A stretch of DNA of 64,000 nucleotides from a virus. The DNA lies in the IMG/VR virus record IMGVR_UViG_3300023184_000036; one strand, given 5' to 3'. The position numbers were made by a program, and so were the translations under genes. Below, in pieces: positions 1 to 64,000 of this stretch (position 1 is the first letter of the stretch; every line of letters starts with the position of its first letter). Below the pieces are notes generated by a model. That model made no database searches. It saw only the letters and a list, made by a program, of their open reading frames with translations, and was not told the origin of the DNA.

Positions 1-56
1 GTAATAAGTTTAATAGTCATTACTTTACTGGGATCATTTGCTTTCTCTAATAACAC
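1..56 (-). CDS. 5' end of a small hypothetical protein running off the window (MLLEKANDPSKVMTIKLIT...)
   Basis: GTG at 56 with upstream AGGAAG; frame open to the window edge; alternative ATG at 20. Confidence 0.45.
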   Translation of the reverse strand, partial: MLLEKANDPSKVMTIKLI

Positions 57-294
57 GTTTTGCTTCCTGTAATTCGTTGTAAGATACTTTACTTAACCCT
101 GTATAACCACCCTCTACTAAAAGTTTACCATTGTAGTAAATCTGTGGCATTGTTTTGTGACCTTCACCAATAAGAAAATCACGAACACCTTCTTCCATAA
201 TATCTACTTCTGTAAAATCTTCGTTCCAACTTTTAAGTAGGGCTTTTGCACCATCGCAATATGGGCAATGATCTTTTGTATATAATGTAATCAT
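34..294 (-). CDS. nrdC: Glutaredoxin (RNR reductant)
   Basis: CPYC active site, TMPQIY and GGY motifs; downstream of nrdAB. Confidence 0.9.
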   Translation of the reverse strand: MITLYTKDHCPYCDGAKALLKSWNEDFTEVDIMEEGVRDFLIGEGHKTMPQIYYNGKLLVEGGYTGLSKVSYNELQEAKRVIRESK

Positions 295-308
295 ATATTT
301 TTTCCTTT

Positions 309-1157
309 TTAAAAATTACAAGATGATTTGCAAATAGGACGAGGGTTTGTTTGCAATTCTAAACTTATATCTAGTTTATCCGTATATTCAACTTCATACA
401 TAAAACAGCAAGTAGATATTTTACCAGAAGCAGAAACATATAAACTTGGATATTCCAAGTGCATACAAGATTTTTCACTTTCAAAATGTGATGTTATTTT
501 ATCATGAAAATGTTCTTTTTTAGACCATGAACTTAAGTTTAATAACTCACCTGTTTTATAATGTTTTGCATTTAAATTTACTCTAGGTCTTTTTTGTAAA
601 ATAAAGTGATGAAATTTTAATTTTTTACTTAGCGCAAATGCTTTTTTTATTTGATGTTCATTATGTGCAAATGGTATAAATTGCCATACAGCGTTACCAC
701 CACTAGAAATAAATGCATTTGCATTATCTATTATTTTTTTGAAATCTGTACCTTGGCGATAGATTTTATGTGTATCTTCTAAACCATCAATAGCAAAAAA
801 TATTAAGTGTTCTGTACTCTTTATTTTTTTACCTAAATTACTCCACCACTCAGTTGTTTTAAAACTTCCATTAGTATGAATACGTATGAATAACTTTTTT
901 TCTATCAAAAAATCTAATACTTCTGTAATATTTTTTGCAGCTAATGGATCACCAAAATTACCACATAACTGAATAGTTTCAAGATTTGGTAGAGTATATA
1001 TTATACTTGATAGTTTTTGTAAAGGCAAATCTTGTTCAATCAATCCATCAACTAATTTATATCCATCTATATTTCTTGGACATGATGGGCACCACGCATT
1101 GCATCTGCTTGACAATTCTACATGAAGCCATTTAACCGTATCTAAAAAATTATCCAT
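309..1157 (-). CDS. Radical SAM protein with C-terminal Cys-rich (Twitch/SPASM-like) tail
   Basis: CNAWCPSC (CxxxCxxC), GNFGDP, TNG, IDG motifs; C-terminal C...CC...CxxxC. Confidence 0.85.
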   Translation of the reverse strand: MDNFLDTVKWLHVELSSRCNAWCPSCPRNIDGYKLVDGLIEQDLPLQKLSSIIYTLPNLETIQLCGNFGDPLAAKNITEVLDFLIEKKLFIRIHTNGSFKTTEWWSNLGKKIKSTEHLIFFAIDGLEDTHKIYRQGTDFKKIIDNANAFISSGGNAVWQFIPFAHNEHQIKKAFALSKKLKFHHFILQKRPRVNLNAKHYKTGELLNLSSWSKKEHFHDKITSHFESEKSCMHLEYPSLYVSASGKISTCCFMYEVEYTDKLDISLELQTNPRPICKSSCNF

Positions 1158-1584
1158 TGGTATTTTTATCTATTACACGTTGTCTTAAATCACTCGTGCT
1201 AAAACGATGTTCACGACGATTAAAGTAAAGTTCTATGCCACGTTTTTTACAAATATCACGACCAGTAAAATCCTTGTCACGATATTCTTCACCAAGTATA
1301 CGCACATTAATTGGATACATTGCAAGAATATCTTCTAAATCTGCTTCTGTTACATATGGAATAACTTCATCTACATAACGAACTGCAGCAAGTTGTGCAT
1401 GACGTTCTACAACAGTTTGCACTGGTTTGTTTTTAGTAGGACGATCTAATGTTGGATCAACTTGCAAACCACAAATAAGATAATCACAATGGTCTTTTGC
1501 TTCACGCAACATTGCTACATGACCAGCATGCAACAAATCCCACGCCGAACAAGTAAAACCTATCTTTTTTATATTGTTAATCAT
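1150..1584 (-). CDS. Cytidylyltransferase, glycerol-3-phosphate cytidylyltransferase (TagD)-like
   Basis: DLLHAGH (HxGH) motif, YVDEV, RFSTSDLR C-terminal motif. Confidence 0.85.
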   Translation of the reverse strand: MINNIKKIGFTCSAWDLLHAGHVAMLREAKDHCDYLICGLQVDPTLDRPTKNKPVQTVVERHAQLAAVRYVDEVIPYVTEADLEDILAMYPINVRILGEEYRDKDFTGRDICKKRGIELYFNRREHRFSTSDLRQRVIDKNTNG

Positions 1585-1585
1585 T

Positions 1586-2695
1586 TTAAATTACTTCAAT
1601 TTTCCAATCTTTTGCTTTACCACGATTTGGTATTCTATTATGTAGATATGCGGCGTGAATGGTTGCAAAACTTAAATTTAATTTTTTACATAGTCCTTTT
1701 AGATTTCCAACCTGTTGATATACTTCACCCGTTGGGGATGTAAGTTTCCAATGGTTGCTAAAATAATGGTTTTCACCAGTCGGCATTATTCTATTTTCTT
1801 TAATTTTTTGTATTGTTTCTGGACTATGATGCTTGCCATACATTGGATTATTGCTGCCAGCAGTGAGTTCTCTAAACTTTGCACGAGTTTCTTCACTGTG
1901 TTTTTTAGGTCCATAACCGCCTCGTTCTTTTTGCAACTGTGATCTTTTTAATCGTTGCAATTCTGCACCTTCTTTGCCATATATTTCTTCGTAAGTTCTT
2001 CCCTTATGATTTGGTGGTCTTGCCTCTAAACATATATTTGTTAAAATACCATAAGGCTCATATCCCTTACGACCATATCGCAATATTAAATCTTCTTCCA
2101 TTTTATAAGCAAATTTTTCATCAATAATATCTTCTGCAAGATATTCTACTTGTGGTTCTAATCCTGCTTTTCTAATAGCATCAATTTTATTTTCTTTGTG
2201 AATATTATCACTTCTTGACATATCATAAAGATGTGTTTGTGCTCTTTTTCCAGTTCCCTTGCCAATATAGAAAGGCATATTGTTTCTTGGGTCTATGAGA
2301 GCATATATATAATACATAGTTTCAATCCCCTGATTATATTTATCAAGAGATAGAGAATATATATTATTTGTAATATATTTTTGTGTATTATTTTTTAATC
2401 TGGCAAATACATTTAATTTTCTTTTGTCGGCAAATGGGGTTATATCTATCAAGTTTCCATCATTATTCTGCCATATACTATGTAATATTGCTTGATACCC
2501 CCAAGCACTTTCCAAGAAATAATATCCAAGTATTCTTTCGCCCCCATGACTAAGAATATAATTTTTTACATTTGTGTGGCATATATTTTCTTCGCAACTT
2601 GCATCAGGATTGACTGGTATATTTCCAAGCCAATCACATCCAATATCACGAGCAAAATCAACAACTTCAGTTGTTGATGGTATAAACCAAATCAA
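1586..2695 (-). CDS. GIY-YIG homing endonuclease with NUMOD3 repeats, in-frame with an unknown ~126-aa N-terminal domain
   Basis: YIYALIDP..FYIGKG, LTN, HSEETRAK and NPMYGKHHSPET motifs; directly downstream of nrdB; internal ATG at 2317. Confidence 0.8.
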   Translation of the reverse strand: MIWFIPSTTEVVDFARDIGCDWLGNIPVNPDASCEENICHTNVKNYILSHGGERILGYYFLESAWGYQAILHSIWQNNDGNLIDITPFADKRKLNVFARLKNNTQKYITNNIYSLSLDKYNQGIETMYYIYALIDPRNNMPFYIGKGTGKRAQTHLYDMSRSDNIHKENKIDAIRKAGLEPQVEYLAEDIIDEKFAYKMEEDLILRYGRKGYEPYGILTNICLEARPPNHKGRTYEEIYGKEGAELQRLKRSQLQKERGGYGPKKHSEETRAKFRELTAGSNNPMYGKHHSPETIQKIKENRIMPTGENHYFSNHWKLTSPTGEVYQQVGNLKGLCKKLNLSFATIHAAYLHNRIPNRGKAKDWKIEVI

Positions 2696-3789
2696 AGACT
2701 AAATCCCTTGAATGTATCATTAGATACATCTTGTTTGGTTCCGCCTATGACGTAACTGCTTATCTGCGTTTGCTGCGGGGCGACCTGAACATCAGCACCA
2801 GCAATCCACTTTTGTGTCCAAGGCAGTGGATTATTCTTTGTAGCATAAAGCTGACCAAGACCAACTGCTTGCATACGCTTGTTTGCAATAAACTCAACAT
2901 ATTCAGCAAGCAACTGATAGTTAAGACCAATCATAGAACCGTCCTTGAACAAGTATTGTGCCCAAGCCTTTTCTTGTTGAACTGCATCATCAAACAACTT
3001 GATGGCTTGTTCACGACATTCTACTTCAATCTTTTCATAGTCTGGATCATCTTTTGGAAGAATCTTTAATAATGATTGTGTGCCAGCAAGATGTAGATTT
3101 TCATCACGTGCAATGAACTTGATAATCTTTGCGTTGCCTTCCATCTTTTTCAACTCCGCAAATGCCCAACTACAAGCAAATGACACATAGAAACGCACAC
3201 CTTCAAGAATATTCACGCTCATAAGTGCAAGCCAAAGTGCTTTCTTATGTTCATACGAATTTGTTTGATTTCCAAGAGCATGATTATTATTCAAATCAAT
3301 TAGTTTGTCATAAAGTTCTGTGATATCACCAGCACAATCAACAATCTCTTGAATGTCCATCATTTCATCAAATACTTTGGATGGATTAGCATAAACGTTA
3401 CGGATGATGTGTGTATATGAACGAGAGTGAATTGTTTCACTAAATGTCCAAGTTGTAATCCAAGTTTCTAATTCTGGAAGTGAACAGATAGGACCAAATG
3501 CTACTGCTGGTGCACGACCTTGAACGCTGTCAAGTAGAATCTGGCGTTTAAGATTACTTGTAAAAATATGTTGTTCACTTGCTGTCAATTCTTTGAAATC
3601 TTTAGCATCACGAAGTGTATCAACTTCTTCTGGACGCCAAAAGAAACCCAACTGTTTATCAGTAAGTTTATCAAACTGTTTATACTTTAGGGTATCATAT
3701 CGTTGGATACTAACACCACCGTGCGGATCAAGAAATGCCAGTGACTTTGTATGGTCACTCTTATCATTTGCGTCAAATACTGTACTCAT
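2692..3789 (-). CDS. nrdB: Ribonucleotide reductase class Ia beta subunit
   Basis: FFWRPEEV, LDSVQ, ETIHSRSY, LEGVRFYVSF, RDENLH di-iron/tyrosyl motifs. Confidence 0.97.
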   Translation of the reverse strand: MSTVFDANDKSDHTKSLAFLDPHGGVSIQRYDTLKYKQFDKLTDKQLGFFWRPEEVDTLRDAKDFKELTASEQHIFTSNLKRQILLDSVQGRAPAVAFGPICSLPELETWITTWTFSETIHSRSYTHIIRNVYANPSKVFDEMMDIQEIVDCAGDITELYDKLIDLNNNHALGNQTNSYEHKKALWLALMSVNILEGVRFYVSFACSWAFAELKKMEGNAKIIKFIARDENLHLAGTQSLLKILPKDDPDYEKIEVECREQAIKLFDDAVQQEKAWAQYLFKDGSMIGLNYQLLAEYVEFIANKRMQAVGLGQLYATKNNPLPWTQKWIAGADVQVAPQQTQISSYVIGGTKQDVSNDTFKGFSL

Positions 3790-3837
3790 AACAACCTCTT
3801 TAAAATAATTATAACAAAATTATGTCGGTTGCACAAA

Positions 3838-6150
3838 TTAAATCGTGCAACTTTCACAAGCGTCTTGATCTTCAAGAAGTTGTAAGTTTTTAACTTCAAA
3901 GTCTTGTTTTTGTTCAACAAACTTGCTGACATCAACTTCACCTTGACCATCATATGTATTGAAATAATAAAGAGTTTTAATACCATACTTGTAGCAAAGT
4001 AGTAGGTGACCAATCATAACACTCATTGGAATCTTTTCATCTTCATAGAATGTTGGATTATATGAAGTATTGGTAGAGATACTTTGGTCAATATACTTTT
4101 GCAGAATAGCAACAATTTTTAAGTAACCTTCTGGTGACTTTTGGTCCCATAGCAATTCATACTTGTTCTTAAGTTTGCGGAACTCTGGAACAACTTGCTT
4201 TAATACGCCATGTTTGCTCTGCTTTACACTAATAAGGCTACGTGGTGGTTCGATACCATTTGTAGCATTAGCAACCTGTGCACTTGTTTCTGCTGGCATG
4301 AGTGCCATGAGTGTGCTATTACGAATACCATGTTCTTTAAGACTTGCACGAAGACTGTCCCAATCCATGGTAAACACTGGTGCGACAAGTTCATCAACTT
4401 CACGCTTATATGTGTCAATAGGTAGAATACCATGACCATATTTTGTTTCATTGCTTTTTGGGCATGCACCTTTTTCAATAGCAAGTTGATTGCTTGCCTT
4501 AATAAGATAATAACTCCATGCTTCTGCATATTCATCAACAAGTGGTAGTGCCAATGGATCACTATATGATAGATCATTCTTTGCAAGGAAATAAGCAAAG
4601 TTGATGATACCAATACCCAATGGACGACGATTCATAGTTGAAAGTTGTGCCGCAACAACAGGATACTTTTGATAGTCAAGCAATTCATCAAGACCACGAA
4701 CAGCAAGGTCGCACATCTTTTCAAAGTCTTTAGGTTCCTTTACGTTGCCCCAGTTGATTGCTGACAGTGTGCAAAGACTAATTTCACCTTCTTCATCAAA
4801 GATATGCTTAAGTGGTTTTGTTGGAAGTGCAATTTCAGCACAAAGATTGCTTTGCTTAACTGGTGCAACACTTTCAATAAATGCACCATGTGTATTGGCA
4901 TGGTCAACATTCATAAGATAAATGCGACCTGTATTCTTGCGTTCTTCCATAAACATACTAAACAGATCAATAGCTTTATAAGTTTTTTTACGAATCTTGC
5001 TGTTTTTTTCAGCAGCCTCATAAAGTTGTTTAAACTTGTCTTGGTCTTGGAAGAAAGCATTGTATAAGCCTGGAACATCACTTGGACTAAAGCAGGTGAT
5101 GTCCCCACCTTGGAGAAGACGCTCATACATTAACTTGTTAAATTGTACACCATAATCCATATGGCGAACACGATTATCTTCTGTTCCCTTGTTATTTTTG
5201 AGAACCAATAAATCTTCTACTTCATAATGCCATAGTGGATAATATAGAGTTGCCGCACCGTTGCGAACACCACCTTGTGAACAACTGCGAACAGCAGTTT
5301 GGAAATGCTTATAGAATGGAATTAAACCTGTGTGGCTGGCGTCACCTTTACGAATTGGAGATCCAATGGCACGGATAGCCCCAGCACCAATCCCAATGCC
5401 TGCCTTTTGACTTACATATTTGACAATGGCACTACTTGTTGCATTGATACTGTCTAGACTATCGTCAGTTTCAATTAATACACAGCTACTAAACTGACGT
5501 TGTGGTGTGCGGACGCCAGCCATCACAGGAGTAGGAAGACTAATATCGTGCTTACTGATAGCATCATAATAGTCCCTAACATAACGTAAACGAGTTTCTT
5601 TTGGGTATCTTGAAAATAGTGTTGCGGCAATAAGAACATAAGCAACTTGTGGAGTTTCCATGATTTGACCAGTAACACGGTTCTGCACTAGATACTTGCC
5701 ACGTAGTTGCTCCATTGCAACATAAGCAAGACTACAATCACGTTCATGGTCAACGAACTTGTTAATAGTTGCCCATTCTTCTTCGGTATAATCTGTTAAG
5801 AGCGCAGGATCATAAAATCCACTTGCAACATTCTTTTTAATAATATCAATCAATGCCCACGGATGATAGTCACCATATACTTCTTTGCGTAGGTGATAGT
5901 TTACGAGACGACCTGCGACATATTGGTAATTAGGCGCATCTTCACTAATAAGATCAGCAGCAGCCTTAATCATAGTTTCTTGGATTTCACTGGTTTTAAT
6001 GTTATTATAAAATTGAATTTGACTTCGTAGTTCTAGTTCACTTGCACTTACATTGTTGATATTTTCTGTTGCCCAGAATACTACTTTGTGAAGTTTATCA
6101 ATATTCAATGGTTCTTTACGACCATCACGTTTAGTAACATTAATCGCCAT
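3838..6150 (-). CDS. nrdA: Ribonucleotide reductase class Ia alpha subunit with ATP cone
   Basis: VTKRDG ATP cone, SSCVL, SNLCAEI, MPAETS, TLYY, C-terminal CESC. Confidence 0.97.
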   Translation of the reverse strand: MAINVTKRDGRKEPLNIDKLHKVVFWATENINNVSASELELRSQIQFYNNIKTSEIQETMIKAAADLISEDAPNYQYVAGRLVNYHLRKEVYGDYHPWALIDIIKKNVASGFYDPALLTDYTEEEWATINKFVDHERDCSLAYVAMEQLRGKYLVQNRVTGQIMETPQVAYVLIAATLFSRYPKETRLRYVRDYYDAISKHDISLPTPVMAGVRTPQRQFSSCVLIETDDSLDSINATSSAIVKYVSQKAGIGIGAGAIRAIGSPIRKGDASHTGLIPFYKHFQTAVRSCSQGGVRNGAATLYYPLWHYEVEDLLVLKNNKGTEDNRVRHMDYGVQFNKLMYERLLQGGDITCFSPSDVPGLYNAFFQDQDKFKQLYEAAEKNSKIRKKTYKAIDLFSMFMEERKNTGRIYLMNVDHANTHGAFIESVAPVKQSNLCAEIALPTKPLKHIFDEEGEISLCTLSAINWGNVKEPKDFEKMCDLAVRGLDELLDYQKYPVVAAQLSTMNRRPLGIGIINFAYFLAKNDLSYSDPLALPLVDEYAEAWSYYLIKASNQLAIEKGACPKSNETKYGHGILPIDTYKREVDELVAPVFTMDWDSLRASLKEHGIRNSTLMALMPAETSAQVANATNGIEPPRSLISVKQSKHGVLKQVVPEFRKLKNKYELLWDQKSPEGYLKIVAILQKYIDQSISTNTSYNPTFYEDEKIPMSVMIGHLLLCYKYGIKTLYYFNTYDGQGEVDVSKFVEQKQDFEVKNLQLLEDQDACESCTI

Positions 6151-6159
6151 TTGATCTTC

Positions 6160-6618
6160 CTATATTTTTAATTGTTTTGCGTTTACAGTATTAATCAGTT
6201 CTGCGGTTGGACTGATTGATAGGTTATTTACAACCACTCCATCCTGGTAATTCAACGTATATAATCCACCCTCACACCTGACTAAATTAAGGTATTCATG
6301 TTTTTTGCGGTCACGATAAACCTCTATTACCATACTATCCTTTTCTGAATAAGAAGTAAAGTATAAAGTGTAAAAAATACCTAATGCACGTGCAGTATCA
6401 TCATACAAACCACTGCTTATAAGCGTCCATGGATCAGGCCAGTGACGACAATCATCAAATTCAAGATATGGGTCTGTTAATTTGCAATTCTGCCATGCTT
6501 TAGCAACAAGATCCAAGTGATCTTTGTCTATACTACGACGAAAATCACGCCATTGTAGAATGTTGTCATGGGTTCTTGATGTAATCCACTTAGAACATAT
6601 CGAAGTATCTAATAGCAT
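6160..6618 (-). CDS. Hypothetical protein
   Basis: 152-aa ORF filling the gap between tail fibre and nrdA; WPDPWTLI motif; start uncertain. Confidence 0.7.
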   Translation of the reverse strand: MLLDTSICSKWITSRTHDNILQWRDFRRSIDKDHLDLVAKAWQNCKLTDPYLEFDDCRHWPDPWTLISSGLYDDTARALGIFYTLYFTSYSEKDSMVIEVYRDRKKHEYLNLVRCEGGLYTLNYQDGVVVNNLSISPTAELINTVNAKQLKI

Positions 6619-9600
6619 AATTGATAAGACCTGTACCTGTTGAATCGGTAGTGTATGTTACATCGCTGCCATTATAACCAAATGTAACACCAACATCACT
6701 ACTAAATGTCCTATCATCTTCTATACTATATAAACCACCAGAAGTCAATGTAAATTTAGCAAGTCCAGTGGCAACATTACTGCCTCTTGTAATAGTATAT
6801 TGGAACTCAAATCCAAAATTTTCACCAAATTCATTTAATCCAGTTACGAGAGCCGCAGTAGTATTATTTGCTAATGCCAATGTTCTACCACGTTGGTAAT
6901 TGATTGTTCCCATACGCAAGCCGTAAGAATATACCCATTCAACAGCTTGTTCAACTTCACTTACATATGGTATACCAGTGCTTGTGCTTGCCTGTGCTGC
7001 TGTTCTATCAAAACTATCACCGATACTTGCACAACCACTTATTGTAGTATCAAAATATATGATTCTATAAAATGGATTTGCAACACCAGTGCTTTTGTTA
7101 CCTACATCACGGTAATAATTACTTAAACTTAAGAAATTAGTGCTGTTTGTCATATAACAACCACTATTGTAAATTAAGTCCATTGTGCTGTTACTGATAG
7201 TAAAACCAATAGCACTTGTTCCAACAAAATACAAACCATGATAAAGGTTGCTAAATGTGCAACTATCTATAAGTCCATTGCTTGTATACTGACTACTCGG
7301 TAGATAAATTCCAACATGAAATCCATTAATTAAACAATCAGTAATATTAACATCACTTGCATATGCAAGGGCACGACCAAGTAGCTTAACACCAGCAGTA
7401 GTGCTGCCATTAATTGGATCTGTTAAAACAGTGACAGTGCTTGTGTTTGGACCTTGGAAACGAATATTGTTTAATGTAACACGTGTTGCGCTGTCAACTA
7501 CAATACCATCATTAAGACTTTGTAATGTCATATCACTTATTGTAATATCAGTTGGTAGACTTGCACCATTTAATCCAATAAGATTTTGAATTTGTTGTAG
7601 GTCATCTGCTGTATACATAACCCATGTTGTATATGGATAGATGTATGGATTTGCTGTTTGTGTGATTTGTGTATTATAAGTTCCTTCACCACGCAATCTT
7701 GCATAACTTGGAACATTTATACTACCACTAACAATATATTCACCTGCTGGAAAGTATAAAACTTTACGTGCTGCAAGACTTGTTGTTCTGCAATATAATT
7801 CATACATTGCACGATTAATGGCTTCTGTGTCATCTGTAACACCATCACCTCTGGCACCAAAATCTTTTACACTAACAAAGTCATCAAGTTTTTTCTGTAA
7901 AGAACGTTGTGTAATTGTTCCACCATAACTTAAACTTTGTGTTGTCCAAGTTTGTGCATCTAAACTTGTGCTTATATGACCATTATCACCAATAGCATAA
8001 TAAGTGCTACCAATATAACCCATACCACGATTGCTATATGTTACTGATTGTGTTTCTTTTCTAAAATAATTGTATTGACTTGTGCTATAATAAAAGAAAC
8101 CATATTGACCACCAATAACATTAGTTGTGTTATTGTCTGCAATATCATATAGATCTGGTGCAAGTGCGCTGGTTCCAAAATAGATACTTGTATAAGTCCA
8201 AGTTACTGCATCTTGTGATTTAAGATAAGTTAGACTTGTATCACCACTTACATAAAAATATGTGCCGATATAAGTAGAACCAGTTAAGTTAGCATAAGTT
8301 GTTGTTGTTTTTGTAAACCAACTAGTGCCATTTGTGCTAGTAGCAATAACACCATGATCACCTGTAACAATCCAATAATTTGTGGACGCACCGCCTGGTG
8401 GTGTAAATGTATAATATTGTACACTGTTTAAATCACTTAGTGTGACAGTTGCACCGCTTGGATCAGTTGCACTATTTGCAATAGCACTGCTCCATGTTGT
8501 GCCATCTGCACTGCTAACACCAATACCACCAGTTCCAACTGCAATTGCTTTATATGTTCCACCACCCAAATTAGCAACTGCAACGCTGCGAAGTTCTGCG
8601 CTTGTGCCGCTGCTACGAGAAGTCCAAGTTGTAGCATTTGGACTGGTTAGTATAGTTCCATTAGCACCTACTGCAATCCAAGTAGTTGTGCTTAATTTTG
8701 TTATACCAATTAAGTTTTGTGAAGTTCCACTTGTACGTGCAGTAAAAGTAGTGCCAGTTGTAGATGTTAAAATAACACCACTATCACCAACAACTACCCA
8801 AGTAGTACCATCAAAATAAACACTGTTTAAACTCGTAGATACACCACTGGTTCTTGCTGTCCACGTAGAACCTGTTCCACTAGTATAGATTCCACCACTG
8901 CCAGTTAGCACTGTAAATAAACCAGCACCATTATGGTAAATGTACTTAAAATTTTCAATAGCACTTGCTACTGTCGTGATCTTGCTTAATGTAGTGCCAC
9001 TAGCATTTTTATATACATCACCCCAACTTGTAAGAGACCATGCATTTGTGCCATCATTAGTAACACTTACCAAACCATCAACAAGGCTTCGAGTCCATGT
9101 ACTACCATCAGTGCTTACATAAACTTTATTACTTTCGCATGCTGCAACAAATGAGTTACCACTACCATTAGTAATATAACGTAAACCCAAAACATCATAG
9201 AAACCAACACTTGTTACAGTCCAAGTTATAGCATCTGGACTTGTTATAATTCTGCCATTTGTTCCACCAGCAACAAATTTACTATTACCATATGCAATAC
9301 TATAAAGAGCATCAGTTGTTCCACTGGTTTGACTACTCCAAGTTACGCCATTATTACTTGTAAAAACTTCACCAAGTTCAGTTACAAGAACAAACTTACT
9401 ACTTGCATAAACAATTGCATTGATGTTAGTGTATGAAACTGCACCACTTGGTTGCCATACTGTTCCATTTGAACTATACAACACTGTACCATTAGTTCCA
9501 ACTGCTACAAAATATCCACCACCATAAGCGATATCAAGTAAATTTTGTGTAGTTCCACTTATAGTGCTGCTCCAAGTAGAACCATCACTACTTGTAAGAA

Positions 9601-9922
9601 TATTACCATTACTACCAACTATTACATATATTGAACCATTACTTGCAATTGCATTATATACAGCACGTGCATTACCAGTTTGTGGATTATAACCAGCATC
9701 ACTGTTTTTAAAATCATATAAATTTGCTAAATTAAGAATATCACTGTATTCAGTGAGAATTTCTGTATTACCAGTTTGTGGCGCACCATCACTTACAAGA
9801 CCGTTACCAATAAAAAGACGGCGTTCATCGACAGCATAACCTATTTCTGCCTTTGCAAGTTGTGGTAGATTTTCAAAAATTCCGCTACGATGTTGTATTC
9901 TTGAGATTTGGACAATGCTCAT
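6590..9922 (-). CDS. Tail fibre/spike-like virion protein: N-terminal attachment segment, Asp-box beta-propeller repeats, pectate-lyase-3-like beta-helix
   Basis: LPQLAKAEIGYAVDERRLFIGNG N-terminus; more than 10 SxDGxTW-type repeats; VSVKDFGARGDGVTDDTEAINRA and YFPAGEY; TAAATA upstream. Confidence 0.75.
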   Translation of the reverse strand: MSIVQISRIQHRSGIFENLPQLAKAEIGYAVDERRLFIGNGLVSDGAPQTGNTEILTEYSDILNLANLYDFKNSDAGYNPQTGNARAVYNAIASNGSIYVIVGSNGNILTSSDGSTWSSTISGTTQNLLDIAYGGGYFVAVGTNGTVLYSSNGTVWQPSGAVSYTNINAIVYASSKFVLVTELGEVFTSNNGVTWSSQTSGTTDALYSIAYGNSKFVAGGTNGRIITSPDAITWTVTSVGFYDVLGLRYITNGSGNSFVAACESNKVYVSTDGSTWTRSLVDGLVSVTNDGTNAWSLTSWGDVYKNASGTTLSKITTVASAIENFKYIYHNGAGLFTVLTGSGGIYTSGTGSTWTARTSGVSTSLNSVYFDGTTWVVVGDSGVILTSTTGTTFTARTSGTSQNLIGITKLSTTTWIAVGANGTILTSPNATTWTSRSSGTSAELRSVAVANLGGGTYKAIAVGTGGIGVSSADGTTWSSAIANSATDPSGATVTLSDLNSVQYYTFTPPGGASTNYWIVTGDHGVIATSTNGTSWFTKTTTTYANLTGSTYIGTYFYVSGDTSLTYLKSQDAVTWTYTSIYFGTSALAPDLYDIADNNTTNVIGGQYGFFYYSTSQYNYFRKETQSVTYSNRGMGYIGSTYYAIGDNGHISTSLDAQTWTTQSLSYGGTITQRSLQKKLDDFVSVKDFGARGDGVTDDTEAINRAMYELYCRTTSLAARKVLYFPAGEYIVSGSINVPSYARLRGEGTYNTQITQTANPYIYPYTTWVMYTADDLQQIQNLIGLNGASLPTDITISDMTLQSLNDGIVVDSATRVTLNNIRFQGPNTSTVTVLTDPINGSTTAGVKLLGRALAYASDVNITDCLINGFHVGIYLPSSQYTSNGLIDSCTFSNLYHGLYFVGTSAIGFTISNSTMDLIYNSGCYMTNSTNFLSLSNYYRDVGNKSTGVANPFYRIIYFDTTISGCASIGDSFDRTAAQASTSTGIPYVSEVEQAVEWVYSYGLRMGTINYQRGRTLALANNTTAALVTGLNEFGENFGFEFQYTITRGSNVATGLAKFTLTSGGLYSIEDDRTFSSDVGVTFGYNGSDVTYTTDSTGTGLINYAIRYFDMF

Positions 9923-9948
9923 TAGTATCTCTCATTTTATAGAGATAT

Positions 9949-10650
9949 TTATGAGTTCTCCGCATAGAACTGCCAAACTCTATCCCACCAAGTTGCAGTC
10001 CAGTCATCAAATTCATCACCAGTAATAATCCAACGTTGTGGTTCACAGTTCTTACTACACATTAAGATAACAATTTGTTTGATATCTGTGCCAAATATTT
10101 CATTATGAGCAGCAGCATAAGCGGCACCTTGAATAAAATAATCATGAATCCATTCAGTTTTTTTAGGTTTATTGGTTTGTTTATAGTCTATAATACTTGG
10201 TTTACCATTATAAACACCAACAAGGTCAGTAGTGCCAGCATAAAGCTGTGGATAATATAGTGCAGTTTCCATACCCCAAAATTCTTGAAGTTGTCCTTTA
10301 AGATATTCATCAATAATAGTATTTGCCATTTTAGCACTTTCTTGATGAACAGCATTACTACCTGTTTTTAATTCACCATGTTCCAACCAATTTTCAAGTT
10401 GTTTGTGCATACTAGTTCCACGACCAGCGGCTTCTGTTGTGATTTGTTGTGCTTTTTCAACACCAACACGCTGTTTCCATTCACGCAATGCTATAACTTT
10501 TTCTTTTGGTTTGGTTTTGTCAAGAATAGTAGTTACGCTTGGAACAATATCACCAGTAGGTGTCAGGTATCTACGACCTGCTTCTGTTTCTTTACGTTTA
10601 ATTTCGCTATAATTATATTGTTGATTATACTTTACCAGGATATTTGCCAA
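9949..10650 (-). CDS. PD-(D/E)XK exonuclease (lambda-exo/Cas4/MGME1-like)
   Basis: PSVTTIL, RGTSMH, E...AGTTD...IIDYK, Q...Y motifs. Confidence 0.85.
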   Translation of the reverse strand: MANILVKYNQQYNYSEIKRKETEAGRRYLTPTGDIVPSVTTILDKTKPKEKVIALREWKQRVGVEKAQQITTEAAGRGTSMHKQLENWLEHGELKTGSNAVHQESAKMANTIIDEYLKGQLQEFWGMETALYYPQLYAGTTDLVGVYNGKPSIIDYKQTNKPKKTEWIHDYFIQGAAYAAAHNEIFGTDIKQIVILMCSKNCEPQRWIITGDEFDDWTATWWDRVWQFYAENS

Positions 10651-10970
10651 GAGATATTTGTCCCATCAGTTGATATACGACTGATAGTATAACCCAATTT
10701 GGCAAAGTTGTCAATAACACTTTGCATTTGTCCAGTGGCAAGCGCATTGGCTGTGCTTGTTTGCCAAGCAGTATAATATTGTGTAGCTAGTGTCATTGGT
10801 GTTCCAACAACAGTATTACCATTTAAGGCAGTTGTTGTAGTTTTGTTTACAGTAACGGTAACATTACCAGCAGTAACTGCTCGCAATACATTTAGATTTA
10901 ACAATGCAATTTCTGTTTCGGTTGCTACGCTTGTTACACTTTGTGTTCTGGCATTTGTTGCTGTAAACAT
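10632..10970 (-). CDS. Hypothetical, probable virion protein
   Basis: Thr/Ala-rich 112 aa; TAAATA late-type motif upstream. Confidence 0.65.
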   Translation of the reverse strand: MFTATNARTQSVTSVATETEIALLNLNVLRAVTAGNVTVTVNKTTTTALNGNTVVGTPMTLATQYYTAWQTSTANALATGQMQSVIDNFAKLGYTISRISTDGTNISWQISW

Positions 10971-10989
10971 ATTATTTTTCCACTAATAT

Positions 10990-11922
10990 TTAGGATACAC
11001 TTTTGCTTTTTGTTTTGCCGCCTGCTTGTCTTTTACGTCTGCCAGCACAATGTGCTTTCTGGCTAAAACCTTTTGGATGACTGCAATTAATACTTTTCTT
11101 ATATTTTTTAGTCCATGTTTCAGTTATTTTCTGCATGGATTTTTTAACTTTATATTTTTTACCATCAACAATAAAGTATTCCAAACCTTTTTCACGTGCA
11201 GTTCTCAAAGCACCACTAAAGGCATTACCTTCACTTAAACTTAAATCATTGTCAATTGCTTTTAGATGTGCGTCATTTAGTTTGTTAAGATCACCTTCAT
11301 TACGAAGTAACTTAAAAGCGAGATTTTCAACACCAAATTCACCCTCACGCTCTAATCCACTTTGGCGAAGTTTCTTAATACGTTCTTTTAAACGTTTTAT
11401 AGTTGCACGGTCACCACTTTCTACCGCTTGGTCTATTTCAGCATGTAGATGTTCAAACTTGTCTTGAATGTTTGTAGTGTCTGGATTTGCTACAATTGTT
11501 TTAGGAAATTTAATCCAATTATTATTATAAATGCTGTAAATACCATTTGATATATGCTTTTCGTCACTGCGTTGAACATACACTTCTACGGCGTGACCAT
11601 AAATGCTTATATCATGTTGATCATTAAATGCACCTTTTTTAGCCATAAACAATTGGTCAAGGTCTTCTTCGCAAGGACCATTTACATCAGCAACAAGATG
11701 TAGGTCAATATCACTATCTGCATTATAATTATAACTTGCATTACTTCCACTTATTGTTATATCAGTTAATTGTAGATTTGGAATGTTTATAAAATCAACA
11801 AATGCTTTGGCAATCTTAAACAATGCAAGACGGACTTCTGGTTTAAGGCGATTGTTTTCCCATAAATCAGGATTCAACTTGTCATGAAATTTTGTAAGTT
11901 GTTCTAAATCACCAATGCGCAT
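10990..11922 (-). CDS. Pol-beta-superfamily nucleotidyltransferase with C-terminal basic peptide modules
   Basis: GSNASYNYNADSDIDLH (GS...DxD) plus third acidic residue in VEVY; helical C-lobe. Confidence 0.8.
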   Translation of the reverse strand: MRIGDLEQLTKFHDKLNPDLWENNRLKPEVRLALFKIAKAFVDFINIPNLQLTDITISGSNASYNYNADSDIDLHLVADVNGPCEEDLDQLFMAKKGAFNDQHDISIYGHAVEVYVQRSDEKHISNGIYSIYNNNWIKFPKTIVANPDTTNIQDKFEHLHAEIDQAVESGDRATIKRLKERIKKLRQSGLEREGEFGVENLAFKLLRNEGDLNKLNDAHLKAIDNDLSLSEGNAFSGALRTAREKGLEYFIVDGKKYKVKKSMQKITETWTKKYKKSINCSHPKGFSQKAHCAGRRKRQAGGKTKSKSVS

Positions 11923-11934
11923 AAGGTATTTAGA

Positions 11935-12366
11935 TTAAAAACGTGATGCTCTTGCAGCCATTTTATCAACCGTTGCACGTTCTGGACTACGACCATTACC
12001 TATTGGAGCACTGCTTTGTTCTGGTTCTGGCGCAGGTTCTGGCATAGGTGCGGCACCGCCTTGTTCTGCTCCAAGATCACCTTCTGGTTCACCCATTGGT
12101 TCCGCATCAAAGTCATCACTTTTACCAATAGTGATGTAATCTTCATTAGCATCACCAATTAGTTCATCAAGTGCAGGAAATTGTTTTTTCAAACCTTCTA
12201 ATGCTTCCCAGTTAAAACTATAACCAGCATTATTCATAAGATTTGTGATGTTACGCATTGGAATTTTTGTGCCAGGTTCTGTCTTATTTTGCAAATATTG
12301 CAAAATTGTCATCAAAGTTCCTACTTGACTACGAACAAAATCTGGCGCAACTTCCAAGAGTTTCAT
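11935..12366 (-). CDS. Hypothetical late protein with acidic Pro-rich C-terminus
   Basis: 143-aa ORF coupled to upstream gene. Confidence 0.7.
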   Translation of the reverse strand: MKLLEVAPDFVRSQVGTLMTILQYLQNKTEPGTKIPMRNITNLMNNAGYSFNWEALEGLKKQFPALDELIGDANEDYITIGKSDDFDAEPMGEPEGDLGAEQGGAAPMPEPAPEPEQSSAPIGNGRSPERATVDKMAARASRF

Positions 12367-12368
12367 TA

Positions 12369-13286
12369 TTAAACTCTCTTACCACGACCTAATTCGGCAG
12401 TTCCGCCAGCGGCACTATCAGCAGTATCTAAATCACCGCCATCACGTGGAGGCATTGGTGCTGCACCTGTATCAACTGGTTCAGCAGTAGGAGCAGGTGC
12501 TCCACCTAAATCACCAACTGGTGCGGCACCCATTGGTTGTGCACCATAAACACCACGTGCTGCATTATCAAGTGTATCACGTGCTGTATTTGCACTGTCA
12601 AGCAATCCTTGTAGAACTTGCTTGGTTGAATCATTAAATGAATTAGCTTGTTCCATGCCAATTTCATCCTTCATTGCACTGACAAGTGCTGGAAGTTGTT
12701 CATTTTGCATAGTGCTAATCTTTTCAACAATATCTTGAACTGTATCAGCAAGGTCACGTGCAGCCATAGTAACACGAGCCTGTTCAATTTCACCTTCTGT
12801 TAATGCTGGTGGTAGAACAATACTTTCATTCTTTGCCATTTTTGTAGCAGTAGCATACATAACTTCTTTACCACGCTTGCCATAACGCTTTTCAAAATCA
12901 CCACCACGCTTTTTAAGTGACTTTACAAAGTGTTCTTTCTTCTTTGTTTCGCCTGGTGTCAACTCACGTTCGTTAAGTTGGGTTGTGCAATATTCATTGA
13001 TTGCAATCATCTTTTCTGCGAGTGCTTTACGACCTGCTGCCATTTCATTCTTCCATGTTTCAAGGACTTTTGTTACCATAACAGCTTCCATATATTTTGG
13101 ATTACGTTCTGCATGATGAACTTGTGAACTCTTACGAATTGTGTTTATTTGACTCTGAACAGTTGAAAGCATTTGGTTAACACTGCCTTCTGTTAAACTG
13201 TCAAGATTAAGCTGCCACTTATAAACTTTCTCTAATTGCTTATTAAGTTCTGCGGCAGAAAAATTACTAAATTCTTTAACAAACAT
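12369..13286 (-). CDS. Coiled-coil putative head/internal protein with inserted basic module
   Basis: TAAATA and AGGA RBS upstream; MFVKEF start; KRYGKRGKEVMYATATKMAK module flanked by LNE and LTE. Confidence 0.65.
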   Translation of the reverse strand: MFVKEFSNFSAAELNKQLEKVYKWQLNLDSLTEGSVNQMLSTVQSQINTIRKSSQVHHAERNPKYMEAVMVTKVLETWKNEMAAGRKALAEKMIAINEYCTTQLNERELTPGETKKKEHFVKSLKKRGGDFEKRYGKRGKEVMYATATKMAKNESIVLPPALTEGEIEQARVTMAARDLADTVQDIVEKISTMQNEQLPALVSAMKDEIGMEQANSFNDSTKQVLQGLLDSANTARDTLDNAARGVYGAQPMGAAPVGDLGGAPAPTAEPVDTGAAPMPPRDGGDLDTADSAAGGTAELGRGKRV

Positions 13287-13309
13287 TTTAATGTCCTTGT
13301 TTTAGTTAT

Positions 13310-13744
13310 TTATTGCAAAGAGAGACTTTTTTCTAATTCTCTCAACTGTTGTTCTAACAAATCAAGGTTAGTTTCCACATTTTCTAATCTATCATCCAAG
13401 ATTGGATTATATTTTGTTTTTAGTCTACGTTTAAAACGTTCTTTGTCATCCAATAGCATATCTAATTGATGGTCATAGGCAATCATTTTATGGGAATCAG
13501 TATAGCGTTTTTTACATATTAATGCTGCAAATAGTATAGCAATACGGCGTTGTTTGAAAGTAGAAATTGTTGATTTTCCTCTTTCAACATTCCATATACC
13601 ATTGCTATTCTTGATTTTAATATCATTAACCACAAAAGTATTACCTACCGATTTTACAATGATATTTCCACGTTTAGACATATCATTATAGGAATCAGTG
13701 ATAAACTTTGCTATTTTGTTGAATTGATATTTTTCGCTGTTCAT
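13310..13744 (-). CDS. Hypothetical protein
   Basis: 144-aa ORF with C-terminal coiled coil. Confidence 0.65.
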   Translation of the reverse strand: MNSEKYQFNKIAKFITDSYNDMSKRGNIIVKSVGNTFVVNDIKIKNSNGIWNVERGKSTISTFKQRRIAILFAALICKKRYTDSHKMIAYDHQLDMLLDDKERFKRRLKTKYNPILDDRLENVETNLDLLEQQLRELEKSLSLQ

Positions 13745-13779
13745 ACAAGTATTTTATCAAACAGCATTATAATTGTCAA

Positions 13780-14055
13780 TTATAAGTGCGGATTTTTCGC
13801 AATATAAATTATCAACCCTAATAGGGCTGTTAGTAGTGAGCCAATAATGCCAATTCCCAAGCCAACGAGTTTTTTATAAGCCATAGTTTCTTTCTCGATC
13901 AACATATTTTTGATCTCGCTGACTATGGATTCGACTGTAGCAAGTCTTGTTTCCATAGTATTCATTTTTTCATCCATTCTTTCATAACGCTCTGCACAAA
14001 GATCAACGTGTGCTTCTAAACTTTCACGTTCATTTTCATAAACTTTAGTTGCCAC
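13780..14055 (-). CDS. Coiled-coil protein with single C-terminal transmembrane helix
   Basis: GGAG RBS before GTG at 14055; TATAAATA at 14081-14088; hydrophobic LVGLGIGIIGSLLTALLGLIIYI. Confidence 0.7.
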   Translation of the reverse strand: MATKVYENERESLEAHVDLCAERYERMDEKMNTMETRLATVESIVSEIKNMLIEKETMAYKKLVGLGIGIIGSLLTALLGLIIYIAKNPHL

Positions 14056-14094
14056 TTTGTTCTCCAAATGCAGTGCAAAGTATTTATAATATGG

Positions 14095-14442
14095 TTAAAT
14101 CATTAAAAAGTGGGTGTTTTTGTGTTCACTGTCTATTAGAGCACAGTTTATGTCAAAATCAATAGTTTCATTAAGTCCAGATATAATAGGAAGATGCTGA
14201 ACTATTTTTTCAAGTTCAGTTATGTTTATGTTTTCAGTAGAATCAAAATCAAATATCCAGACATTATGAAAACCGCTATAGTTTTTACCAAAATCTAAAC
14301 CAGTTAAATCTCTATGAATTTTCTTTGGAAAGTTTTGAATTTCAAAATTGCAATATAGACTTATAGATTGCATAAGTGAAACCCAATTTTTATTTGGATT
14401 TGTTTCTGTTCCCAAATCTATAAGTGTTAAACAACGTATCAT
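14095..14442 (-). CDS. Hypothetical protein
   Basis: Start placed at MIRCLTLIDLG because the longer ORF would run through a terminator. Confidence 0.6.
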   Translation of the reverse strand: MIRCLTLIDLGTETNPNKNWVSLMQSISLYCNFEIQNFPKKIHRDLTGLDFGKNYSGFHNVWIFDFDSTENINITELEKIVQHLPIISGLNETIDFDINCALIDSEHKNTHFLMI

Positions 14443-14459
14443 AAGAGTATATAGACAAT

Positions 14460-14487
14460 AAAAAAGGGCGGTAAAAATACCGCCCTT
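14460..14487 (-). terminator. Rho-independent terminator after 14511..14945
   Basis: AAGGGCGGTA/TACCGCCCTT stem, 4-nt loop, U tract on minus strand. Confidence 0.85.
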
Positions 14488-14510
14488 AATTCTACTATAT
14501 TCACCCACTA

Positions 14511-14945
14511 TTAAGTGTATGAAAGTTTGAAACCCTTGTTCACGAAAAGTGAAGTAGTTGCGTTAGTGCTGTTGTTACCATAGTAACCACTACCGTTACC
14601 ACCGTTACGAACAATTGCCTGAACTGCTGATGCAATACCAGCGTCAGTTGTTGCATAACCTGCTGCACCTTCAAGAAGAAGACTGATGTTACCACCACTA
14701 CCTGTTTCAATTTGGTATGCAAGAACTGTAATGTTTGCTGAAAGTGTCTTCAAGATACCTTCAACACCAAGGTTTACACCAAGTTCGTTTGTAAGATCGG
14801 TTGCTGCACCACCAGAACCTGCAATATAACCTGCAAGAGCTACTGGTTGCTTACCAATGAAACTTGCACCTGCTGCTGTGCTGATAAAGCCCTTGCCGTC
14901 ACCAACAAGACCAACGTTACCATTTACACGATAAAAATCTGCCAT
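14511..14945 (-). CDS. Probable abundant virion protein (head decoration-like)
   Basis: Gly/Ala/Thr-rich; own TATAAATA (14986-14993), GGAG RBS and terminator make a monocistronic late unit. Confidence 0.6.
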   Translation of the reverse strand: MADFYRVNGNVGLVGDGKGFISTAAGASFIGKQPVALAGYIAGSGGAATDLTNELGVNLGVEGILKTLSANITVLAYQIETGSGGNISLLLEGAAGYATTDAGIASAVQAIVRNGGNGSGYYGNNSTNATTSLFVNKGFKLSYT

Positions 14946-15013
14946 TTTAATACTCCAAAATCTGCGTTTATTAATACGCTAATAGTATTTATATTACTGG
15001 AAAGAAAAGAGCT

Positions 15014-15277
15014 TTATTTGCTCTCATTTATTCGTCTTAAGCCACGAACAAATTTAGCTGGTTCTTGTGTGCGTATGCTATTCAGCAATCTACGTTCAAG
15101 TTCTTCTGCCTCTGGAGTATCATATGTTTCACGTAGTTGATTAATTAAATTAATAGCACTATTAATGATATGATTGGCACGACTTTCAAGAACGTGTCCA
15201 CTATCTTTGCCTATTGACATATGGCTTAATTCATCAAGAATACTGCGAGATTGTTTACGCAAATTACTTACTCCCAA
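15014..15277 (-). CDS. Hypothetical protein
   Basis: 87-aa helical ORF; TAAATA at 15280-15285; start uncertain. Confidence 0.65.
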   Translation of the reverse strand: MGVSNLRKQSRSILDELSHMSIGKDSGHVLESRANHIINSAINLINQLRETYDTPEAEELERRLLNSIRTQEPAKFVRGLRRINESK

Positions 15278-15282
15278 ATTAT

Positions 15283-16305
15283 TTAGGGATTTTTACACTT
15301 TGCAACTTTTCCACAAACATTGTCGCATTGAATTAAACGACCAGTTTCATAACTATCTTTAGTCCATGAACTTTCTACACTACTAAACCATTGTATGCAA
15401 GTTTCTAACTCATTTTCATGCAAGCTATTATGTTTTATCAATGGTTTAATTTGACGATTTAAAAATCCATTATATCCTTGATCATAGGTTAATGGATTAA
15501 AAGCCAAATAACAACAAGGATAAACTAATCCATTTGCAGCAATATAAACTGAACTATTATCTTTTGTAAAACAAGAATGTATTAATCCTTGAACATATGG
15601 TCGATGACGATATGTTTTATTTGGGTCACTTTGAAATTTTATTATATCTTCAATATCAGTAAACCCTTTGTAATTTCCTAAAATACGAACTAACTTACCA
15701 CTGCGGTCAAAAACTGGACCAGTATTTCGTCCATGATCAACTATTTCAAATCTTGCAAATCCTAGTTTTTTAGAAAGTAATTGTGCCTCTTCAATTTGAT
15801 GTTTATTATGATCAAATCTTATCATTTTCCAAGTAGCAACTCCGCCAGCATCCATATAAGTTTTTGCATTTTGAAGTATTCTGTTAAAATTGGTATCTTG
15901 CCGATATATTTCATGTGTATCTTCTAAACCATCTAGGCAAAAATCTACAATTGTATCTGAAAATTTTCCAAGTTCATGCCAAAAATCTGCGTTTCTTGCA
16001 CTACCGTTTGTGCTTATTCTTATCCCCAATGGCGAATAACACGATTTAAAATAATCTAATATTTGTAGAGATTCTAAATTAGATGTAAAATCTCCAAAAT
16101 TTCCATTAAGTAATATTCCACGTTCAAGTTGTGAAATAAATTGTGGGGAAAATGAATGTTTAATTAAATTAAGTGTTAAATTAGTTTCTTCATATCCACT
16201 ATTGTATGGATAACCAAATAAGTTTCTTGGACAAAGTGGACATCTAGCATTACATAAACTACTAAATTCCATATGTAAATGTCTGATTTCTTTTAAACTG
16301 ATCAT
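15283..16305 (-). CDS. Radical SAM protein (paralog of 309..1157)
   Basis: CNARCPLC, GNFGD, DGLEDTHEIYRQ; C-terminal YPCC and CDNVC. Confidence 0.85.
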   Translation of the reverse strand: MISLKEIRHLHMEFSSLCNARCPLCPRNLFGYPYNSGYEETNLTLNLIKHSFSPQFISQLERGILLNGNFGDFTSNLESLQILDYFKSCYSPLGIRISTNGSARNADFWHELGKFSDTIVDFCLDGLEDTHEIYRQDTNFNRILQNAKTYMDAGGVATWKMIRFDHNKHQIEEAQLLSKKLGFARFEIVDHGRNTGPVFDRSGKLVRILGNYKGFTDIEDIIKFQSDPNKTYRHRPYVQGLIHSCFTKDNSSVYIAANGLVYPCCYLAFNPLTYDQGYNGFLNRQIKPLIKHNSLHENELETCIQWFSSVESSWTKDSYETGRLIQCDNVCGKVAKCKNP

Positions 16306-16332
16306 TTCTATATTTAAATAGTATACACAATC

Positions 16333-17616
16333 ATGAATGAAATCAAATCAAAATTAGAAAAACGTGGTAAATTTTTTTGTCCTGCAAAGTGGCAAGAATT
16401 ATATCTGTATTTGAATCATGGTAATACAAACAGTTGTTCTCATCCAATACCACACAAAATACCACAAGAAGAACTTAATGAAAGTTTGTTTGCTTTACAT
16501 AACACCAAACATAAAATGAAAGTTCAGCAACAAATGCTTAATAACGAAATCCCCGATGAGTGTCATATGTGTTGGCATTTAGAGAATAAAGGAATTATGA
16601 GTGATAGATTTGTAAGAGGCAGTCACTGGGAATCTTCTATAGACAATCTAAAAGTAGATAAAAATCATATTCCTAAATTTATAGAAGTTGTATTTGATAA
16701 TTTATGTAATTTAAGTTGCAGCTATTGTGATAGTGGTCAAAGTTCAAAATGGACAAACATTTTAGAAAAAACAGGTCCATGGGAAATAGAAACAGATGAT
16801 AGAAATTTATATAACAAAATTAACATAAAATCAGGGTTTGTAAATAAAACTTATATCGACGCTTGGAATAATTGGTGGCCGTTAATTAAAAATCAAGTTG
16901 AGTTTTTAAAAATAAGTGGCGGCGAGCCTTTAATCAGTCCCAATTTTTGGAATACCGTATACAAAGTTGATGAAAGCAATCTGAATTTAAATTTAAGTAT
17001 TAACAGTAACATGTGTTTTGATAAGAAATATATTCTTAAATTAATAGAAATTGCAAAAAATTATAAAACGATCAAAATTTCAGCAAGCATTGATGCAACT
17101 GGAAAAATAGCAGAATATACCAGAAATGGTTTAGATTATGATTTATTTTTAGAAAATATTAATTATTGGTGTGATAATAGTCCAGATAACTGTTATCTAA
17201 GTTTGCAAAGCACAGTTAATATTTTTAACATCTGGGGCATTACCGACAAGTTTGATTTGCATTTGAATTTAAAAGAAAAGTATGGAACTAAAATAAAAGA
17301 ATGTTATAGCACTATTGTTAGATTTCCAAAATTTCAAAATTTTTTATTATTACCATATAGTATCAGAAAATCTATACATGAAAAAATGTCTGCATGGTAT
17401 GAAAGTAAAATTGATAAATTTTCCGAAAAAGAAAATATTTTTATTAAAAAAACATTCCAAAATCTTCTATCGGAAAATGATGAGCATAATTTTGAAAAGA
17501 AAAAACTTTACAAGCAAGATTTAATTAAATTTGTAAAAAATTATGACAAATTTAATAAACATAAATTTGAAAATGTTTATCCAAAAGAATTTATTGATTG
17601 GTTGAATGAAGAATAA
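16333..17616 (+). CDS. Radical SAM protein with N-terminal Cys/His-rich auxiliary segment
   Basis: CNLSCSYC, SGGEP, SID; N-terminal CPAKW..CSH..CHMCW. Confidence 0.85.
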   Translation: MNEIKSKLEKRGKFFCPAKWQELYLYLNHGNTNSCSHPIPHKIPQEELNESLFALHNTKHKMKVQQQMLNNEIPDECHMCWHLENKGIMSDRFVRGSHWESSIDNLKVDKNHIPKFIEVVFDNLCNLSCSYCDSGQSSKWTNILEKTGPWEIETDDRNLYNKINIKSGFVNKTYIDAWNNWWPLIKNQVEFLKISGGEPLISPNFWNTVYKVDESNLNLNLSINSNMCFDKKYILKLIEIAKNYKTIKISASIDATGKIAEYTRNGLDYDLFLENINYWCDNSPDNCYLSLQSTVNIFNIWGITDKFDLHLNLKEKYGTKIKECYSTIVRFPKFQNFLLLPYSIRKSIHEKMSAWYESKIDKFSEKENIFIKKTFQNLLSENDEHNFEKKKLYKQDLIKFVKNYDKFNKHKFENVYPKEFIDWLNEE

Positions 17617-17685
17617 AAATTAAAAAACTCTATTTTTCAAGATAATTAATATATTATAGGCAAATTTAGGCATAAAGGGCAAACA

Positions 17686-19386
17686 ATGAAACTACCAGAA
17701 AACGCACAGGCACAATGCGAACAATTATTAAAAGAATTTAGAAGAAAAATACCAGATGATGCGGCATATAGTGATCGCCTTGTTGAAGAAATAGAAATCA
17801 TACTGGGATTACGTTTTACAGAATACTTCTTACAGGTCCGTGAAATATTAGATATGACCACTGATTTACCACACATGACTCGTGGTAGTGCAGGCAGTAG
17901 TCTTGTATGTTGGGCATTAGGAATTACAGACGTTGATCCTATAAAATGGGATATACCACTTTCACGATTCTTAAATCCACACCGTGATGATTTACCAGAC
18001 ATAGACATAGACTATCCACATTGGGCACAAACTACAGTGATGGAACGTATATTCAAACGCTGGCCAGGTAAAAGTGCACGAATTAGTAACTATGTTACAT
18101 TCAAAGAAAAAAGTGCCAAGCGTGAAGCAGCACGACGACTTGGTGCAAAAGGTAAATTACCTCGCAACTTCAAATACGATGATCTTGACATTGACATAGG
18201 GGAAGCCATACGTATTGAAAAGAAGTTGCTTGGTAAGAAACGAGCCATCAGCAAACACTGCGGTGGCATACTTGTGTTCAAGCATAATCTACCAAAAAGT
18301 CTAATAAATGCCGATAATCAAATACTGTTAGACAAACATGAAGTAGAAGACCTTGAACACTTGAAGGTTGACATACTTGCTAATCGTGGTTTAAGTCAAC
18401 TATATGAAATAGAACCAAATATGAGTTTAGAAGACTATCCTGATTATGATGAAGCAACTATAAATCTACTTTGCAATGGTGATGTATTAGGTGTAACACA
18501 AGGTGAATCACCAGCAATGCGACGATTGTTCCGTGCAATACAACCAAAGTCACGCAGTGATTGTGTATTTGCTACTGCACTTATACGTCCTGTTGCTACC
18601 ACTGGTCGCCAAAAAGCAAGTTTCTTTCATGACTGGACTGAACAACGATTAGAAGAAAGTATTGTTTATGAAGATGATGCTATCAAAAAGATAAGCAAAC
18701 TTATTGGTTGTGATATCTATGAAGCAGATATGTATCGTCGTGCATTTGCCAAAAAGAATGAAGAAAAAGTTTATGAGTTTATGCACCGCATGGGAACACA
18801 TCCTAATAAAACAGAAATTATAGACGAACTTTATCAACTTGGAAACTTTGGATTATGCCGTGCACATGCTGTAAATCTTGGTAGATTGATTTGGGCGTTA
18901 GCATATCAGAAAGCGCATAACCCAAAACCATTTTGGGCAGCATATCTTAAACACTGTGAAGGCAGTTATCGTCGTTGGGTTTACAAGAATGAAGCCAAAC
19001 GTGCTGGTTGGGATTTACGTGATTTAGGTTACAATTACAGTTTACTAAACGACTCAATTTATGAATATCGCAAGTATGGATGGTGGGGAGATCAAGAGTT
19101 CTTATCAGGTTTTTATTGTTCTAATCAGTATCTGGACCGTTTTGAATTTGCTGGTCTTGTTGCTAATGGTCGTGTATTCAAAGGTGAAGGTGGAAAGTAT
19201 ATTACATTCTTGACACTTGGTGTTGGTAACGGAAAATATATTGACCTATTGGTAAAAGGTCCAGTTGCATATCATGATTATGATGTTGTATGCGGAGTAG
19301 GCAAAGTTAAAACAAGCAATGGCAGTCAATATATTGAATGTCAAAATGTGCGGACATTAAAATTGGAAAAATTTATTTCTGCTTAA
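17686..19386 (+). CDS. dnaE: DNA polymerase III alpha-like (family C) lacking the PHP domain
   Basis: RGSAGSSLV, GITDVDP, RFLNP.R..LPDIDID, KHCGG, KVDIL, LIRP, CRAHA motifs; OB-like C-terminus. Confidence 0.88.
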   Translation: MKLPENAQAQCEQLLKEFRRKIPDDAAYSDRLVEEIEIILGLRFTEYFLQVREILDMTTDLPHMTRGSAGSSLVCWALGITDVDPIKWDIPLSRFLNPHRDDLPDIDIDYPHWAQTTVMERIFKRWPGKSARISNYVTFKEKSAKREAARRLGAKGKLPRNFKYDDLDIDIGEAIRIEKKLLGKKRAISKHCGGILVFKHNLPKSLINADNQILLDKHEVEDLEHLKVDILANRGLSQLYEIEPNMSLEDYPDYDEATINLLCNGDVLGVTQGESPAMRRLFRAIQPKSRSDCVFATALIRPVATTGRQKASFFHDWTEQRLEESIVYEDDAIKKISKLIGCDIYEADMYRRAFAKKNEEKVYEFMHRMGTHPNKTEIIDELYQLGNFGLCRAHAVNLGRLIWALAYQKAHNPKPFWAAYLKHCEGSYRRWVYKNEAKRAGWDLRDLGYNYSLLNDSIYEYRKYGWWGDQEFLSGFYCSNQYLDRFEFAGLVANGRVFKGEGGKYITFLTLGVGNGKYIDLLVKGPVAYHDYDVVCGVGKVKTSNGSQYIECQNVRTLKLEKFISA

Positions 19387-20776
19387 GATTATTAAGCATT
19401 TGTCGTAGCGCACTGCTGTTTACATCAGCCTGTATTTTACCAGGTTGATCTTCTACCACTGCTTCTGTTGATGGCTTAACATTGCTACCACCTTTAATGC
19501 TTGCAAAGATACTACTGCTTTGTTTCTTAAATTGTTGATAATCTGGATCTTCTGCAAGGTCACGAATACGCAAACTATCAATATCAAATTCTAATTCAAT
19601 CTTTTGCCCAACACCACTACTACTACGTGTTTTCATAAGTTGTAGTTGATACTTGCCATGTTCACGCATACTACGACTTGTAAAGATACCAAATAGATTA
19701 TCTGCGGTATTGATCTTACTGATACCACCACTGATATGACTATGGTCAAATTCTACTTCTTCCACAGATGCACGGTTTAACTGTGATGCTGTGACTAATA
19801 GAATATCTAATTCTTTTGCAAAGTTACGAATTTCTTCACTGACATACTTGTCTTTAACAAACAGATCACTTGGGCTAACCTTTGCACTAACAGGCATAAG
19901 CAAGTCAAGATAATCAATCATAACAAAGTCAACATGACGACCAGTTCGTATTTGTAATTCTTTAATATAAGCACGAACATCGTTGATATTGCTTTGTGCT
20001 GGCATATACTTGATTTGCAAGCGACCACTTTTCTTGCCAAGCATCTTAACTTTAACTTCAATATCTTCAATGCTTTTAAAGATATCACGTGACGGTGTAT
20101 TGGTAAGCATACCATCAATACGCATGGCAGTAAGTTCTTCACTCAATTCAAGTGTAATGTATACACCATTAAGACCTGCCAATATCCAATTACAAGCAAT
20201 GTTCTGCATGAACAGTGATTTACCACTACCAGAACCGCCAGCAAAGATATTCAATTCACCACGATTAAATCCACCAAACAGCTTCTTGTCAAGTGTGGTC
20301 CATCCACTACTTGTTTGACCGTTATTATCTTTAATTTTATTCAATCGTGCAATAGGATCAAGAAAGTAGTCAGTGCCAAGGTCTTTGGTTAAACTAATCT
20401 GCACTGCATCTTTAATAATCTTTTCAACAGGATCAAAATCACCCTTTTCCAACATATCTGCGGCTTTTAGAATTGCACGTTCTAATTCTTTTTGTTTAGT
20501 AAAACCTTCAAATTCTTCCAAGAACCAACCAGTATGGTCATCAGTCATACCAGGTATGGGTTGGAAAGTATTACTGGTGGCAGCATTAATCTGTTCTACC
20601 AATGGCATAATAGTATGCTTGTCACAATGTTCTTTGATAAACTTTGCCGCACTCTGCAAACTACGGTCAAAGTTGTTTGGATTGAAAATGTTTTGGACAC
20701 GCACATAACTTTGTGGGTCACTTAACATCATTTCAATGAATAGTTTTTGAACTTGTGAGTCGTAGTTTTTAGACAT
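19373..20776 (-). CDS. Replicative DnaB-family helicase (T4 gp41-like)
   Basis: GGSGSGKS Walker A, TLELSE, IDYLDL, TASQLNR, KTR. Confidence 0.93.
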   Translation of the reverse strand: MSKNYDSQVQKLFIEMMLSDPQSYVRVQNIFNPNNFDRSLQSAAKFIKEHCDKHTIMPLVEQINAATSNTFQPIPGMTDDHTGWFLEEFEGFTKQKELERAILKAADMLEKGDFDPVEKIIKDAVQISLTKDLGTDYFLDPIARLNKIKDNNGQTSSGWTTLDKKLFGGFNRGELNIFAGGSGSGKSLFMQNIACNWILAGLNGVYITLELSEELTAMRIDGMLTNTPSRDIFKSIEDIEVKVKMLGKKSGRLQIKYMPAQSNINDVRAYIKELQIRTGRHVDFVMIDYLDLLMPVSAKVSPSDLFVKDKYVSEEIRNFAKELDILLVTASQLNRASVEEVEFDHSHISGGISKINTADNLFGIFTSRSMREHGKYQLQLMKTRSSSGVGQKIELEFDIDSLRIRDLAEDPDYQQFKKQSSSIFASIKGGSNVKPSTEAVVEDQPGKIQADVNSSALRQMLNNLKQK

Positions 20777-20806
20777 ATTGGGCTATTATACACTTTATAG
20801 TTTAAA

Positions 20807-21361
20807 TTACAAATTAAAAAATTTACGATTTTTTCCCCACCATTTGTTATATTCTTCTTCTATACTGTCATCAGCAATTAAAGAAAAATAAATTTTTATA
20901 GTATTTTTAAAACTATTATAAGAAAAAAATATATCTTGATTGATTGGTATAATATCATTTAGTTGAAAAACATTATTCCATCGTTTAACATCAATTAAAT
21001 TACGTTTTGTAAAGGGAATATTATGAATTGTTTGCAATCTATAAAGTAATTCTTTTTCATACCCTACTGAATTAATATAAAACATTTTACTGTTTTCAAA
21101 AATATTTTTAAGTTTAGGATGAAAATAATGTGCTGACATACAGTAAGTAACTTTATCATTATAAATTAAATTTTCATCATTTAACAAACTTTGACAATAA
21201 TCCTTAAATGCAAAAAATTTACCATCTACTTGTATTTTATTGTCAAAATAGTTTATTTTTGTTAACTCATTATAATACAGTTTATTAATACATAAAGTTA
21301 AAAAATCTCCACCTCCACCCCCAGAATGAAATAAGATAAATTTATTTTTATTAAAGCCCAT
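20807..21361 (-). CDS. AT-rich hypothetical, N-terminal GxxGxFL loop (sulfotransferase-like P-loop family)
   Basis: FHSGGGGGDFL; similar N-terminus in 21375..22133 and 29790..30440. Confidence 0.55.
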   Translation of the reverse strand: MGFNKNKFILFHSGGGGGDFLTLCINKLYYNELTKINYFDNKIQVDGKFFAFKDYCQSLLNDENLIYNDKVTYCMSAHYFHPKLKNIFENSKMFYINSVGYEKELLYRLQTIHNIPFTKRNLIDVKRWNNVFQLNDIIPINQDIFFSYNSFKNTIKIYFSLIADDSIEEEYNKWWGKNRKFFNL

Positions 21362-21374
21362 TACAATCTCTATT

Positions 21375-22133
21375 TTAAATACTTTGATTATAAGTAAAAT
21401 ATTTTACATTGATATCATAAAAACGTTTATATAAAATTTCTACTTTATTCTTATCTACTTGAATATCAAATTTTTCTAATATTTCTTGCAAATTTTTTAA
21501 AAATTTATCATAAGAAAAAAAATTTTCAAAGTAAAAAACTATATCAGTATCTTCAATATTAACACTTTCAGAAAGATTATAATAATACTCTGTTATTTTT
21601 TTACTATTTTTTTCTAAAATTAAATGTTTTCTTTTTTTATTTTTTTCTAGGTCACTAATTTTTTTGTAGCTATATATTGCATTTTCATTGACTGATTCTT
21701 TAATTTTATCTCCCATTATTTTACTAACAATATCTAATGACTCTTTTTTAAAAAGAATAAAAATTTTATTTGTATGGGGGAAAACTTCTCTTATTTCATT
21801 TATACCTACAAAAGTGGCAATTCTTTGAGGGGGTTGAAATATTTTTTCATTTTTAACTTTGACATCAATGTTTTTATTTAAAAAGCTATCTTTGTCTTCA
21901 CGGGTTTTTATTTCTATCCATGCATTAATATCATCGTCACCATGAAAATTATTCAAGACAAAAATTATATTTTTATGGGCAGCATTGTTTTGATCAAAAA
22001 TATCGAAAGAATCCTCAAAATATTTTGTAAATTTATCTGATAAAATTAATATATGATATAAAAAACTACCAAATGTTCCTGGTGTATAAAATATAAAAAA
22101 CATTTGTTTTTTTAATTCTTCTAAATCAATCAA
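21375..22133 (-). CDS. AT-rich hypothetical, N-terminal GxxGxFL loop
   Basis: YTPGTFGSFL; FYFENF C-terminal motif. Confidence 0.55.
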   Translation of the reverse strand: MIDLEELKKQMFFIFYTPGTFGSFLYHILILSDKFTKYFEDSFDIFDQNNAAHKNIIFVLNNFHGDDDINAWIEIKTREDKDSFLNKNIDVKVKNEKIFQPPQRIATFVGINEIREVFPHTNKIFILFKKESLDIVSKIMGDKIKESVNENAIYSYKKISDLEKNKKRKHLILEKNSKKITEYYYNLSESVNIEDTDIVFYFENFFSYDKFLKNLQEILEKFDIQVDKNKVEILYKRFYDINVKYFTYNQSI

Positions 22134-23131
22134 TCAAACCACCGTTTTGTTTGTAATTTAATTTTTAAACTACTATTTTCTACACTTTGTAAAATACTTT
22201 TCATAGTGAAGGTATGACCATACTTAGCAACACTGTCTGCAACATCTTTAATACCATCACCCCAATCTGGAAATGCTACTCCCCAACCATACTTTAGCGC
22301 AGCATTAACCATTGCGTGGCCAGCTTTGTCACGATCAGGAACAACAATGATATCACGATCAAGTGTTTCAATAACATCGGCTTGCGTGTCATTGATTTCA
22401 TTACTACAAATTGCAAGTGCACCAATAGCAACTGCATCAAGCAATCCTTCAACAACAATACAAAACTTTGCGTTTTTAAGTTGTTTATCATATCCCCATA
22501 TCATATTACTTGGATAGTTGGAAAAATATTTTATCTTCTTCTTACCATCTTCAAATAATCTACCACTGAAACCCATGGGTTTATTGTTCCAAGTAAATGG
22601 AACTAACACACGGTTGCGCAATGACGCATCATCTGTCCAATGAAACTCATGCAACTTATCACCAAAACCACGAGCATCAAGATAACGAATAGCGGTTTCC
22701 AAACTGTTATAATCTTCTTCATTGATATATCCATCATTTAACCAACTTGTAATAGGACGACCAGGACAAGGATCACGTGGTTCATAGGTAGGTAACTCAC
22801 GTGTTTCAACTACAACTGGTTCTGCGGTCTCTTGGCTGATAGCAAATAGCGCAAGACGACCTACAAGGTCTTCACCCATACCAAGCCAGTTCATCCAACG
22901 CCGCATTTTATAACTTAAACGACGACCTGGCTGCCAACTACAAGTATAGTGACAATTGAAACAATGATAATTGATACCGCCTTCTAGTGTTTGGTGAACA
23001 CCACCACGACCACGAGTATCGGACTCGTGTCCCAAATGCTGACAGCATGGCGCATTAAAGCTAATCCACCCACTTGGGGTAGATTTCTTCTTCCATGGCA
23101 AATGGTTCAGTATTTGGTTGGTAATTTCCAT
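22130..23131 (-). CDS. DNA primase (T4 gp61-like)
   Basis: N-terminal Zn ribbon (CC..CFNC), TOPRIM VEGLLDA and DRDKAG, KD. Confidence 0.9.
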   Translation of the reverse strand: MEITNQILNHLPWKKKSTPSGWISFNAPCCQHLGHESDTRGRGGVHQTLEGGINYHCFNCHYTCSWQPGRRLSYKMRRWMNWLGMGEDLVGRLALFAISQETAEPVVVETRELPTYEPRDPCPGRPITSWLNDGYINEEDYNSLETAIRYLDARGFGDKLHEFHWTDDASLRNRVLVPFTWNNKPMGFSGRLFEDGKKKIKYFSNYPSNMIWGYDKQLKNAKFCIVVEGLLDAVAIGALAICSNEINDTQADVIETLDRDIIVVPDRDKAGHAMVNAALKYGWGVAFPDWGDGIKDVADSVAKYGHTFTMKSILQSVENSSLKIKLQTKRWFD

Positions 23132-23137
23132 TTAAGT

Positions 23138-23166
23138 AATATAACAGATTTATGGCAATCTGTCAA
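23138..23166 (-). promoter_or_regulatory. Sigma70-type promoter for primase, probably leaderless
   Basis: TTGACA-N17-TATATT with TGn extension; -10 ends 6 nt before ATG. Confidence 0.7.
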
Positions 23167-23951
23167 GGACGATAATAAATGTAATTCATCTGACCGCTAA
23201 TTTGACTTACTTTAAATCTTACAGCACGATATTTGCCTTGGAAATTAAAATAATTACTACCACTGACATTTGCACAATTAGCATAACTTATAGTTGTAAA
23301 ACTGTTAGAATCAACCACACTCTTTGCATCCATACTTGCTTGTAACTGAATATTGCCAGTAAAAGCATTAGAATTATATTGCACAGTCTGATATACGGCA
23401 CTACCACGAACATAATTTGCGGTCAGGAAGCTACTACTGTATGCAACATTTACATAATTTGTATCACTGTTATTGCTGTATGTAAAGTTGTTAGCACTAT
23501 AGCTTGGTGTAAACTGTGGATATACTGAATCTTGTATTCTTGCTTGACCTTGTGCCTGATAGTTGTCATCGCTATAAACAATTTCTTGTTCACCTTCACC
23601 ATTTGTGGCAACAATACTATAATTATATAATCCTGCATTTATATTGTCAAGCAAACTGCCTTCAATAAGACAAGTTGCTACACCATCACGTGTATAAACA
23701 AGGTCAAGATTACGTGAAAACACTAATTCTTTTGTAGTGCTATCAATTAAATTAAATAAAACTGTGCTTTGTAAAAGGCTCACAGGTTTTTGATCATTAT
23801 TTTTAATAACGAACTTAAATCTATTATCTACACCTTTATAGATTTGTAATGGCTTGGCGTAAAACAACTGATTCTCCCTGTGTAATGCAAGGTCGCTGTT
23901 CTTTACAACAGTTATAATTTGTTGATATAAATAACCTGAAATTTGCTGCAA
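23163..23951 (-). CDS. Beta-rich probable virion structural protein
   Basis: Ig/jelly-roll-like pattern (IYKGVDN, GLYNYSI, FQGKYRAVRF); TAAATA upstream; TTG start. Confidence 0.6.
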   Translation of the reverse strand: MQQISGYLYQQIITVVKNSDLALHRENQLFYAKPLQIYKGVDNRFKFVIKNNDQKPVSLLQSTVLFNLIDSTTKELVFSRNLDLVYTRDGVATCLIEGSLLDNINAGLYNYSIVATNGEGEQEIVYSDDNYQAQGQARIQDSVYPQFTPSYSANNFTYSNNSDTNYVNVAYSSSFLTANYVRGSAVYQTVQYNSNAFTGNIQLQASMDAKSVVDSNSFTTISYANCANVSGSNYFNFQGKYRAVRFKVSQISGQMNYIYYRP

Positions 23952-23977
23952 CTAATGGACCCTTTTTAATATTTATT

Positions 23978-24352
23978 ATGAGTTTTTCACTGGAACAAAT
24001 GCTTGAACAATATCCGTTCTTAAGTTATATAAAATACCCCACTGCGGATTTTATTGGAATTATTCAAAATTTTGATGGAGATATTGTTTCAATGTATGCC
24101 TTTAACAAATTAAAAACCGAAGATGATAAACGTGGATTTCTTGAAGCAGCAGAAATATGGTGGTGGGAAAGTAATCGGTTAATACCGATCAATATATTCT
24201 TAAAACATGGTTGGGACAAATATCGTTACAGCACAGTAACACTAACTACAAAAGATATAAGAGAACAATGTGGACATATTGTAAGCATTGCTAAACTTGC
24301 AGAACGCAGAACAAAACGTAGAGTTGTACAGTTAGTTAAACGACTAGGTTAA
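23978..24352 (+). CDS. Hypothetical protein
   Basis: 124-aa ORF on the opposite strand filling the gap; WWWESNRLIPINIFL. Confidence 0.7.
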   Translation: MSFSLEQMLEQYPFLSYIKYPTADFIGIIQNFDGDIVSMYAFNKLKTEDDKRGFLEAAEIWWWESNRLIPINIFLKHGWDKYRYSTVTLTTKDIREQCGHIVSIAKLAERRTKRRVVQLVKRLG

Positions 24353-24892
24353 TAAGTTCATATGAACCATTACTAATTGTGCATAGCCATAGGCATGTGC
24401 TTTCTTAAAATAATAGCCTTCATTTGGTTTTACCCAAATCTCATCAGCTATTTCTCGCCATCGTTTTCCGATAAGATATCGTTTTGATGGACGAATGATT
24501 GCCAATACCATAGCCAACTGATCCATTGTAGTAGGAAGATGTTGTTGTAAGACATCAAAATGATTTGATAGATGAATAAGTTTGGCAACGAAATCTTTCT
24601 CCTTTAATAATTCCCACTGTGGTTCACGCTTACAGAGTTCGTCAAGATGCTCGTTACTGCGAACTGAATTATAAACGTGAACATTCAGTAGGTCAAGTTT
24701 CATATAACCTAATTCTTCTGCCGTATCATAATCAACGTTACTTAATCCTGTAACAGGATTGAACGGAATAGGATTGACATAGACTCCAGTGTTGTGCTTG
24801 ACAACAGCACCGTCACGGCGTATAGACGCAGGAACATGCTTGATAAGTTTCAAGATATCCTCACGGTTTCCAAAGTCTATATCAATATCCAC
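24344..24892 (-). CDS. Miniature/split DnaE (family C polymerase) palm-fingers fragment
   Basis: MDIDIDF, HNTGVY, GYMKLDLL, LAIIRP, FKKAHAYGY match DnaE motifs in order within 182 aa. Confidence 0.8.
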   Translation of the reverse strand: MDIDIDFGNREDILKLIKHVPASIRRDGAVVKHNTGVYVNPIPFNPVTGLSNVDYDTAEELGYMKLDLLNVHVYNSVRSNEHLDELCKREPQWELLKEKDFVAKLIHLSNHFDVLQQHLPTTMDQLAMVLAIIRPSKRYLIGKRWREIADEIWVKPNEGYYFKKAHAYGYAQLVMVHMNLLT

Positions 24893-25627
24893 TTAACAAC
24901 CAGCCTTTTCTAATATCTGCCTTGCAAGTTCTGCTTCTGCGGCATGTATTTTTAACTTGCGTTCCCAAAATGGTGGATCAATCCAAGGTAGTGCAAGTGT
25001 AACTTGTTCTTCATTTAATTGTCCAAGTTTTTCTATACCATTGTCACAGCAATAAATTACCCAAGGACTAATCCGACCATGAACAATGTGATTTAAGAAA
25101 CGACTTGTGCTTATCTTTTTAAAGTAATCATTAAACGCTATAATGTCATCTTTAGTTTCTTCTGCCCAACGTTGCATAGTTTCAACACTACGCTCTAATG
25201 CTTCATCATATTTTTCAGTTCTAACATATTCCCACAGATATGATTCATAAATTTTATCACGTGTCCAACTATCAAGTTTGTATTTGCTTGTTAGCACATA
25301 ATCTATAAATTTATTAACATTAATTGCATCAATCGCATTACAGTGACGACCAAATTTTACAAATCCTTGATATAGTGAACTACTGCAAAAGTCTTCATAT
25401 GTTTTAAGTTTAGCACTGCCTTGGGTTAATTCATAAAACCTTATCCAAGCAATATAACCAATACGCACACCTTTTTCATTCTTTTGATTTTCACGGCGTT
25501 TTGGTTCGCATTGATGAACTACAAGACTGTTTTCACGAGTGAAAGCAAGTCCGCAGTATTTGCAAACAAATTCTCCAGACTTAACATCTTTAGCCGCTTC
25601 AATTGCAATTTTATGTAGTTCTTTCAT
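24893..25627 (-). CDS. Hypothetical protein with N-terminal zinc finger
   Basis: CKYC..F......HQC; GRISPW motif. Confidence 0.75.
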   Translation of the reverse strand: MKELHKIAIEAAKDVKSGEFVCKYCGLAFTRENSLVVHQCEPKRRENQKNEKGVRIGYIAWIRFYELTQGSAKLKTYEDFCSSSLYQGFVKFGRHCNAIDAINVNKFIDYVLTSKYKLDSWTRDKIYESYLWEYVRTEKYDEALERSVETMQRWAEETKDDIIAFNDYFKKISTSRFLNHIVHGRISPWVIYCCDNGIEKLGQLNEEQVTLALPWIDPPFWERKLKIHAAEAELARQILEKAGC

Positions 25628-26150
25628 TTAATAATTCTTTTGCTTCATTTGTAATATAATACTTAAATGTGCTATTGTCAAATCCTAATAACACATCTTT
25701 ATGTAGCGGTAATTCATAAGCATTGTATGGTTCGATATGAATAATTTCATTATAATACTGTGGAAAATTACCAAAATAAACTTTTGGTTTGACAATATCA
25801 GTAACAGATTCATTAATAAATCTATGGTGTAAATGTCCATATTCACCAAGGTGATTGTGTGTTAATATAAGATCATGTTGACTGCAATGATAATGCAAAA
25901 ATTTTTCAGCATCTTTACCATCAAAACCTAATTCATTATTCTTTACCAACTCCCAGTTATCAGTAAATCCACCAAATTGTGTTTCAACTCCATATTTGTC
26001 CCAGAAATTTTTCATTTCATTAGCACGTTCATCAAAGAAATTGTATGTAAGATAAACAATTTTCCAATCATAATGTTGATATTTTCTTATAAAACCCCAA
26101 CCAAAAATTACACAATCATCAGGATGAGCAACTATACATATGGCTTTCAT
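25611..26150 (-). CDS. PIG-L/LmbE-family deacetylase
   Basis: VAHPDD and THN..GEYGHLHH metal-binding motifs. Confidence 0.8.
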   Translation of the reverse strand: MKAICIVAHPDDCVIFGWGFIRKYQHYDWKIVYLTYNFFDERANEMKNFWDKYGVETQFGGFTDNWELVKNNELGFDGKDAEKFLHYHCSQHDLILTHNHLGEYGHLHHRFINESVTDIVKPKVYFGNFPQYYNEIIHIEPYNAYELPLHKDVLLGFDNSTFKYYITNEAKELLNERTT

Positions 26151-26986
26151 ATGCGGTCCTTTACAAATTCATCCCATGCAAAGCGTTGGTCAGCATCAAG
26201 TAGTTTATATGCACGTGGATGTATGCTTGCAGTGAGTGCCTTATCGTCTCCTTGTAATTTAACAAACCAATTATAAAAATTATCTACTTCCCAATCTGCA
26301 AGATTATAAACACTAAATTGCTGCTTGCCACTATATAAATCATCAAATAAGTTATTTTTGCTTATCCATGCACTATAACATAAAAACTCTGTGATACCGT
26401 AAGTATCAGGATTTACTTTACTTGGAAATTGGCAATTGCTTTCAAACCATTCTACAAAGTTTGGTTCATTCATGACCATATCACGCATGGCATGAGTATA
26501 AGCAAGAAAAGGAACACCAGCAGGACTGATCCAGTTAAAATTTGTAATATTATATTTTTGCTTTAGAAATTGTAAACCAGACTGCCAATGTGGACTGTTG
26601 CATGTCCAACTTTCACAATGTGCACGATTGTATTGGTCAAATATTTCTTCAATATCAAATGGACGAATAAACCATGTCTTGGCATCAAGTATCATGCACC
26701 AGTTACTTTCAGCATGTGCTGTACCAAGTATCTTGCATATTTGCTGTGTATACCAACCTGACAGATGTGATGATGGATAATAACCAAACTCATTGCGGTG
26801 AAATATGCGAACTTTATAACCAAGATCGCCATACCAACTTACGTCAATATCGCCATGAGTTAGCGTGTCATCATTTAATATAACATATATGTTTTGTATT
26901 TCATGATCAAAGTAATAAGCCATACTGTATGCTTGAAGTTCAAGCAAATGCAGTTCATTACGATAAACAACAGTTAGCAAGTCCAT
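26147..26986 (-). CDS. GT-A-like putative glycosyltransferase (DUF6492-like)
   Basis: GWYTQQICK, ILDAK, TEFLCY motifs. Confidence 0.55.
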   Translation of the reverse strand: MDLLTVVYRNELHLLELQAYSMAYYFDHEIQNIYVILNDDTLTHGDIDVSWYGDLGYKVRIFHRNEFGYYPSSHLSGWYTQQICKILGTAHAESNWCMILDAKTWFIRPFDIEEIFDQYNRAHCESWTCNSPHWQSGLQFLKQKYNITNFNWISPAGVPFLAYTHAMRDMVMNEPNFVEWFESNCQFPSKVNPDTYGITEFLCYSAWISKNNLFDDLYSGKQQFSVYNLADWEVDNFYNWFVKLQGDDKALTASIHPRAYKLLDADQRFAWDEFVKDRI

Positions 26987-26988
26987 TG

Positions 26989-27204
26989 TTACTTTGTGAT
27001 CTCATGTATAGTTCGTGCTTGCTTTAATAAATCAATAACAGTTGGGTCTTTGCTTTGAAATACTGGTCTCCATTCTTGCCACCAATTAAATAATTCAACC
27101 ATTTCAAGTGTAAAATTACAATGTAATTGCTGACCACCAAAAGTGTCACTGATTGTTAACGATGCTATTCTGTATTCATTGGTTGTAGAACTTTTAATAG
27201 TCAT
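26989..27204 (-). CDS. Hypothetical protein
   Basis: 71-aa ORF coupled to neighbours. Confidence 0.6.
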   Translation of the reverse strand: MTIKSSTTNEYRIASLTISDTFGGQQLHCNFTLEMVELFNWWQEWRPVFQSKDPTVIDLLKQARTIHEITK

Positions 27205-27662
27205 TTCAACGCCTCTTTAATTTCTTTGTCGCTATATCCACGTTCAACTAACATACCTTTATATTGCTCATCAGTAATTTTATCAGCAAGAAGTTCTGCT
27301 TCATCACTCTTGATATGCGGATATAATTCTAACATCTTTTGAGCACGTTTATTCTTGGCAGTCTTTCCGCTATATGCCATCCACTCATGACGATGCTTGC
27401 CCATGTTGGGGCTTACAGTGGTCAGCAGCAGCCATTGTAGTTTAGGATGCTTGTTGATATCAAAGAAACGTTTGTTTACACGTTCATTCATTGCTTGCAG
27501 ATAATATTGTTGTAATTCTGGAATACCGTTGACTACACTGCCCCAACGCAACATAAGATAGGTAGAGAACTTCTTGCGTTCTTCATCATTGAGTTCATCA
27601 TAAAACTCACGATTACGCAAATCAAGTTGTGCCATTTCATAACCAATGTCAAGTTTGTTCAT
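27201..27662 (-). CDS. Clamp loader small subunit (T4 gp62-like)
   Basis: KKFSTYLMLRW..N......HPKLQWLLL pattern; size; replication context. Confidence 0.65.
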   Translation of the reverse strand: MNKLDIGYEMAQLDLRNREFYDELNDEERKKFSTYLMLRWGSVVNGIPELQQYYLQAMNERVNKRFFDINKHPKLQWLLLTTVSPNMGKHRHEWMAYSGKTAKNKRAQKMLELYPHIKSDEAELLADKITDEQYKGMLVERGYSDKEIKEALK

Positions 27663-28287
27663 AGAATATTTCTTTTTCTACATCTAATGCTATTGCAGCT
27701 ATTTTTCTTATCACAATACCGTTATCTTTTGCAATTAATAAATGTGTTAAATCTTTATAAGAATTAATATCTTTATTATTAACTAATACAATGTCTATTC
27801 CTTTTTGAATAATTTTTTTATAAATTTTTTCATCATATTCTTGCGTAATTGCTTTGCCATTAGAAAGAATGCTATATTGAAGATCACAAGGTCTCATATA
27901 CATAAAAAGTTGATGCAAAGAATGATCCGTATACACAATATACCAAGTTTTAGCATTTGTATCCCACTTTGCACCTAATTTTTTTACCCTATCTTTGTGC
28001 TCAAATGGGACATCAAGAATTATTTTATAATTTTGTTTCATATAGCTGTAACTTAAAGTTAATTCATGATATACACATTCAATATAGATGTCATATTTTC
28101 TAATATAAAAATCACATATAATATTTTGATTAGGATATTTTACTTCATATTCATATGAAAGACCGCTTGGTAGCAAAAATTTATTCACAAAATCAGCTTC
28201 AAATTTACTGCGATATTTTTTACCGTCATTGGCAACAGTTGGAATACCAAAGATAGGTTTTTTTGGTTTTGTTGCAAGATTAACCAA
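27649..28287 (-). CDS. PD-(D/E)XK endonuclease with inserted DUF5710-like segment
   Basis: RSKFE..YEYE..CDF..YIE; LDVPFEHKDRVKKLGAKWD....WY. Confidence 0.65.
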   Translation of the reverse strand: MVNLATKPKKPIFGIPTVANDGKKYRSKFEADFVNKFLLPSGLSYEYEVKYPNQNIICDFYIRKYDIYIECVYHELTLSYSYMKQNYKIILDVPFEHKDRVKKLGAKWDTNAKTWYIVYTDHSLHQLFMYMRPCDLQYSILSNGKAITQEYDEKIYKKIIQKGIDIVLVNNKDINSYKDLTHLLIAKDNGIVIRKIAAIALDVEKEIFYEQT

Positions 28288-28513
28288 GGATTATTCCTCT
28301 CCATTCACCTTTTTCGGTTGGTGAAAATATGCCAGCGATGCTGCCATCATTTTTGATTTCTTTTACTTCTTCACTCGCATAATATAGTGAGCGCAACTGA
28401 TCTGCCGCATCTTTCAACGTAAGATTAGTCTCGGTGGCTTTAAGTATATCCATCCATTCAATATATTCTTCTGTATAATAACGCTTTGGTGGCGAAACTG
28501 TTCCAATGCTCAT
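28280..28513 (-). CDS. Hypothetical protein
   Basis: 77-aa ORF in operon. Confidence 0.6.
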   Translation of the reverse strand: MSIGTVSPPKRYYTEEYIEWMDILKATETNLTLKDAADQLRSLYYASEEVKEIKNDGSIAGIFSPTEKGEWRGIILG

Positions 28514-28525
28514 AATAATATTATA

Positions 28526-29026
28526 CTACACTATATTTTGGATGTCAATGGTTTCACTTGCACGACTAATTTCTTTAACAAAGTATGCACATATTGGCTT
28601 TGGTCCGTCAGTTATTGGAATACAAAGTAGCTGACCGTTCTTTAGTTTAGGAAAATACCAGCGCACATCCTGATACACATCTTCAATTTCTATGTTCATA
28701 AATGCCGCACGGAATGAACTTAGCGGATTAAATGTAAATGCTTGGAATCCACGGTCATTGAGTTTTGTAAGTGGCAGTGCTTCTAAGTCACCAATTTCTG
28801 CTTCGCCAATAAGAATACGCCAATTATATGGCATCATAATTCTGTGTTCACCAATTTTTAAAACCAATGCTGGATCATTAAAACTTTCTAAAAATACCAA
28901 TGGCAAGAAATAATAATCTGCTTCTGGTGGGTTACTGTTATCTAAAACGCAAAATCGTAAATCATCAACTTGGTCTGGTAAATTATTCATTTCAAATACG
29001 GTATTATCAACTGTTAGTATTCTCAC
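28526..29026 (-). CDS. Hypothetical protein in replication cluster
   Basis: 166-aa ORF, AAGGA RBS, GTGA overlap, core-like codon usage. Confidence 0.75.
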   Translation of the reverse strand: MRILTVDNTVFEMNNLPDQVDDLRFCVLDNSNPPEADYYFLPLVFLESFNDPALVLKIGEHRIMMPYNWRILIGEAEIGDLEALPLTKLNDRGFQAFTFNPLSSFRAAFMNIEIEDVYQDVRWYFPKLKNGQLLCIPITDGPKPICAYFVKEISRASETIDIQNIV

Positions 29027-29793
29027 TGTCTTTCCTTAACAAAATTATAATATAATTCAGCAATGGCAACCTGACCATCAGGGTGCGTATGATATCCTGG
29101 ATCTGGTCCAGTTAATGGATGACTATTGCAAAAAGCACCCAACGCAAAATTTGGTGGTGCAAAATATTTTTCTAAAAATGGTTGTGGGAAATCTGCCGCC
29201 CAACCTTTACCATGAATATATGTATTCCAACCATTAAACAAAAATGGTATGTTTAAGTAATCTAATTTCCATAAACCACTATACAATACCCAATTATCTA
29301 CTTGACGTTTCCAATGTGCATCATAAAGAAATGCAGCATAACCTTCCATTGCCATGCGTGTATGTTTGTCTACTTTGGCAATGCGATAGTTATGGTCATA
29401 GTTCTCAATAACACTGAACATTGTTTCAGCAATCATATGATAAGGATGAGCATCACCATAGTTAAAGTTCTTTAACCCATCTTCCCAACGATAACCATTA
29501 CGGTTTTCTTCTTTTGCACTGTGGTTTGGACTACCATCTTCTATCTTAATAAACTTCTCAACTGGAAACTCTATGCGGTCTTCTGTAGTGCTTGCAATAA
29601 ACACCCAATCTGCTTTTTCTTTTATTGCTTCATCAATCTGTAATCGTATTACATTATTGCCAATACCTTGACGAGCATAGGTAATAAGTTCAGCACCAAG
29701 TTTGTTAGCAAGAATTTCACTCCAATGCGTTCCCATATATTCAGGAAGATTACTAACAGCACTAAACGAGCAACCACATACTGCTATTTTCAT
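29023..29793 (-). CDS. SGNH/GDSL-like hydrolase or acyltransferase
   Basis: GCSFS, GIGN, C-terminal YHTHPDGQ. Confidence 0.6.
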   Translation of the reverse strand: MKIAVCGCSFSAVSNLPEYMGTHWSEILANKLGAELITYARQGIGNNVIRLQIDEAIKEKADWVFIASTTEDRIEFPVEKFIKIEDGSPNHSAKEENRNGYRWEDGLKNFNYGDAHPYHMIAETMFSVIENYDHNYRIAKVDKHTRMAMEGYAAFLYDAHWKRQVDNWVLYSGLWKLDYLNIPFLFNGWNTYIHGKGWAADFPQPFLEKYFAPPNFALGAFCNSHPLTGPDPGYHTHPDGQVAIAELYYNFVKERQ

Positions 29794-30440
29794 AAATTTT
29801 CATTCCATACATAACTATAATCAGCAGGATAGTATTTTTTACCCCACAATTCTATTTCTTTTTTTAATTCTACAAACTTTAATAAACTTTTGTATTTTTG
29901 TATATCTATTTCATTAAACATATTATTAATTTCTATATCGTAATAAAGTTTTTCATAATTTAACAATATTTTATTTTTGTTATTTTTAGGATGATTATAA
30001 AAATCAAAGAAAAATTTAACTAGTAGTGGATTTTTTAAATGGGTTTCAAAGCTATGTTGATCTACAATTGTATGATGGTCATGATTTTTAAATAAACTTT
30101 CAACTCGTATATTTGAATACCATTCTTTAGAAAAAATTATTTTATAAATTTGGAAATTATATTTTTTTAGCAACTCGTAATGTTCATTTTGTAAATAAAA
30201 AAGATGATGCACAGCAGTATATTTGTCAGAAATTGTTGACAAGATAAATTCAAATTCTTTATAATCTACGTTTTCTTTTGATTCTTCAAAAGAATTTATA
30301 TGGCGTCTTAAATTTTTATTAAGACATATACTTTTAGATGTTAATTCAGTTTCCAGAAAAATATCATTATAATTTAAAAAATTACATAAAAAATCACCAC
30401 GACATCCACCAACATATTCAATTAAATATTTTTCACTCAT
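29790..30440 (-). CDS. AT-rich hypothetical, N-terminal GxxGxFL loop
   Basis: YVGGCRGDFL; LNYEKL C-terminal motif. Confidence 0.55.
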   Translation of the reverse strand: MSEKYLIEYVGGCRGDFLCNFLNYNDIFLETELTSKSICLNKNLRRHINSFEESKENVDYKEFEFILSTISDKYTAVHHLFYLQNEHYELLKKYNFQIYKIIFSKEWYSNIRVESLFKNHDHHTIVDQHSFETHLKNPLLVKFFFDFYNHPKNNKNKILLNYEKLYYDIEINNMFNEIDIQKYKSLLKFVELKKEIELWGKKYYPADYSYVWNENL

Positions 30441-31879
30441 TTGTAGTTGCTCTTTTCTTGAGTAAATGGATATTTTGCATCTTTATAAAACTGTTTACGT
30501 TTTGTAAGATGACGTTTTGCAAACTTACAATCTGCTGTTACATCCCAGATTTGAACAAAGTCTTTGTCTTCTGCTTTGCGGATTCCACGTCCGATACTTT
30601 GGATGACACGAACAAAACTTTTACCAGGTTCAATAAGCACAAGATTGAAAATGCGAGGGATATTAATACCAACGGCTGCAACGCCGTAAGTAGCCACGAT
30701 AATCTTGTCACTAACATCCGCAACTTCATCATAGTGTTCTTTACGATCTCCGACTTTCATATCGCCATGAACAAACACACTATTAGGCAATCGTGCAACA
30801 AGTTCATCACCACATTCACGGCGATCAACCAACACAAGTGTATTACCAGTTTTGATAATTTCATTTACCATACTTGCAAGATGATCCAATCGTTCACTGT
30901 TAGTGGTGAGATATTTAAGTTCAGCCTGATAGTTTTTGAAGTCACTGTATTCAACAGTTTGCACAATGTTAACATGACACGCACTTAACACACCACGTTC
31001 TTGTAATTCTGCTGCACTTAATTGATTAAGAACTTGACCAAATGATACAAGTAATGCGGCACGTTCAAATTGTTCTTTGGGAACTGTTCCTGTTAATCCC
31101 CAACGGATAGGAACATCAGCAAAGTGATCTGTAAGCAATGCTTTAAGAACTTCTGCTTTTGCTTGATGCACTTCATCAACAATGATAGCAACAACGTTTA
31201 GCATCGCTGTCCACTCATCACCATCTTTATTTTTCTTTAGTAGATTGTTTAGGCTTTGCCATGTGCAGATAGTATGTGTGCGACCAAGTTCTTTACGATC
31301 ACCAAAATAAACACCAACATTTAATCCAAGATTTATATAATCTGCTTCTGTTTGAGTAACAAGACTTTTGTTAGGCACAATAATAATCGTGCGACCATAC
31401 TTTTCAACACTATACGATAGTGCTGCTGTCATAATTGTTTTACCAGCACCAGTGGCTACTTCTTGTATACCTTGTGGATTTTGTAAGAACTCGTTGACAA
31501 TTTCAACTTGATAATCACGTAGAACTATTGGCTTGCCTTCTTGTGGATGAACTTTTGGCCAGTTCTTATTGCTAAATGTATTTTCATTTATTGCATCAAA
31601 CTCAAGTTGCTCACGTGATGCACGATGATCTTCAATTTCAAAATCCCAATTACGATCTTGCAACCATTCTATAATTTCTGGTAGTAGATTGATATAGGTT
31701 GAACCACCAAGTTGAAAATACGCAACCTTACCATCCCATCTACCTAACTTTACACTTGGTAGGTGACGAGCATACGGAACTTCATACTTAAATTTTGTAA
31801 CAAGTCTCCGACGAGTGTCAACGTCAAGACCTTCTAATTTACAATTGACTTCATCACGGATGATAATTTTACATAACAT
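30437..31879 (-). CDS. uvsW: UvsW-like SF2 helicase
   Basis: RDYQ, ATGAGKT, DEVH, TGT, QSIGRGIR. Confidence 0.9.
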   Translation of the reverse strand: MLCKIIIRDEVNCKLEGLDVDTRRRLVTKFKYEVPYARHLPSVKLGRWDGKVAYFQLGGSTYINLLPEIIEWLQDRNWDFEIEDHRASREQLEFDAINENTFSNKNWPKVHPQEGKPIVLRDYQVEIVNEFLQNPQGIQEVATGAGKTIMTAALSYSVEKYGRTIIIVPNKSLVTQTEADYINLGLNVGVYFGDRKELGRTHTICTWQSLNNLLKKNKDGDEWTAMLNVVAIIVDEVHQAKAEVLKALLTDHFADVPIRWGLTGTVPKEQFERAALLVSFGQVLNQLSAAELQERGVLSACHVNIVQTVEYSDFKNYQAELKYLTTNSERLDHLASMVNEIIKTGNTLVLVDRRECGDELVARLPNSVFVHGDMKVGDRKEHYDEVADVSDKIIVATYGVAAVGINIPRIFNLVLIEPGKSFVRVIQSIGRGIRKAEDKDFVQIWDVTADCKFAKRHLTKRKQFYKDAKYPFTQEKSNYK

Positions 31880-31915
31880 TAATGTTAATATAGTATATTA
31901 GAAAATATATTTCAA

Positions 31916-31942
31916 TAAAAAAGCAGCGATAAACGCTGCTTT
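31916..31942 (-). terminator. Rho-independent terminator (possibly bidirectional)
   Basis: AAAGCAGCG/CGCTGCTTT stem with T tracts on both strands. Confidence 0.8.
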
Positions 31943-32120
31943 ATTTTTTTGATTTTACTTCTGCAATTTTTTGTATGGTAACTTTACCGTCACCAAATCC
32001 ATATTGCAAATCGACCAGGCGTTTTGCACTCGCCTGATCGTTTGCATTTACTGTAAGTGAGAATTGCAGTGTTGGTGTATGAGGTCTTGTCACTACACCT
32101 TTTATATCATACTGCTTCAA
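31941..32120 (-). CDS. Small hypothetical protein (59 aa)
   Basis: TTG at 32120 overlapping upstream TGA; AGGAG upstream. Confidence 0.55.
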   Translation of the reverse strand: MKQYDIKGVVTRPHTPTLQFSLTVNANDQASAKRLVDLQYGFGDGKVTIQKIAEVKSKK

Positions 32121-33136
32121 CGACCACCACTCCTCATCACTGTAATCTCTGCAACACGTTGCCAACGAGAACCAACACTCTTACGAAGATCTGCCAACTT
32201 AAGTGCGGTGCGAAGTGACATTTCACGGAACCGCTTGGCATTATCCTTCATAAACTGCAGAATTTCGTCCTGTTGCTCATCGGTAAAATCATAATCACGG
32301 AACAATTCACCGCTGTTTGCAATTTGCCGAATACGAAGATATTTATCGTGTTCAGTGTCAAGCGTCAAGTCAATGTAATGGCAACGTGATTGCAATGCTT
32401 CAAGATGGTCTTGCAGTTTCTTGCTACGGATATTCTCAAACTTCAAGTTAGTAATGAAGATAACACCACCCTTGAAGTCAAACTTGTTTGGAATACCTTG
32501 CTTGTTCAAAAGTGAACTGTCAGCGTTCCAGTGAATTGTGCGGCGTTTACCGCTATCAAGTGCAGCCTTGAGAATGTTAAGTGCCAATTCATCCATCAAC
32601 ACGCTATCGCAATCGTCAAACACAAGAACAGAACCGCTTTCGCTGAACTCATAAAGTTTAGCATACAGACCAAGTGCGGTCATAGCACCCTTGACAACTT
32701 GATACTTTACACGGCCAGCAACTTCATCAAGAACACTAACTTGGTCAAGACGCTTATGAACACCATAGGACTTACCAACGCCAGGTGGACCAACAACGAT
32801 CATAGCACGAACGTCACCTTCCTTGACAGCAGTTGTCATATCTTCAAGAATAGAGAAACGTTCAGCAATACGTTCAATAATCTGCTCGTCAGTTTCCTTG
32901 ACTTTTGGTTGAACTGCTGTTTCGGTCATGGTAGGTGCTTCCTGATCTGTATATTCAATCATATGCTCACCGTCAAGTTGAATACGGCAACGTTTGCGGT
33001 TGAAAGGAATTGAACCATCCACTGAAATATACCCACTACGACCAACCTTGGTAAATGGGGTCAGTAGCGGAAATACGGTGTTTTCAACAGGCATACCGTT
33101 AAAAGTACCAGACTTAACGAGGACTGAGTTAGACAT
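32117..33136 (-). CDS. AAA+-type ATPase
   Basis: GPPGVGKS Walker A, LVFDDCD Walker B, FITN sensor, ALQSR. Confidence 0.85.
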   Translation of the reverse strand: MSNSVLVKSGTFNGMPVENTVFPLLTPFTKVGRSGYISVDGSIPFNRKRCRIQLDGEHMIEYTDQEAPTMTETAVQPKVKETDEQIIERIAERFSILEDMTTAVKEGDVRAMIVVGPPGVGKSYGVHKRLDQVSVLDEVAGRVKYQVVKGAMTALGLYAKLYEFSESGSVLVFDDCDSVLMDELALNILKAALDSGKRRTIHWNADSSLLNKQGIPNKFDFKGGVIFITNLKFENIRSKKLQDHLEALQSRCHYIDLTLDTEHDKYLRIRQIANSGELFRDYDFTDEQQDEILQFMKDNAKRFREMSLRTALKLADLRKSVGSRWQRVAEITVMRSGGR

Positions 33137-33166
33137 CTGTTTTCTCCATCAACAGGTTATATTGTG

Positions 33167-33194
33167 ATAATATCATAAAATTGGGGGTTGTCAA
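33167..33194 (-). promoter_or_regulatory. Sigma70-type early promoter 1
   Basis: TTGACA-N16-TATTAT with TGn. Confidence 0.75.
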
Positions 33195-33202
33195 GCACTT
33201 TT

Positions 33203-33529
33203 TTAAAGTGCGCCCGTCCAACGAATGCGGTCAAAAGTGCCGTCAATAACGTTACCACGGGCAAAGTTTTTGGCTGGTGCTTTCCAAGATGCGGCTTTAA
33301 GGATATCACCCATGCGGAATTTGCCAATATTGCCCTTGGCAATAAAGCAGTGGACGCTGTTACGTGATACAATCTTGATAAATTTGCTACCTTCTTCAAT
33401 GCGAAAACTATCATTATATTCTTGGATCATAGCCGCTACGTGTAGTAAATGGGCTTGATGTCCAGCCCAAGCCAAATAGTCAGCCTTGGCTTTTTCAATC
33501 AGTTGGATAATGCCAGTTTCAAAGTCCAT
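33203..33529 (-). CDS. Phage hypothetical early protein
   Basis: GGAG RBS before ATG 33529; GDILKAASWKAPAKNFARGN motif. Confidence 0.75.
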   Translation of the reverse strand: MDFETGIIQLIEKAKADYLAWAGHQAHLLHVAAMIQEYNDSFRIEEGSKFIKIVSRNSVHCFIAKGNIGKFRMGDILKAASWKAPAKNFARGNVIDGTFDRIRWTGAL

Positions 33530-33560
33530 TGCAGTTCTCCGTTGCAATTTCTATATTACC

Positions 33561-33588
33561 AATATAACACAGATTTAAGGGTTGTCAA
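33561..33588 (-). promoter_or_regulatory. Sigma70-type early promoter 2
   Basis: TTGACA-N16-TATATT with TGn. Confidence 0.75.
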
Positions 33589-33776
33589 GCATTATTTGCA
33601 ACAACCATGGCGTCATCATACCGCTCGTAAGCCATTGAAATTTCATCATAATTTGGCTCTGGCTGTGGGTCATTTTGGTGGATACGGGTCCATTCTTCCG
33701 CCAAAAATTGCTGAATTTCAGGGGAATTTGTATCGATTTGGGTGTCAAAATCTTGACGTTTTTCAAAACGGGTCAT
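33585..33776 (-). CDS. Small acidic hypothetical early protein
   Basis: GAGGAG RBS, own promoter. Confidence 0.65.
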   Translation of the reverse strand: MTRFEKRQDFDTQIDTNSPEIQQFLAEEWTRIHQNDPQPEPNYDEISMAYERYDDAMVVANNA

Positions 33777-33801
33777 GTGTAACTCCTCTGCTTATATGTT
33801 C

Positions 33802-33829
33802 ATAATAGCATAAATTAGGATTATGTCAA
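33802..33829 (-). promoter_or_regulatory. Sigma70-type early promoter 3
   Basis: TTGACA-N16-TATTAT with TGn. Confidence 0.75.
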
Positions 33830-33861
33830 GTATATTTTTATAAATATTATTGGAGATAGAT

Positions 33862-34191
33862 ATGGCTATAAAATTACTATTTGACTTTACTAAGTCACAT
33901 TCAACAGAAACTTCTGAAATATATCACTTAATGGATCAAATGGATATTTTTGACCAAAATTTTTTAGATAATGGTATAATTCACTCTATCCAAAGTTCAT
34001 CCGATATAACTGGTGAAAACATACATGAACAAACCTATTATATTTTTGATTCACTAGCTAATTTTCAAAACTTTCTTGAATCTAAAAATAGTTCAGAAAT
34101 TGAGAATTTATGGAAATCTGTTTATGATGCTAGATTCAAAAAAGGGTTTTTAATGAAATTCTCTATCGATTATAATTATGTAATTGAATAA
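33862..34191 (+). CDS. AT-rich hypothetical protein
   Basis: TATAAATA at 33839-33846 and GGAG RBS before ATG 33862. Confidence 0.65.
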   Translation: MAIKLLFDFTKSHSTETSEIYHLMDQMDIFDQNFLDNGIIHSIQSSSDITGENIHEQTYYIFDSLANFQNFLESKNSSEIENLWKSVYDARFKKGFLMKFSIDYNYVIE

Positions 34192-34892
34192 TTGCTTCTA
34201 GCATAACGTTCACGATAATGACGTTCACCTGGTTCTAAACTACGAGCCAACTCTACATAATCTGGACCCTTACTATGCAACCAAGCCTCGTGGTCAAAAC
34301 GCCAATGAGGATTAGTTGGATGACGGGTAAACTGTGTAAAGTTATGATTTAATCTATCTTCTGGATGTGCAATAGGTTCTAACTTAGCAACATAATCACT
34401 CTTTGCCCACCAGAAATTACCAGCAAAGTGTGGCCATGGGGCAGTATTGTAATTTGTTCCAACAGCTTCTGCACCTTCACCAAGTGCTTCAACATTATCA
34501 CGCCACTTCTCAATCGTTGCCCAATTCATAAAGTCACGCCAATCACCAACGTTTGGATCACCATAACGTAACAAACCTTTAAGATGAATATAACAAATAT
34601 GATAAGGTTGACTTGCTTCACGTGCTTGTTGTAACATATACATCAATGTTGGCCATTCATGATAAGCAGCATCTTTGTTGACGCTTGCAAGTTTAAGTTT
34701 GCCTGTTGAGTCATTAATATTCTTTGTTGACAACCAATTAGTAAAGGTCCAAGGTTGACCATTCATACAGATATGGATTTCACTGGCTGCATCCCATAAT
34801 CCAGATTTTTCAATTAAGTCCCATTGTTGGTCCATTACTTGGTTCCAACCGCCTAGTTCATTTACATGCCAGAAAATCTTGATCGGTGTCAT
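34176..34892 (-). CDS. Putative glycosyltransferase-like protein (GT-A-type, YxHxKG family)
   Basis: EWPTL, YIHLKG, WR..M, HFAGNFWWA, R...E.W motifs; adjacent to the sugar cluster. Confidence 0.55.
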   Translation of the reverse strand: MTPIKIFWHVNELGGWNQVMDQQWDLIEKSGLWDAASEIHICMNGQPWTFTNWLSTKNINDSTGKLKLASVNKDAAYHEWPTLMYMLQQAREASQPYHICYIHLKGLLRYGDPNVGDWRDFMNWATIEKWRDNVEALGEGAEAVGTNYNTAPWPHFAGNFWWAKSDYVAKLEPIAHPEDRLNHNFTQFTRHPTNPHWRFDHEAWLHSKGPDYVELARSLEPGERHYRERYARSNYSIT

Positions 34893-34911
34893 TTTATTAC
34901 CTTGTTGATGT

Positions 34912-34985
34912 TGGTGGAGAATATCAGAGTCGAACTGATGAATCCGCCTTGCAAAGGCGGCGGTTTTCCACTAGCCTAATTCCCC
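34912..34985 (-). tRNA. tRNA-Ala(UGC)
   Basis: GGGGAAT/ATTCTCC acceptor with G3:U70, CCGCC-TTTGCAA-GGCGG anticodon arm, TTCGACT T loop, A73, encoded CCA; TTGACA-N17-TATATT upstream. Confidence 0.93.
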
Positions 34986-35024
34986 ACTAGATAATAATAT
35001 ATATCCAGACATAATACATGTCAA

Positions 35025-35200
35025 GAAAAAACCCCTGCGTGGCCCATTTTAGTTACACCAGAGGCAGAGGTTTTAATAGTAGCCATCATCGGAATGATAA
35101 GACCAACCCAACGAATTGAATTGGGGGGTTAAGCTAGTTATAAGATCAGTAAAAAACGTATTCCGTTAGTTGCACACACTCGTCAGAGGAGTGGTTATAG
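35025..35200 (-). ncRNA. Candidate structured non-coding RNA
   Basis: ORF-free, relatively GC-rich, five predicted stems with G-U pairs favouring the minus strand, ending in an 11-bp stem plus U tract. Confidence 0.4.
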
Positions 35201-35223
35201 AATAAATTTATAAACTGATAATA

Positions 35224-35415
35224 TTATTTAACACTTTTTATTACGTCAATCAATAAACTTTTAAATTCTTCTTTTGCTGGTAAAAAAACTTGTTCACGAA
35301 TTTGATTACGATGTCTATAATTACTATACTTTTCTTCTTCCCACATATCATCTTGGGCATCAATCATCTTTTCCATAGCAATCAACATTTTTTCTAATAG
35401 TTCGTCTGTTGTCAT
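35224..35415 (-). CDS. Small hypothetical protein
   Basis: GAGGA RBS; 63 aa. Confidence 0.7.
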   Translation of the reverse strand: MTTDELLEKMLIAMEKMIDAQDDMWEEEKYSNYRHRNQIREQVFLPAKEEFKSLLIDVIKSVK

Positions 35416-35422
35416 TTTATCC

Positions 35423-36154
35423 TCATAATGATAAGAAACTTTGTGAACGGTCTATCCATTCTAATACTAAATCTTTTTCGTCAAAATTATCAATAGCACT
35501 TAATTTAGCATCTAAACAATATGGCAATCTACCTGTATCTTTCAATTCATATAAACTTCTATACACACGTGGTTCATCAGTAGTTTTATAAACAGCAGCA
35601 CGTAACCAACGATTTTGTTTATCAAACTGAAAATGTGCATTACGACAATCAAAACCAGCACTTGCTAATTGAACAATAAGACTGCTCATTGTATAAACAT
35701 GATACATTCCATTTACCATATTAACGTTTACAGTATTGTGTTGTATATGTTGACTTATAGAAAGTGAATATGGAATTTCAACTATTAATAATCCATCTTT
35801 TTGTAACAACTTATGCCAATGAAATAATGTAGCAACAGGATTTAAAGCATGATGCAATGCGTTGTGACACCAAATAAGGTCTTGCGAAGGTAACTCTATA
35901 GTAGAGAAATCTTCAAATATCCACTTCATTCCTTGAACAGTTTGTATGTTATGCGGTGGTGCTACTTCCACAGCAGTAACATTAAAATTATACTTTTGCC
36001 CATCTGGACTTACAAGCGATGCCCACCATACAGCATCATAACCCATACCAGCCCCCATAACACAAATATTATCTAATCCCATAAGATAATCATCTAACAT
36101 AGACAAATAATTTAGTGTTACAAGACTATGGGAATGGCTTTCTTGAGGTGTCAT
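35423..36154 (-). CDS. Class I SAM-dependent methyltransferase
   Basis: MGAGMG motif I, DLIWCHNALHH, LQKDGLLIV. Confidence 0.75.
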   Translation of the reverse strand: MTPQESHSHSLVTLNYLSMLDDYLMGLDNICVMGAGMGYDAVWWASLVSPDGQKYNFNVTAVEVAPPHNIQTVQGMKWIFEDFSTIELPSQDLIWCHNALHHALNPVATLFHWHKLLQKDGLLIVEIPYSLSISQHIQHNTVNVNMVNGMYHVYTMSSLIVQLASAGFDCRNAHFQFDKQNRWLRAAVYKTTDEPRVYRSLYELKDTGRLPYCLDAKLSAIDNFDEKDLVLEWIDRSQSFLSL

Positions 36155-36206
36155 TGGGTGTCCGTTAAATATTGCTATAGATTATATAGTAGGATATTAT
36201 TAGGGT

Positions 36207-37004
36207 ATGAAAATTTTAATCACGGGCAGCAACGGATTTATTGGTAGTTATTTGTGCAAGTATTATGCCGAATATGGTCATCAAGTTATACAATTACATC
36301 GTGGAGTCTGTGATTTAGAAGATAGTGAGAGTGTTAGAAATTTCTTTACTGCAAATCCATGCAATACTGTAATTCACACAGCACTATGGGGTCGTGAATT
36401 AGTTCGCAGTGATAATCCAGAAGTATATGACCGCAACTGGAAAATTTGGCAAAATCTATTAAGTAATCGTGACAAGTTTCAACAATTTATTAATATTGGA
36501 ACAGGTATGGAGTATGATGGTGGACGAGACATCAAATATGCTGATGAAGATGATGCCTTATATGTGGAGCCTACTGCTCCTTATGATAGGGTTAAAAACG
36601 ATATATCTCGTGCTATTCATAATCTACCATCTTTTTATACACTTCGTTTATTCGGAGTAGCACATTATACAGAAGGTAATCGTTTCTTTAATAGACTATT
36701 AAATGAACCAACATTTACAATTAATGAAGATCGTGAATATGATTATTTTAATTTAGAAGATCTACCAACCGTAATAGATTTAATTTTAGATAATAAAATA
36801 CAACATAAAGCAATAAATTGTGTTTATGAACAGAAATATAAATTAAGTCAACTTGCAAAATTATTCTGTGATATTAAAATGCTTGATTATAAAAAAGTGC
36901 AAGTATTAGAAACTAGTAATAAAAATTATACTGGAAGCAATGACAGATTAAAAAGTTATAATATGCCACTACTTGGTTTAGAATTAGCCATGCTTCGGTT
37001 TTAA
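36207..37004 (+). CDS. NAD-dependent NDP-sugar epimerase/reductase (extended SDR)
   Basis: ITGSNGFIG, YDRVK (YxxxK), LRLFGV. Confidence 0.85.
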   Translation: MKILITGSNGFIGSYLCKYYAEYGHQVIQLHRGVCDLEDSESVRNFFTANPCNTVIHTALWGRELVRSDNPEVYDRNWKIWQNLLSNRDKFQQFINIGTGMEYDGGRDIKYADEDDALYVEPTAPYDRVKNDISRAIHNLPSFYTLRLFGVAHYTEGNRFFNRLLNEPTFTINEDREYDYFNLEDLPTVIDLILDNKIQHKAINCVYEQKYKLSQLAKLFCDIKMLDYKKVQVLETSNKNYTGSNDRLKSYNMPLLGLELAMLRF

Positions 37005-37991
37005 TTTACCGTTTTCATCAAACAAGATTTCAGCAAAACGTTTTTTGCATGATTCACCATTCCATGCTTGTTGCATTTTAGCAACTTGATCAACACCAAT
37101 TTCAATTGCTTGCTTAAAACTTGTTTGTGGATATGGTGGAATATATTGGTGAATATGACGGAAGGCATGGTCACCACTGCACAACATAGGGCGACCAACC
37201 ATAAGTGCTTGGTCAGTAGCACTGCTAATACCAGTTGTATTACGAGCATAGAAGAACACGTTTAATGTATTCTGTGACAACCATTCTAACAACTCTTGGT
37301 CACTGAAATAGTTTTCAGTAAGTTGTATTTCAATGCCAGGTTTTGCAATAGGTAAACACTGTGTAGCAACTTCCATACGAGCATAACCGCCAACATCACC
37401 ATAGTAACTACCAGGTGCATAGTTCATTCTTATAATTGCACGATCAAATTCTTCATTAACTGCACGAACAAGATTACCAAGGTTTCTACCATGACCAGCA
37501 AGACCGTATGTTCCAATAACTGGTATTTCTTTTTCTACATATGGTTGAACCTTTGCAGTGCCAAGTGGACGTGGAAATGCATAGAAACGCTTGTCATGAA
37601 AATCAGCGGTTGGGTCTACCCAAAAATAAGCATCAAAATCATCAATGTTTACACCTTCTAAACCAGCATATGGATTGTTCGGAAAACCTTCAAAGTGAAA
37701 GCAGAACTTCATACCTGGCAAGTTCTTACAAATCATTTCACTGCGAACACCGCTTTGGTCACGCATGGTAGAGATATGATAGTTAAAGAAATAAGCATCA
37801 TATGGTTCTTTTTCTTCACCACGATGAATAACTTTACCGCTATTAAGTGCGGATATATCTAAATCATTTGTTTCAAAATAATCCATAGTATAATTTGCAC
37901 CGTCTTTAAGAACATTATGCAACATTCTACCAATAGTGCTCATACTGCAAGCACCACGATCTTTGTTTATAAGTGCAAATTTATAGGTCAT
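36984..37991 (-). CDS. GT-B-fold glycosyltransferase-like, paralog 1
   Basis: PVIGTYG, EEFDRAIIR, WLSQNTLNVFFY, DQAL..GRP, FRH. Confidence 0.65.
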   Translation of the reverse strand: MTYKFALINKDRGACSMSTIGRMLHNVLKDGANYTMDYFETNDLDISALNSGKVIHRGEEKEPYDAYFFNYHISTMRDQSGVRSEMICKNLPGMKFCFHFEGFPNNPYAGLEGVNIDDFDAYFWVDPTADFHDKRFYAFPRPLGTAKVQPYVEKEIPVIGTYGLAGHGRNLGNLVRAVNEEFDRAIIRMNYAPGSYYGDVGGYARMEVATQCLPIAKPGIEIQLTENYFSDQELLEWLSQNTLNVFFYARNTTGISSATDQALMVGRPMLCSGDHAFRHIHQYIPPYPQTSFKQAIEIGVDQVAKMQQAWNGESCKKRFAEILFDENGKLKPKHG

Positions 37992-38968
37992 AAACCAATC
38001 CTTTTGAATATTTTAGTAAAGTCTTCATGTATTTGTTCTGGTGTAAATCTTTTGTGAACTGGTTCCCATGGTTTAGTTCCGTGTGCTATGATTTGTTTTA
38101 ATGATGAATTTTCAACAATAATAGTTGGTTCTAAATTCCAATAACTTTTGAACTGATGGCTTTTAGTAATTGCAATAGGACGACGAGCAGCAATAGCATA
38201 ATCAATACTACCACTCATACCAGCACCATCAAGATAATCATAGAAATAACAATTAACAGTATTTTGTGCCAACCAGTTTACAATACCTTGTTCATCAAGC
38301 CAATCATTGCTGACCTCTACTTTGATATTAGGTTTTGTAATAATGGAATTTACCTGTGCAAGAATTTGTGGTCCATATGTATTTTTTGGTTGTGTAAAGA
38401 ATCCATCTGGCATATGTAGTCGTATAATAGCTTCATCGAACTCATGTTGAACTTGTGCTGCAATTCTATGAACACCCTTCCATGGTGCAGGAAATCCTTG
38501 CCATCCAATTACAGGTATATTTTGCTCAACATATTCTACTGTTGGTGTTTTTGCAGGTAAATGATTTACAACAAATACACCTTCATTCTGTGGAACGCTT
38601 TCATCATATGTCATCATATATTGCCATATAGGATGCGTATATGGATTCCATTGTTCAGCAAATTGTTTGGCTTGATCATAAACAATACAAATGCATTTAA
38701 TATCTGGATATAATCCACGTAGACTCATTGATTCAATCCACGGATTAACACCTTTATGAAAATTAAAAATAACTAAATTTGGTTTGTAGTCTAATATCTT
38801 TTTGCTACACTCATCAATACTGTCAGTATAAATTGTTTCAATTTTATAAAGTGGATGTTTATCCAAAATATTTGCTAATAATGAACCCGTTAAACTGACA
38901 CCACATCTACCACGATCATTTTCATCTGTGATTGGTGTAGTAACATATAATATCTTTGCATTATTCAT
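37988..38968 (-). CDS. GT-B-fold glycosyltransferase-like, paralog 2
   Basis: PVIGWQGF..WKG, EFDEAIIR, WLAQNTVNCYFY, DYAIAARRP. Confidence 0.65.
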   Translation of the reverse strand: MNNAKILYVTTPITDENDRGRCGVSLTGSLLANILDKHPLYKIETIYTDSIDECSKKILDYKPNLVIFNFHKGVNPWIESMSLRGLYPDIKCICIVYDQAKQFAEQWNPYTHPIWQYMMTYDESVPQNEGVFVVNHLPAKTPTVEYVEQNIPVIGWQGFPAPWKGVHRIAAQVQHEFDEAIIRLHMPDGFFTQPKNTYGPQILAQVNSIITKPNIKVEVSNDWLDEQGIVNWLAQNTVNCYFYDYLDGAGMSGSIDYAIAARRPIAITKSHQFKSYWNLEPTIIVENSSLKQIIAHGTKPWEPVHKRFTPEQIHEDFTKIFKRIGL

Positions 38969-39929
38969 TTGCTTGTTTTACCTGTTCTGCAATCCAATGA
39001 TATGTTTTGCTTATACCACCATATAAATCTTGTGGCGGAACCCAACCAAGTTTTTCACGAATTAAATCATTATTACTATTTCGTCCACGCACACCTTGTG
39101 GACCAGGTATGTGTTTTATTGTAATTGTTTTATCAGCAATACCACTTACCATAAGAACAAGATTATTAATACTAATGAGATGGTCACTACCAATGTTAAC
39201 TGGACCTTCAAAGTCACTGTCCATAAGGCGCATAATACCCTCTACACAATCATCCACATGTAAGAAACTACGAGTTTGTTCGCCATCTCCCCATATTTCA
39301 ATCTCGCCACCTTCTGGAGCCATAGCAACTTTACGGCAGATAGCGGCTGCGGCTTTTTCTTTTCCACCTTGCCAAGTTCCATATTCACCAAATATATTAT
39401 GAAAACGTGCTATACGATTACGCATACCATACTGACGATTATATGTAAGATAAAGGCGTTCACTGAACAGTTTTTCCCAACCATATTCACTATCTGGGTG
39501 AGCGGGATAAGCAGTGTGTTCACGACAGTCTGGATGTTCTGTGTCCATTTGGTTGTGTTCATTATAAACACAAGCACTACTACTAAAAAATACTTGTTCT
39601 ACGCCATTGCGGTGTGCGGCAGTTACAACATTAAGATTAATCTTTGCGCTGTTGTTCATTACTTCTGCATCATTAACACCAGCGTTGATATAACCAGCAC
39701 CACCCATATCAGCGGCAAGCTGAAATACACGGTCAACTTTACGATCAATAATAAAATCAACAACGTTTGGATTGCGACAGTCACCAATAAAGAACTCATC
39801 ACATGCACTTGATGCAAATTCTGGTTGTTTTAAATCAACACCACGAACCCAATAACCATCTGCTTTAAGACGCTTGGCAACATGACTGCCAATAAATCCA
39901 CCTGCACCTATTACAATTGCTGTTTTCAT
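38961..39929 (-). CDS. GDP-mannose 3,5-epimerase-like SDR
   Basis: GAGGFIG, LAADMGGAG, SSACVY, YGWEK, GGKEKA..A.CRK, WGDG.QTRSF, GVRGRNS; GAGG RBS before ATG 39929. Confidence 0.88.
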   Translation of the reverse strand: MKTAIVIGAGGFIGSHVAKRLKADGYWVRGVDLKQPEFASSACDEFFIGDCRNPNVVDFIIDRKVDRVFQLAADMGGAGYINAGVNDAEVMNNSAKINLNVVTAAHRNGVEQVFFSSSACVYNEHNQMDTEHPDCREHTAYPAHPDSEYGWEKLFSERLYLTYNRQYGMRNRIARFHNIFGEYGTWQGGKEKAAAAICRKVAMAPEGGEIEIWGDGEQTRSFLHVDDCVEGIMRLMDSDFEGPVNIGSDHLISINNLVLMVSGIADKTITIKHIPGPQGVRGRNSNNDLIREKLGWVPPQDLYGGISKTYHWIAEQVKQANE

Positions 39930-39930
39930 T

Positions 39931-40911
39931 TTATTCCTCGTTGTCAAATATAATTTCTGTAAGTCGTTCAATGCAACGTTGTTGACTCCAATCCTGTTGA
40001 ATCTGTCGCACATAATCAACACCATTTTCAATGGTTTCACGCAGACTCATTTCTGGATATGGCTTTTGATATTGTAAGACATGCCTAAATGTTGGATTGT
40101 TTACTACAGCAATAGGACGACCACTTGCTATTGCTTGGTCAGGTGCAGCCGCAATGCCTAAAATATGACGTTGATAGAAGAAAGCATTTACGGTATTACG
40201 ACTGCACCAATCTATAAGTTCATCATTGCTGTAGAAATTATGTGTAATCTGTAATTCAACATTGTCACGTGCAGCGGCACGACATTGTTGTAAAACTTGA
40301 TTTAGTAATGATTTGTTTTGGTCACTATATGCTGCTTGTGGTAGGTTAATACGCACAATAGATTTTTCAAACTCTTCACTTGCTGCCTTGACAATAAGAT
40401 CAAATCCTTTGTCTACCGTTACATAACCATAGCATCCAATAACAGGAACTTCTGGAACATACTTGTAACCTGGTACAATTTTAGGAAGCACACGTGGAAA
40501 AGAGTGGAAGCGTGGATTACCAAACTTTTTTGTAGGATCAAGAACAATGTAACCATTAAAACTATCAGGAACATTGTCTACAACTGGATTAGCATCATCA
40601 CGGATTTCTTCAACTACCATGCAATAGTTTACACCAGGAAACTTATAGAACTGTGTGCAATCAATACCTTCCATTTCACGCATAGTATATGGATGATAGT
40701 TCCAAATGATAGCATCGTATTGTGGTGGACTACGACCATCAGGTCCATAAATGCGACCATTATGAAGTTCCATACGATTTAAGTAATTTACTTCCGCATA
40801 ATCCATTTTCCAATGTGGCGAGTTTTCCATTAAATTAAAAAATGTCAAACCCTTTTCATAAATTGAGCAGTTTGCTTCACGTGTATTAACGAATAAAAAT
40901 CTATGTTTCAT
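39931..40911 (-). CDS. GT-B-fold glycosyltransferase-like, paralog 3
   Basis: PVIGCYG...DKGF, EEFEKSIVR, WCSRNTVNAFFY, DQAIASGRP, FRH. Confidence 0.65.
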   Translation of the reverse strand: MKHRFLFVNTREANCSIYEKGLTFFNLMENSPHWKMDYAEVNYLNRMELHNGRIYGPDGRSPPQYDAIIWNYHPYTMREMEGIDCTQFYKFPGVNYCMVVEEIRDDANPVVDNVPDSFNGYIVLDPTKKFGNPRFHSFPRVLPKIVPGYKYVPEVPVIGCYGYVTVDKGFDLIVKAASEEFEKSIVRINLPQAAYSDQNKSLLNQVLQQCRAAARDNVELQITHNFYSNDELIDWCSRNTVNAFFYQRHILGIAAAPDQAIASGRPIAVVNNPTFRHVLQYQKPYPEMSLRETIENGVDYVRQIQQDWSQQRCIERLTEIIFDNEE

Positions 40912-40912
40912 A

Positions 40913-41830
40913 TTACTTTTCTATATGGTAACCGCTTGTTTGTTTATTGTTCTTGATATCATCAATTGCACGTTCAATAATACGAACAGCAGGACTTGAA
41001 AATGTTGTATTGCTAAAACGGAAGTCTGCCGCAATGTCAAGACCATAAGGCAACAAGTCTTCTGGCTTATGACTAAAGTTTACAAATACTTTATTCTTAT
41101 CAAGCAAGTTTTGTTTTGTATTAGCATAAGTGAATGGACCACTATTCTTTCCAACAATAAGATTTACTTTTGTTGAAAGATATGAAATATCACAAAGATC
41201 ACATGTGTCACTAAAGATATCACCTGTAAAAAAAATGTTATCAAGTTTGGTTTCAAACTTCTCTGTTGCAACTATTGTATCATTCTTATGATTTTCAGCA
41301 ACATATTCAATAATACTTTTCATATTATCCATACTACTTTGCTTACTTGCTACTGCACTATTACAGAACAGATAAACATTACCTACCAACTCACTATTAT
41401 TATCTACAGCGGCAGTATTATACTTGCTATAATCAATTTCTGGAACATAATCCCATACATCATTACTTAACTTAAGGTCAATGCCAAATTGCTGACGAAG
41501 ATTGTTGTAGCACTCACCAATGATACGATGATGGCTGATATAACTTGGGTGAGTGTTTGGCCAAAGACCCATGTAACTACCTACCCAAGTATTGATAAGG
41601 ATAGTATCTTCATCAACACCAAAACGCTTCCACTGATCAATGCCATCAAGCACTGCTTGATTGTTTTCTGCATCAAGTGTTTCTGCAAGGTCAATGATTG
41701 CACGTGGATTTTTCTTATGTGCATAATAAAAGTTAGATTCTGGCAATTGACGCTTGATATCGGCAACCCATCCTCGTGTAGAGAATAGGTCACCGTAATG
41801 CCAATGGTTAAAGAATACTATGTTTTCCAT
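40913..41830 (-). CDS. Putative GT-B (GT9-like) glycosyltransferase
   Basis: HYGD near N-terminus and LIVGKNSGP, resembling GT9 GD and DSGP motifs. Confidence 0.45.
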   Translation of the reverse strand: MENIVFFNHWHYGDLFSTRGWVADIKRQLPESNFYYAHKKNPRAIIDLAETLDAENNQAVLDGIDQWKRFGVDEDTILINTWVGSYMGLWPNTHPSYISHHRIIGECYNNLRQQFGIDLKLSNDVWDYVPEIDYSKYNTAAVDNNSELVGNVYLFCNSAVASKQSSMDNMKSIIEYVAENHKNDTIVATEKFETKLDNIFFTGDIFSDTCDLCDISYLSTKVNLIVGKNSGPFTYANTKQNLLDKNKVFVNFSHKPEDLLPYGLDIAADFRFSNTTFSSPAVRIIERAIDDIKNNKQTSGYHIEK

Positions 41831-41833
41831 AGA

Positions 41834-43057
41834 TTATCCAATAACTTGGAAGGTTGGGCAAGGAACTACTAATTTACCGCCCTTAGATATGAAATCTTGC
41901 TCACGCTTGACGAACTCATCAATAAAGTGCCAAGGAAGAACAAGCAAGTAATCTGGGTTTGCTGCTCTCATTTCTTCTTCACTGCAAATTGGAATATTAG
42001 TTCCAACTGTCAACAATCCAAACTTATATGGGCTACGTTCAGCAATAGCAGTGACAAGATCAGGAGTGATACCAAACAATTGTAGTAGTGTGTTACCCTT
42101 TGTTGAAGCACCATAACCATAAACCTTCTTACCTTCTGCCTTTGCTTGATGCAAGAAGTCAAGAACTTGCTTTTTCAAGTTCCAAATGTTATCACCAAAT
42201 TCTTTCCAAAGGTCTTCATCAGTGATATTCCACCAAGCATTTTCATACTGTAGCGTAGCTGCAATACGCATTTCACAAACGTCACGAATCTGGCGTGTGG
42301 CAAATGTCTTTTCATCAGCAGTATCTTTTTGGAAAGTTACACGGAATGAACCACCATTAGCGTCATTAAGTGTGCAATCACGTAGAACAAATCCTTCACT
42401 TTCAAACAATTTCTTAATGCTGTTTAAATCATAATAGTAAACGTGTTCATGGCAAATGTTATCAAATGCCAACTGCTTCAACATAAGTGGTGTATAACTC
42501 ATTTGTAGAACAAATACACCATCATCTGTAAGAATATCATGTGCATCACGAATAAATGGACGTGGGTTATCAAGATCATAGAACATTGCAATACAAGTAA
42601 TAACCTTTGCCTTTGCATCTGGACCAAGACCAAGACGGTTCCAAGCATCCTTTGTAAAGAAGTCTTGAATTACACGTGCATGTTTGGTGCTTTCTGCCAA
42701 GAAACTATCATCAGCAGGATCAATACCAACCTTTGTCATATAATCAGGAACTTGACGAAGCAATGTGCCATCATTACAAGCAATGTCAAGCCAGATATCA
42801 CCACTTTGTGTCTTGGTACGGCTTGTAACTTCTGCAACAACATCACCAAGAAGTTTAGTCATTGTTGCATTAGTTCCGCTGCGATACCAGTATTGTCCAT
42901 ACATCTTGTCCAATGGTGCAACACCATCAAGACGGACTGCACCAATAGTTTGGTCAAGATAAAGATCAAGCGACCAAGGCTTTGTTTCACGCATTTCTGC
43001 GCCTGGTTTCATAAAATCACTTACGTAGTGATCACCTAATTCTAAAATCTTTTTCAT
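41834..43057 (-). CDS. NDP-hexose C3-methyltransferase family
   Basis: YWYRSG, DIACNDG, FDNICHEHVYYY, GGSFR, YGASTKGNTLL, LPWHF. Confidence 0.88.
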   Translation of the reverse strand: MKKILELGDHYVSDFMKPGAEMRETKPWSLDLYLDQTIGAVRLDGVAPLDKMYGQYWYRSGTNATMTKLLGDVVAEVTSRTKTQSGDIWLDIACNDGTLLRQVPDYMTKVGIDPADDSFLAESTKHARVIQDFFTKDAWNRLGLGPDAKAKVITCIAMFYDLDNPRPFIRDAHDILTDDGVFVLQMSYTPLMLKQLAFDNICHEHVYYYDLNSIKKLFESEGFVLRDCTLNDANGGSFRVTFQKDTADEKTFATRQIRDVCEMRIAATLQYENAWWNITDEDLWKEFGDNIWNLKKQVLDFLHQAKAEGKKVYGYGASTKGNTLLQLFGITPDLVTAIAERSPYKFGLLTVGTNIPICSEEEMRAANPDYLLVLPWHFIDEFVKREQDFISKGGKLVVPCPTFQVIG

Positions 43058-43476
43058 TTTAATCCCTCGTTGATATATGATTTTGTTTCTACAATATCGC
43101 TATTGTATAGTTTGTTGATATCTAATTTGTATTGGCAACGGTCTTTATTACCTTGGTGAACGTCAGTGACTAACTTGATAAATTCACTGTCATATGGTTT
43201 CAAATCGGAACCATATGTTCTTACAACGTCTTCATGTCGCCAAATCATATGATTTACTGCTTTAAGATTCTTGACAATATCATCAATCGGCGCACTTGGT
43301 GCTTCAAGTCCATCAATAATCTTCATGAGTTCTGCTAATTCTTTGGTAACATATTCAATTTTAATGCGATTTGTTTCGTTATCTACCTTGCCATATTCTT
43401 CTAACTTAATGTTTAGAATAGTAATCTTATCCCACAAATCGCCAATGCTAATTGGCGCAAATACTAATTGTCCCAT
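43054..43476 (-). CDS. DUF6165-like coiled-coil protein of sugar clusters
   Basis: PISIGDLWDKITILNIK..N..IW..ED..R..N..R...K..IN....S...E.K. Confidence 0.65.
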   Translation of the reverse strand: MGQLVFAPISIGDLWDKITILNIKLEEYGKVDNETNRIKIEYVTKELAELMKIIDGLEAPSAPIDDIVKNLKAVNHMIWRHEDVVRTYGSDLKPYDSEFIKLVTDVHQGNKDRCQYKLDINKLYNSDIVETKSYINEGLK

Positions 43477-43478
43477 GT

Positions 43479-44498
43479 TCAGCCTTTCTTTGCCAAGTTA
43501 TAGTCATTTTCACACATATCACGAACAAGGTCTTGTAGCGAATATTGTGGTTGCCAACCAAGAACTTCACGAACCTTTGTAGCATCGCCTTGAATGTTTA
43601 CAACATCAACAGGACGGTAAAACTCTGGATTTACACGAATCATAACATCACCACCAACACTATTACGTGCTACCTCATTTACACCAGTTCCTTCCCAAAG
43701 CAACTTAATACCAAAGTGTTCTGCAGTAAGATTACAAAAATCACGAATGCTGCTTTGAACACCAGTAGCAACAACATAATCATCTGGAGTATCGTGTTGC
43801 AACATCATCCACATAGCACGAACATAATCTTTGGCATGACCCCAATCACGCAGACTGTCCATATTACCAAGTTCAAGCACTTTCTGCTTACCTAATACCA
43901 TATTAGCAAATGCTTTTGTAATCTTACGAGTAACAAAAAGTTCACCACGGCGTGGACTTTCATGGTTAAATAATAAACCATTGGAACCAAAAATCTTATA
44001 ACTTTCACGATAGTTTACCGTGATCCAGTAAGCATAAAGTTTGGCAGCACTATAAGGAGAACCAGGATAGAATGGTGTATCTTCCTTCTGTGGATTAAAC
44101 TTCTGGATACCAAACATTTCACTGGTTGATGCTTGATAAAACTTTACATCATCTACCATCTTCAATGAACGGATACTATCAAGAATACGCAGCGGTCCAA
44201 GAGCATTTGTATCACCTGTAAGTTCTGGCATTTCAAAACTTACCTTAACATGACTCTGTGCCGCAAGATTATAAATCTCTGTTGGACGAACGTTGTCAAT
44301 AAGATTACGGATGCTATTTGCATCACTCAAGTCACCATTATGAAACTTGACTCGATCCTTTACTTCTTGAATATTTGGGTGGTCAAAGTTTGCGCTACGG
44401 CGAATAAGACCATGGACCTCGTAGCCTTTGTCAAGTAGCAATTCTGCCAAATAGCTACCATCTTGACCTGCGATGCCTGTAATAAGTGCTCTTTTCAT
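43479..44498 (-). CDS. gmd: GDP-mannose 4,6-dehydratase
   Basis: ITGIAGQDGSYLAE, LAAQSHV, QASTSE, SPYSAAK, FNHESPRRG, RDWGHA. Confidence 0.95.
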   Translation of the reverse strand: MKRALITGIAGQDGSYLAELLLDKGYEVHGLIRRSANFDHPNIQEVKDRVKFHNGDLSDANSIRNLIDNVRPTEIYNLAAQSHVKVSFEMPELTGDTNALGPLRILDSIRSLKMVDDVKFYQASTSEMFGIQKFNPQKEDTPFYPGSPYSAAKLYAYWITVNYRESYKIFGSNGLLFNHESPRRGELFVTRKITKAFANMVLGKQKVLELGNMDSLRDWGHAKDYVRAMWMMLQHDTPDDYVVATGVQSSIRDFCNLTAEHFGIKLLWEGTGVNEVARNSVGGDVMIRVNPEFYRPVDVVNIQGDATKVREVLGWQPQYSLQDLVRDMCENDYNLAKKG

Positions 44499-44549
44499 TG
44501 ATAATTCCTTTGATATTGTATATATTGTTGATAATATACGGACATAAAT

Positions 44550-45011
44550 TTATGCTACCGTAAAGTCTTCCATTCCTGCTGTCTTAAGTCGGACCATGTG
44601 ACCCAACATAAAATTTTTACTTTCCAGTGCTTTCATTACACCTAACCAACGATTACGCAATAGTGCGACTTCGTTAATAATGGTTTCATAATCAATAACT
44701 TCTTGTTCACCATCTACATACTTTTCAGCATCACGGCTTGTTAGCGCACGAGCATAATGTTCCAAATATTTTTGGAAATGTTTTCTACGTATTTTACGTA
44801 ATTGGATATTAAGAAAATTAAGCACTGCTTCTATTTCTTGTAGTTGATTAAAACGATATGCTGTTATACCAGGTAGTGCACTCATATTTTTTTCTACAAT
44901 ACCATTAATATTAATATCACGATGTGCTAAATTAAATTCAGCTTCGTAATATGCAATAAAGTCTGGTATTAATCCTATGTCTTGGCTTACTCTGGTATAC
45001 CAACTGCTCAT
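44550..45011 (-). CDS. uvsY: UvsY-like recombination mediator
   Basis: Helical 153 aa with AEKYVDGE and AGMED; downstream of uvsX. Confidence 0.7.
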   Translation of the reverse strand: MSSWYTRVSQDIGLIPDFIAYYEAEFNLAHRDININGIVEKNMSALPGITAYRFNQLQEIEAVLNFLNIQLRKIRRKHFQKYLEHYARALTSRDAEKYVDGEQEVIDYETIINEVALLRNRWLGVMKALESKNFMLGHMVRLKTAGMEDFTVA

Positions 45012-45229
45012 TCATCAAAATCTTCGTCAGATTCCTCTATTTCAATATGTTCTGAAATTGCATTTTCCATAATTCTATCAACAGAAAGTGCATTTAGATC
45101 ACTATCGCTTATACCTAAATCAACCAACTCATTAATAACGTGGTCTGCTGCCATTTGGCGATCTTTTGCTGGAATATATTCCTTAATGGTTTGCCAAAAT
45201 TGGACAAGTAAATCACTTGTATCACTCAT
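45008..45229 (-). CDS. Small acidic hypothetical protein
   Basis: GAGG RBS before ATG 45229. Confidence 0.7.
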   Translation of the reverse strand: MSDTSDLLVQFWQTIKEYIPAKDRQMAADHVINELVDLGISDSDLNALSVDRIMENAISEHIEIEESDEDFDE

Positions 45230-46268
45230 CAGTAATTTCCTCTTTAGTTTTAGGAGTATGTTTACTATACTCACTCATAATTACATCAAGTTGTTCATTT
45301 GTAAAGTTCTTCCTAAACTCCTTGATAATTTCCCCTGTCACAGGACTTGTGTAGGCAAGACGGTTTCCTTCTTTTACAAGAATACCCTCTGCTTCAAACA
45401 TATCAATTAGACCGCTATATGGGTCCATACCAGTTTCATATGGAATTTTAACTTGAACACCTTCAAAAGGTTTAGAATAACGTGTCTTCATAACTTTACA
45501 TGCTGCACGAATACCATTAACTTCACTGGTCTTATTGCCATCTTCATCTTCTTTTAGTTTCAATTTACGCATTGCAACAACAATAGATGATGCATAGATA
45601 AATCCTTGACCACCAGAAATCTTGTCATCAGGGTCAAACATATCTTGTGAAGCATATGTATGATTGGTAGCAACCATTCCCACATTGTAAGAACCAAACA
45701 TATTAACACAATTGCGAACAAGTGCAGTCAATGCTTTTGGTTTACGACCCATGTCACCCTTTAAGTCACCACTTTCAAATTGATTAACATCAGTTGGTGT
45801 CAACAACATACCAAGACTATCAACTACGAATAGAACCTTTGGACGTTCGCCATCTGGCATAGCCTTAATCATATCCATGGAATTGTTAATAAACTTGGCA
45901 ACATCATCAATCATTGCCATGTTGACTTTCATAAGTTTATCTTCACTTGTATCAACGCCAAGTGCTTTAAGCCAATCTTCATCAAGTGCATTTTCTGTAT
46001 CAATAAGAAACACATAGATGCCTTGTTCCTGTGCGTGTCGAACAATGTTTCCACTGCAAATATATGATTTGCCAGCACCACTCTCACCCGCAAATACGGT
46101 TACTTTTCCAAGTGGAATACCCTTTTTAAAATCACCACTAATACGATAGTTTAGTGTATAATTTCCTGTTGAAATCCAATCAGTTGGATCATTATACCCA
46201 ATACTCATGCCTGGTATTGCTTTTGTTAAGTCTTTGCGAAATTTTGATACGTCAAATGGTTTAGCCAT
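45222..46268 (-). CDS. uvsX: RecA/UvsX recombinase
   Basis: ISTG, GESGAGKS, IDTENA, VVDSL, TNH, SGG.G. Confidence 0.93.
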   Translation of the reverse strand: MAKPFDVSKFRKDLTKAIPGMSIGYNDPTDWISTGNYTLNYRISGDFKKGIPLGKVTVFAGESGAGKSYICSGNIVRHAQEQGIYVFLIDTENALDEDWLKALGVDTSEDKLMKVNMAMIDDVAKFINNSMDMIKAMPDGERPKVLFVVDSLGMLLTPTDVNQFESGDLKGDMGRKPKALTALVRNCVNMFGSYNVGMVATNHTYASQDMFDPDDKISGGQGFIYASSIVVAMRKLKLKEDEDGNKTSEVNGIRAACKVMKTRYSKPFEGVQVKIPYETGMDPYSGLIDMFEAEGILVKEGNRLAYTSPVTGEIIKEFRKNFTNEQLDVIMSEYSKHTPKTKEEITDE

Positions 46269-46288
46269 AATACTGCCTTTTTGAAAAA

Positions 46289-46332
46289 ATAATATAATAT
46301 GTGGGCAGACTTGTCAATAAATCCGCCCACAT
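46289..46332 (-). promoter_or_regulatory. Hairpin overlapping a TTGACA-N17-TATTAT promoter for uvsX
   Basis: 14-bp imperfect stem 46299-46332; -35 at 46312-46317, -10 at 46289-46294. Confidence 0.55.
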
Positions 46333-46341
46333 TTATTGTAA

Positions 46342-47340
46342 CTATTCTGCTGTTTTACGATTACGAATCATGCTGAGAATTTCAGCCGCACGAGCATTGC
46401 TATCAGCTTTAGGTGCAGTGCTTACAGGAGCAGATGCTACTTGAGATTCTTCATCCCATGGTGCATCTTCCTTTACACTTGCTACCTGTGGGCGAGCCGT
46501 TGGTGCATTACGAGTTACTGGAGTGGAATCATCTGCATCAGCAGCATCACCACGCAAGCCAGCGGGCTTGTAATACTGTCCCCAACGTGCTTCATCATAA
46601 GTGGCACCATCAACGCTTGCCTCAAACATTTCTTTAATAATCTTAAGTTCTGCGTCACCAGGTTTCTTTGGAAGGAAACTCTTCAAATCAAATAGACCAA
46701 ATGCATCAATTGCTGCACGTTCTGCTTGAGTTAAAGCACTTTCCTTACGTGCCCACTTGCTGGTAGCATAATCTGCATACTGACCCTTGCTAGTTTTTGT
46801 GATACTGAAATCCAAACCACGTTCAAAATCTGTTGGGATTTCTTCAATATCAGGGTCTTTCAATGCAGCAATGATCAATGGATATATGCTGGGGCTAATA
46901 ACGAACCGACGAATTGGATTTTCGGGTACGCTGTCTTCTGCAAGTGGATTGTCACGGACAAATCCTTGGAAGATATAAGAACGCTTCTTCCAATACTTAC
47001 GACCCATTTCTTCAAGACTCTTGTCCTTGAACCAAGTACGAACTTCTGTAAGAATTGGGCATGTTTCATTCCACATTTCAACACAGGGAACTTGAACAAT
47101 AACTGGTTTACTGTTCATCTGACCCTTAACTCCGCTAAATGGGAGACGAATCATCGCACGTTCAACCCAGAAAAAATCATTCTTTGTGTCGCCATCAGGC
47201 AAGAACCTGACACGTGCCGTTGCATTTTCTGGAATGTCCCAATGTGGATAGATTGCGTTATCACGACCGCCGCCGCTAGAACCGCCTGTGCGGTTTTCTT
47301 GTTGTGCAAGTTTTGCACGGATTTCTGCCAATGAAGCCAT
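46342..47340 (-). CDS. Single-stranded DNA-binding protein (T4 gp32-like)
   Basis: VRFLP, C......CP, YWKKRSY, G.DF.I.K, YADY..S; acidic tail; next to uvsX. Confidence 0.88.
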   Translation of the reverse strand: MASLAEIRAKLAQQENRTGGSSGGGRDNAIYPHWDIPENATARVRFLPDGDTKNDFFWVERAMIRLPFSGVKGQMNSKPVIVQVPCVEMWNETCPILTEVRTWFKDKSLEEMGRKYWKKRSYIFQGFVRDNPLAEDSVPENPIRRFVISPSIYPLIIAALKDPDIEEIPTDFERGLDFSITKTSKGQYADYATSKWARKESALTQAERAAIDAFGLFDLKSFLPKKPGDAELKIIKEMFEASVDGATYDEARWGQYYKPAGLRGDAADADDSTPVTRNAPTARPQVASVKEDAPWDEESQVASAPVSTAPKADSNARAAEILSMIRNRKTAE

Positions 47341-47401
47341 AGTTTTTCCCTTTCTGTTTGCCTAAATTGTGCCTTATACACTTGTTACCAAGTGCATAAT
47401 G

Positions 47402-47409
47402 TATTTATA
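47402..47409 (-). promoter_or_regulatory. T4-type late promoter TATAAATA for SSB
   Basis: Exact TATAAATA followed by a GNRA hairpin leader. Confidence 0.65.
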
Positions 47410-47476
47410 CACGGTAGCAAGAGTAATAGCAATATATTTTCGGCTCATTGAAAGAAAATATATGATGTAGAGAAGG

Positions 47477-48661
47477 ATGTCAATAAGTATTTGCATGTTT
47501 TTTAGTTTAGAGAGTCAAAAAAATCAAAAATTTCCAATCCAATTTTATATTAATAATGTCGTTTTTAATACAGATTTAGGTTGGAAAAAACAAATTATAA
47601 ATGGAAAAACAATTATTTACAAGGGTTATGCAGATTTTTTTCCTATGGAAAAAATTTTAGAAGAATTAATAGAAGAAAAAATTACAAAATTTACAGGAAA
47701 TTTCTGTGCATTTATCTTTTCCGAAACTTATATTGAATGTAAATCAGATTTGTATCGTGGGTTTCCAATTTATTACAAAGAAGAATGTATTTCTAATTTA
47801 TTTGAACAAAAAAATAAAATTTTTTCAAATCAAATTTTACAATCTGATTACAATTTTAATATAAAATTACAAAATGTAGATTTTAATGATTCTACTAAAA
47901 ATTTAAATTTAAATTTTAATGAAACTATTGAATACATAGATGATTTATTGAATAAAAAAATAAGTAAATTTCTTTCTTTTAATGAACTACCCGTAAAATG
48001 TTTTTTATCTGGCGGTGTGGACAGTATGTTGGTTTTTAGTTACATTAAAAAGTTTACAAAATATTCCATTGTAAGTGGTGAAATTTATGATTTTGATTAT
48101 TTTACTTTAAAAAATAACTACGATATTAAAAAAAATTGGGCATATAGACAGATAAATCATTTTAAAGAACCAAACTTATGGATAAGTGGAGCACCTGGTG
48201 ATGAATTTATGCTAAGAAGTCCTGATACGTCAAATTTGTATTGTATTAGTAAACAAACTACTATTTTAAATTTACTTAAAGAAGAAAAATATAAAGATTG
48301 TTTGCACAAATTTTACTTTACTAATGATGAATCACTAGATTTTTTTAAAAAACAAGAAGATAAGAATAATAAAATTTTAATTAAAAGTCCTGAATTTGCA
48401 AAAAAAATTATTTTTGAAAAGATTTTAAACGATTATCAACATCACCATTTGGGTAACACACTTACGTATACTCCACTTCGAGATTTGAACATTACAAATG
48501 CAATATTAAACTTACCAACAGAAGTTGTATTTGACCAAATAATGGACAGTAGTATTAGCAAAAGTTTGATAGAAAAAAATGATAAAAATTTACTTAAATT
48601 TTTAAGCACATATAAAAACTATGAAAACTACATGGAAAATCTAATTGGTTTGGTAATTTAA
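47477..48661 (+). CDS. Asparagine synthetase-like (AsnB C-terminal ATP pyrophosphatase) protein
   Basis: FLSGGVDS PP-loop, GAPGDEF, TPLRD; degenerate N-terminal Ntn domain; true start may be 47495. Confidence 0.75.
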   Translation: MSISICMFFSLESQKNQKFPIQFYINNVVFNTDLGWKKQIINGKTIIYKGYADFFPMEKILEELIEEKITKFTGNFCAFIFSETYIECKSDLYRGFPIYYKEECISNLFEQKNKIFSNQILQSDYNFNIKLQNVDFNDSTKNLNLNFNETIEYIDDLLNKKISKFLSFNELPVKCFLSGGVDSMLVFSYIKKFTKYSIVSGEIYDFDYFTLKNNYDIKKNWAYRQINHFKEPNLWISGAPGDEFMLRSPDTSNLYCISKQTTILNLLKEEKYKDCLHKFYFTNDESLDFFKKQEDKNNKILIKSPEFAKKIIFEKILNDYQHHHLGNTLTYTPLRDLNITNAILNLPTEVVFDQIMDSSISKSLIEKNDKNLLKFLSTYKNYENYMENLIGLVI

Positions 48662-48678
48662 TATTAACGTTATTTAAT

Positions 48679-48891
48679 TTACGCTTTATTAATAGTAAAA
48701 GTTCCGTTTACTATACTACCAGTTATGTTAAAACAAAAATTTCCAACCTCGTCGAGGGGTCCAAGTGTTATAATATGATTAGGAACGTTAGGAAGAATTT
48801 CAGTAAACACCTTAAAACTACTACTGCCATCATCAGTGTGTACTTGTTGTGATGCCCAATTTTCTACATACGCATTATTTATTTCACTCAT
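48679..48891 (-). CDS. Small hypothetical protein, tandem paralog A
   Basis: ATGA-coupled; homologous to 48888..49115. Confidence 0.7.
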   Translation of the reverse strand: MSEINNAYVENWASQQVHTDDGSSSFKVFTEILPNVPNHIITLGPLDEVGNFCFNITGSIVNGTFTINKA

Positions 48892-49115
48892 TTTGCTTCC
48901 TTTCGCACAGCGGCATAAACAATTACTTGTGTGCCATCAATTACTGGACCAGTTAGTGTTATTTGATAATTGCCTTCTAGTGTTGGTCCAACGTCAACCG
49001 CATGATTTGGAAAATTTGGAATTACTTCACTTATAACTTTCCAACTCATGCTTCCACTATCTACATATCGCTGTAGGTCTGCCCAATTTTGCAACCAAGC
49101 TAAATCATAGTTCAT
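48888..49115 (-). CDS. Small hypothetical protein, tandem paralog B
   Basis: ATG 49115 overlaps upstream stop; NWA..Q...D.GS.S.KV..E..PN.PNH shared with A. Confidence 0.7.
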   Translation of the reverse strand: MNYDLAWLQNWADLQRYVDSGSMSWKVISEVIPNFPNHAVDVGPTLEGNYQITLTGPVIDGTQVIVYAAVRKEAK

Positions 49116-51940
49116 TTTACAACAATACCAGCAACTGCTTGCATCCAACGAAGGTCAGCTTTTACGCTTTCTTCTGTCTTTTCTTTCTTGTCCTTTACTG
49201 CCTTCTTGAATGGTTCTTCTTTGTCACCATCCTTATCAACATCAAGGAAATCAGGCTTTGCTTTTGCTTCTTCAACTGCAGCTTCGTCAGTATATTCAAC
49301 ATCATTATGCTTCATATAATCACGTGCTGTGTCAAGATAGTCAAGTGCCTTTGTAATTTTAGCCTGAACCCATTCAGGAAGATTTTCATCATCTTGTAGG
49401 ATTGCTTCAAGTTCTTTTGCCGCATCTGCCGCACCAGCAAGGTCATTCTTTGCCATACGACCTTCTTGATCATATTCTGCCTTATCATCATCACTTGGCT
49501 CACCATCTTGTGGAATGTTGTCATCTTCTTCTTGTGCGTAGATATAGTTTTCCATCAAAGGCAAACCCGCCAATTTACGCATTTCCATTACTTCTTTACT
49601 CATTTTGGTTTCCTTTGTTTCTTTCATATCACGTTCTGGATAATAATGTCCACCAGCATCATATGCACCGTGTGGATTGGTTGAACCGTCAGCATCATAC
49701 CAGTCTTCTTTATCATCCCAACGCTTATCATCTGCATCTGCGTCTTCGTGTTCTGGTTTGTCTGCTGAACCACCTTCTTTTACTTGATAAGTTTTGCCAT
49801 CTACTTCAAACTCTTTCTTACCAGCAGCTTTAGCAGCAGCTAATGCACCACTGAACTCATTGCCTTCATTTGGTTCTTCACTAACTTGTTCACTACTTTC
49901 CATAGCTTTTTTAATCCAAGCACGTGCTTCATCTTCTGTTTTAGCATGAAATACATCACGACTTGGATTACGCTTAAGAACTATTTCATAACCACCTTTG
50001 GCATCTGGTTTAATCATATATGGAACTGGTTTTGAATCAGTCATACTTGCGGCACCAGCACCAAGACCAGCGGCAAGTGCACCAGCTGCTATTGTTTTAC
50101 CAATGCCTTCATCAGTTTCTTCTTCTTTCATATACTTATCTTTTATCTTGCCAAGTTCTTCTTGACTTGCGCCTTCACGACCTGCTTTTGCAAGTGCAGC
50201 CATACCATCTTTGCCATATTTCTTTTTACCAGTGTAATATTGAAGTCCACTTTCTTCAACTTCATCTTCACTGACAGCATCTTCACGCATACCAAGTGAC
50301 TGCATAACTTGATTTACCATAGCACTTACATCACTGGTGCCAATTTCTTGTGCGCCAACATGATCTTGTGCTACACTATGAATAGCATCTAATACTTTGT
50401 CAAGACCATGTGCACGTAGCATCTTGTTAGCAGCACCACTGTTCATAAGACGATGACTGATTGCATCTGTAATATTTTCTACACTGGCTTGTTCGCCAAT
50501 ACTCATGATTTCTTCTGCAAATGCTTCACTTTCAGTCTTTTTACCTTTAATCTTTTCTGGTTTACGTGATGTATCTTGACGATATTCACGTTCCAACTTT
50601 GGATTCTGCTTAATAAGATTAAGTTCTTTAAGATACTTTTGTGCAAGTAGAATAGCTAATTTCTTGTCACTTGTGTATTCTTTGTCATCAGCTTTTTGTC
50701 CAAATGCTTCACCTTCGCTACTCATAAGGTCACCCATAAGTGCGGCAAAGTTAGCAACATCATCACTATCAGGTGCTACAAGACGATTAGCAATATCACC
50801 AAGAATTGCAACAGCCATTGCTTTGGTGTCTGTATAATTACGGCTTGTCATCAACTTGTCAAGACCAGCATCTGCTTTTAAAAGCAATTTAAACTTTGGA
50901 TTAAGAATCTTGTTCTTAACACTGTCACTAACTTCATCAAGTTTGTTAAGTGTATTTTCACGAAGTTTCTTGTAAGCACCAGCAGCACTTGCAAGATAAT
51001 TGTCAAGATTTTCATTGTAAGTTTGCTGTGTGAACCATGCCTTTACTTCTGTAACATCATTAACTTGTTCACCAAGAAACTCTGCAAGTGCTTCAAGACT
51101 TTCATTAAATGAACGACTATTATTGCTTAAACGATTAAGATGACGCTTTAAATTTTCTTTTACAGTTTGTGCGGCACGAATAACATTATTTGCTTCTGCT
51201 GCTTCAAATGTGCGTGTGCGAGTAGCACTTGCAAAGCGTCCCAGATTACGCATTTCACTTACTGCACGACTAATAATTTGACCATTAGAATCATAAGGAT
51301 TGCCACCACGAGAAACGTGATTTGCCATTGCCTTTGCACCACTTACACTTTTAAATGGTAGTAGGAATTTTTCACCACTTTCATTTACAAGGAAAATACG
51401 ATCTACTTTTAACAGTCGGTTATTTGGATTTTCTAACATGCGTTCATTATGAACAACATGAATACAAACATTGTTAAGGTTGCCTTCACTGACTTTACCT
51501 TTACGTTGCCATAGCACACGACTTTCTTCTAATGATTCTTTCATTTTCTTTTTCTCTGGGTTGGTTTTAGCTAAAAATTCATAATCTCTGCGACTTAAAA
51601 CATCTTTACTAATATCACGAACGTCAAAATTTAACATATGTGATTTTGCATAACGACGCAATTCACGCAAGAAACGATACCAATAATCTTTGTCCTCTGG
51701 TAACATACGTTCAGTAATAGCATTATCAAAGAACACTTTCATACTGTTACCATCAATAAGACTGCATGTAACTTCGCCATAATCACGTTCACTTTGTTTA
51801 TCAACATAACGAAAATTAAAAAAACGTGCGGCTTCTGGATCAATAGTTGTAACACCATTTTCATCACCAAGTCTAATTTTTGGAAATCTATTTCTTAATT
51901 TAAAAAACAGATCATTGCTTGCATTACTTAAATCAGCCAT
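49112..51940 (-). CDS. Large putative virion internal/core protein with modular C-terminal half
   Basis: TAAATA 5 nt before ATG; next to terminase; globular N-half then short modules separated by acidic xxE linkers. Confidence 0.65.
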   Translation of the reverse strand: MADLSNASNDLFFKLRNRFPKIRLGDENGVTTIDPEAARFFNFRYVDKQSERDYGEVTCSLIDGNSMKVFFDNAITERMLPEDKDYWYRFLRELRRYAKSHMLNFDVRDISKDVLSRRDYEFLAKTNPEKKKMKESLEESRVLWQRKGKVSEGNLNNVCIHVVHNERMLENPNNRLLKVDRIFLVNESGEKFLLPFKSVSGAKAMANHVSRGGNPYDSNGQIISRAVSEMRNLGRFASATRTRTFEAAEANNVIRAAQTVKENLKRHLNRLSNNSRSFNESLEALAEFLGEQVNDVTEVKAWFTQQTYNENLDNYLASAAGAYKKLRENTLNKLDEVSDSVKNKILNPKFKLLLKADAGLDKLMTSRNYTDTKAMAVAILGDIANRLVAPDSDDVANFAALMGDLMSSEGEAFGQKADDKEYTSDKKLAILLAQKYLKELNLIKQNPKLEREYRQDTSRKPEKIKGKKTESEAFAEEIMSIGEQASVENITDAISHRLMNSGAANKMLRAHGLDKVLDAIHSVAQDHVGAQEIGTSDVSAMVNQVMQSLGMREDAVSEDEVEESGLQYYTGKKKYGKDGMAALAKAGREGASQEELGKIKDKYMKEEETDEGIGKTIAAGALAAGLGAGAASMTDSKPVPYMIKPDAKGGYEIVLKRNPSRDVFHAKTEDEARAWIKKAMESSEQVSEEPNEGNEFSGALAAAKAAGKKEFEVDGKTYQVKEGGSADKPEHEDADADDKRWDDKEDWYDADGSTNPHGAYDAGGHYYPERDMKETKETKMSKEVMEMRKLAGLPLMENYIYAQEEDDNIPQDGEPSDDDKAEYDQEGRMAKNDLAGAADAAKELEAILQDDENLPEWVQAKITKALDYLDTARDYMKHNDVEYTDEAAVEEAKAKPDFLDVDKDGDKEEPFKKAVKDKKEKTEESVKADLRWMQAVAGIVVK

Positions 51941-51956
51941 AAGATTATTTATGCCA

Positions 51957-53519
51957 CTATAACATTATAAACGGCATTGGTGCTATGATATCTGCACTAT
52001 CCATAGCCAACCCGTCACTGATTCTTGCATCATACATACGTAGATGTAATATCATTCTAACAGCTAATAATGTTGCCATAACAAGGTCATCAGTTTCACC
52101 AATCTTCGCTGCATAACTTACACCATGTGCAACAAATGTTTTTAATTCACTAACCAAAATCTTACTGGAAATTTTAATTTTACCTGTTTCAACCCATAGT
52201 TTAAACTTGCTACATGCCGCAATTTTGCTCTTTGGTGTGGTATTAAACCCTTTACGATACCTACGTCCACCACTGCCAGCAGGTTCACTCAAAAAACTAC
52301 CTGGTATATTTTCTTCACCAAAGTCAGCAACTGCATTAAGTGCAGCTTCGCCAATAGTATTATTTTCTATACTATAATAGATGTTACCAGGTTCATTTGT
52401 AACTTCCTTAATGTATTTGCAGATTTCTGCCATAATTGCTACTTGTTTTTGTATGATTGTTAAATTATGTTGCCATTCTGCTACTTGGCGCATAGTAGTT
52501 GCATTGAAAACTTGAATAGCGGCAGGATCACCACCTGTTCCAAGACTTGGATCAAGTGCTACAATATAGATATGGTCACGTTGTGGTTTTTCATACCAAC
52601 GCACTTGACCTTGACGTTCAATTGGGTCAATTCCATTTAAATCTAATAATATTCCTGGTGCAATAAGAGTTTCATCATAAATGACAAATTCACAGTTATG
52701 TTCACGGCGAAAACGATCTATACCTACACTAGCCATTTCACGTTCTGCCCAATCACGATCACGTTCAGGATGACGATCCCATGTAGCAAGAAAAGCACTG
52801 AATCCATTACGACCAAGTTTAGTTTCATTGCCATAAGTATCAAATTTTTTGTTTGCTTCTTTCCAAATATCAGCAAATTGATCTTCATCACTATTAGGTG
52901 TAGAAGTAATAATAGCTTTACCACCAGTTGAAAGTGTGGGACTGATTGATGTCCAAAACTCTTTTGCAATTGTAGGTCGTACAAATGCCAACTCGTCACA
53001 ATAAAGTAGCGAAATACTCATACCACGACCAGTAGTTTCTGTTGTTGTTGCACTTACAATACGTGAACCGTTATCAAATGCAATACTGCCTTTGTTATAA
53101 TCTACAACACCAGCACGAATATGATCTGGTGAGTTTTCATAAGCATAACGAATACGCTGCATAATATCTTGCGCACCAGTATATTTGTTACTTGCAACCA
53201 ATATAGTGCTATCAGGTATAAACATTGCATACCATAATAAGTAGCCCGCCGCTAGTGTGGATTTACCCATTTGGCGACCTAACATATTGATACTAAATCT
53301 ATTAGTATGATAATTTTTAAGAAGTTCTTCTTGATAGTCAAATGGTGTAAACTTTAACCTACCACGAGTAGGATGTTGAATATAGAAGAAATTGCGTAAG
53401 AAATAATCTGGTCCTGTATCTGGATCAGCACATAAACTAAACTCTACTAGTTCTTTTTTTGTTAGTTGCATACGTATATGCGGTTTACGTATAAGATTAA
53501 TTTCTGGTTGTTTTGCCAT
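51957..53519 (-). CDS. terL: Terminase large subunit (T4 gp17-like)
   Basis: YQ, RQMGKS, LYCDELAF, TSTPN, REH.CEF, DPS.G.GGD, IENN, DDLVMA. Confidence 0.95.
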   Translation of the reverse strand: MAKQPEINLIRKPHIRMQLTKKELVEFSLCADPDTGPDYFLRNFFYIQHPTRGRLKFTPFDYQEELLKNYHTNRFSINMLGRQMGKSTLAAGYLLWYAMFIPDSTILVASNKYTGAQDIMQRIRYAYENSPDHIRAGVVDYNKGSIAFDNGSRIVSATTTETTGRGMSISLLYCDELAFVRPTIAKEFWTSISPTLSTGGKAIITSTPNSDEDQFADIWKEANKKFDTYGNETKLGRNGFSAFLATWDRHPERDRDWAEREMASVGIDRFRREHNCEFVIYDETLIAPGILLDLNGIDPIERQGQVRWYEKPQRDHIYIVALDPSLGTGGDPAAIQVFNATTMRQVAEWQHNLTIIQKQVAIMAEICKYIKEVTNEPGNIYYSIENNTIGEAALNAVADFGEENIPGSFLSEPAGSGGRRYRKGFNTTPKSKIAACSKFKLWVETGKIKISSKILVSELKTFVAHGVSYAAKIGETDDLVMATLLAVRMILHLRMYDARISDGLAMDSADIIAPMPFIML

Positions 53520-53531
53520 GACAAATATTTA

Positions 53532-53559
53532 TTGACATGTTTATAGTATATTGTATTAT
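53532..53559 (+). promoter_or_regulatory. Sigma70-type promoter upstream of HNH gene
   Basis: TTGACA-N16-TATTAT. Confidence 0.55.
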
Positions 53560-53593
53560 TAAAATGTCATAAAAATACTGGTAAATAAAATAT

Positions 53594-54103
53594 ATGTCAG
53601 ACACACTGATTTTGAATGCTAATTATCAACCACTATCTTGGCTTCCGTTAAGCGTAATTCCATGGCAACAAAGCGTAAAGTTGCATTTTATGGACCGCAT
53701 CAAGATTTTGGAATATTATGATGACTGGGAAGTTCATAGTCCAAGTGTAACTATGAAAGTGCCTGCGTTGGCTATTACAAAAGACTATCATAGCTTTAAT
53801 AAAGGTATTCGTTTTAGTCGGCAAAATCTGTATATTCGTGACTTATTTCAATGTCAGTATTGTGCTGAAACTTTTGATTATCATGAATTAAACATAGATC
53901 ATGTTACTCCATTAAGCAAGGGTGGTAAAACAAATTGGGAAAACTGTGTGACAAGTTGTATTCCATGCAATAGTCGTAAGGCTAATCGTATGCGTAAACC
54001 AATTCGTGAACCATTTAAACCTGATTATTGGACATTAAGTGCTCGTCGCAAACAATACACTTATGATTTAAAACATCCAAGTTGGCGTGATTACATTAAT
54101 TAG
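53594..54103 (+). CDS. HNH endonuclease (McrA-like)
   Basis: LNANYQPL, RD..CQYC, IDHV.P.SKGG, NCVTSC..CN..K. Confidence 0.92.
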   Translation: MSDTLILNANYQPLSWLPLSVIPWQQSVKLHFMDRIKILEYYDDWEVHSPSVTMKVPALAITKDYHSFNKGIRFSRQNLYIRDLFQCQYCAETFDYHELNIDHVTPLSKGGKTNWENCVTSCIPCNSRKANRMRKPIREPFKPDYWTLSARRKQYTYDLKHPSWRDYIN

Positions 54104-54482
54104 GACGGCGGGTTGGAACATATTTTGCCACTGGACTAACTTGATTTACATCACTATGTTCTGCTTTATTAGTGTAATTATGTGATTTTACTGCAGCATG
54201 ACCACTTGCTTTACTTGCACCTTGCATTGCTAACATATCACCATCACTATAAGGTGCAATAATTAATTTATCACCAAGTGCAGTTTGGTCATCATAAGCA
54301 TCTGGTTGTGGTTCGGGACTACGAGCCATAAGAATACCATAACGATACATTCTATAAAAGTTTTGACTGGCATCTGGGATTATAAAAGCACCAGGAACTT
54401 CACGTGCTTCATAATCTTTGTGGTCAGCCGCAAAGTCTTTTTCATAATCTTCTTGTTCAGTTATAAATTCTTTGGCTCTCAT
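54096..54482 (-). CDS. Putative internal head protein, paralog family member 1
   Basis: MRAKEFITE N-terminus; PG....P, YR......A, YS, E....N..SPV. Confidence 0.65.
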   Translation of the reverse strand: MRAKEFITEQEDYEKDFAADHKDYEAREVPGAFIIPDASQNFYRMYRYGILMARSPEPQPDAYDDQTALGDKLIIAPYSDGDMLAMQGASKASGHAAVKSHNYTNKAEHSDVNQVSPVAKYVPTRRPN

Positions 54483-55572
54483 TATATCTATTTACCAAAA
54501 GTTCAGTGCATTGTTTCTTTACAAAATCATCAAAGGGAAAATTCATAAGGTGGTTAAAATTATGCTCTACTATAGGTTTTATTTTTTCTAAAACATATTC
54601 TTGTGGTAAATTTAATAACTGTTCTACGCAGTTCCATGCTTTTTCATATCGCTGTTCATTGTCTTGAACTAAATCATAAGATTCATCTATTATGCTATCA
54701 AATGTTTTAAAACCCAATTCTCGTAGTGAACGTAAAAAGTATTGCCCACTGAATATAATAAAAAGTCGCTTTCCCAAAATTGGTTTAGCAGTTTTCTCTG
54801 TTGGAAAACTTACACCATTTTTGTAACCAGTTTCTGTTACTATTGTATAAGCAGATTTATTGTATACTCCAAAAGGAATTACATGAGCAATCCATACAGG
54901 TTTATCATAATAAGTTATAGGATTACTACTCATTAGCTTTGAATAATTATTTTTATTTTCAATATACTGACTATAATCTACGTCATCATCTCTATACCAG
55001 GATTCACTTGTAATATCGTTTAGGTAGCTTGTTATAATTCTATCTTGTAAATTATTCTCGGTAATTTTTTTATAAACAAAATCTCTATGAAATCGCTGTG
55101 ATCCTAGCAGTGCATCAAATGTAAAAGGTTTAGGGGATAATGGATTTAGTTCATCTAACTTAAATTTTAAATCTTTATAGATTCTAACACATTGTTCTAA
55201 CCAACTTAAATTAGTAGAAGACTTGAGTTTAAACAATTCATGATTAATTATTCCGCCTGTCATAGCAAATATTTTTGGATTTCCCAAAACTCGTGAGTAT
55301 ATATTTTTATCACCGCAAGTATTAAATTGGTAATCATGTAATTCTTCATTCCAAATCAACAATAAATCACAGTTATTTGCCAAATCAGTGTATTCAATGA
55401 TTTTTTCTTTTATATTACGATCTATATTACTATAAAAAATACTTTCACGTTTTATTAGTATTCTAAATGATTTTGAATTTATAAATCTATCCCAATCATA
55501 ACATTGTTCATAATCAAAGGTAAAAATTTTATTGAAAAAATCTAATCCATAAACAATAATATCTAAAGTCAT
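54457..55572 (-). CDS. AT-rich hypothetical, possible GT-B-like (IVTET/TEKT family)
   Basis: IVTET..FPTEKTAKP..LRELGFKTF..IDESYD..HN motifs. Confidence 0.55.
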   Translation of the reverse strand: MTLDIIVYGLDFFNKIFTFDYEQCYDWDRFINSKSFRILIKRESIFYSNIDRNIKEKIIEYTDLANNCDLLLIWNEELHDYQFNTCGDKNIYSRVLGNPKIFAMTGGIINHELFKLKSSTNLSWLEQCVRIYKDLKFKLDELNPLSPKPFTFDALLGSQRFHRDFVYKKITENNLQDRIITSYLNDITSESWYRDDDVDYSQYIENKNNYSKLMSSNPITYYDKPVWIAHVIPFGVYNKSAYTIVTETGYKNGVSFPTEKTAKPILGKRLFIIFSGQYFLRSLRELGFKTFDSIIDESYDLVQDNEQRYEKAWNCVEQLLNLPQEYVLEKIKPIVEHNFNHLMNFPFDDFVKKQCTELLVNRYNESQRIYN

Positions 55573-55745
55573 TTTTTCTTTGGGGGTTTTTCATGAGTTA
55601 AAAATGGTCTTGCAAACCATAACTTAAACCAATCTTCTGTTCCTGGTTTTATTTTTTCACGTTTTTCACGATCATGCAAATGAGTTCCATGCTTACTTGT
55701 AGCATATCCAAGACTTTTATCATCACCAAATTCTTGATATCTCAT
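55569..55745 (-). CDS. 58-aa protein missing from the ORF track (MRYQEFGDD...IKPGTEDWFKLWFARPFLTHEKPPKKK)
   Basis: Fills the gap exactly with ATGA overlaps at both ends. Confidence 0.75.
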   Translation of the reverse strand: MRYQEFGDDKSLGYATSKHGTHLHDREKREKIKPGTEDWFKLWFARPFLTHEKPPKKK

Positions 55746-56101
55746 TTTCTTTTATATTTGCCACTATTAAAAGGCACTGGACTTGTTTTATTAATTTGAG
55801 GCATTTCGCTGCTATCTTTTGTCGTGAGTTCTTTACTTGTATATCCCATATTTTTACCAGCCTTAATAGCAATTTCTTCATCTGCTGGTGTATAACTTAT
55901 TGTAACCATATTTGGTCCTGTTGGACCATTTTTAGGCATATCATTATCGGGACAACCTGCCATTGCTACTAACATTCTATACATATCGTATGGATTACCG
56001 TTACTTAATTGAGGCCAAACACGTGCACCTGGTATACCAAATATTGCATTTTTAGGTAATTTACTATGACCAAGAGATTCTATTATTTCTTTAAATCTCA
56101 T
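55742..56101 (-). CDS. Putative internal head protein, paralog family member 2
   Basis: MRFKEIIES N-terminus; shared motifs with 54096 and 56098 proteins. Confidence 0.65.
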   Translation of the reverse strand: MRFKEIIESLGHSKLPKNAIFGIPGARVWPQLSNGNPYDMYRMLVAMAGCPDNDMPKNGPTGPNMVTISYTPADEEIAIKAGKNMGYTSKELTTKDSSEMPQINKTSPVPFNSGKYKRK

Positions 56102-56451
56102 TTTTTTCTCCTTGCTCCGCTATTGTGCGGAACAGGACTAACTTTGTTATTAGAATCTGGTTCACGACCTTTTTCTTTTGTAATCCAATTACTTTTATAA
56201 CCAAGACCTTTTAGTGCATTATTCAACATATCCATTTCTTGTGGACTATAAGCTGCTGCAAGTGGTTGATCACGGAAATGTTCATGCTCATGTGGTGCTT
56301 TGTGATGTGGATGTGCGGCAACAACTGTCATAAAGCGATAATAATCATAACCTGAATCCATATCAGGATATACCAAACTTGGTGGCATAGTGCTAACATG
56401 CTCACCATGCGTTTTAGCTTTACCTTCAATTACAAATTCTGCGGCTCTCAT
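56098..56451 (-). CDS. Putative internal head protein, paralog family member 3
   Basis: MRAAEFVIE N-terminus; NKVSPVP.NSG. Confidence 0.65.
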   Translation of the reverse strand: MRAAEFVIEGKAKTHGEHVSTMPPSLVYPDMDSGYDYYRFMTVVAAHPHHKAPHEHEHFRDQPLAAAYSPQEMDMLNNALKGLGYKSNWITKEKGREPDSNNKVSPVPHNSGARRKK

Positions 56452-56470
56452 AAAGATATTTATGAGAAAA

Positions 56471-57061
56471 TTACTTCTTTACAGGAAGTATCCAATAATT
56501 TGCAGTTTCGTTATCTCTACTGCAATCTACACCTTCAAGAAACAATTTACTACGCTTTGCATCTGTTCTCTTAAATGTGCATTCAAATGTTACACGTGCT
56601 TCTGTTGCACTTGGATTAATTGCAATAACAGTAACTTCACTTTCTGGAAGTTGGTCTGTTTCTACAAGACTTGCAACAGCATGACGTAGCTTGTAACCTT
56701 GCTCAACCATTGTTTCATTAATCTTGTTTGCTTTTGCAATATTACGAACAAAATCTTGTGTAATACCAGCAGCTTCCATTGGTGGTTGATGTAGGAATGA
56801 TTTTTGAACTTTTTCACCATCACGTTCAAATGTAAGAACAAACTCTGCCATATGTTGTGCTACACCTTCACTTAAAAGATGATGTCGGTCAAGCATGTTC
56901 CATGCTGCATTATCAAGGTATAATTTAATACTATTATCAGTATGTTCAACAACACTTGCTTGAACACTGCGTAAACTATCAATTTCAATGTTTACTATAT
57001 CACCAGTTACTGGTGCATTATTTGCTCTTTCTACTGATTTTAAGTAATCACGAAAATTCAT
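56471..57061 (-). CDS. Hypothetical late protein
   Basis: AAGGA RBS; MNFRDYL start. Confidence 0.7.
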   Translation of the reverse strand: MNFRDYLKSVERANNAPVTGDIVNIEIDSLRSVQASVVEHTDNSIKLYLDNAAWNMLDRHHLLSEGVAQHMAEFVLTFERDGEKVQKSFLHQPPMEAAGITQDFVRNIAKANKINETMVEQGYKLRHAVASLVETDQLPESEVTVIAINPSATEARVTFECTFKRTDAKRSKLFLEGVDCSRDNETANYWILPVKK

Positions 57062-57070
57062 AATAATTCC

Positions 57071-57694
57071 TTAATCAAAATCTACTGCAACGTGTGTTGG
57101 ATTATCGCCACCCGCAACCTTTGGATAAGTTCCTTTAGGTCTTGCTAAATCTGTTCCACTTGGAACTGCTGCACGTGTTGGTTTTACAATTTCATGTGGA
57201 CTATTTGTATAAGGACGATTGGTAGCGTCATCCATAGTAATACTTGTTTCATCACCCATAGGATTCATTGGTAGTTGAGAACCTACTGCTGCAATAGGTG
57301 CGGCAATTGTAGCTACTGCTGGTGTATTATCAGCAGCCATAGTCATACTTGTTTCTGCATTAATCATACCAGCAAGTTTAAGAATTTGACCAAGCACAGC
57401 ATCTTCGCCACTTAAATCAATCTTAACACCTTCGGAAACTGGAATACCGTTTAGCTTTGAAACACTGCTTATAGCACGACCCACTTCTTCTGGACTACGA
57501 TTACTGATTTCACCCAACTTTGCTAAAACATCAAACATTTGTGCGCTATTTGCTGCACGTGATGCTGTAACACCTTCTCTTACTGCACCAGTGTGTGGTG
57601 TTAGTTTATTTGCATTATCAATAGCACGACCAATATCTTCGGGGCTACGGTGTGAGATTTGTTCAAGTCTCTTTAATACGTCAATCATTTCCAT
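57071..57694 (-). CDS. Hypothetical late protein with internal tandem repeat
   Basis: MIDVLKRLEQISHRSPEDIGRAI / MFDVLAKLGEISNRSPEEVGRAI; ILKLAG motif. Confidence 0.7.
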   Translation of the reverse strand: MEMIDVLKRLEQISHRSPEDIGRAIDNANKLTPHTGAVREGVTASRAANSAQMFDVLAKLGEISNRSPEEVGRAISSVSKLNGIPVSEGVKIDLSGEDAVLGQILKLAGMINAETSMTMAADNTPAVATIAAPIAAVGSQLPMNPMGDETSITMDDATNRPYTNSPHEIVKPTRAAVPSGTDLARPKGTYPKVAGGDNPTHVAVDFD

Positions 57695-57696
57695 AA

Positions 57697-58266
57697 TTAT
57701 GCTCTCCCCGTTCTTGGGCGTTCTGGTAATTTATTTTTTGTTGTTCCAACTGGGCTTGTGTTGGATTGTGGAATATCATTTGTAGTTTTACCTACTTCTG
57801 GCTTTACTGCAAACTGATGTTCAATAGTCTTAACTTTTAATGCATTTGCAAGGTCAGCAAGCAATTGTGGTGCTTTCTGTGTAGGAAGTGGTGTGTCAAG
57901 AATTGCACGACCTTCTGCCTCTGGAGCAATAGGTGCGGCAAGAACTTCTTGATTTGGTGTTACAACCATAATACGAGATAAAGAAATACCAGTTGCTTCA
58001 TGAATTGCTGCTTGCATTTCTAATGGACTTATTGGATAATTTACAACCATATCAATGATATAAAGATCGGTTGCCTTTAAGTGACCAAATCCTGTGTGAT
58101 CTTCACTGACTGGCAAACGCTTTGGTTCACTTATTGCTTCAAGATTCCACCGAGCAAGAACCTTTTGAAGTTTGTCTAATTCTTCTTTTGTAGGTTCCTG
58201 TGCTAATTTAGCACGGAAACCATACTTCTTTTCATGGTCTAACAAATACTGAATATAGGGTTTCAT
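57697..58266 (-). CDS. Hypothetical late protein
   Basis: TAAATA and AGGA upstream; C-terminal NTSPV. Confidence 0.7.
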   Translation of the reverse strand: MKPYIQYLLDHEKKYGFRAKLAQEPTKEELDKLQKVLARWNLEAISEPKRLPVSEDHTGFGHLKATDLYIIDMVVNYPISPLEMQAAIHEATGISLSRIMVVTPNQEVLAAPIAPEAEGRAILDTPLPTQKAPQLLADLANALKVKTIEHQFAVKPEVGKTTNDIPQSNTSPVGTTKNKLPERPRTGRA

Positions 58267-58287
58267 TTCCTAATACCTTTTAGATAT

Positions 58288-58713
58288 TTATTGTTTTCGG
58301 AAGGATTTTAGAAGTTCGTTTCTGTCGAAAACTTGTGCCTCTATAGTTTCTGGCTCATCACCCTTATCTTTACCCATATCAAACTTTAACTTCTGTGCTT
58401 TAAGGGCAAGTTCAGTTTGTTTTAGCTTCTTTTGAACTTTACCAAGTTTGGCAGTAACAGCAGTTGCCAACATTTTAGCACTTGCTTCAAATATAGGTGC
58501 ACTAAATCTAGCTTCAACATTCATACCAAGACTCTGTAGATTTTCAAAACTTTCAACTGCTTTATCAACTAATTCATCCAATTCTTTATCCATTGCATCT
58601 TCTGGTTGCTCTGGAATAGCACTTTCAAGTTGATGCGCAGTTTCGATTGCTTCTGCAACTTCTTTACTTGGTGCTGGTGGTAAGTCAAATAGTTCTTCAA
58701 GTTTTTGAGTCAT
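58288..58713 (-). CDS. Helical protein, candidate terminase small subunit
   Basis: Size, central coiled coil, C-terminal FDRNELLK; position between gp4 and terL. Confidence 0.4.
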   Translation of the reverse strand: MTQKLEELFDLPPAPSKEVAEAIETAHQLESAIPEQPEDAMDKELDELVDKAVESFENLQSLGMNVEARFSAPIFEASAKMLATAVTAKLGKVQKKLKQTELALKAQKLKFDMGKDKGDEPETIEAQVFDRNELLKSFRKQ

Positions 58714-58721
58714 ACTATAAT

Positions 58722-59162
58722 TTATCTTTTTGCTTTTTTTGTATTTGTAAACATATCATGTTCTGTTATAACTCTAAAACTTATTCCATTACGTTTACAA
58801 AATTCTTTAGCTGCTTCCCATTTTGCTTGATTTACTACTGCTTGAATTTGATTTTTTGTGGATCGACCAGCAGCTTCTAATGTAGTTTCTTTATGGGGTT
58901 TAATTTCTACTAACTCGCCTTTACGATTACCACTTGCATCTTCATAAATTATAAAAAAATCTGGAACATAACTTTTTACTTTTTTAGCTACAGGATTTTC
59001 ATATTTTATACTAATGCTTTCACTTGCCCATTGTTTTACACTTGGGTGAGTGTCTAAAAAATTCATAAATCGCAACTCCCAACTGCTGCGATATTTTATA
59101 CTACCACGACCAATATATTTTTCTGGATTTGTTGGAATGAAAAATCCTTGGCTAAACTTCAT
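58722..59162 (-). CDS. Head completion nuclease (T4 gp4-like, TnsA-type)
   Basis: NPEKY.G, YRSSWE, WASE, YVPDF, EIKP, N.AKW.AA, ITE. Confidence 0.9.
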   Translation of the reverse strand: MKFSQGFFIPTNPEKYIGRGSIKYRSSWELRFMNFLDTHPSVKQWASESISIKYENPVAKKVKSYVPDFFIIYEDASGNRKGELVEIKPHKETTLEAAGRSTKNQIQAVVNQAKWEAAKEFCKRNGISFRVITEHDMFTNTKKAKR

Positions 59163-59515
59163 GGTATAATATTTCGTGCTACACTTGGTGCTATTGTTGT
59201 ATTTTTATTATAACCAAGTTTGCTTGTTGCGCCTTTTGCATTATTAAAAAAGCTAATTAATAAATTTTTTGTATTATTACTTGTGGGATTTGTTTGAAAT
59301 TGCTTAATGATATCAAGGGGTTCTAATTTATTATTATAACTTAATGTGATAACGCTTTGTGCCAGTGAACTTGCGGCATCAACACTTTGGGTTAAACCAT
59401 AAAAATATCCAAATACTTGACCCCATAGTGCTTCACTTACTTGAATAGGTTGACTAAAATAGCCATTAAAAAATACTTGGGTATCAGTTTGCTGATTATA
59501 AGGTATATTTGCCAT
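59159..59515 (-). CDS. Hypothetical virion protein
   Basis: TAAATA 5 nt before ATG; tail/head region. Confidence 0.65.
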   Translation of the reverse strand: MANIPYNQQTDTQVFFNGYFSQPIQVSEALWGQVFGYFYGLTQSVDAASSLAQSVITLSYNNKLEPLDIIKQFQTNPTSNNTKNLLISFFNNAKGATSKLGYNKNTTIAPSVARNIIP

Positions 59516-59523
59516 AAAATTAT

Positions 59524-61035
59524 TTATTGGTTTGTAGTTGAAGTTATTTTGTTATTTTGAATATAATTTTTTGCAAGTGGAACTAAATTAAAACCAGGAG
59601 GAACATTTAATTTACTAATATGACTGCTTGCCAGTGTAATATCACTATCAGTATATCCTTGTTTTTTTAATGTTTGAATCCAGTCGTCACTATTATAAAC
59701 AGCATTTGGTGGACTTGTTGGGTCAGCAAAACTTATGCTACTTGGAACATAATTTGGTTGACCATAGTTTACATCACCAATGCTTGCAACACTATTTGGA
59801 TTATCAATATATTGCTGTGCTATTACTGCTTTTGCAGTTTCAGTATTACTAAAACCACCATAACTAGCTAATGTTGATGTTGGAACAGTAGCAATGAAAT
59901 TAGATGCATCATTAACTTGTTGAGCACTATATCCTTGATTCCATAGTGTAGTTTGCCAACTATTTGTTTCAAATGGATTTGTTGGAACAAAGCTACGTGA
60001 AGTATCTATACTTTGTGTATTTGTATCAATATCACTTGGTCTTGGTGGTGGCAGTGGAACTGCTATTGCTACAGGCGCAACACTTGTATCAGCTAATGGA
60101 AATTCTGTATTTGCATTAGTTTGATTCAAGTCATTATTTTGAATGATAGCATTAATTTCTTCGGGGCTAAAACCTTGATTTGCAGTTGGATTATAATATG
60201 TTCCTTGATCTACAAATCCGAATGAACCTCTTTGTTGTTGGTAATATTGTCCACGATTTACAAACTCACTGCCTTGTTGTTCAAGTTGTCCAGTTACTGG
60301 ATTTATAAAATTATTTCTGCCTAAAATACCACTCAACGGACTTAATGAATTATCATAATATGCTGTTTCATTAAATCCTGGCATGTCCCGAACATAACCA
60401 CCTTCATAGGTTACTCCATTATAACGAACTTGCATAGTGGCTTCCATTAAACTATCGCTTGCGCTATAATCATGTGTATCGTGTTGAAAACTTGTAATTA
60501 CAGGACTCATAAGAGTTATCTTATTTGCTTGACCACTTTGCATGCTATATATTTCAATTGCACTTAAAAATGGTGTTAAACTTCCATTATCTAGACCCCA
60601 AGCACTATGCAGTCTTTGTTGATAACGATCATCATAGTTGTAATCATTTAAACTATATAGTCCATCAGCATAATAATAGTTGTAATAATCTTGCCATAAT
60701 TCACGTAAACCATTTTGGTTATCATCATGAAATTTGATAGTTACTGGATCATATTTTATACGATCTTGGATATAAGTGTGTTTATTATATTGGTTTAAGT
60801 CTTTTACATCTATAGTAAATCTTGGTAAGTCAATACTTTTTACAAGATAGCCAATTTCACGTGTAGAAACATGTCGTGGAACGCCTTGACCCAAAATAAA
60901 ATTAACATAAAAAAGAAATTTATACTTTGGACTACGACTAAAGTTACTAGTTCTAAAAATTTGAGCGGCGTGTGCATAATCATGAACATCACCGCCGCCC
61001 AATAAACTATTTAAAAAGCCCCATAAACTAGCCAT
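59524..61035 (-). CDS. Tail-tube-fold baseplate/tube initiator (gp48/gp54-like) with long C-terminal extension
   Basis: KSIDLP, QYN, I.YDPVTIKFHDD, DY, Y tube-like motifs; follows tube gene. Confidence 0.65.
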   Translation of the reverse strand: MASLWGFLNSLLGGGDVHDYAHAAQIFRTSNFSRSPKYKFLFYVNFILGQGVPRHVSTREIGYLVKSIDLPRFTIDVKDLNQYNKHTYIQDRIKYDPVTIKFHDDNQNGLRELWQDYYNYYYADGLYSLNDYNYDDRYQQRLHSAWGLDNGSLTPFLSAIEIYSMQSGQANKITLMSPVITSFQHDTHDYSASDSLMEATMQVRYNGVTYEGGYVRDMPGFNETAYYDNSLSPLSGILGRNNFINPVTGQLEQQGSEFVNRGQYYQQQRGSFGFVDQGTYYNPTANQGFSPEEINAIIQNNDLNQTNANTEFPLADTSVAPVAIAVPLPPPRPSDIDTNTQSIDTSRSFVPTNPFETNSWQTTLWNQGYSAQQVNDASNFIATVPTSTLASYGGFSNTETAKAVIAQQYIDNPNSVASIGDVNYGQPNYVPSSISFADPTSPPNAVYNSDDWIQTLKKQGYTDSDITLASSHISKLNVPPGFNLVPLAKNYIQNNKITSTTNQ

Positions 61036-61046
61036 TGGCTAAATCC

Positions 61047-61670
61047 TTAGCCAGAAATACTGGCCCCACTGGTTCTTGTCACAGCCTTACCAACTCCATT
61101 ACTAGTTGGAATTTGAAGTGCATTATCATAACGAATGGTCAATGTAATAGTTGCTGGATCATTGCTATTATAATCAAAGTTGTTATAATTTACTTCTGCC
61201 AAGAAGCAACCATACAATTGCCAAGTTTCAAGTGTAGTTGGACCGTTTTGACCATTGCCACCATCAAGTGCTTCAAATTGTGTAGTAAACTTATAATCAA
61301 TACCACTAACTGCACTTGTTTGTTCAGCAAAATCAAATTGCTTTTGGATTTGCTCACCAACAAGAACACGCACGCTGCCATTGGCATCATCACGAAGGTT
61401 AACAGTAACCTGTTGCCACTCAGGACGACCTTGTAGGTACATTCTGCTGTTATAAACTGGAATTTCAATTTGATTAAAGTTTACATTTGGACGTGTAAAA
61501 TCCATAACTTGCTTTGTAAGTTCTGTAGTTGGGTTTGTGACGCCAAAATTCAAGAATGTAACTCTAAAGCGGTATTTTAGCAAAGGCATTAATAAGCCTT
61601 GATTGCCCGCACTCTGGTCACTATTACTAGCAACAGGAACCGTCATGTTGAGTAATGATGCAACTGCCAT
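61047..61670 (-). CDS. Tail tube protein (T4 gp19-like)
   Basis: YRFRV.F, RP, G...W, DD, W.L.GCF, L..RYD; TATAAATA (61690-61697) and AGGAG RBS. Confidence 0.85.
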   Translation of the reverse strand: MAVASLLNMTVPVASNSDQSAGNQGLLMPLLKYRFRVTFLNFGVTNPTTELTKQVMDFTRPNVNFNQIEIPVYNSRMYLQGRPEWQQVTVNLRDDANGSVRVLVGEQIQKQFDFAEQTSAVSGIDYKFTTQFEALDGGNGQNGPTTLETWQLYGCFLAEVNYNNFDYNSNDPATITLTIRYDNALQIPTSNGVGKAVTRTSGASISG

Positions 61671-61731
61671 CTGTATCTCCTATTAAAAGTATTTATAACA
61701 ATTAGAATACTTTTTAAGGGGGGTATAAAAC

Positions 61732-61757
61732 AAAAAAGCCGCCTATAAAGGCGGCTT
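61732..61757 (-). terminator. Rho-independent terminator after tail sheath
   Basis: AAGCCGCCT/AGGCGGCTT stem with U tract. Confidence 0.8.
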
Positions 61758-61786
61758 CTTGTATTTTTTTATTTTAATGTATAATA

Positions 61787-64000
61787 TTATACACCCAAAG
61801 TTAAACTTGGAGTAATATTACTTAATCCACCTTGGTTTGCATTTGTACCAGCAATTGCACCAGTATTTAAGATACGAACAGGTATATAGATGAACTCTAC
61901 AGCCTTTGTTGGTTCAATTGCGATATCAATATGCAATTCATTTTGATCAATAGTAGATGGTGTATTGTTTGTAGTATCACAAACTACAAGATAATCATAC
62001 ACACCACGTTGAGTTTTAACATCGTTTAGCAATGCTGATACAGCGTTTGTAGCAGTATTACGTGTTACAGTGTCGTTTGGCTCAAATACCAATGGTTTAG
62101 CAATACGTTCAAGGTTGTAACGTAGATAGTTGATTAGACGTGCAACGTTGATACGGTCAAGAGCAGTAGCAGTTGCCTGACGAGTATGGTTACCATAGTT
62201 AAGAATACCTTCTGTTGGGAACACTGCAACTGGATTTACGTTATTGCTATATAGTAAATCACGTAGACCTTGGTTAGTTCCAATACTATAGAACTTACCA
62301 GTTACACGGTCAACATAACCAATCTTGATTACATTGTCAATTTTACCACGCAATGAACCTGCTGGTGCAAACCATGGAGCACTTGCTTGATCGCTCTTAA
62401 TAATCATACGTAGGATTGCATGTGTAATAGGAACAACAATCTGACCATTGCCATCAAGTGCATTTGTATAACCTGCACCTGGATAGAACACAGCAGTATA
62501 ACTATCACTCGTAGCAAGACCATCTTCACCAGTGCTTGCAACACCACTTGTGTTAGTAACATAGTTGCTTACACTTGTAGTATCAGCAGTAAGACCCATT
62601 GGTGTGTCAGCAATGATAAATCCAGTGTTACGACGATCATTATTAAGTGAAATTAGATTTGTCGTCAATTCTGGATATCCTGGACATACAAGAAGATTAA
62701 AGTTAGTTTGATCTTCACGTATTGTTGTATTATTATCAACTGCTGTCTTAAGTGCATTTACAACAACATTGCGAACTGCCTTACGACCCATGTAAGGAAC
62801 ACCAGCAGTATTGCTACCACTTACACTTTGCCAAGTAGCAGCAACAGCAGGAATAGTTCCTAATGGATAGTTTGCACTTGTAAACTTGTTAGCCTTGTAT
62901 TGTTTTACATTATAAGTGCTACGACGAGTATTGAATAGCAACATACCACGTGGATATAGTTGTGGATTTGGTGCATCTAAATCAAGATAATTGCTTGTCA
63001 ATAGACTTACAATTGTTGGCTTTGCATCAAGAGCAGGATCTACTGTGCCGGAAGTATCCCAACGTGCATCAGCAAACAAGATACCATTTTCAGTTGTATT
63101 ATCAGTGTTATCAATTTGAACCCACTGTGCGGTGCCGCTTACACTCTGCCAACGATAAATCTTTGGATAGTTTTCAAGATCACTTGTATCTACCCATAGG
63201 TCACCATAAACAAGACTTGAATTGTCAGTTTGTTTTGTAGGTTGACTTGCACTAATAATTGGACCAAGTGGATCTGTATTTGCAAGATTATATCCACGTG
63301 CATCACTACTTACGTTTTGATAACCTCTCCAATTAGTGCCATTACTAATCATAATGTCAACTTCAAGTGGAGTTGAAGCATACCAATAAGTGCCGTCATC
63401 AGGTTCTACAACTGGTTGTGTAGCTTGTTGGTAAAGATTACTTGCAGGATACCAATTACTACCAATAAGATAACCATCACTTTCATCATCAAATACGTTA
63501 TCAAGACTTGTTGTAATACCAGCAGCAGTAATTGGAGTTCCACTTACGTTGTGAAATTCAATATCACCACCACTTGTATGACTAATTGAAATGTAATTAG
63601 TTGCACTTAATGATGCAGTAAGATATGGAACATTAGCCGCAAGTACATCACTTACAAAACTTGCCGCACTTGTGCTACTCAATGTAATTGTATATGCGCT
63701 ACTCCAGCTGCTACTACCAGGACTTGTTGTTCTTATAGTAAAGCTATTACCAGCACTAAATGTTGGATTTGCAACACTACCAGTAACAACAGTAGCAGTT
63801 CCACCACCATTCCATTGTAATAGTTTATATGTGCCTGTGTTTGTACCAAGAACATCATATTCAACAAATAGCGTATCTGCTGCAATACCTAAACCACCAA
63901 GTGTTGGATCAAGATTATAAAGTGCAGTTTTACGATCTGCATAAACTGGTGCAGGTATAGTGTCAAACGCCATAGTAGCACTGTTATAACGATAAATCTT
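61787..64000 (-). CDS. Tail sheath protein (T4 gp18-like), 5' end outside window
   Basis: PWFAPAG..RG, LY...VNP, DRINVARL, FEPND..TR, VCD.TNN, P.KAVEFIYI. Confidence 0.92.
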   Translation of the reverse strand, partial: KIYRYNSATMAFDTIPAPVYADRKTALYNLDPTLGGLGIAADTLFVEYDVLGTNTGTYKLLQWNGGGTATVVTGSVANPTFSAGNSFTIRTTSPGSSSWSSAYTITLSSTSAASFVSDVLAANVPYLTASLSATNYISISHTSGGDIEFHNVSGTPITAAGITTSLDNVFDDESDGYLIGSNWYPASNLYQQATQPVVEPDDGTYWYASTPLEVDIMISNGTNWRGYQNVSSDARGYNLANTDPLGPIISASQPTKQTDNSSLVYGDLWVDTSDLENYPKIYRWQSVSGTAQWVQIDNTDNTTENGILFADARWDTSGTVDPALDAKPTIVSLLTSNYLDLDAPNPQLYPRGMLLFNTRRSTYNVKQYKANKFTSANYPLGTIPAVAATWQSVSGSNTAGVPYMGRKAVRNVVVNALKTAVDNNTTIREDQTNFNLLVCPGYPELTTNLISLNNDRRNTGFIIADTPMGLTADTTSVSNYVTNTSGVASTGEDGLATSDSYTAVFYPGAGYTNALDGNGQIVVPITHAILRMIIKSDQASAPWFAPAGSLRGKIDNVIKIGYVDRVTGKFYSIGTNQGLRDLLYSNNVNPVAVFPTEGILNYGNHTRQATATALDRINVARLINYLRYNLERIAKPLVFEPNDTVTRNTATNAVSALLNDVKTQRGVYDYLVVCDTTNNTPSTIDQNELHIDIAIEPTKAVEFIYIPVRILNTGAIAGTNANQGGLSNITPSLTLGV

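Follow-up and report, generated by a model that had tools for sequence, protein, structure and literature searches.

A probable C-terminal unit of a two-chain minimal family-C DNA polymerase in the primase-helicase block of a T4-like jumbo phage

The locus and its genes

The DNA analysed here (the window) is a 64,000-nucleotide stretch of the virus record IMGVR_UViG_3300023184_000036, which encodes a tail sheath, a tail tube and a large terminase among its products and of which 10 kb gave no megablast match to cultured phages. It carries an open reading frame of 182 codons (Table 1) whose product begins M-DIDID-F at residues 1–7 and keeps the motif order of the bacterial replicase DnaE, with DIDID at residues 2–6, HNTGV at 33–37, KLDLL at 65–69, IRPSKR at 133–138 and FKKAHAYGY at 162–170. 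Such an ordered set of motifs greatly exceeds what chance would give. The catalytic carboxylate triad is present as D2, D4 and D67, corresponding to D401, D403 and D555 of Escherichia coli; the roles of these E. coli residues and of the steric gate H760 are taken from the literature (PMC8485763). In the following we call the 182-aa protein and its homologs the C-unit, and the family that we propose as its partner the N-unit.

Table 1. Coordinates of the C-unit gene, its motifs and the neighbouring genes in the window.
Feature	Position	Strand	Description
C-unit: probable C-terminal (Mg2+- and template-binding) unit of a split minimal PolIII alpha	24344..24892	-	182 aa, intact, GTG start
D2-I-D4-I-D6, metal-binding strand	24875..24889	-	Equivalent to E. 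coli DnaE D401/D403(/D405)
H33-N-T-G36 loop	24785..24796	-	Counterpart of DnaE KHAGG; follows a short beta-hairpin in the place of the thumb
K65-L-D67	24692..24700	-	Equivalent to E. coli K553/D555; third catalytic Asp
I133-R-P-S-K-R138	24479..24496	-	Counterpart of the DnaE ALFRPGP finger motif; aligned to E. coli 597–641
K163-K-A-H166-A-Y-G-Y170	24383..24406	-	Counterpart of the DnaE NKSHSAAY O-helix with steric-gate His (E. coli H760); aligned to E. coli 739–767
Zinc-finger protein, phrog_11058	24893..25627	-	244 aa; one classical C2H2-type finger (C22, C25, H38, C40), all-alpha body; its stop abuts the C-unit start
Convergent gene, phrog_11637	23978..24352	+	124 aa; 3' end overlaps the C-unit 3' end by 9 nt; conserved neighbour
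Toprim/DnaG-type primase	22130..23131	-	Same conserved block as the C-unit
DnaB-like replicative helicase	19373..20776	-	Same conserved block as the C-unit
Compact DnaE	17686..19386	+	566 aa, complete, no PHP; own RGS, DIDIDY, KHCGG, KVD, IRP and RAHA

The gene order of zinc-finger protein, C-unit, 124-aa gene, virion-type protein, primase and DnaB-like helicase is conserved over 80 IMG/VR loci, and the cultured phages PA5oct and Atu_ph07 share it from the zinc-finger gene to the helicase. The zinc-finger protein is a neighbour at 75 of the 80 loci, the 124-aa gene at 73, the virion-type protein at 66, the primase at 49 and the helicase at 40, the misses being mostly loci that end early. The 124-aa neighbour had no usable match in an Atlas search. 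In the zinc-finger protein the residues C22, C25, H38 and C40 are invariant, and the profile of the protein matches the fingers of PRDM9 and Gfi-1 (E 2e-6 to 1e-5).

An in-frame stop lies 1–47 codons 5' of the DxDxD motif in 79 related loci, and in 78 of these a start codon is found 1–9 codons ahead of it, so the C-unit gene truly begins at the motif. Proteins among the best 150 of the 491 family representatives are mostly 175–235 aa long and begin 1–11 residues ahead of DxDxD, shorter entries being partial, and in no C-unit homolog was an extension upstream of this motif found. Several deposited records label the gene as a hypothetical or membrane protein, or place its start downstream of the catalytic motif.

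An initial sequence-only reading had pointed out that the GTG (24890–24892) directly adjoins, in frame, the TAA (24893–24895) of the zinc-finger gene, and this is indeed the case. The abutment, which recurs as TAA-ATG in 16 related loci, could suggest that both genes yield one product through stop-codon readthrough. Against this, distant relatives have in-frame stops at varying distances with the two genes as much as 0.4–2.4 kb apart, and a zinc-finger/C-unit fusion occurs in none of the best 150 representatives, leaving readthrough barely credible. Since the spacing varies in this way, the abutment is ordinary tight packing, perhaps with translational coupling.

Homology to family-C polymerases

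The 182-aa protein is matched from end to end by phrog_11778 (annotated "DNA polymerase", 197 positions; E 1e-60), while the full-length DnaE family phrog_405 gives a weak match at residues 146–180. Pfam has no match for it; PF07733 does not appear even at E values up to 1, nor do PHP and HHH_6, and searches of PDB sequences with the protein or its family profile gave nothing significant (E. coli 2HNH at E 3.2 with the profile). An AlphaFold2 (AF2) model built on 24 homologs has a mean pLDDT of 86, and in a Foldseek search of the PDB its best 14 matches are DnaE, followed by PolC. VIA-align gives Z scores of 8.6–5.6 for 15 C-family polymerases, and the next chains, at Z 2.5, are unrelated. Residues 1–182 of the model span positions 401–776 of E. 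coli PolIII alpha, 462–833 of the Taq enzyme, 420–803 of Mycobacterium tuberculosis DnaE1 and 972–1291 of PolC. The family profile compared with 2HNH yields the co-linear fragments 2–19/402–419, 94–137/597–641 and 148–174/739–767, none of which is significant alone, and these put H166 on H760. The resemblance to DnaE is thus confirmed as real.

The 182 residues cover about 375 residues of the E. coli enzyme. A short hairpin (model strands 20–26 and 29–38) takes the place of the thumb, and some 100 finger residues that would lie between the FRPGP and NKSH motifs, among them the segment of E. coli R709/R710, are absent. With such large deletions inside the 401–776 span, a chain of this length has no space for a PHP domain, a thumb, a beta-clamp motif, an OB domain or the tau-binding C-terminus. 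The GRGS loop, which in DnaE precedes the DxDxD strand, is found neither in this chain nor in any aligned homolog. In these respects the initial description held on every count: the DnaE motifs occur in order within 182 aa, thumb and fingers are largely deleted, and the RGS motif is missing.

Clustered at 50% identity, the C-unit family has 491 representatives, and at 90% identity it forms 3405 clusters. Residue conservation was counted over 99 full-length divergent representatives, in which K65 and D67 are kept in all 99, D2, D4 and P135 in 97 each, H33, G36 and R134 in 96 each, D6 in 94, H166 in 92 and K163 in 90. The median Nei-Gojobori dN/dS of the C-unit is 0.13 over 101 pairs, and it is 0.08–0.15 in pairs that include the window. 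Loss of the three aspartates or decay among homologs would have spoken against the sequence-only reading; the aspartates are conserved and there is no decay.

The N-unit and a natural fusion

If the 182-aa protein is half of a split minimal polymerase, as had been suggested from its sequence, a second small protein bearing the GRGS loop is expected. Since tblastn across the 64-kb window found no N-unit open reading frame, the partner would lie beyond the window. An N-unit was found in the nearest relative genome compared (G001), a 338-kb phage with terminal repeats whose C-unit is 93% identical to that of the window. Here an open reading frame of 171 aa (L002:1501-2016(-)), about 227 kb from the C-unit homolog, carries GVGRGSSVASFVLYLIG and GVGRGSS and passes PF07733 at positions 42–94 with 34 bits; this is the small GRGSS-type protein that had been predicted. 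Its C-terminus reads EFMR-stop and falls at the place where DnaE runs on, a few residues later, into PDxDxD. The N-unit family holds at least 7963 clusters at 90% identity, with lengths of 160–187 aa among those listed, and a GVGRGSSVASFVLY block together with the terminal R is invariant in all 24 aligned members. Both units are under strong purifying selection on their catalytic residues, as the present comparisons show.

The two families travel together. The C-unit is found in 96 phage records, all of them jumbo phages, which bears out the early guess of related fragments elsewhere among large myoviruses. The N-unit is found in 101 records, a few of these hits being ordinary dnaE genes; the tally by host genus is near-identical. 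C-unit homologs of 39–49% identity occur in PA5oct and its relatives, Atu_ph07, Phosso, the 121Q/PBECO4/GAP32 group, XaC1 and a Vibrio phage, and the distance between N-unit and C-unit is 30–224 kb in PA5oct, Atu_ph07, Phosso, PBECO4, GAP32, Sharanji and others. In PA5oct (MK797984) the C-unit is gp220 at 143,938–144,540, and the N-unit open reading frame lies at about 187.6–188.0 kb. Among IMG/VR genomes with a C-unit, the four that are at least 80% complete (G001–G004) all have the N-unit, and two fragments that are about half complete are without it.

A natural fusion, P0165, also exists, the only one among the best 150 C-unit representatives. In its 375 aa an N-unit is followed by a linker of about 11 residues and then by a C-unit. 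It hits PF07733 at positions 12–121 in a single stretch over the junction (60 bits), and against the window's 566-aa DnaE it gives an unbroken alignment from the RGS loop to DxDxD, onto residues 42–137 including DIDIDY (E 4e-7). The N-unit and the C-unit are shown here to complement each other as parts of a single PolIII alpha catalytic core, and the proposal of a half enzyme with its GRGS partner outside the window is supported by the 171-aa protein, by co-occurrence and by the fusion.

One may still ask whether the 182-aa protein acts alone as a repurposed nucleotidyltransferase or primer-extending enzyme, an alternative that had been raised from the beginning. The chain keeps all three carboxylates, the lysine of K-x-D and the steric-gate histidine, and AF2 folds it confidently as a single chain. 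But a Pol-beta-like fold requires the G-S loop and the helix preceding it for the triphosphate, and both are missing from this chain; moreover every genome checked that is complete enough has the N-unit as well, and P0165 joins the two units. A solitary enzyme is therefore disfavoured and, in our estimate, very unlikely.

The 566-aa DnaE and the family-B polymerase

About 5 kb from the 182-aa open reading frame the same window encodes a second relative of DnaE, a compact 566-aa protein that matches PF07733 (E 7e-41) and also PF17657. It is present in 6 of the 80 related loci, mostly in the nearest relatives. In deposited phage records its only close relative belongs to an uncultured 484-kb phage (37% identity), and no close match was found in PA5oct or Rak2-type records. 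A family-B polymerase (PolB) of 887 aa is encoded by G001, and none was found within the window.

It is natural to consider that the 182-aa and 566-aa proteins are the halves of one enzyme, because their genes stand on either side of the helicase and primase genes, 5 kb from each other, and the proteins show weak mutual similarity (E 2e-4). The 566-aa protein, on the other hand, holds every motif itself, so that the two are duplicated and not complementary, and the true complement is the 171-aa unit with the GRGS loop. This pairing is extremely improbable; the 566-aa DnaE is an extra polymerase specific to the lake-phage clade rather than the partner of the 182-aa protein. The same BLASTP match, which places DIDID on a second DLDID at residue 166 of the compact DnaE, was also the origin of another candidate, in which the 182-aa protein is an N-truncated DnaE that starts after the thumb and retains the third aspartate alone. 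This candidate was rejected on the P0165 alignment, the 2HNH profile fragments and the structural ranges.

A further possibility is that the 182-aa protein is catalytically silent and docks as an accessory, decoy or regulator on the 566-aa DnaE, on PolB or on host Pol III, with its motifs serving a structural purpose. The clade does have two other polymerases, and the protein is without thumb and clamp-binding parts. However, its best-conserved residues are those for metal, dNTP and the sugar gate, which is unexpected for an inert scaffold across 99 representatives of 50% identity clusters, and PA5oct and Rak2-type phages still keep the C-unit without the 566-aa DnaE. We regard a silent role as unlikely, and favour the 182-aa protein as the catalytic C-terminal unit of a two-chain enzyme.

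Comparison with known systems

The split enzyme itself has already been published. Iyer, Anantharaman, Krishnan, Burroughs and Aravind (Viruses 2021, 13:63; PMC7824862) described, as a computer prediction, a phage-specific split minimal PolIII alpha that stands beside a family-B polymerase in the group 2.2 jumbo phages, which include Atu_ph07. Its N-terminal NTP-binding unit and C-terminal Mg2+- and template-binding unit are encoded at distant loci, and the other Pol III domains are stated to be absent from these phages. The authors suggested that it cooperates with the family-B enzyme in the synthesis of one strand or in repair, and proposed it as a model of the ancestral form of the bacterial replicase (PMC7824862). 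Our literature search found no biochemical or structural work, and no experimental work after 2021, on the split enzyme.

Because the cultured homologs of the 182-aa open reading frame include Atu_ph07 of group 2.2, we identify it with the C-terminal unit of this published enzyme. Like that unit (phrog_11778), it is a stand-alone protein of about 180–200 aa that begins at DxDxD and forms the Mg2+/template part, and its setting is a T4-like jumbo myovirus, with PolB seen in the relative G001. Nothing essential differs; the copy in the window comes from an uncultured freshwater phage and has a GTG start. The window's clade does add a complete 566-aa DnaE, which is at odds with the statement that no other Pol III domains are present. 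New with respect to PMC7824862 are the natural fusion, the exact split point, the sizes of both families, the selection figures and the coexistence with a compact DnaE.

With cellular DnaE and PolC (2HNH, 2HPI, 5LEW, 3F2B) the phage protein shares its active-site motifs, which are the same and in the same order from D401/D403 via K553/D555 to H760; it also has the fold of their second palm half and finger core. Unlike in these enzymes, the GRGS part of the palm lies on a separate polypeptide, and the PHP, OB and tau-binding domains and the beta-clamp motif are missing.

In cyanobacteria, DnaE is encoded by two genes at distant loci, and the halves are joined covalently by a split intein. The phage system resembles this in making a family-C polymerase from two distant genes, but its split point differs and its assembly would be non-covalent: no C-unit homolog continues upstream of DxDxD and the N-unit ends at the invariant R, so there is no room for intein halves.

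A looser likeness, by analogy only, is with the DnaE of Bacillus subtilis, a primer-extending polymerase that hands off to PolC (PMC3664799). It would offer a possible functional parallel as an additional C-family polymerase of lower processivity that is associated with primase and helicase, although as a full-length single chain it differs from the split phage enzyme.

Proposed enzyme and its role

On the evidence of homology, boundaries, conservation, co-occurrence and the fusion, we assign the 182-aa protein, with a probability of about 0.85, to a minimal family-C DNA polymerase of T4-like jumbo phages that is made from two chains and of which it is the C-terminal unit; the heterodimer, its polymerase activity and its role are inferred. 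The C-unit would contribute five elements: a beta-strand with the metal-binding D2 and D4, the HxxG loop, the K-x-D strand bearing the third aspartate D67, the IRP finger motif, and an O-helix-like KKAHAxxY segment whose steric-gate H166 would shut out ribonucleotides. The N-unit of about 171 aa, encoded tens to hundreds of kb away, would give the first, helical part of the palm together with the GRGS loop and would stop about 7 residues short of the beginning of the C-unit. Docked non-covalently, the two could form one Pol-beta-like nucleotidyltransferase palm with reduced fingers, in which the GRGS loop would hold the incoming dNTP by its triphosphate above the metal site of D2, D4 and D67. 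The predicted enzyme would have no thumb, PHP or proofreading domain, clamp-binding motif or OB domain. It would be DNA-templated and dNTP-selective, working beside the family-B replicase, and, since thumb, clamp motif and proofreading domain are missing, it is expected to be weakly processive, that is, distributive.

The least certain step of the model is the enzyme's role; most likely it would carry out short-patch synthesis at the fork, for example by extending primers or filling gaps. The suggestion draws on the location of the C-unit gene within the conserved primase-helicase block and on the published proposal of one-strand synthesis or repair. Activity on DNA is not assured, given that the thumb and the finger segment of R709/R710 are missing from the sequence, and a third polymerase looks redundant in a clade where PolB and a complete 566-aa DnaE are present.

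More speculatively, the split enzyme could be a dedicated primer-extension or gap-filling polymerase of the primase-helicase module that hands over to PolB much as Pol alpha or B. subtilis DnaE do, the window's clade having a three-polymerase replisome (PolB, 566-aa DnaE and split PolIII) and the zinc-finger neighbour possibly being a divergent gp59-like loader or adaptor; we hold this larger picture to be doubtful. The body of the zinc-finger protein gives a confident all-alpha model (pLDDT 90), for which Foldseek found nothing in the PDB and only its own ortholog in BFVD, and an ESM Atlas search returned unnamed viral clusters only. In a wide VIA search the top match is the C-domain of T4 gp59, at a Z of 3.3 that is tied with unrelated chains. 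The Pfam models of the gp59 N- and C-domains have no match in G001, G003 and G004. In a three-chain complex prediction of N-unit, C-unit and zinc-finger protein, the zinc-finger chain scored alone obtained a score of 0.00 and a mark of 0.32, which is evidence neither way on binding by the zinc-finger protein; the idea that it is a partner gained no support.

Implications

The exact boundaries, the natural fusion, the conserved residues and the cultured phages that carry both halves (PA5oct, 121Q-like phages, Atu_ph07) make a test at the bench straightforward. The split-enzyme family is large in metagenomes, where each half forms thousands of clusters at 90% identity. If the proposal is true, about 350 residues in two chains would make up the smallest family-C DNA polymerase known.

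Natural fusion and annotation of the two units

The two units of the split minimal PolIII alpha, namely the GRGS-bearing N-unit and the C-unit, are found joined in one natural chain in the metagenomic protein P0165 (375 aa); no other of the best 150 representatives is fused. Many deposited records carry one unit or the other under the label "hypothetical," and two entries for the C-unit are annotation problems. In Atu_ph07 (NC_042013; locus L007, 9001-9561) the RefSeq CDS begins at locus position 9067, downstream of DxDxD, and the protein match extends from 9001, taking in the motif that this CDS missed. In the GenBank record of GAP32 (JN882285) the C-unit is labelled as a putative membrane protein.

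Genes around the two units

The coordinates of the genes discussed here are collected in the table.

Genes near the polymerase units and the compact DnaE (window positions unless stated)
Feature	Size	Position	Strand	Remark
Radical-SAM gene	340 aa	within 15283-17616	-	SPASM-like tail
Radical-SAM gene	427 aa	within 15283-17616	+	
Compact DnaE	566 aa	17686-19386	+	complete, PHP-less, full set of catalytic motifs
phrog_11637 gene	124 aa	23978-24352	+	convergent with C-unit
Zinc-finger protein	244 aa	24893-25627	-	conserved neighbour upstream of C-unit
PIG-L-type deacetylase and DUF6492 protein	179 aa and 279 aa	25611-26986	-	directly upstream of zinc-finger gene
ORF in nearest relative compared (G001)	129 aa	L002 682-1071	-	~430 nt from N-unit gene

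The zinc-finger protein possesses one classical C2H2-type finger (C22, C25, H38, and C40 are invariant), and its body is confidently modelled as all-alpha, with a predicted architecture that matches no known fold. Its top match in a wide structural search is the C-domain of T4 gp59, at a Z of only 3.3. Since no gp59 was detectable by Pfam in three complete relatives, there is a weak lead that this protein loads the helicase as a divergent counterpart. The deacetylase is a variable insert, present in only 23 of the 80 related loci that were compared for gene order. From inspection of its sequence by eye, the ORF in G001 is a candidate co-chaperonin of the GroES or gp31 type.

The 124-aa gene, whose 3' end overlaps that of the C-unit gene by 9 nt, is conserved more than its neighbours among close and middle-distance relatives (99% amino acid identity in those relatives whose C-unit shows 93% and whose zinc-finger protein shows 91%), and a segment of ~50 nt within it (24157-24205) recurs across many other lake-metagenome contigs. 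Region 22100-25700 of the window is present nearly complete in freshwater and lake metagenomes from at least five studies (2017-2019), and because of this recurrence the source is a recurrent lake phage.

A compact DnaE in addition

The 566-aa DnaE gene is convergent with the helicase gene, and two radical-SAM genes adjoin it. It occurs in only 6 of the 80 related loci, chiefly in the nearest relatives; PA5oct and Rak2-type records gave no close match, and the best deposited relative is from the uncultured phage LR756508 (37% identity). Because this DnaE is present in addition, the clade of the window would have three polymerase systems.

Follow-up and report, generated by a model that had tools for sequence, protein, structure and literature searches.

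Among viruses, autonomous glycosylation reportedly occurs in giant viruses: chlorovirus PBCV-1, with GMD, GMER and A064R-type proteins, and the mimiviruses, with their fibril glycans, are said to decorate virion proteins without host machinery. As the phage locus described here would do, these viruses make GDP-6-deoxy sugars from host GDP-mannose and use soluble cytoplasmic glycosyltransferases and methyltransferases (reviewed in PMC9614988 and PMC7019647). They are, however, viruses of eukaryotes, their sugars are O-methylated and not C-branched, and experiments have established which proteins they glycosylate and what the glycans look like, whereas the acceptor for our locus is a prediction. 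In phages, glycosyltransferases acting on phage components, some of them accompanied by sugar-nucleotide genes, are found in mycobacteriophage virion glycosylation and in DNA-glycosylation clusters. To our knowledge, the mycobacteriophage systems draw on host sugar pools and involve no branched sugar. Mycobacteriophage virion glycosylation is the subject of Freeman et al. 2023 (PMC10527164, as cited in PMC12801897).

Sugar-gene islands of aquatic phages are already known. The lytic myophages P-SSM2 and S-SCSM2R (PMC12801897) and DSL-LC02 (OR032571, PMC10611076) combine Gmd, NDP-sugar epimerases or reductases, a bank of glycosyltransferases and a methyltransferase, and in the available parts of these papers the function of the islands is a matter of conjecture. 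The Dishui Lake phage DSL-LC02 follows the same logic as our locus, from Gmd through a homologous C-methyltransferase (33% identity) and a GDP-fucose-synthase-like reductase to a glycosyltransferase bank that includes a homologue of the GT4 paralogues. In contrast to our locus, these islands have Fcl-type reductases and a C-methyltransferase that retains its zinc ribbon, and the locus of DSL-LC02, which alone among them was examined, has no DUF6165 gene, GT9-like gene or close GDP-mannose 3,5-epimerase (GME) match. The DSL-LC02 C-methyltransferase is annotated only as 'methyltransferase domain-containing protein', and the available part of the genome paper (PMC10611076) names Gmd, fucose synthase and glycosyltransferases, the C-methyltransferase gene not being among them. 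In the literature searched we found no C-methyl branch in a phage. The same chemical logic underlies the GDP-virenose route proposed for Coxiella burnetii (PMC3539893, PMC3204966), in which Gmd, a TylCIII-like methyltransferase and an epimerase/reductase lead from GDP-mannose through the 4-keto-6-deoxy and 3-C-methyl intermediates to the reduced product. That route is an in silico proposal for a bacterial O-antigen built on a lipid carrier, and what a 2026 review says about virenose, in its available part, gives no biochemical proof for it.

The window analysed here is a stretch of 64,000 nucleotides from an uncultured giant lake phage, a jumbo myophage in which terminase, tail sheath, tail tube and ribonucleotide reductase (RNR) were detected. 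Amid replication and recombination genes it carries a cassette of densely packed genes for soluble enzymes, 34176-44498 (Table 1), none of whose products has a membrane-spanning segment. We estimate a probability of about 0.62 that this block is a self-contained module for GDP-sugar diversification and glycan assembly. The genes named in a first-pass annotation, made from the letters and open reading frames, were all found where it had placed them, with matches far above chance.

Table 1. Genes of the sugar cassette in the window
Feature	Coordinates	Strand	Length (aa)	Basis of assignment
DUF8361 protein	34176..34892	-	238	PF27674 (protein atlas and precomputed Pfam)
Class I SAM methyltransferase	35423..36154	-	243	Methyltransf_23, Methyltransf_11
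SDR, short extended, RmlD-like	36207..37004	+	265	PF01370, PF04321
GT-B glycosyltransferase, GT4-like, paralogue c	36984..37991	-	335	paralogy to a
GT-B glycosyltransferase, GT4-like, paralogue b	37988..38968	-	326	paralogy to a and c
GME, GDP-mannose 3,5-epimerase	38961..39929	-	322 (likely ATG 39929)	homology to 2c59
GT-B glycosyltransferase, GT4-like, paralogue a	39931..40911	-	326	AlphaFold2, Foldseek
GT-B glycosyltransferase, GT9-like fold	40913..41830	-	305	AlphaFold2 model, Foldseek, VIA
NDP-hexose C-methyltransferase, TylC3/TcaB9 family	41834..43057	-	407	PF08484, PF13489, PDB matches
DUF6165 protein	43054..43476	-	140	PF19662, protein-atlas clusters
Gmd, the 4,6-dehydratase of GDP-mannose	43479..44498	-	339	TIGR01472, PF16363, motifs

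The Gmd assignment is borne out by a TIGR01472 score of 481.7 bits, above the NCBI equivalog cut-off of 415, by PF16363 (E 1.6e-136) and by readable GxxGxxG, STSE and YxxxK motifs. The DUF6165 protein, encoded by a gene whose stop and the C-methyltransferase start overlap, matches PF19662 marginally (27.3 bits, cut-off 27); the protein atlas places it in DUF6165 clusters that are viral for the most part. This gene lies directly upstream of the C-methyltransferase gene in 56 of 77 viral loci, and its product has an invariant set of charged residues.

The C-methyltransferase matches PF08484 (E 2e-45) and PF13489 and, among solved structures, TylC3 (4rv9, E 3e-41) followed by TcaB9 and KijD1. With these dTDP-hexose 3-C-methyltransferases (4rv9, 3ndi, 5t64) it shares, over its full length, the architecture of a SAM domain followed by a C-terminal PF08484 domain (E 1e-34 to 1e-41). 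TcaB9 Tyr76 and the Glu-His dyad (Glu224, His225) are kept. Unlike these enzymes, it has Asp in place of His181 and Cys in place of Tyr222, and lacks the N-terminal zinc ribbon (PF08421 unmatched, all four zinc-binding cysteines absent); these departures from the characterised enzymes count against the pathway proposed below. It also differs from the TylC3/TcaB9/KijD1 type in its neighbours, which are GDP-sugar and not dTDP-sugar genes. In 14 of the 17 loci encoding full-length cellular homologues, a Gmd with 41-55% identity or a Gmd paralogue of Rmd-like type with 33-38% lies near the gene, and in Verrucomicrobia Gmd, C-methyltransferase and Rmd-like genes are directly adjacent in that order. 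Because of these neighbours the enzyme was placed in a GDP-sugar clade, and its substrate is probably a GDP-sugar. The first-pass annotation had considered that it might accept only dTDP sugars; this is answered only to the extent that gene context allows, the closest cellular relatives adjoining Gmd/Rmd-like and not dTDP-glucose genes. A characterised GDP-sugar C-methyltransferase was found neither in the literature searched nor among solved structures.

The SDR gene, predicted by the first-pass annotation to be a reductase on the opposite strand, is convergent with the gene for paralogue c and overlaps it by 21 bp. Its product matches PF01370 (E 1e-18) and PF04321 (47.4 bits, cut-off 27) and has the GxxGxxG (residues 7-13) and YxxxK (residues 126-130) motifs. 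Matches to RmlD structures in the PDB are weak, and the score against the RmlD equivalog (32.6 bits) is far under the cut-off of 224; this score and the shortness of the protein (265 aa) weigh against the proposed pathway. The gene stays linked to the cassette even where it has been relocated upstream of Gmd (loci L054, L056, L059 and L060). On family resemblance and linkage the SDR is a candidate 4-ketoreductase. The cassette of a T4-like carrier (L090) contains no Pfam-detectable reductase, so reduction may occur by other means; in tblastn the window SDR had no match in L090 or in five other more distant carriers.

GME is homologous to the Arabidopsis enzyme 2c59 (E 3.5e-98; about 55% identity to plant GME), and it retains its catalytic residues, Cys and Lys, along with the YxxxK motif. 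The first-pass identification thus stood. The open frame extends to a GTG at 40040 (38961-40040), but the most likely start is Met38 (ATG 39929): the alignment to 2c59 begins at residue 37, and the L090 orthologue has 322 aa. In 44 loci with enough flank, orthologues of GME and paralogue b were both present in 18 and both absent in 22, with 4 discordant. The two genes are a separable module and travel as a pair.

GME could also act in series with the other enzymes, on the methylated 6-deoxy sugar. Its chemistry, transient oxidation at C4 with epimerisation at C5 and C3, would permit epimerisation at C5 on its own, and GDP-L-gulose, its by-product, is the 5-epimer. The methyl group would block C3, so that GME would invert C5 alone and GDP-6-deoxy-3-C-methyl-D-mannose would be turned into its L-gulo form, GDP-L-virenose. 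The location of GME within the cassette and its retention in L090, which has no recognisable ketoreductase, are consistent with such a single pathway. However, its closeness to the plant enzyme, with no catalytic residue lost, speaks for the canonical substrate. Some loci with Gmd, C-methyltransferase and SDR do without GME, which is thus dispensable; the SDR persists in its absence in L029, L038, L039 and L041. GME is also gained and lost in step with a glycosyltransferase paralogue of its own, which is what one would expect if it supplied a donor sugar of a separate kind. We therefore consider a single pathway quite unlikely and prefer two branches.

The four glycosyltransferases were recognized by fold. 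The GT9-like protein matched no Pfam, PHROG or NCBIfam model, and none of its 101 homologues has a Pfam domain. Its AlphaFold2 model (pLDDT 92) resembles 3tov, WaaC, WaaF and TibC most closely in Foldseek (best E 6e-7), with VIA Z scores of 13-15 to GT9 as against 11-12 to other GT-B folds. The model of paralogue a (pLDDT 91) matches SenB, HepE, BGluT, PimB' and GtfA at E of about 1e-10. Aligned along their entire length, paralogues a and c share 36% identity (E 1e-75), and b shares 25% with each of them (E 1e-20 to 1e-24). The models thus support the GT-B folds, and the identities the three-paralogue relationship, proposed initially. These proteins are GT9-like or GT4-like in fold and not by sequence family; since no family model matched, donor and acceptor cannot be read from the sequences. 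The glycosyltransferase set is exchanged between otherwise near-identical phages: the slot of paralogue a is occupied in sister phages by a version of only 24-27% identity, and orthologues of paralogue c (at least 90% identity) were found only in L024, L025, L031 and L061.

At the cassette edge, the predicted SAM methyltransferase matches Methyltransf_23 (27.6 bits, cut-off 27) and Methyltransf_11 (23.4, cut-off 21.2), both weakly. Of 80 loci, 20 contain it together with the cassette, which is nearly all that reach this far, and it is probably a glycan O-methyltransferase. The gene at 34176, first described as glycosyltransferase-like, encodes a DUF8361 protein for which this identity was not demonstrated. 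It had no match in the PDB or local Pfam; a profile search gave 4143 representatives, and among 10 relatives with several domains that were scanned, 4 have DUF8361 fused to GT2, GT9, GT17 or Methyltransf_24, which suggests a glycan-associated module.

The genes identified, the folds and catalytic residues of their products, and the synteny and modular structure of the cassette lead us to infer the following pathway. In one branch, Gmd would convert host GDP-D-mannose to GDP-4-keto-6-deoxy-D-mannose, the zinc-less TylC3/TcaB9-type enzyme would methylate with SAM the ring carbon adjoining the keto group (C3, by analogy with the family), and the RmlD-like SDR would then reduce C4. The product would be a GDP-6-deoxy-3-C-methylhexose of the evalose/virenose class; it may be evalose, virenose or another sugar, as the sequence does not fix stereochemistry. 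In the other branch, GME would convert GDP-D-mannose to GDP-L-galactose and GDP-L-gulose, and paralogue b would probably transfer its product. The four soluble GT-B enzymes, one GT9-like and three GT4-like, would assemble a short hetero-oligosaccharide carrying methyl groups, probably joined by the DUF8361 protein and the O-methyltransferase; they would do so in the cytoplasm, directly on an acceptor and with no undecaprenyl-phosphate primer. Statements on the rest of the genome refer to the nearest complete relative (G001), a genome other than the window's own that shares just 26% of the 31-letter words sampled from the window. Because this genome has no NTP_transferase gene (GDP-mannose pyrophosphorylase), GDP-mannose must be supplied by the host, as the first-pass annotation had supposed. 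Its idea of an unusual phage-made oligosaccharide is likewise backed by every part that could be tested computationally.

Virion proteins, phage DNA and the host surface had been named as possible targets. We tentatively favour virion proteins. The lack of membrane-spanning segments in the cassette proteins and the absence of Bac_transf and WecA-type genes from G001 fit an acceptor in the cytoplasm. The glycan might instead alter the LPS core or a surface glycoprotein during infection, which could block superinfection or keep progeny off debris. Host-surface modification is the usual reading of cyanophage glycosyltransferase/sugar islands, favoured for 'LPS / cell-wall modification' islands in the available published discussion (PMC12801897). 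In structure the 305-aa GT9-like protein is most like the LPS-core heptosyltransferases WaaC and WaaF, but GT9-fold enzymes also glycosylate protein, and TibC is among the matches. The position of the cassette among replication and recombination genes and a sigma-70-like promoter close to the consensus (matching at 11 of 12 positions) at 46317-46289, upstream of the gene string, agree with this reading; promoter-like sites are, however, not enriched (62 against 60.4 in shuffled sequence). Against it, the cassette encodes no membrane protein, flippase, polymerase or ligase, and G001 has no priming phosphoglycosyltransferase, Bac_transf and WecA-type genes being absent. On balance an envelope acceptor is possible, if on the unlikely side.

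Hypermodified DNA, a hydroxylated base decorated with unusual sugars against restriction as in T-even phages, RB69, DLP3 and TET-linked clusters, is a highly improbable acceptor. Phage clusters that combine several glycosyltransferases with sugar-nucleotide genes for DNA glycosylation are documented (bioRxiv 10.1101/2023.12.21.572611; PMC13326640), some DNA-glycosylating enzymes have the GT-B fold, and DNA-metabolism genes surround the cassette. Such systems, however, depend on hydroxylation of a base, brought about through a ThyA homologue or through a methyltransferase together with TET, and G001 yielded no known way of making such a base. Its sole relative of ThyA is a thymidylate synthase of the canonical type, above equivalog cut-offs, with the catalytic Cys and the dUMP-selecting Asn; it has no C5-cytosine methyltransferase, TGT/DpdA or QueC match, and none to Tet_JBP, the last absence being weak evidence because the control genomes gave no Tet_JBP signal either. 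The top structural matches that were listed do not include T4 beta-glucosyltransferase. Another acceptor, such as a small molecule or RNA, is unlikely.

Relatives of the C-methyltransferase occur on at least 242 viral contigs, the alignment has many invariant columns across sequences 61-99% identical, and, among the 80 contigs examined, jumbo and T4-like phages have the cassette in synteny. This spread, the invariant columns and the order kept across different backgrounds suggest that the cassette is under selection. These phages share a compact and widespread gene set that would most likely convert host GDP-mannose into a rare methyl-branched sugar and L-galactose/L-gulose, and these into a small glycan.

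The 64-kb window derives from a large tailed phage. Its large terminase is about 54% identical to those of PA5oct, a jumbo phage of Pseudomonas, and its relatives, and the window also encodes a tail sheath, a tail tube, a ribonucleotide reductase, a DnaB-like helicase and polymerase pieces. The nearest record, G001, which is an IMG/VR genome of 338,435 bp with repeats at its termini, bears the same sugar and glycosyltransferase block with protein identities of 82-99%; statements on whole genomes made here rest on this relative, which is distinct from the window's own assembly. The G+C content of the block (35-38%) is the same as that of the remainder of the window, and no match to the block was obtained when 50,697 phage records were searched by megablast. 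All genes listed in the first-pass annotation were found in place, and the principal ones are collected in the table.

Principal genes of the sugar cassette in the window and the basis of their assignment
Gene	Position	Strand	Length	Basis
Gmd (4,6-dehydratase of GDP-mannose)	43479-44498	-		passes NCBI equivalog TIGR01472
DUF6165 protein	43054-43476			threshold just reached; protein atlas gives mostly viral DUF6165 clusters
C-methyltransferase	41834-43057		407 aa	C-terminal sugar C-methyltransferase domain PF08484, E 2e-45
GT9-like gene	40913-41830	-		
GT4-like paralogue a	39931-40911	-		
GME (GDP-mannose 3,5-epimerase)	38961-40040		359-codon frame	Arabidopsis GME 2c59, E 3.5e-98
GT4-like paralogue b	37988-38968	-		
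GT4-like paralogue c	36984-37991	-		
SDR	36207-37004	+		Rossmann and Tyr-x3-Lys motifs; weak RmlD resemblance

Gmd scored 481.7 bits against TIGR01472 (equivalog cut-off 415), with residues 2-334 of 339 covered, and the segments GIAGQDG, STSE and YSAAK are readable in its translation; from family knowledge we take these to be the SDR cofactor motif, the catalytic Thr/Glu and the Tyr-x3-Lys motif, respectively. For GME a second structural relative, 8sg0, was found at E 8e-96, and the active site, with its acid/base Cys and Lys and its Tyr-x3-Lys, is kept: the SSAC, YGxEK and GGxEKA segments are identical in the alignment to 2c59. Because residue 37 is where the alignment to the plant enzyme opens, and one orthologue has a length of 322 aa, the real start of GME is probably the ATG at 39929, which falls just past the last base (39931) of the upstream gene. 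The SDR carries GSNGFIG at residues 7-13 (GxxGxxG) and YDRVK at 126-130 (Tyr-x3-Lys). It scored far below the RmlD equivalog TIGR01214 (32.6 bits, cut-off 224) and reached 47.4 bits against PF04321 (domain cut-off 27), covering only the first 176 of the 287 profile positions.

The C-methyltransferase aligned over its whole length with TylC3, TcaB9 and KijD1 and contains, besides PF08484 (154.7 bits), the class I SAM-binding domain PF13489 (56.9 bits). Aligned with 3ndi and 4rv9, it keeps the catalytic Glu224-His225 pair and Tyr76 (TcaB9 numbering), and two active-site positions of TcaB9 are altered (Asp for His181, Cys for Tyr222). It has no zinc ribbon of four Cys at its N terminus: PF08421 gave no match, the protein begins about 21 residues after the start of TcaB9, and Gln and Gly stand at the position of the second Cys pair. 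The CxxC motif is missing from all 80 viral homologues compared, whereas it is kept by most cellular homologues and by a second paralogue in G001. The strong conservation of the enzyme among sequences that are 61-99% identical argues that it is likely to be active. The second sugar C-methyltransferase of G001 (L003 9846-11060, G001:C1:295845-297059) is 29% identical, retains the zinc ribbon (PF08421) and stands next to genes of 225, 298, 237 and 450 aa with no assigned function; it could belong to another branched-sugar pathway elsewhere in that genome.

Every solved member of the TylC3/TcaB9 family uses dTDP-sugars, whereas the neighbours of the C-methyltransferase in the window are GDP-sugar genes. 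The gene context was compared around 17 full-length cellular homologues (35-57% identity). A Gmd orthologue was present within a few kb in nine of the 17 loci; in five, mostly from Verrucomicrobia, an Rmd-like Gmd paralogue (33-38%) lay directly downstream, two of these also having the Gmd orthologue, and one further locus had only a remoter Gmd-like gene (27% identity). The Dishui Lake phage DSL-LC02 has the order Gmd, homologous methyltransferase, fucose-synthase-like reductase, seven glycosyltransferases and FkbM methyltransferase. Taken together, the cellular loci, the viral loci and DSL-LC02 point consistently to GDP-4-keto-6-deoxymannose as the putative substrate. The first-pass annotation had named an enzyme restricted to dTDP-sugars as counting against its pathway; the context, with a Gmd or Rmd-like neighbour in 14 of the 17 cellular loci overall and Gmd nearby in 74 of the 80 viral loci (the best 80 of at least 242), points to GDP instead. 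No characterised GDP-sugar C-methyltransferase was found in the literature searched or among solved structures, and even for Coxiella the GDP route to 3-C-methyl sugars is still a proposal (PMC3539893, PMC3204966).

The GT9-like protein and paralogues a, b and c matched no Pfam, NCBIfam or PHROG family; PHROGs likewise holds no family for the C-methyltransferase, DUF6165 or DUF8361. Three of these four proteins are mutual paralogues (36% and 25% identity). The GT9-like protein did not match PF01075 or any other Pfam family at E up to 0.01, and a profile of 36 homologues retrieved nothing from the PDB sequences at E up to 1. Modelled from the same 36 homologues (pLDDT 92), it adopts a GT-B fold that Foldseek placed closest to GT9 heptosyltransferases, with 3tov, WaaC, WaaF and TibC as matches (E 6e-7 to 1e-4); VIA gave Z values of 13-15.3 over about 250 residues, whereas UDP-GlcNAc 2-epimerases and other GT-B folds reached 11-12. 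In the 36 homologues Asp14 and the G227-x-N-S-G-P segment are invariant or near-invariant, and they may correspond to the N-terminal catalytic Asp of GT9 enzymes and to the glycine-rich donor-binding loop of their C-terminal domain. The most distant homologues fall into clusters labelled only 'hypothetical protein'. Similarly, paralogues a, b and c matched none of the GT4 sequence models (PF00534, PF13692 and the like), and their profile found nothing meaningful in the PDB. One of them, modelled from 22 homologues (pLDDT 91), also has a GT-B fold, in this case closest to retaining enzymes of the GT4 type: Foldseek matched it with HepE, BGluT, PimB', GtfA, TarM and TreT at a probability of 1.0 and E about 1e-10; the DSL-LC02 homologue is deposited as 'glycosyltransferase family 4 protein'. 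Since the sequence profiles found nothing meaningful, both families were placed by fold comparison only. The first-pass assignment of one GT9-like and three GT-B proteins thus holds at the level of fold, as judged by the models, Foldseek and VIA, and finds no counterpart in a sequence family model.

Two companions of the cassette belong to domains of unknown function. DUF6165 occurs in two very different forms between conserved flanks (best 80 viral loci). A role as substitute for the lost zinc ribbon was considered: the ribbon is missing in 80 of 80 viral enzymes regardless of whether DUF6165 is adjacent (56) or not (21), so that co-occurrence gives no support. Complex prediction for DUF6165 with the C-methyltransferase scored 0.00 in two runs, which counts neither for nor against binding. 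At the other end of the block, a 243-aa protein is a class I methyltransferase (weak match above the threshold) and a 238-aa protein is DUF8361. The latter, at 34176, had been called glycosyltransferase-like; it is no proven glycosyltransferase, and the lead comes from domain fusions and one low-ranked atlas cluster. A profile search gave 4143 representative relatives, and four of ten multi-domain relatives scanned contained GT2, GT9, GT17 or Methyltransf_24 domains; these fusions would tie DUF8361 to glycan assembly, whatever its activity. Of 17 DUF8361 members scanned, none had a match in the local Pfam copy, and the profile of the family found nothing meaningful among PDB sequences. The cassette ties both DUF6165 and DUF8361 to glycan biosynthesis. 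Between the methyltransferase and DUF8361 genes lies a tRNA-Ala (TGC) at 34912-34985 (-), preceded at 35024-34996 by a match to TTGACA, 17 nt, TATATT.

In an IMG/VR scan at least 242 contigs encoded relatives of the C-methyltransferase. Among the best 80 of these the recurring order was Gmd, DUF6165, C-methyltransferase, GT9-like, GT4-like, GME, GT4-like and an optional third GT4-like gene; after these came the SDR, encoded on the opposite strand, and then the methyltransferase and DUF8361. The cassette was present in the jumbo lineage as well as in T4-like phages with gp32, gp59 and PhoH neighbours (locus L090). It is common in freshwater viromes, in two unrelated myophage lineages. The T4-like carriers have no RmlD-like SDR; they encode a 293-aa fusion of a cytidylyltransferase-like domain with a cupin (MannoseP_isomer C-terminal) between Gmd and DUF6165 (L090 8744-9625), and a DUF2452 gene between GME and paralogue b (L090 14013-14501). 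In a 735-kb uncultured megaphage (LR756501.1 309331-334545), a span of 25 kb contains four related genes, namely a C-methyltransferase with 54% identity, a second paralogue, a DUF8361 homologue and a GT9-like homologue; Gmd was not detected in this stretch.

Around the cassette several further features were recorded. A 153-aa protein without family match (44550-45011, -) comes after a UvsX-like recombinase gene and a small ORF. In 40 of the 80 viral loci it stands ahead of Gmd, and the T4-like carriers lack it; it would seem to be a neighbour within the lineage and outside the cassette, possibly a recombination mediator. For a 394-aa protein (47477-48661, +), divergent from the minus-strand gene string, the sole match was a weak PP-loop/asparagine-synthase-like one covering residues 168-195. 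In the gap that precedes the UvsX-like gene, a hairpin with a 14-bp stem overlaps a near-consensus sigma-70-like promoter (TTGACA, 17 nt, TATTAT; 46289-46332, -), a site that may head the minus-strand gene string running through the sugar cassette. Sigma-70-like and terminator-like sites are no more frequent in the region than expected by chance, and the T4-type late promoter TATAAATA was found in 6 copies against 9.9 expected.

Comparison of the loci indicated a modular build. In 44 loci with enough flank, GME and the paralogue b orthologue were both present in 18, both missing in 22 and discordant in 4, counts that describe a pattern and carry no probability, many of the loci being close kin. 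The SDR remains with Gmd and the C-methyltransferase where GME is missing. These observations suggest that GME and paralogue b form a donor-plus-transferase module of their own and that the SDR is part of the methyl-sugar branch. The position following the GT9-like gene is occupied in some loci by an orthologue of paralogue a (47-89% identity) and in others by a version with no more than 24-27% identity, between flanking genes that are 80-90% identical, and all three paralogues occur together in only five loci, the window included. O-antigen loci show the same kind of swapping. Such a modular, allele-swapping set of glycosyltransferases suggests diversifying selection on a glycan.

As to the acceptor, no membrane span was predicted in any cassette protein, and neither family of priming phosphoglycosyltransferases was matched in G001, for which reason assembly of the glycan directly on a cytoplasmic acceptor appears most likely. 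Nor was there in G001 a match to a nucleotidyltransferase able to make GDP-mannose, which fits the earlier proposal that the phage draws on GDP-mannose of the host. If the acceptor were DNA, a hydroxylated base would be expected to carry the sugar; an enzyme making one, be it a hydroxymethylase or 5hoC synthase homologous to ThyA or a C5-methyltransferase paired with a TET/JBP dioxygenase, was not found in G001, the nearest complete relative and not the window's genome. The one ThyA homologue of G001 belongs to the canonical thymidylate synthases and has Asn in its PFNIASY segment, the genome has no match to the C5-methyltransferases (PF00145), and the missing match to Tet_JBP (PF12851) is a weak negative, as the controls gave no signal for that family. 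Deazaguanine modification of DNA, considered on account of weak radical-SAM and PP-loop matches nearby, was rejected, TGT/DpdA and QueC both being absent from G001. Adjoining the thymidylate synthase gene of G001 is a 290-aa extended SDR of the NDP-sugar dehydratase/epimerase type (L104 624-1496).

Enzymes of the GT9 and GT4 folds use both lipids and proteins as acceptors, and TibC and GtfA are among the structural matches of the GT9-like and GT4-like models. Of similar cyanophage islands, PMC10611076 and PMC12801897 offer the view, without data, that they serve host-surface change or DNA protection. On the analogy with chloroviruses, mimiviruses and mycobacteriophages and on the serotype-like swapping, we infer that virion proteins would rank first as acceptor.

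C-branched 6-deoxyhexoses are rare, being found in few antibiotics and O-antigens, e.g. the virenose of Coxiella. A full-text literature search found no paper that joins phages, sugar C-methyltransferase and GDP-mannose. According to PMC10611076 and PMC12801897, islands in phages that combine Gmd, epimerases and many glycosyltransferases have been known since the first cyanomyophage genomes; what is new in the cassette is its C-methyl branch and its GME branch, together with DUF6165 and DUF8361 as companions. Being soluble, compact and free of a zinc site, and available in hundreds of natural variants, the phage enzyme would offer a convenient route to the chemistry of its putative activity, GDP-sugar C-methylation.

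The most far-reaching interpretation, to which we assign a probability of about 0.3, is that the lake-phage cassette may be an autonomous protein glycosylation system. It would coat virion proteins with a short glycan composed of a 3-C-methyl-6-deoxyhexose and L-galactose or L-gulose, its glycosyltransferase slots would be swapped among near-identical phages in the manner of O-antigen serotypes, and DUF6165 and DUF8361 would represent new enzyme or adaptor families. If this is true, the cassette would parallel, in bacteriophages, the glycosylation of chloroviruses and mimiviruses and would give a GDP-sugar C-methyltransferase its first natural role. If the swapping does reflect diversifying selection, the glycan layer matters in the ecology of these phages, be it located on virions or infected cells or, with lower likelihood, on DNA.
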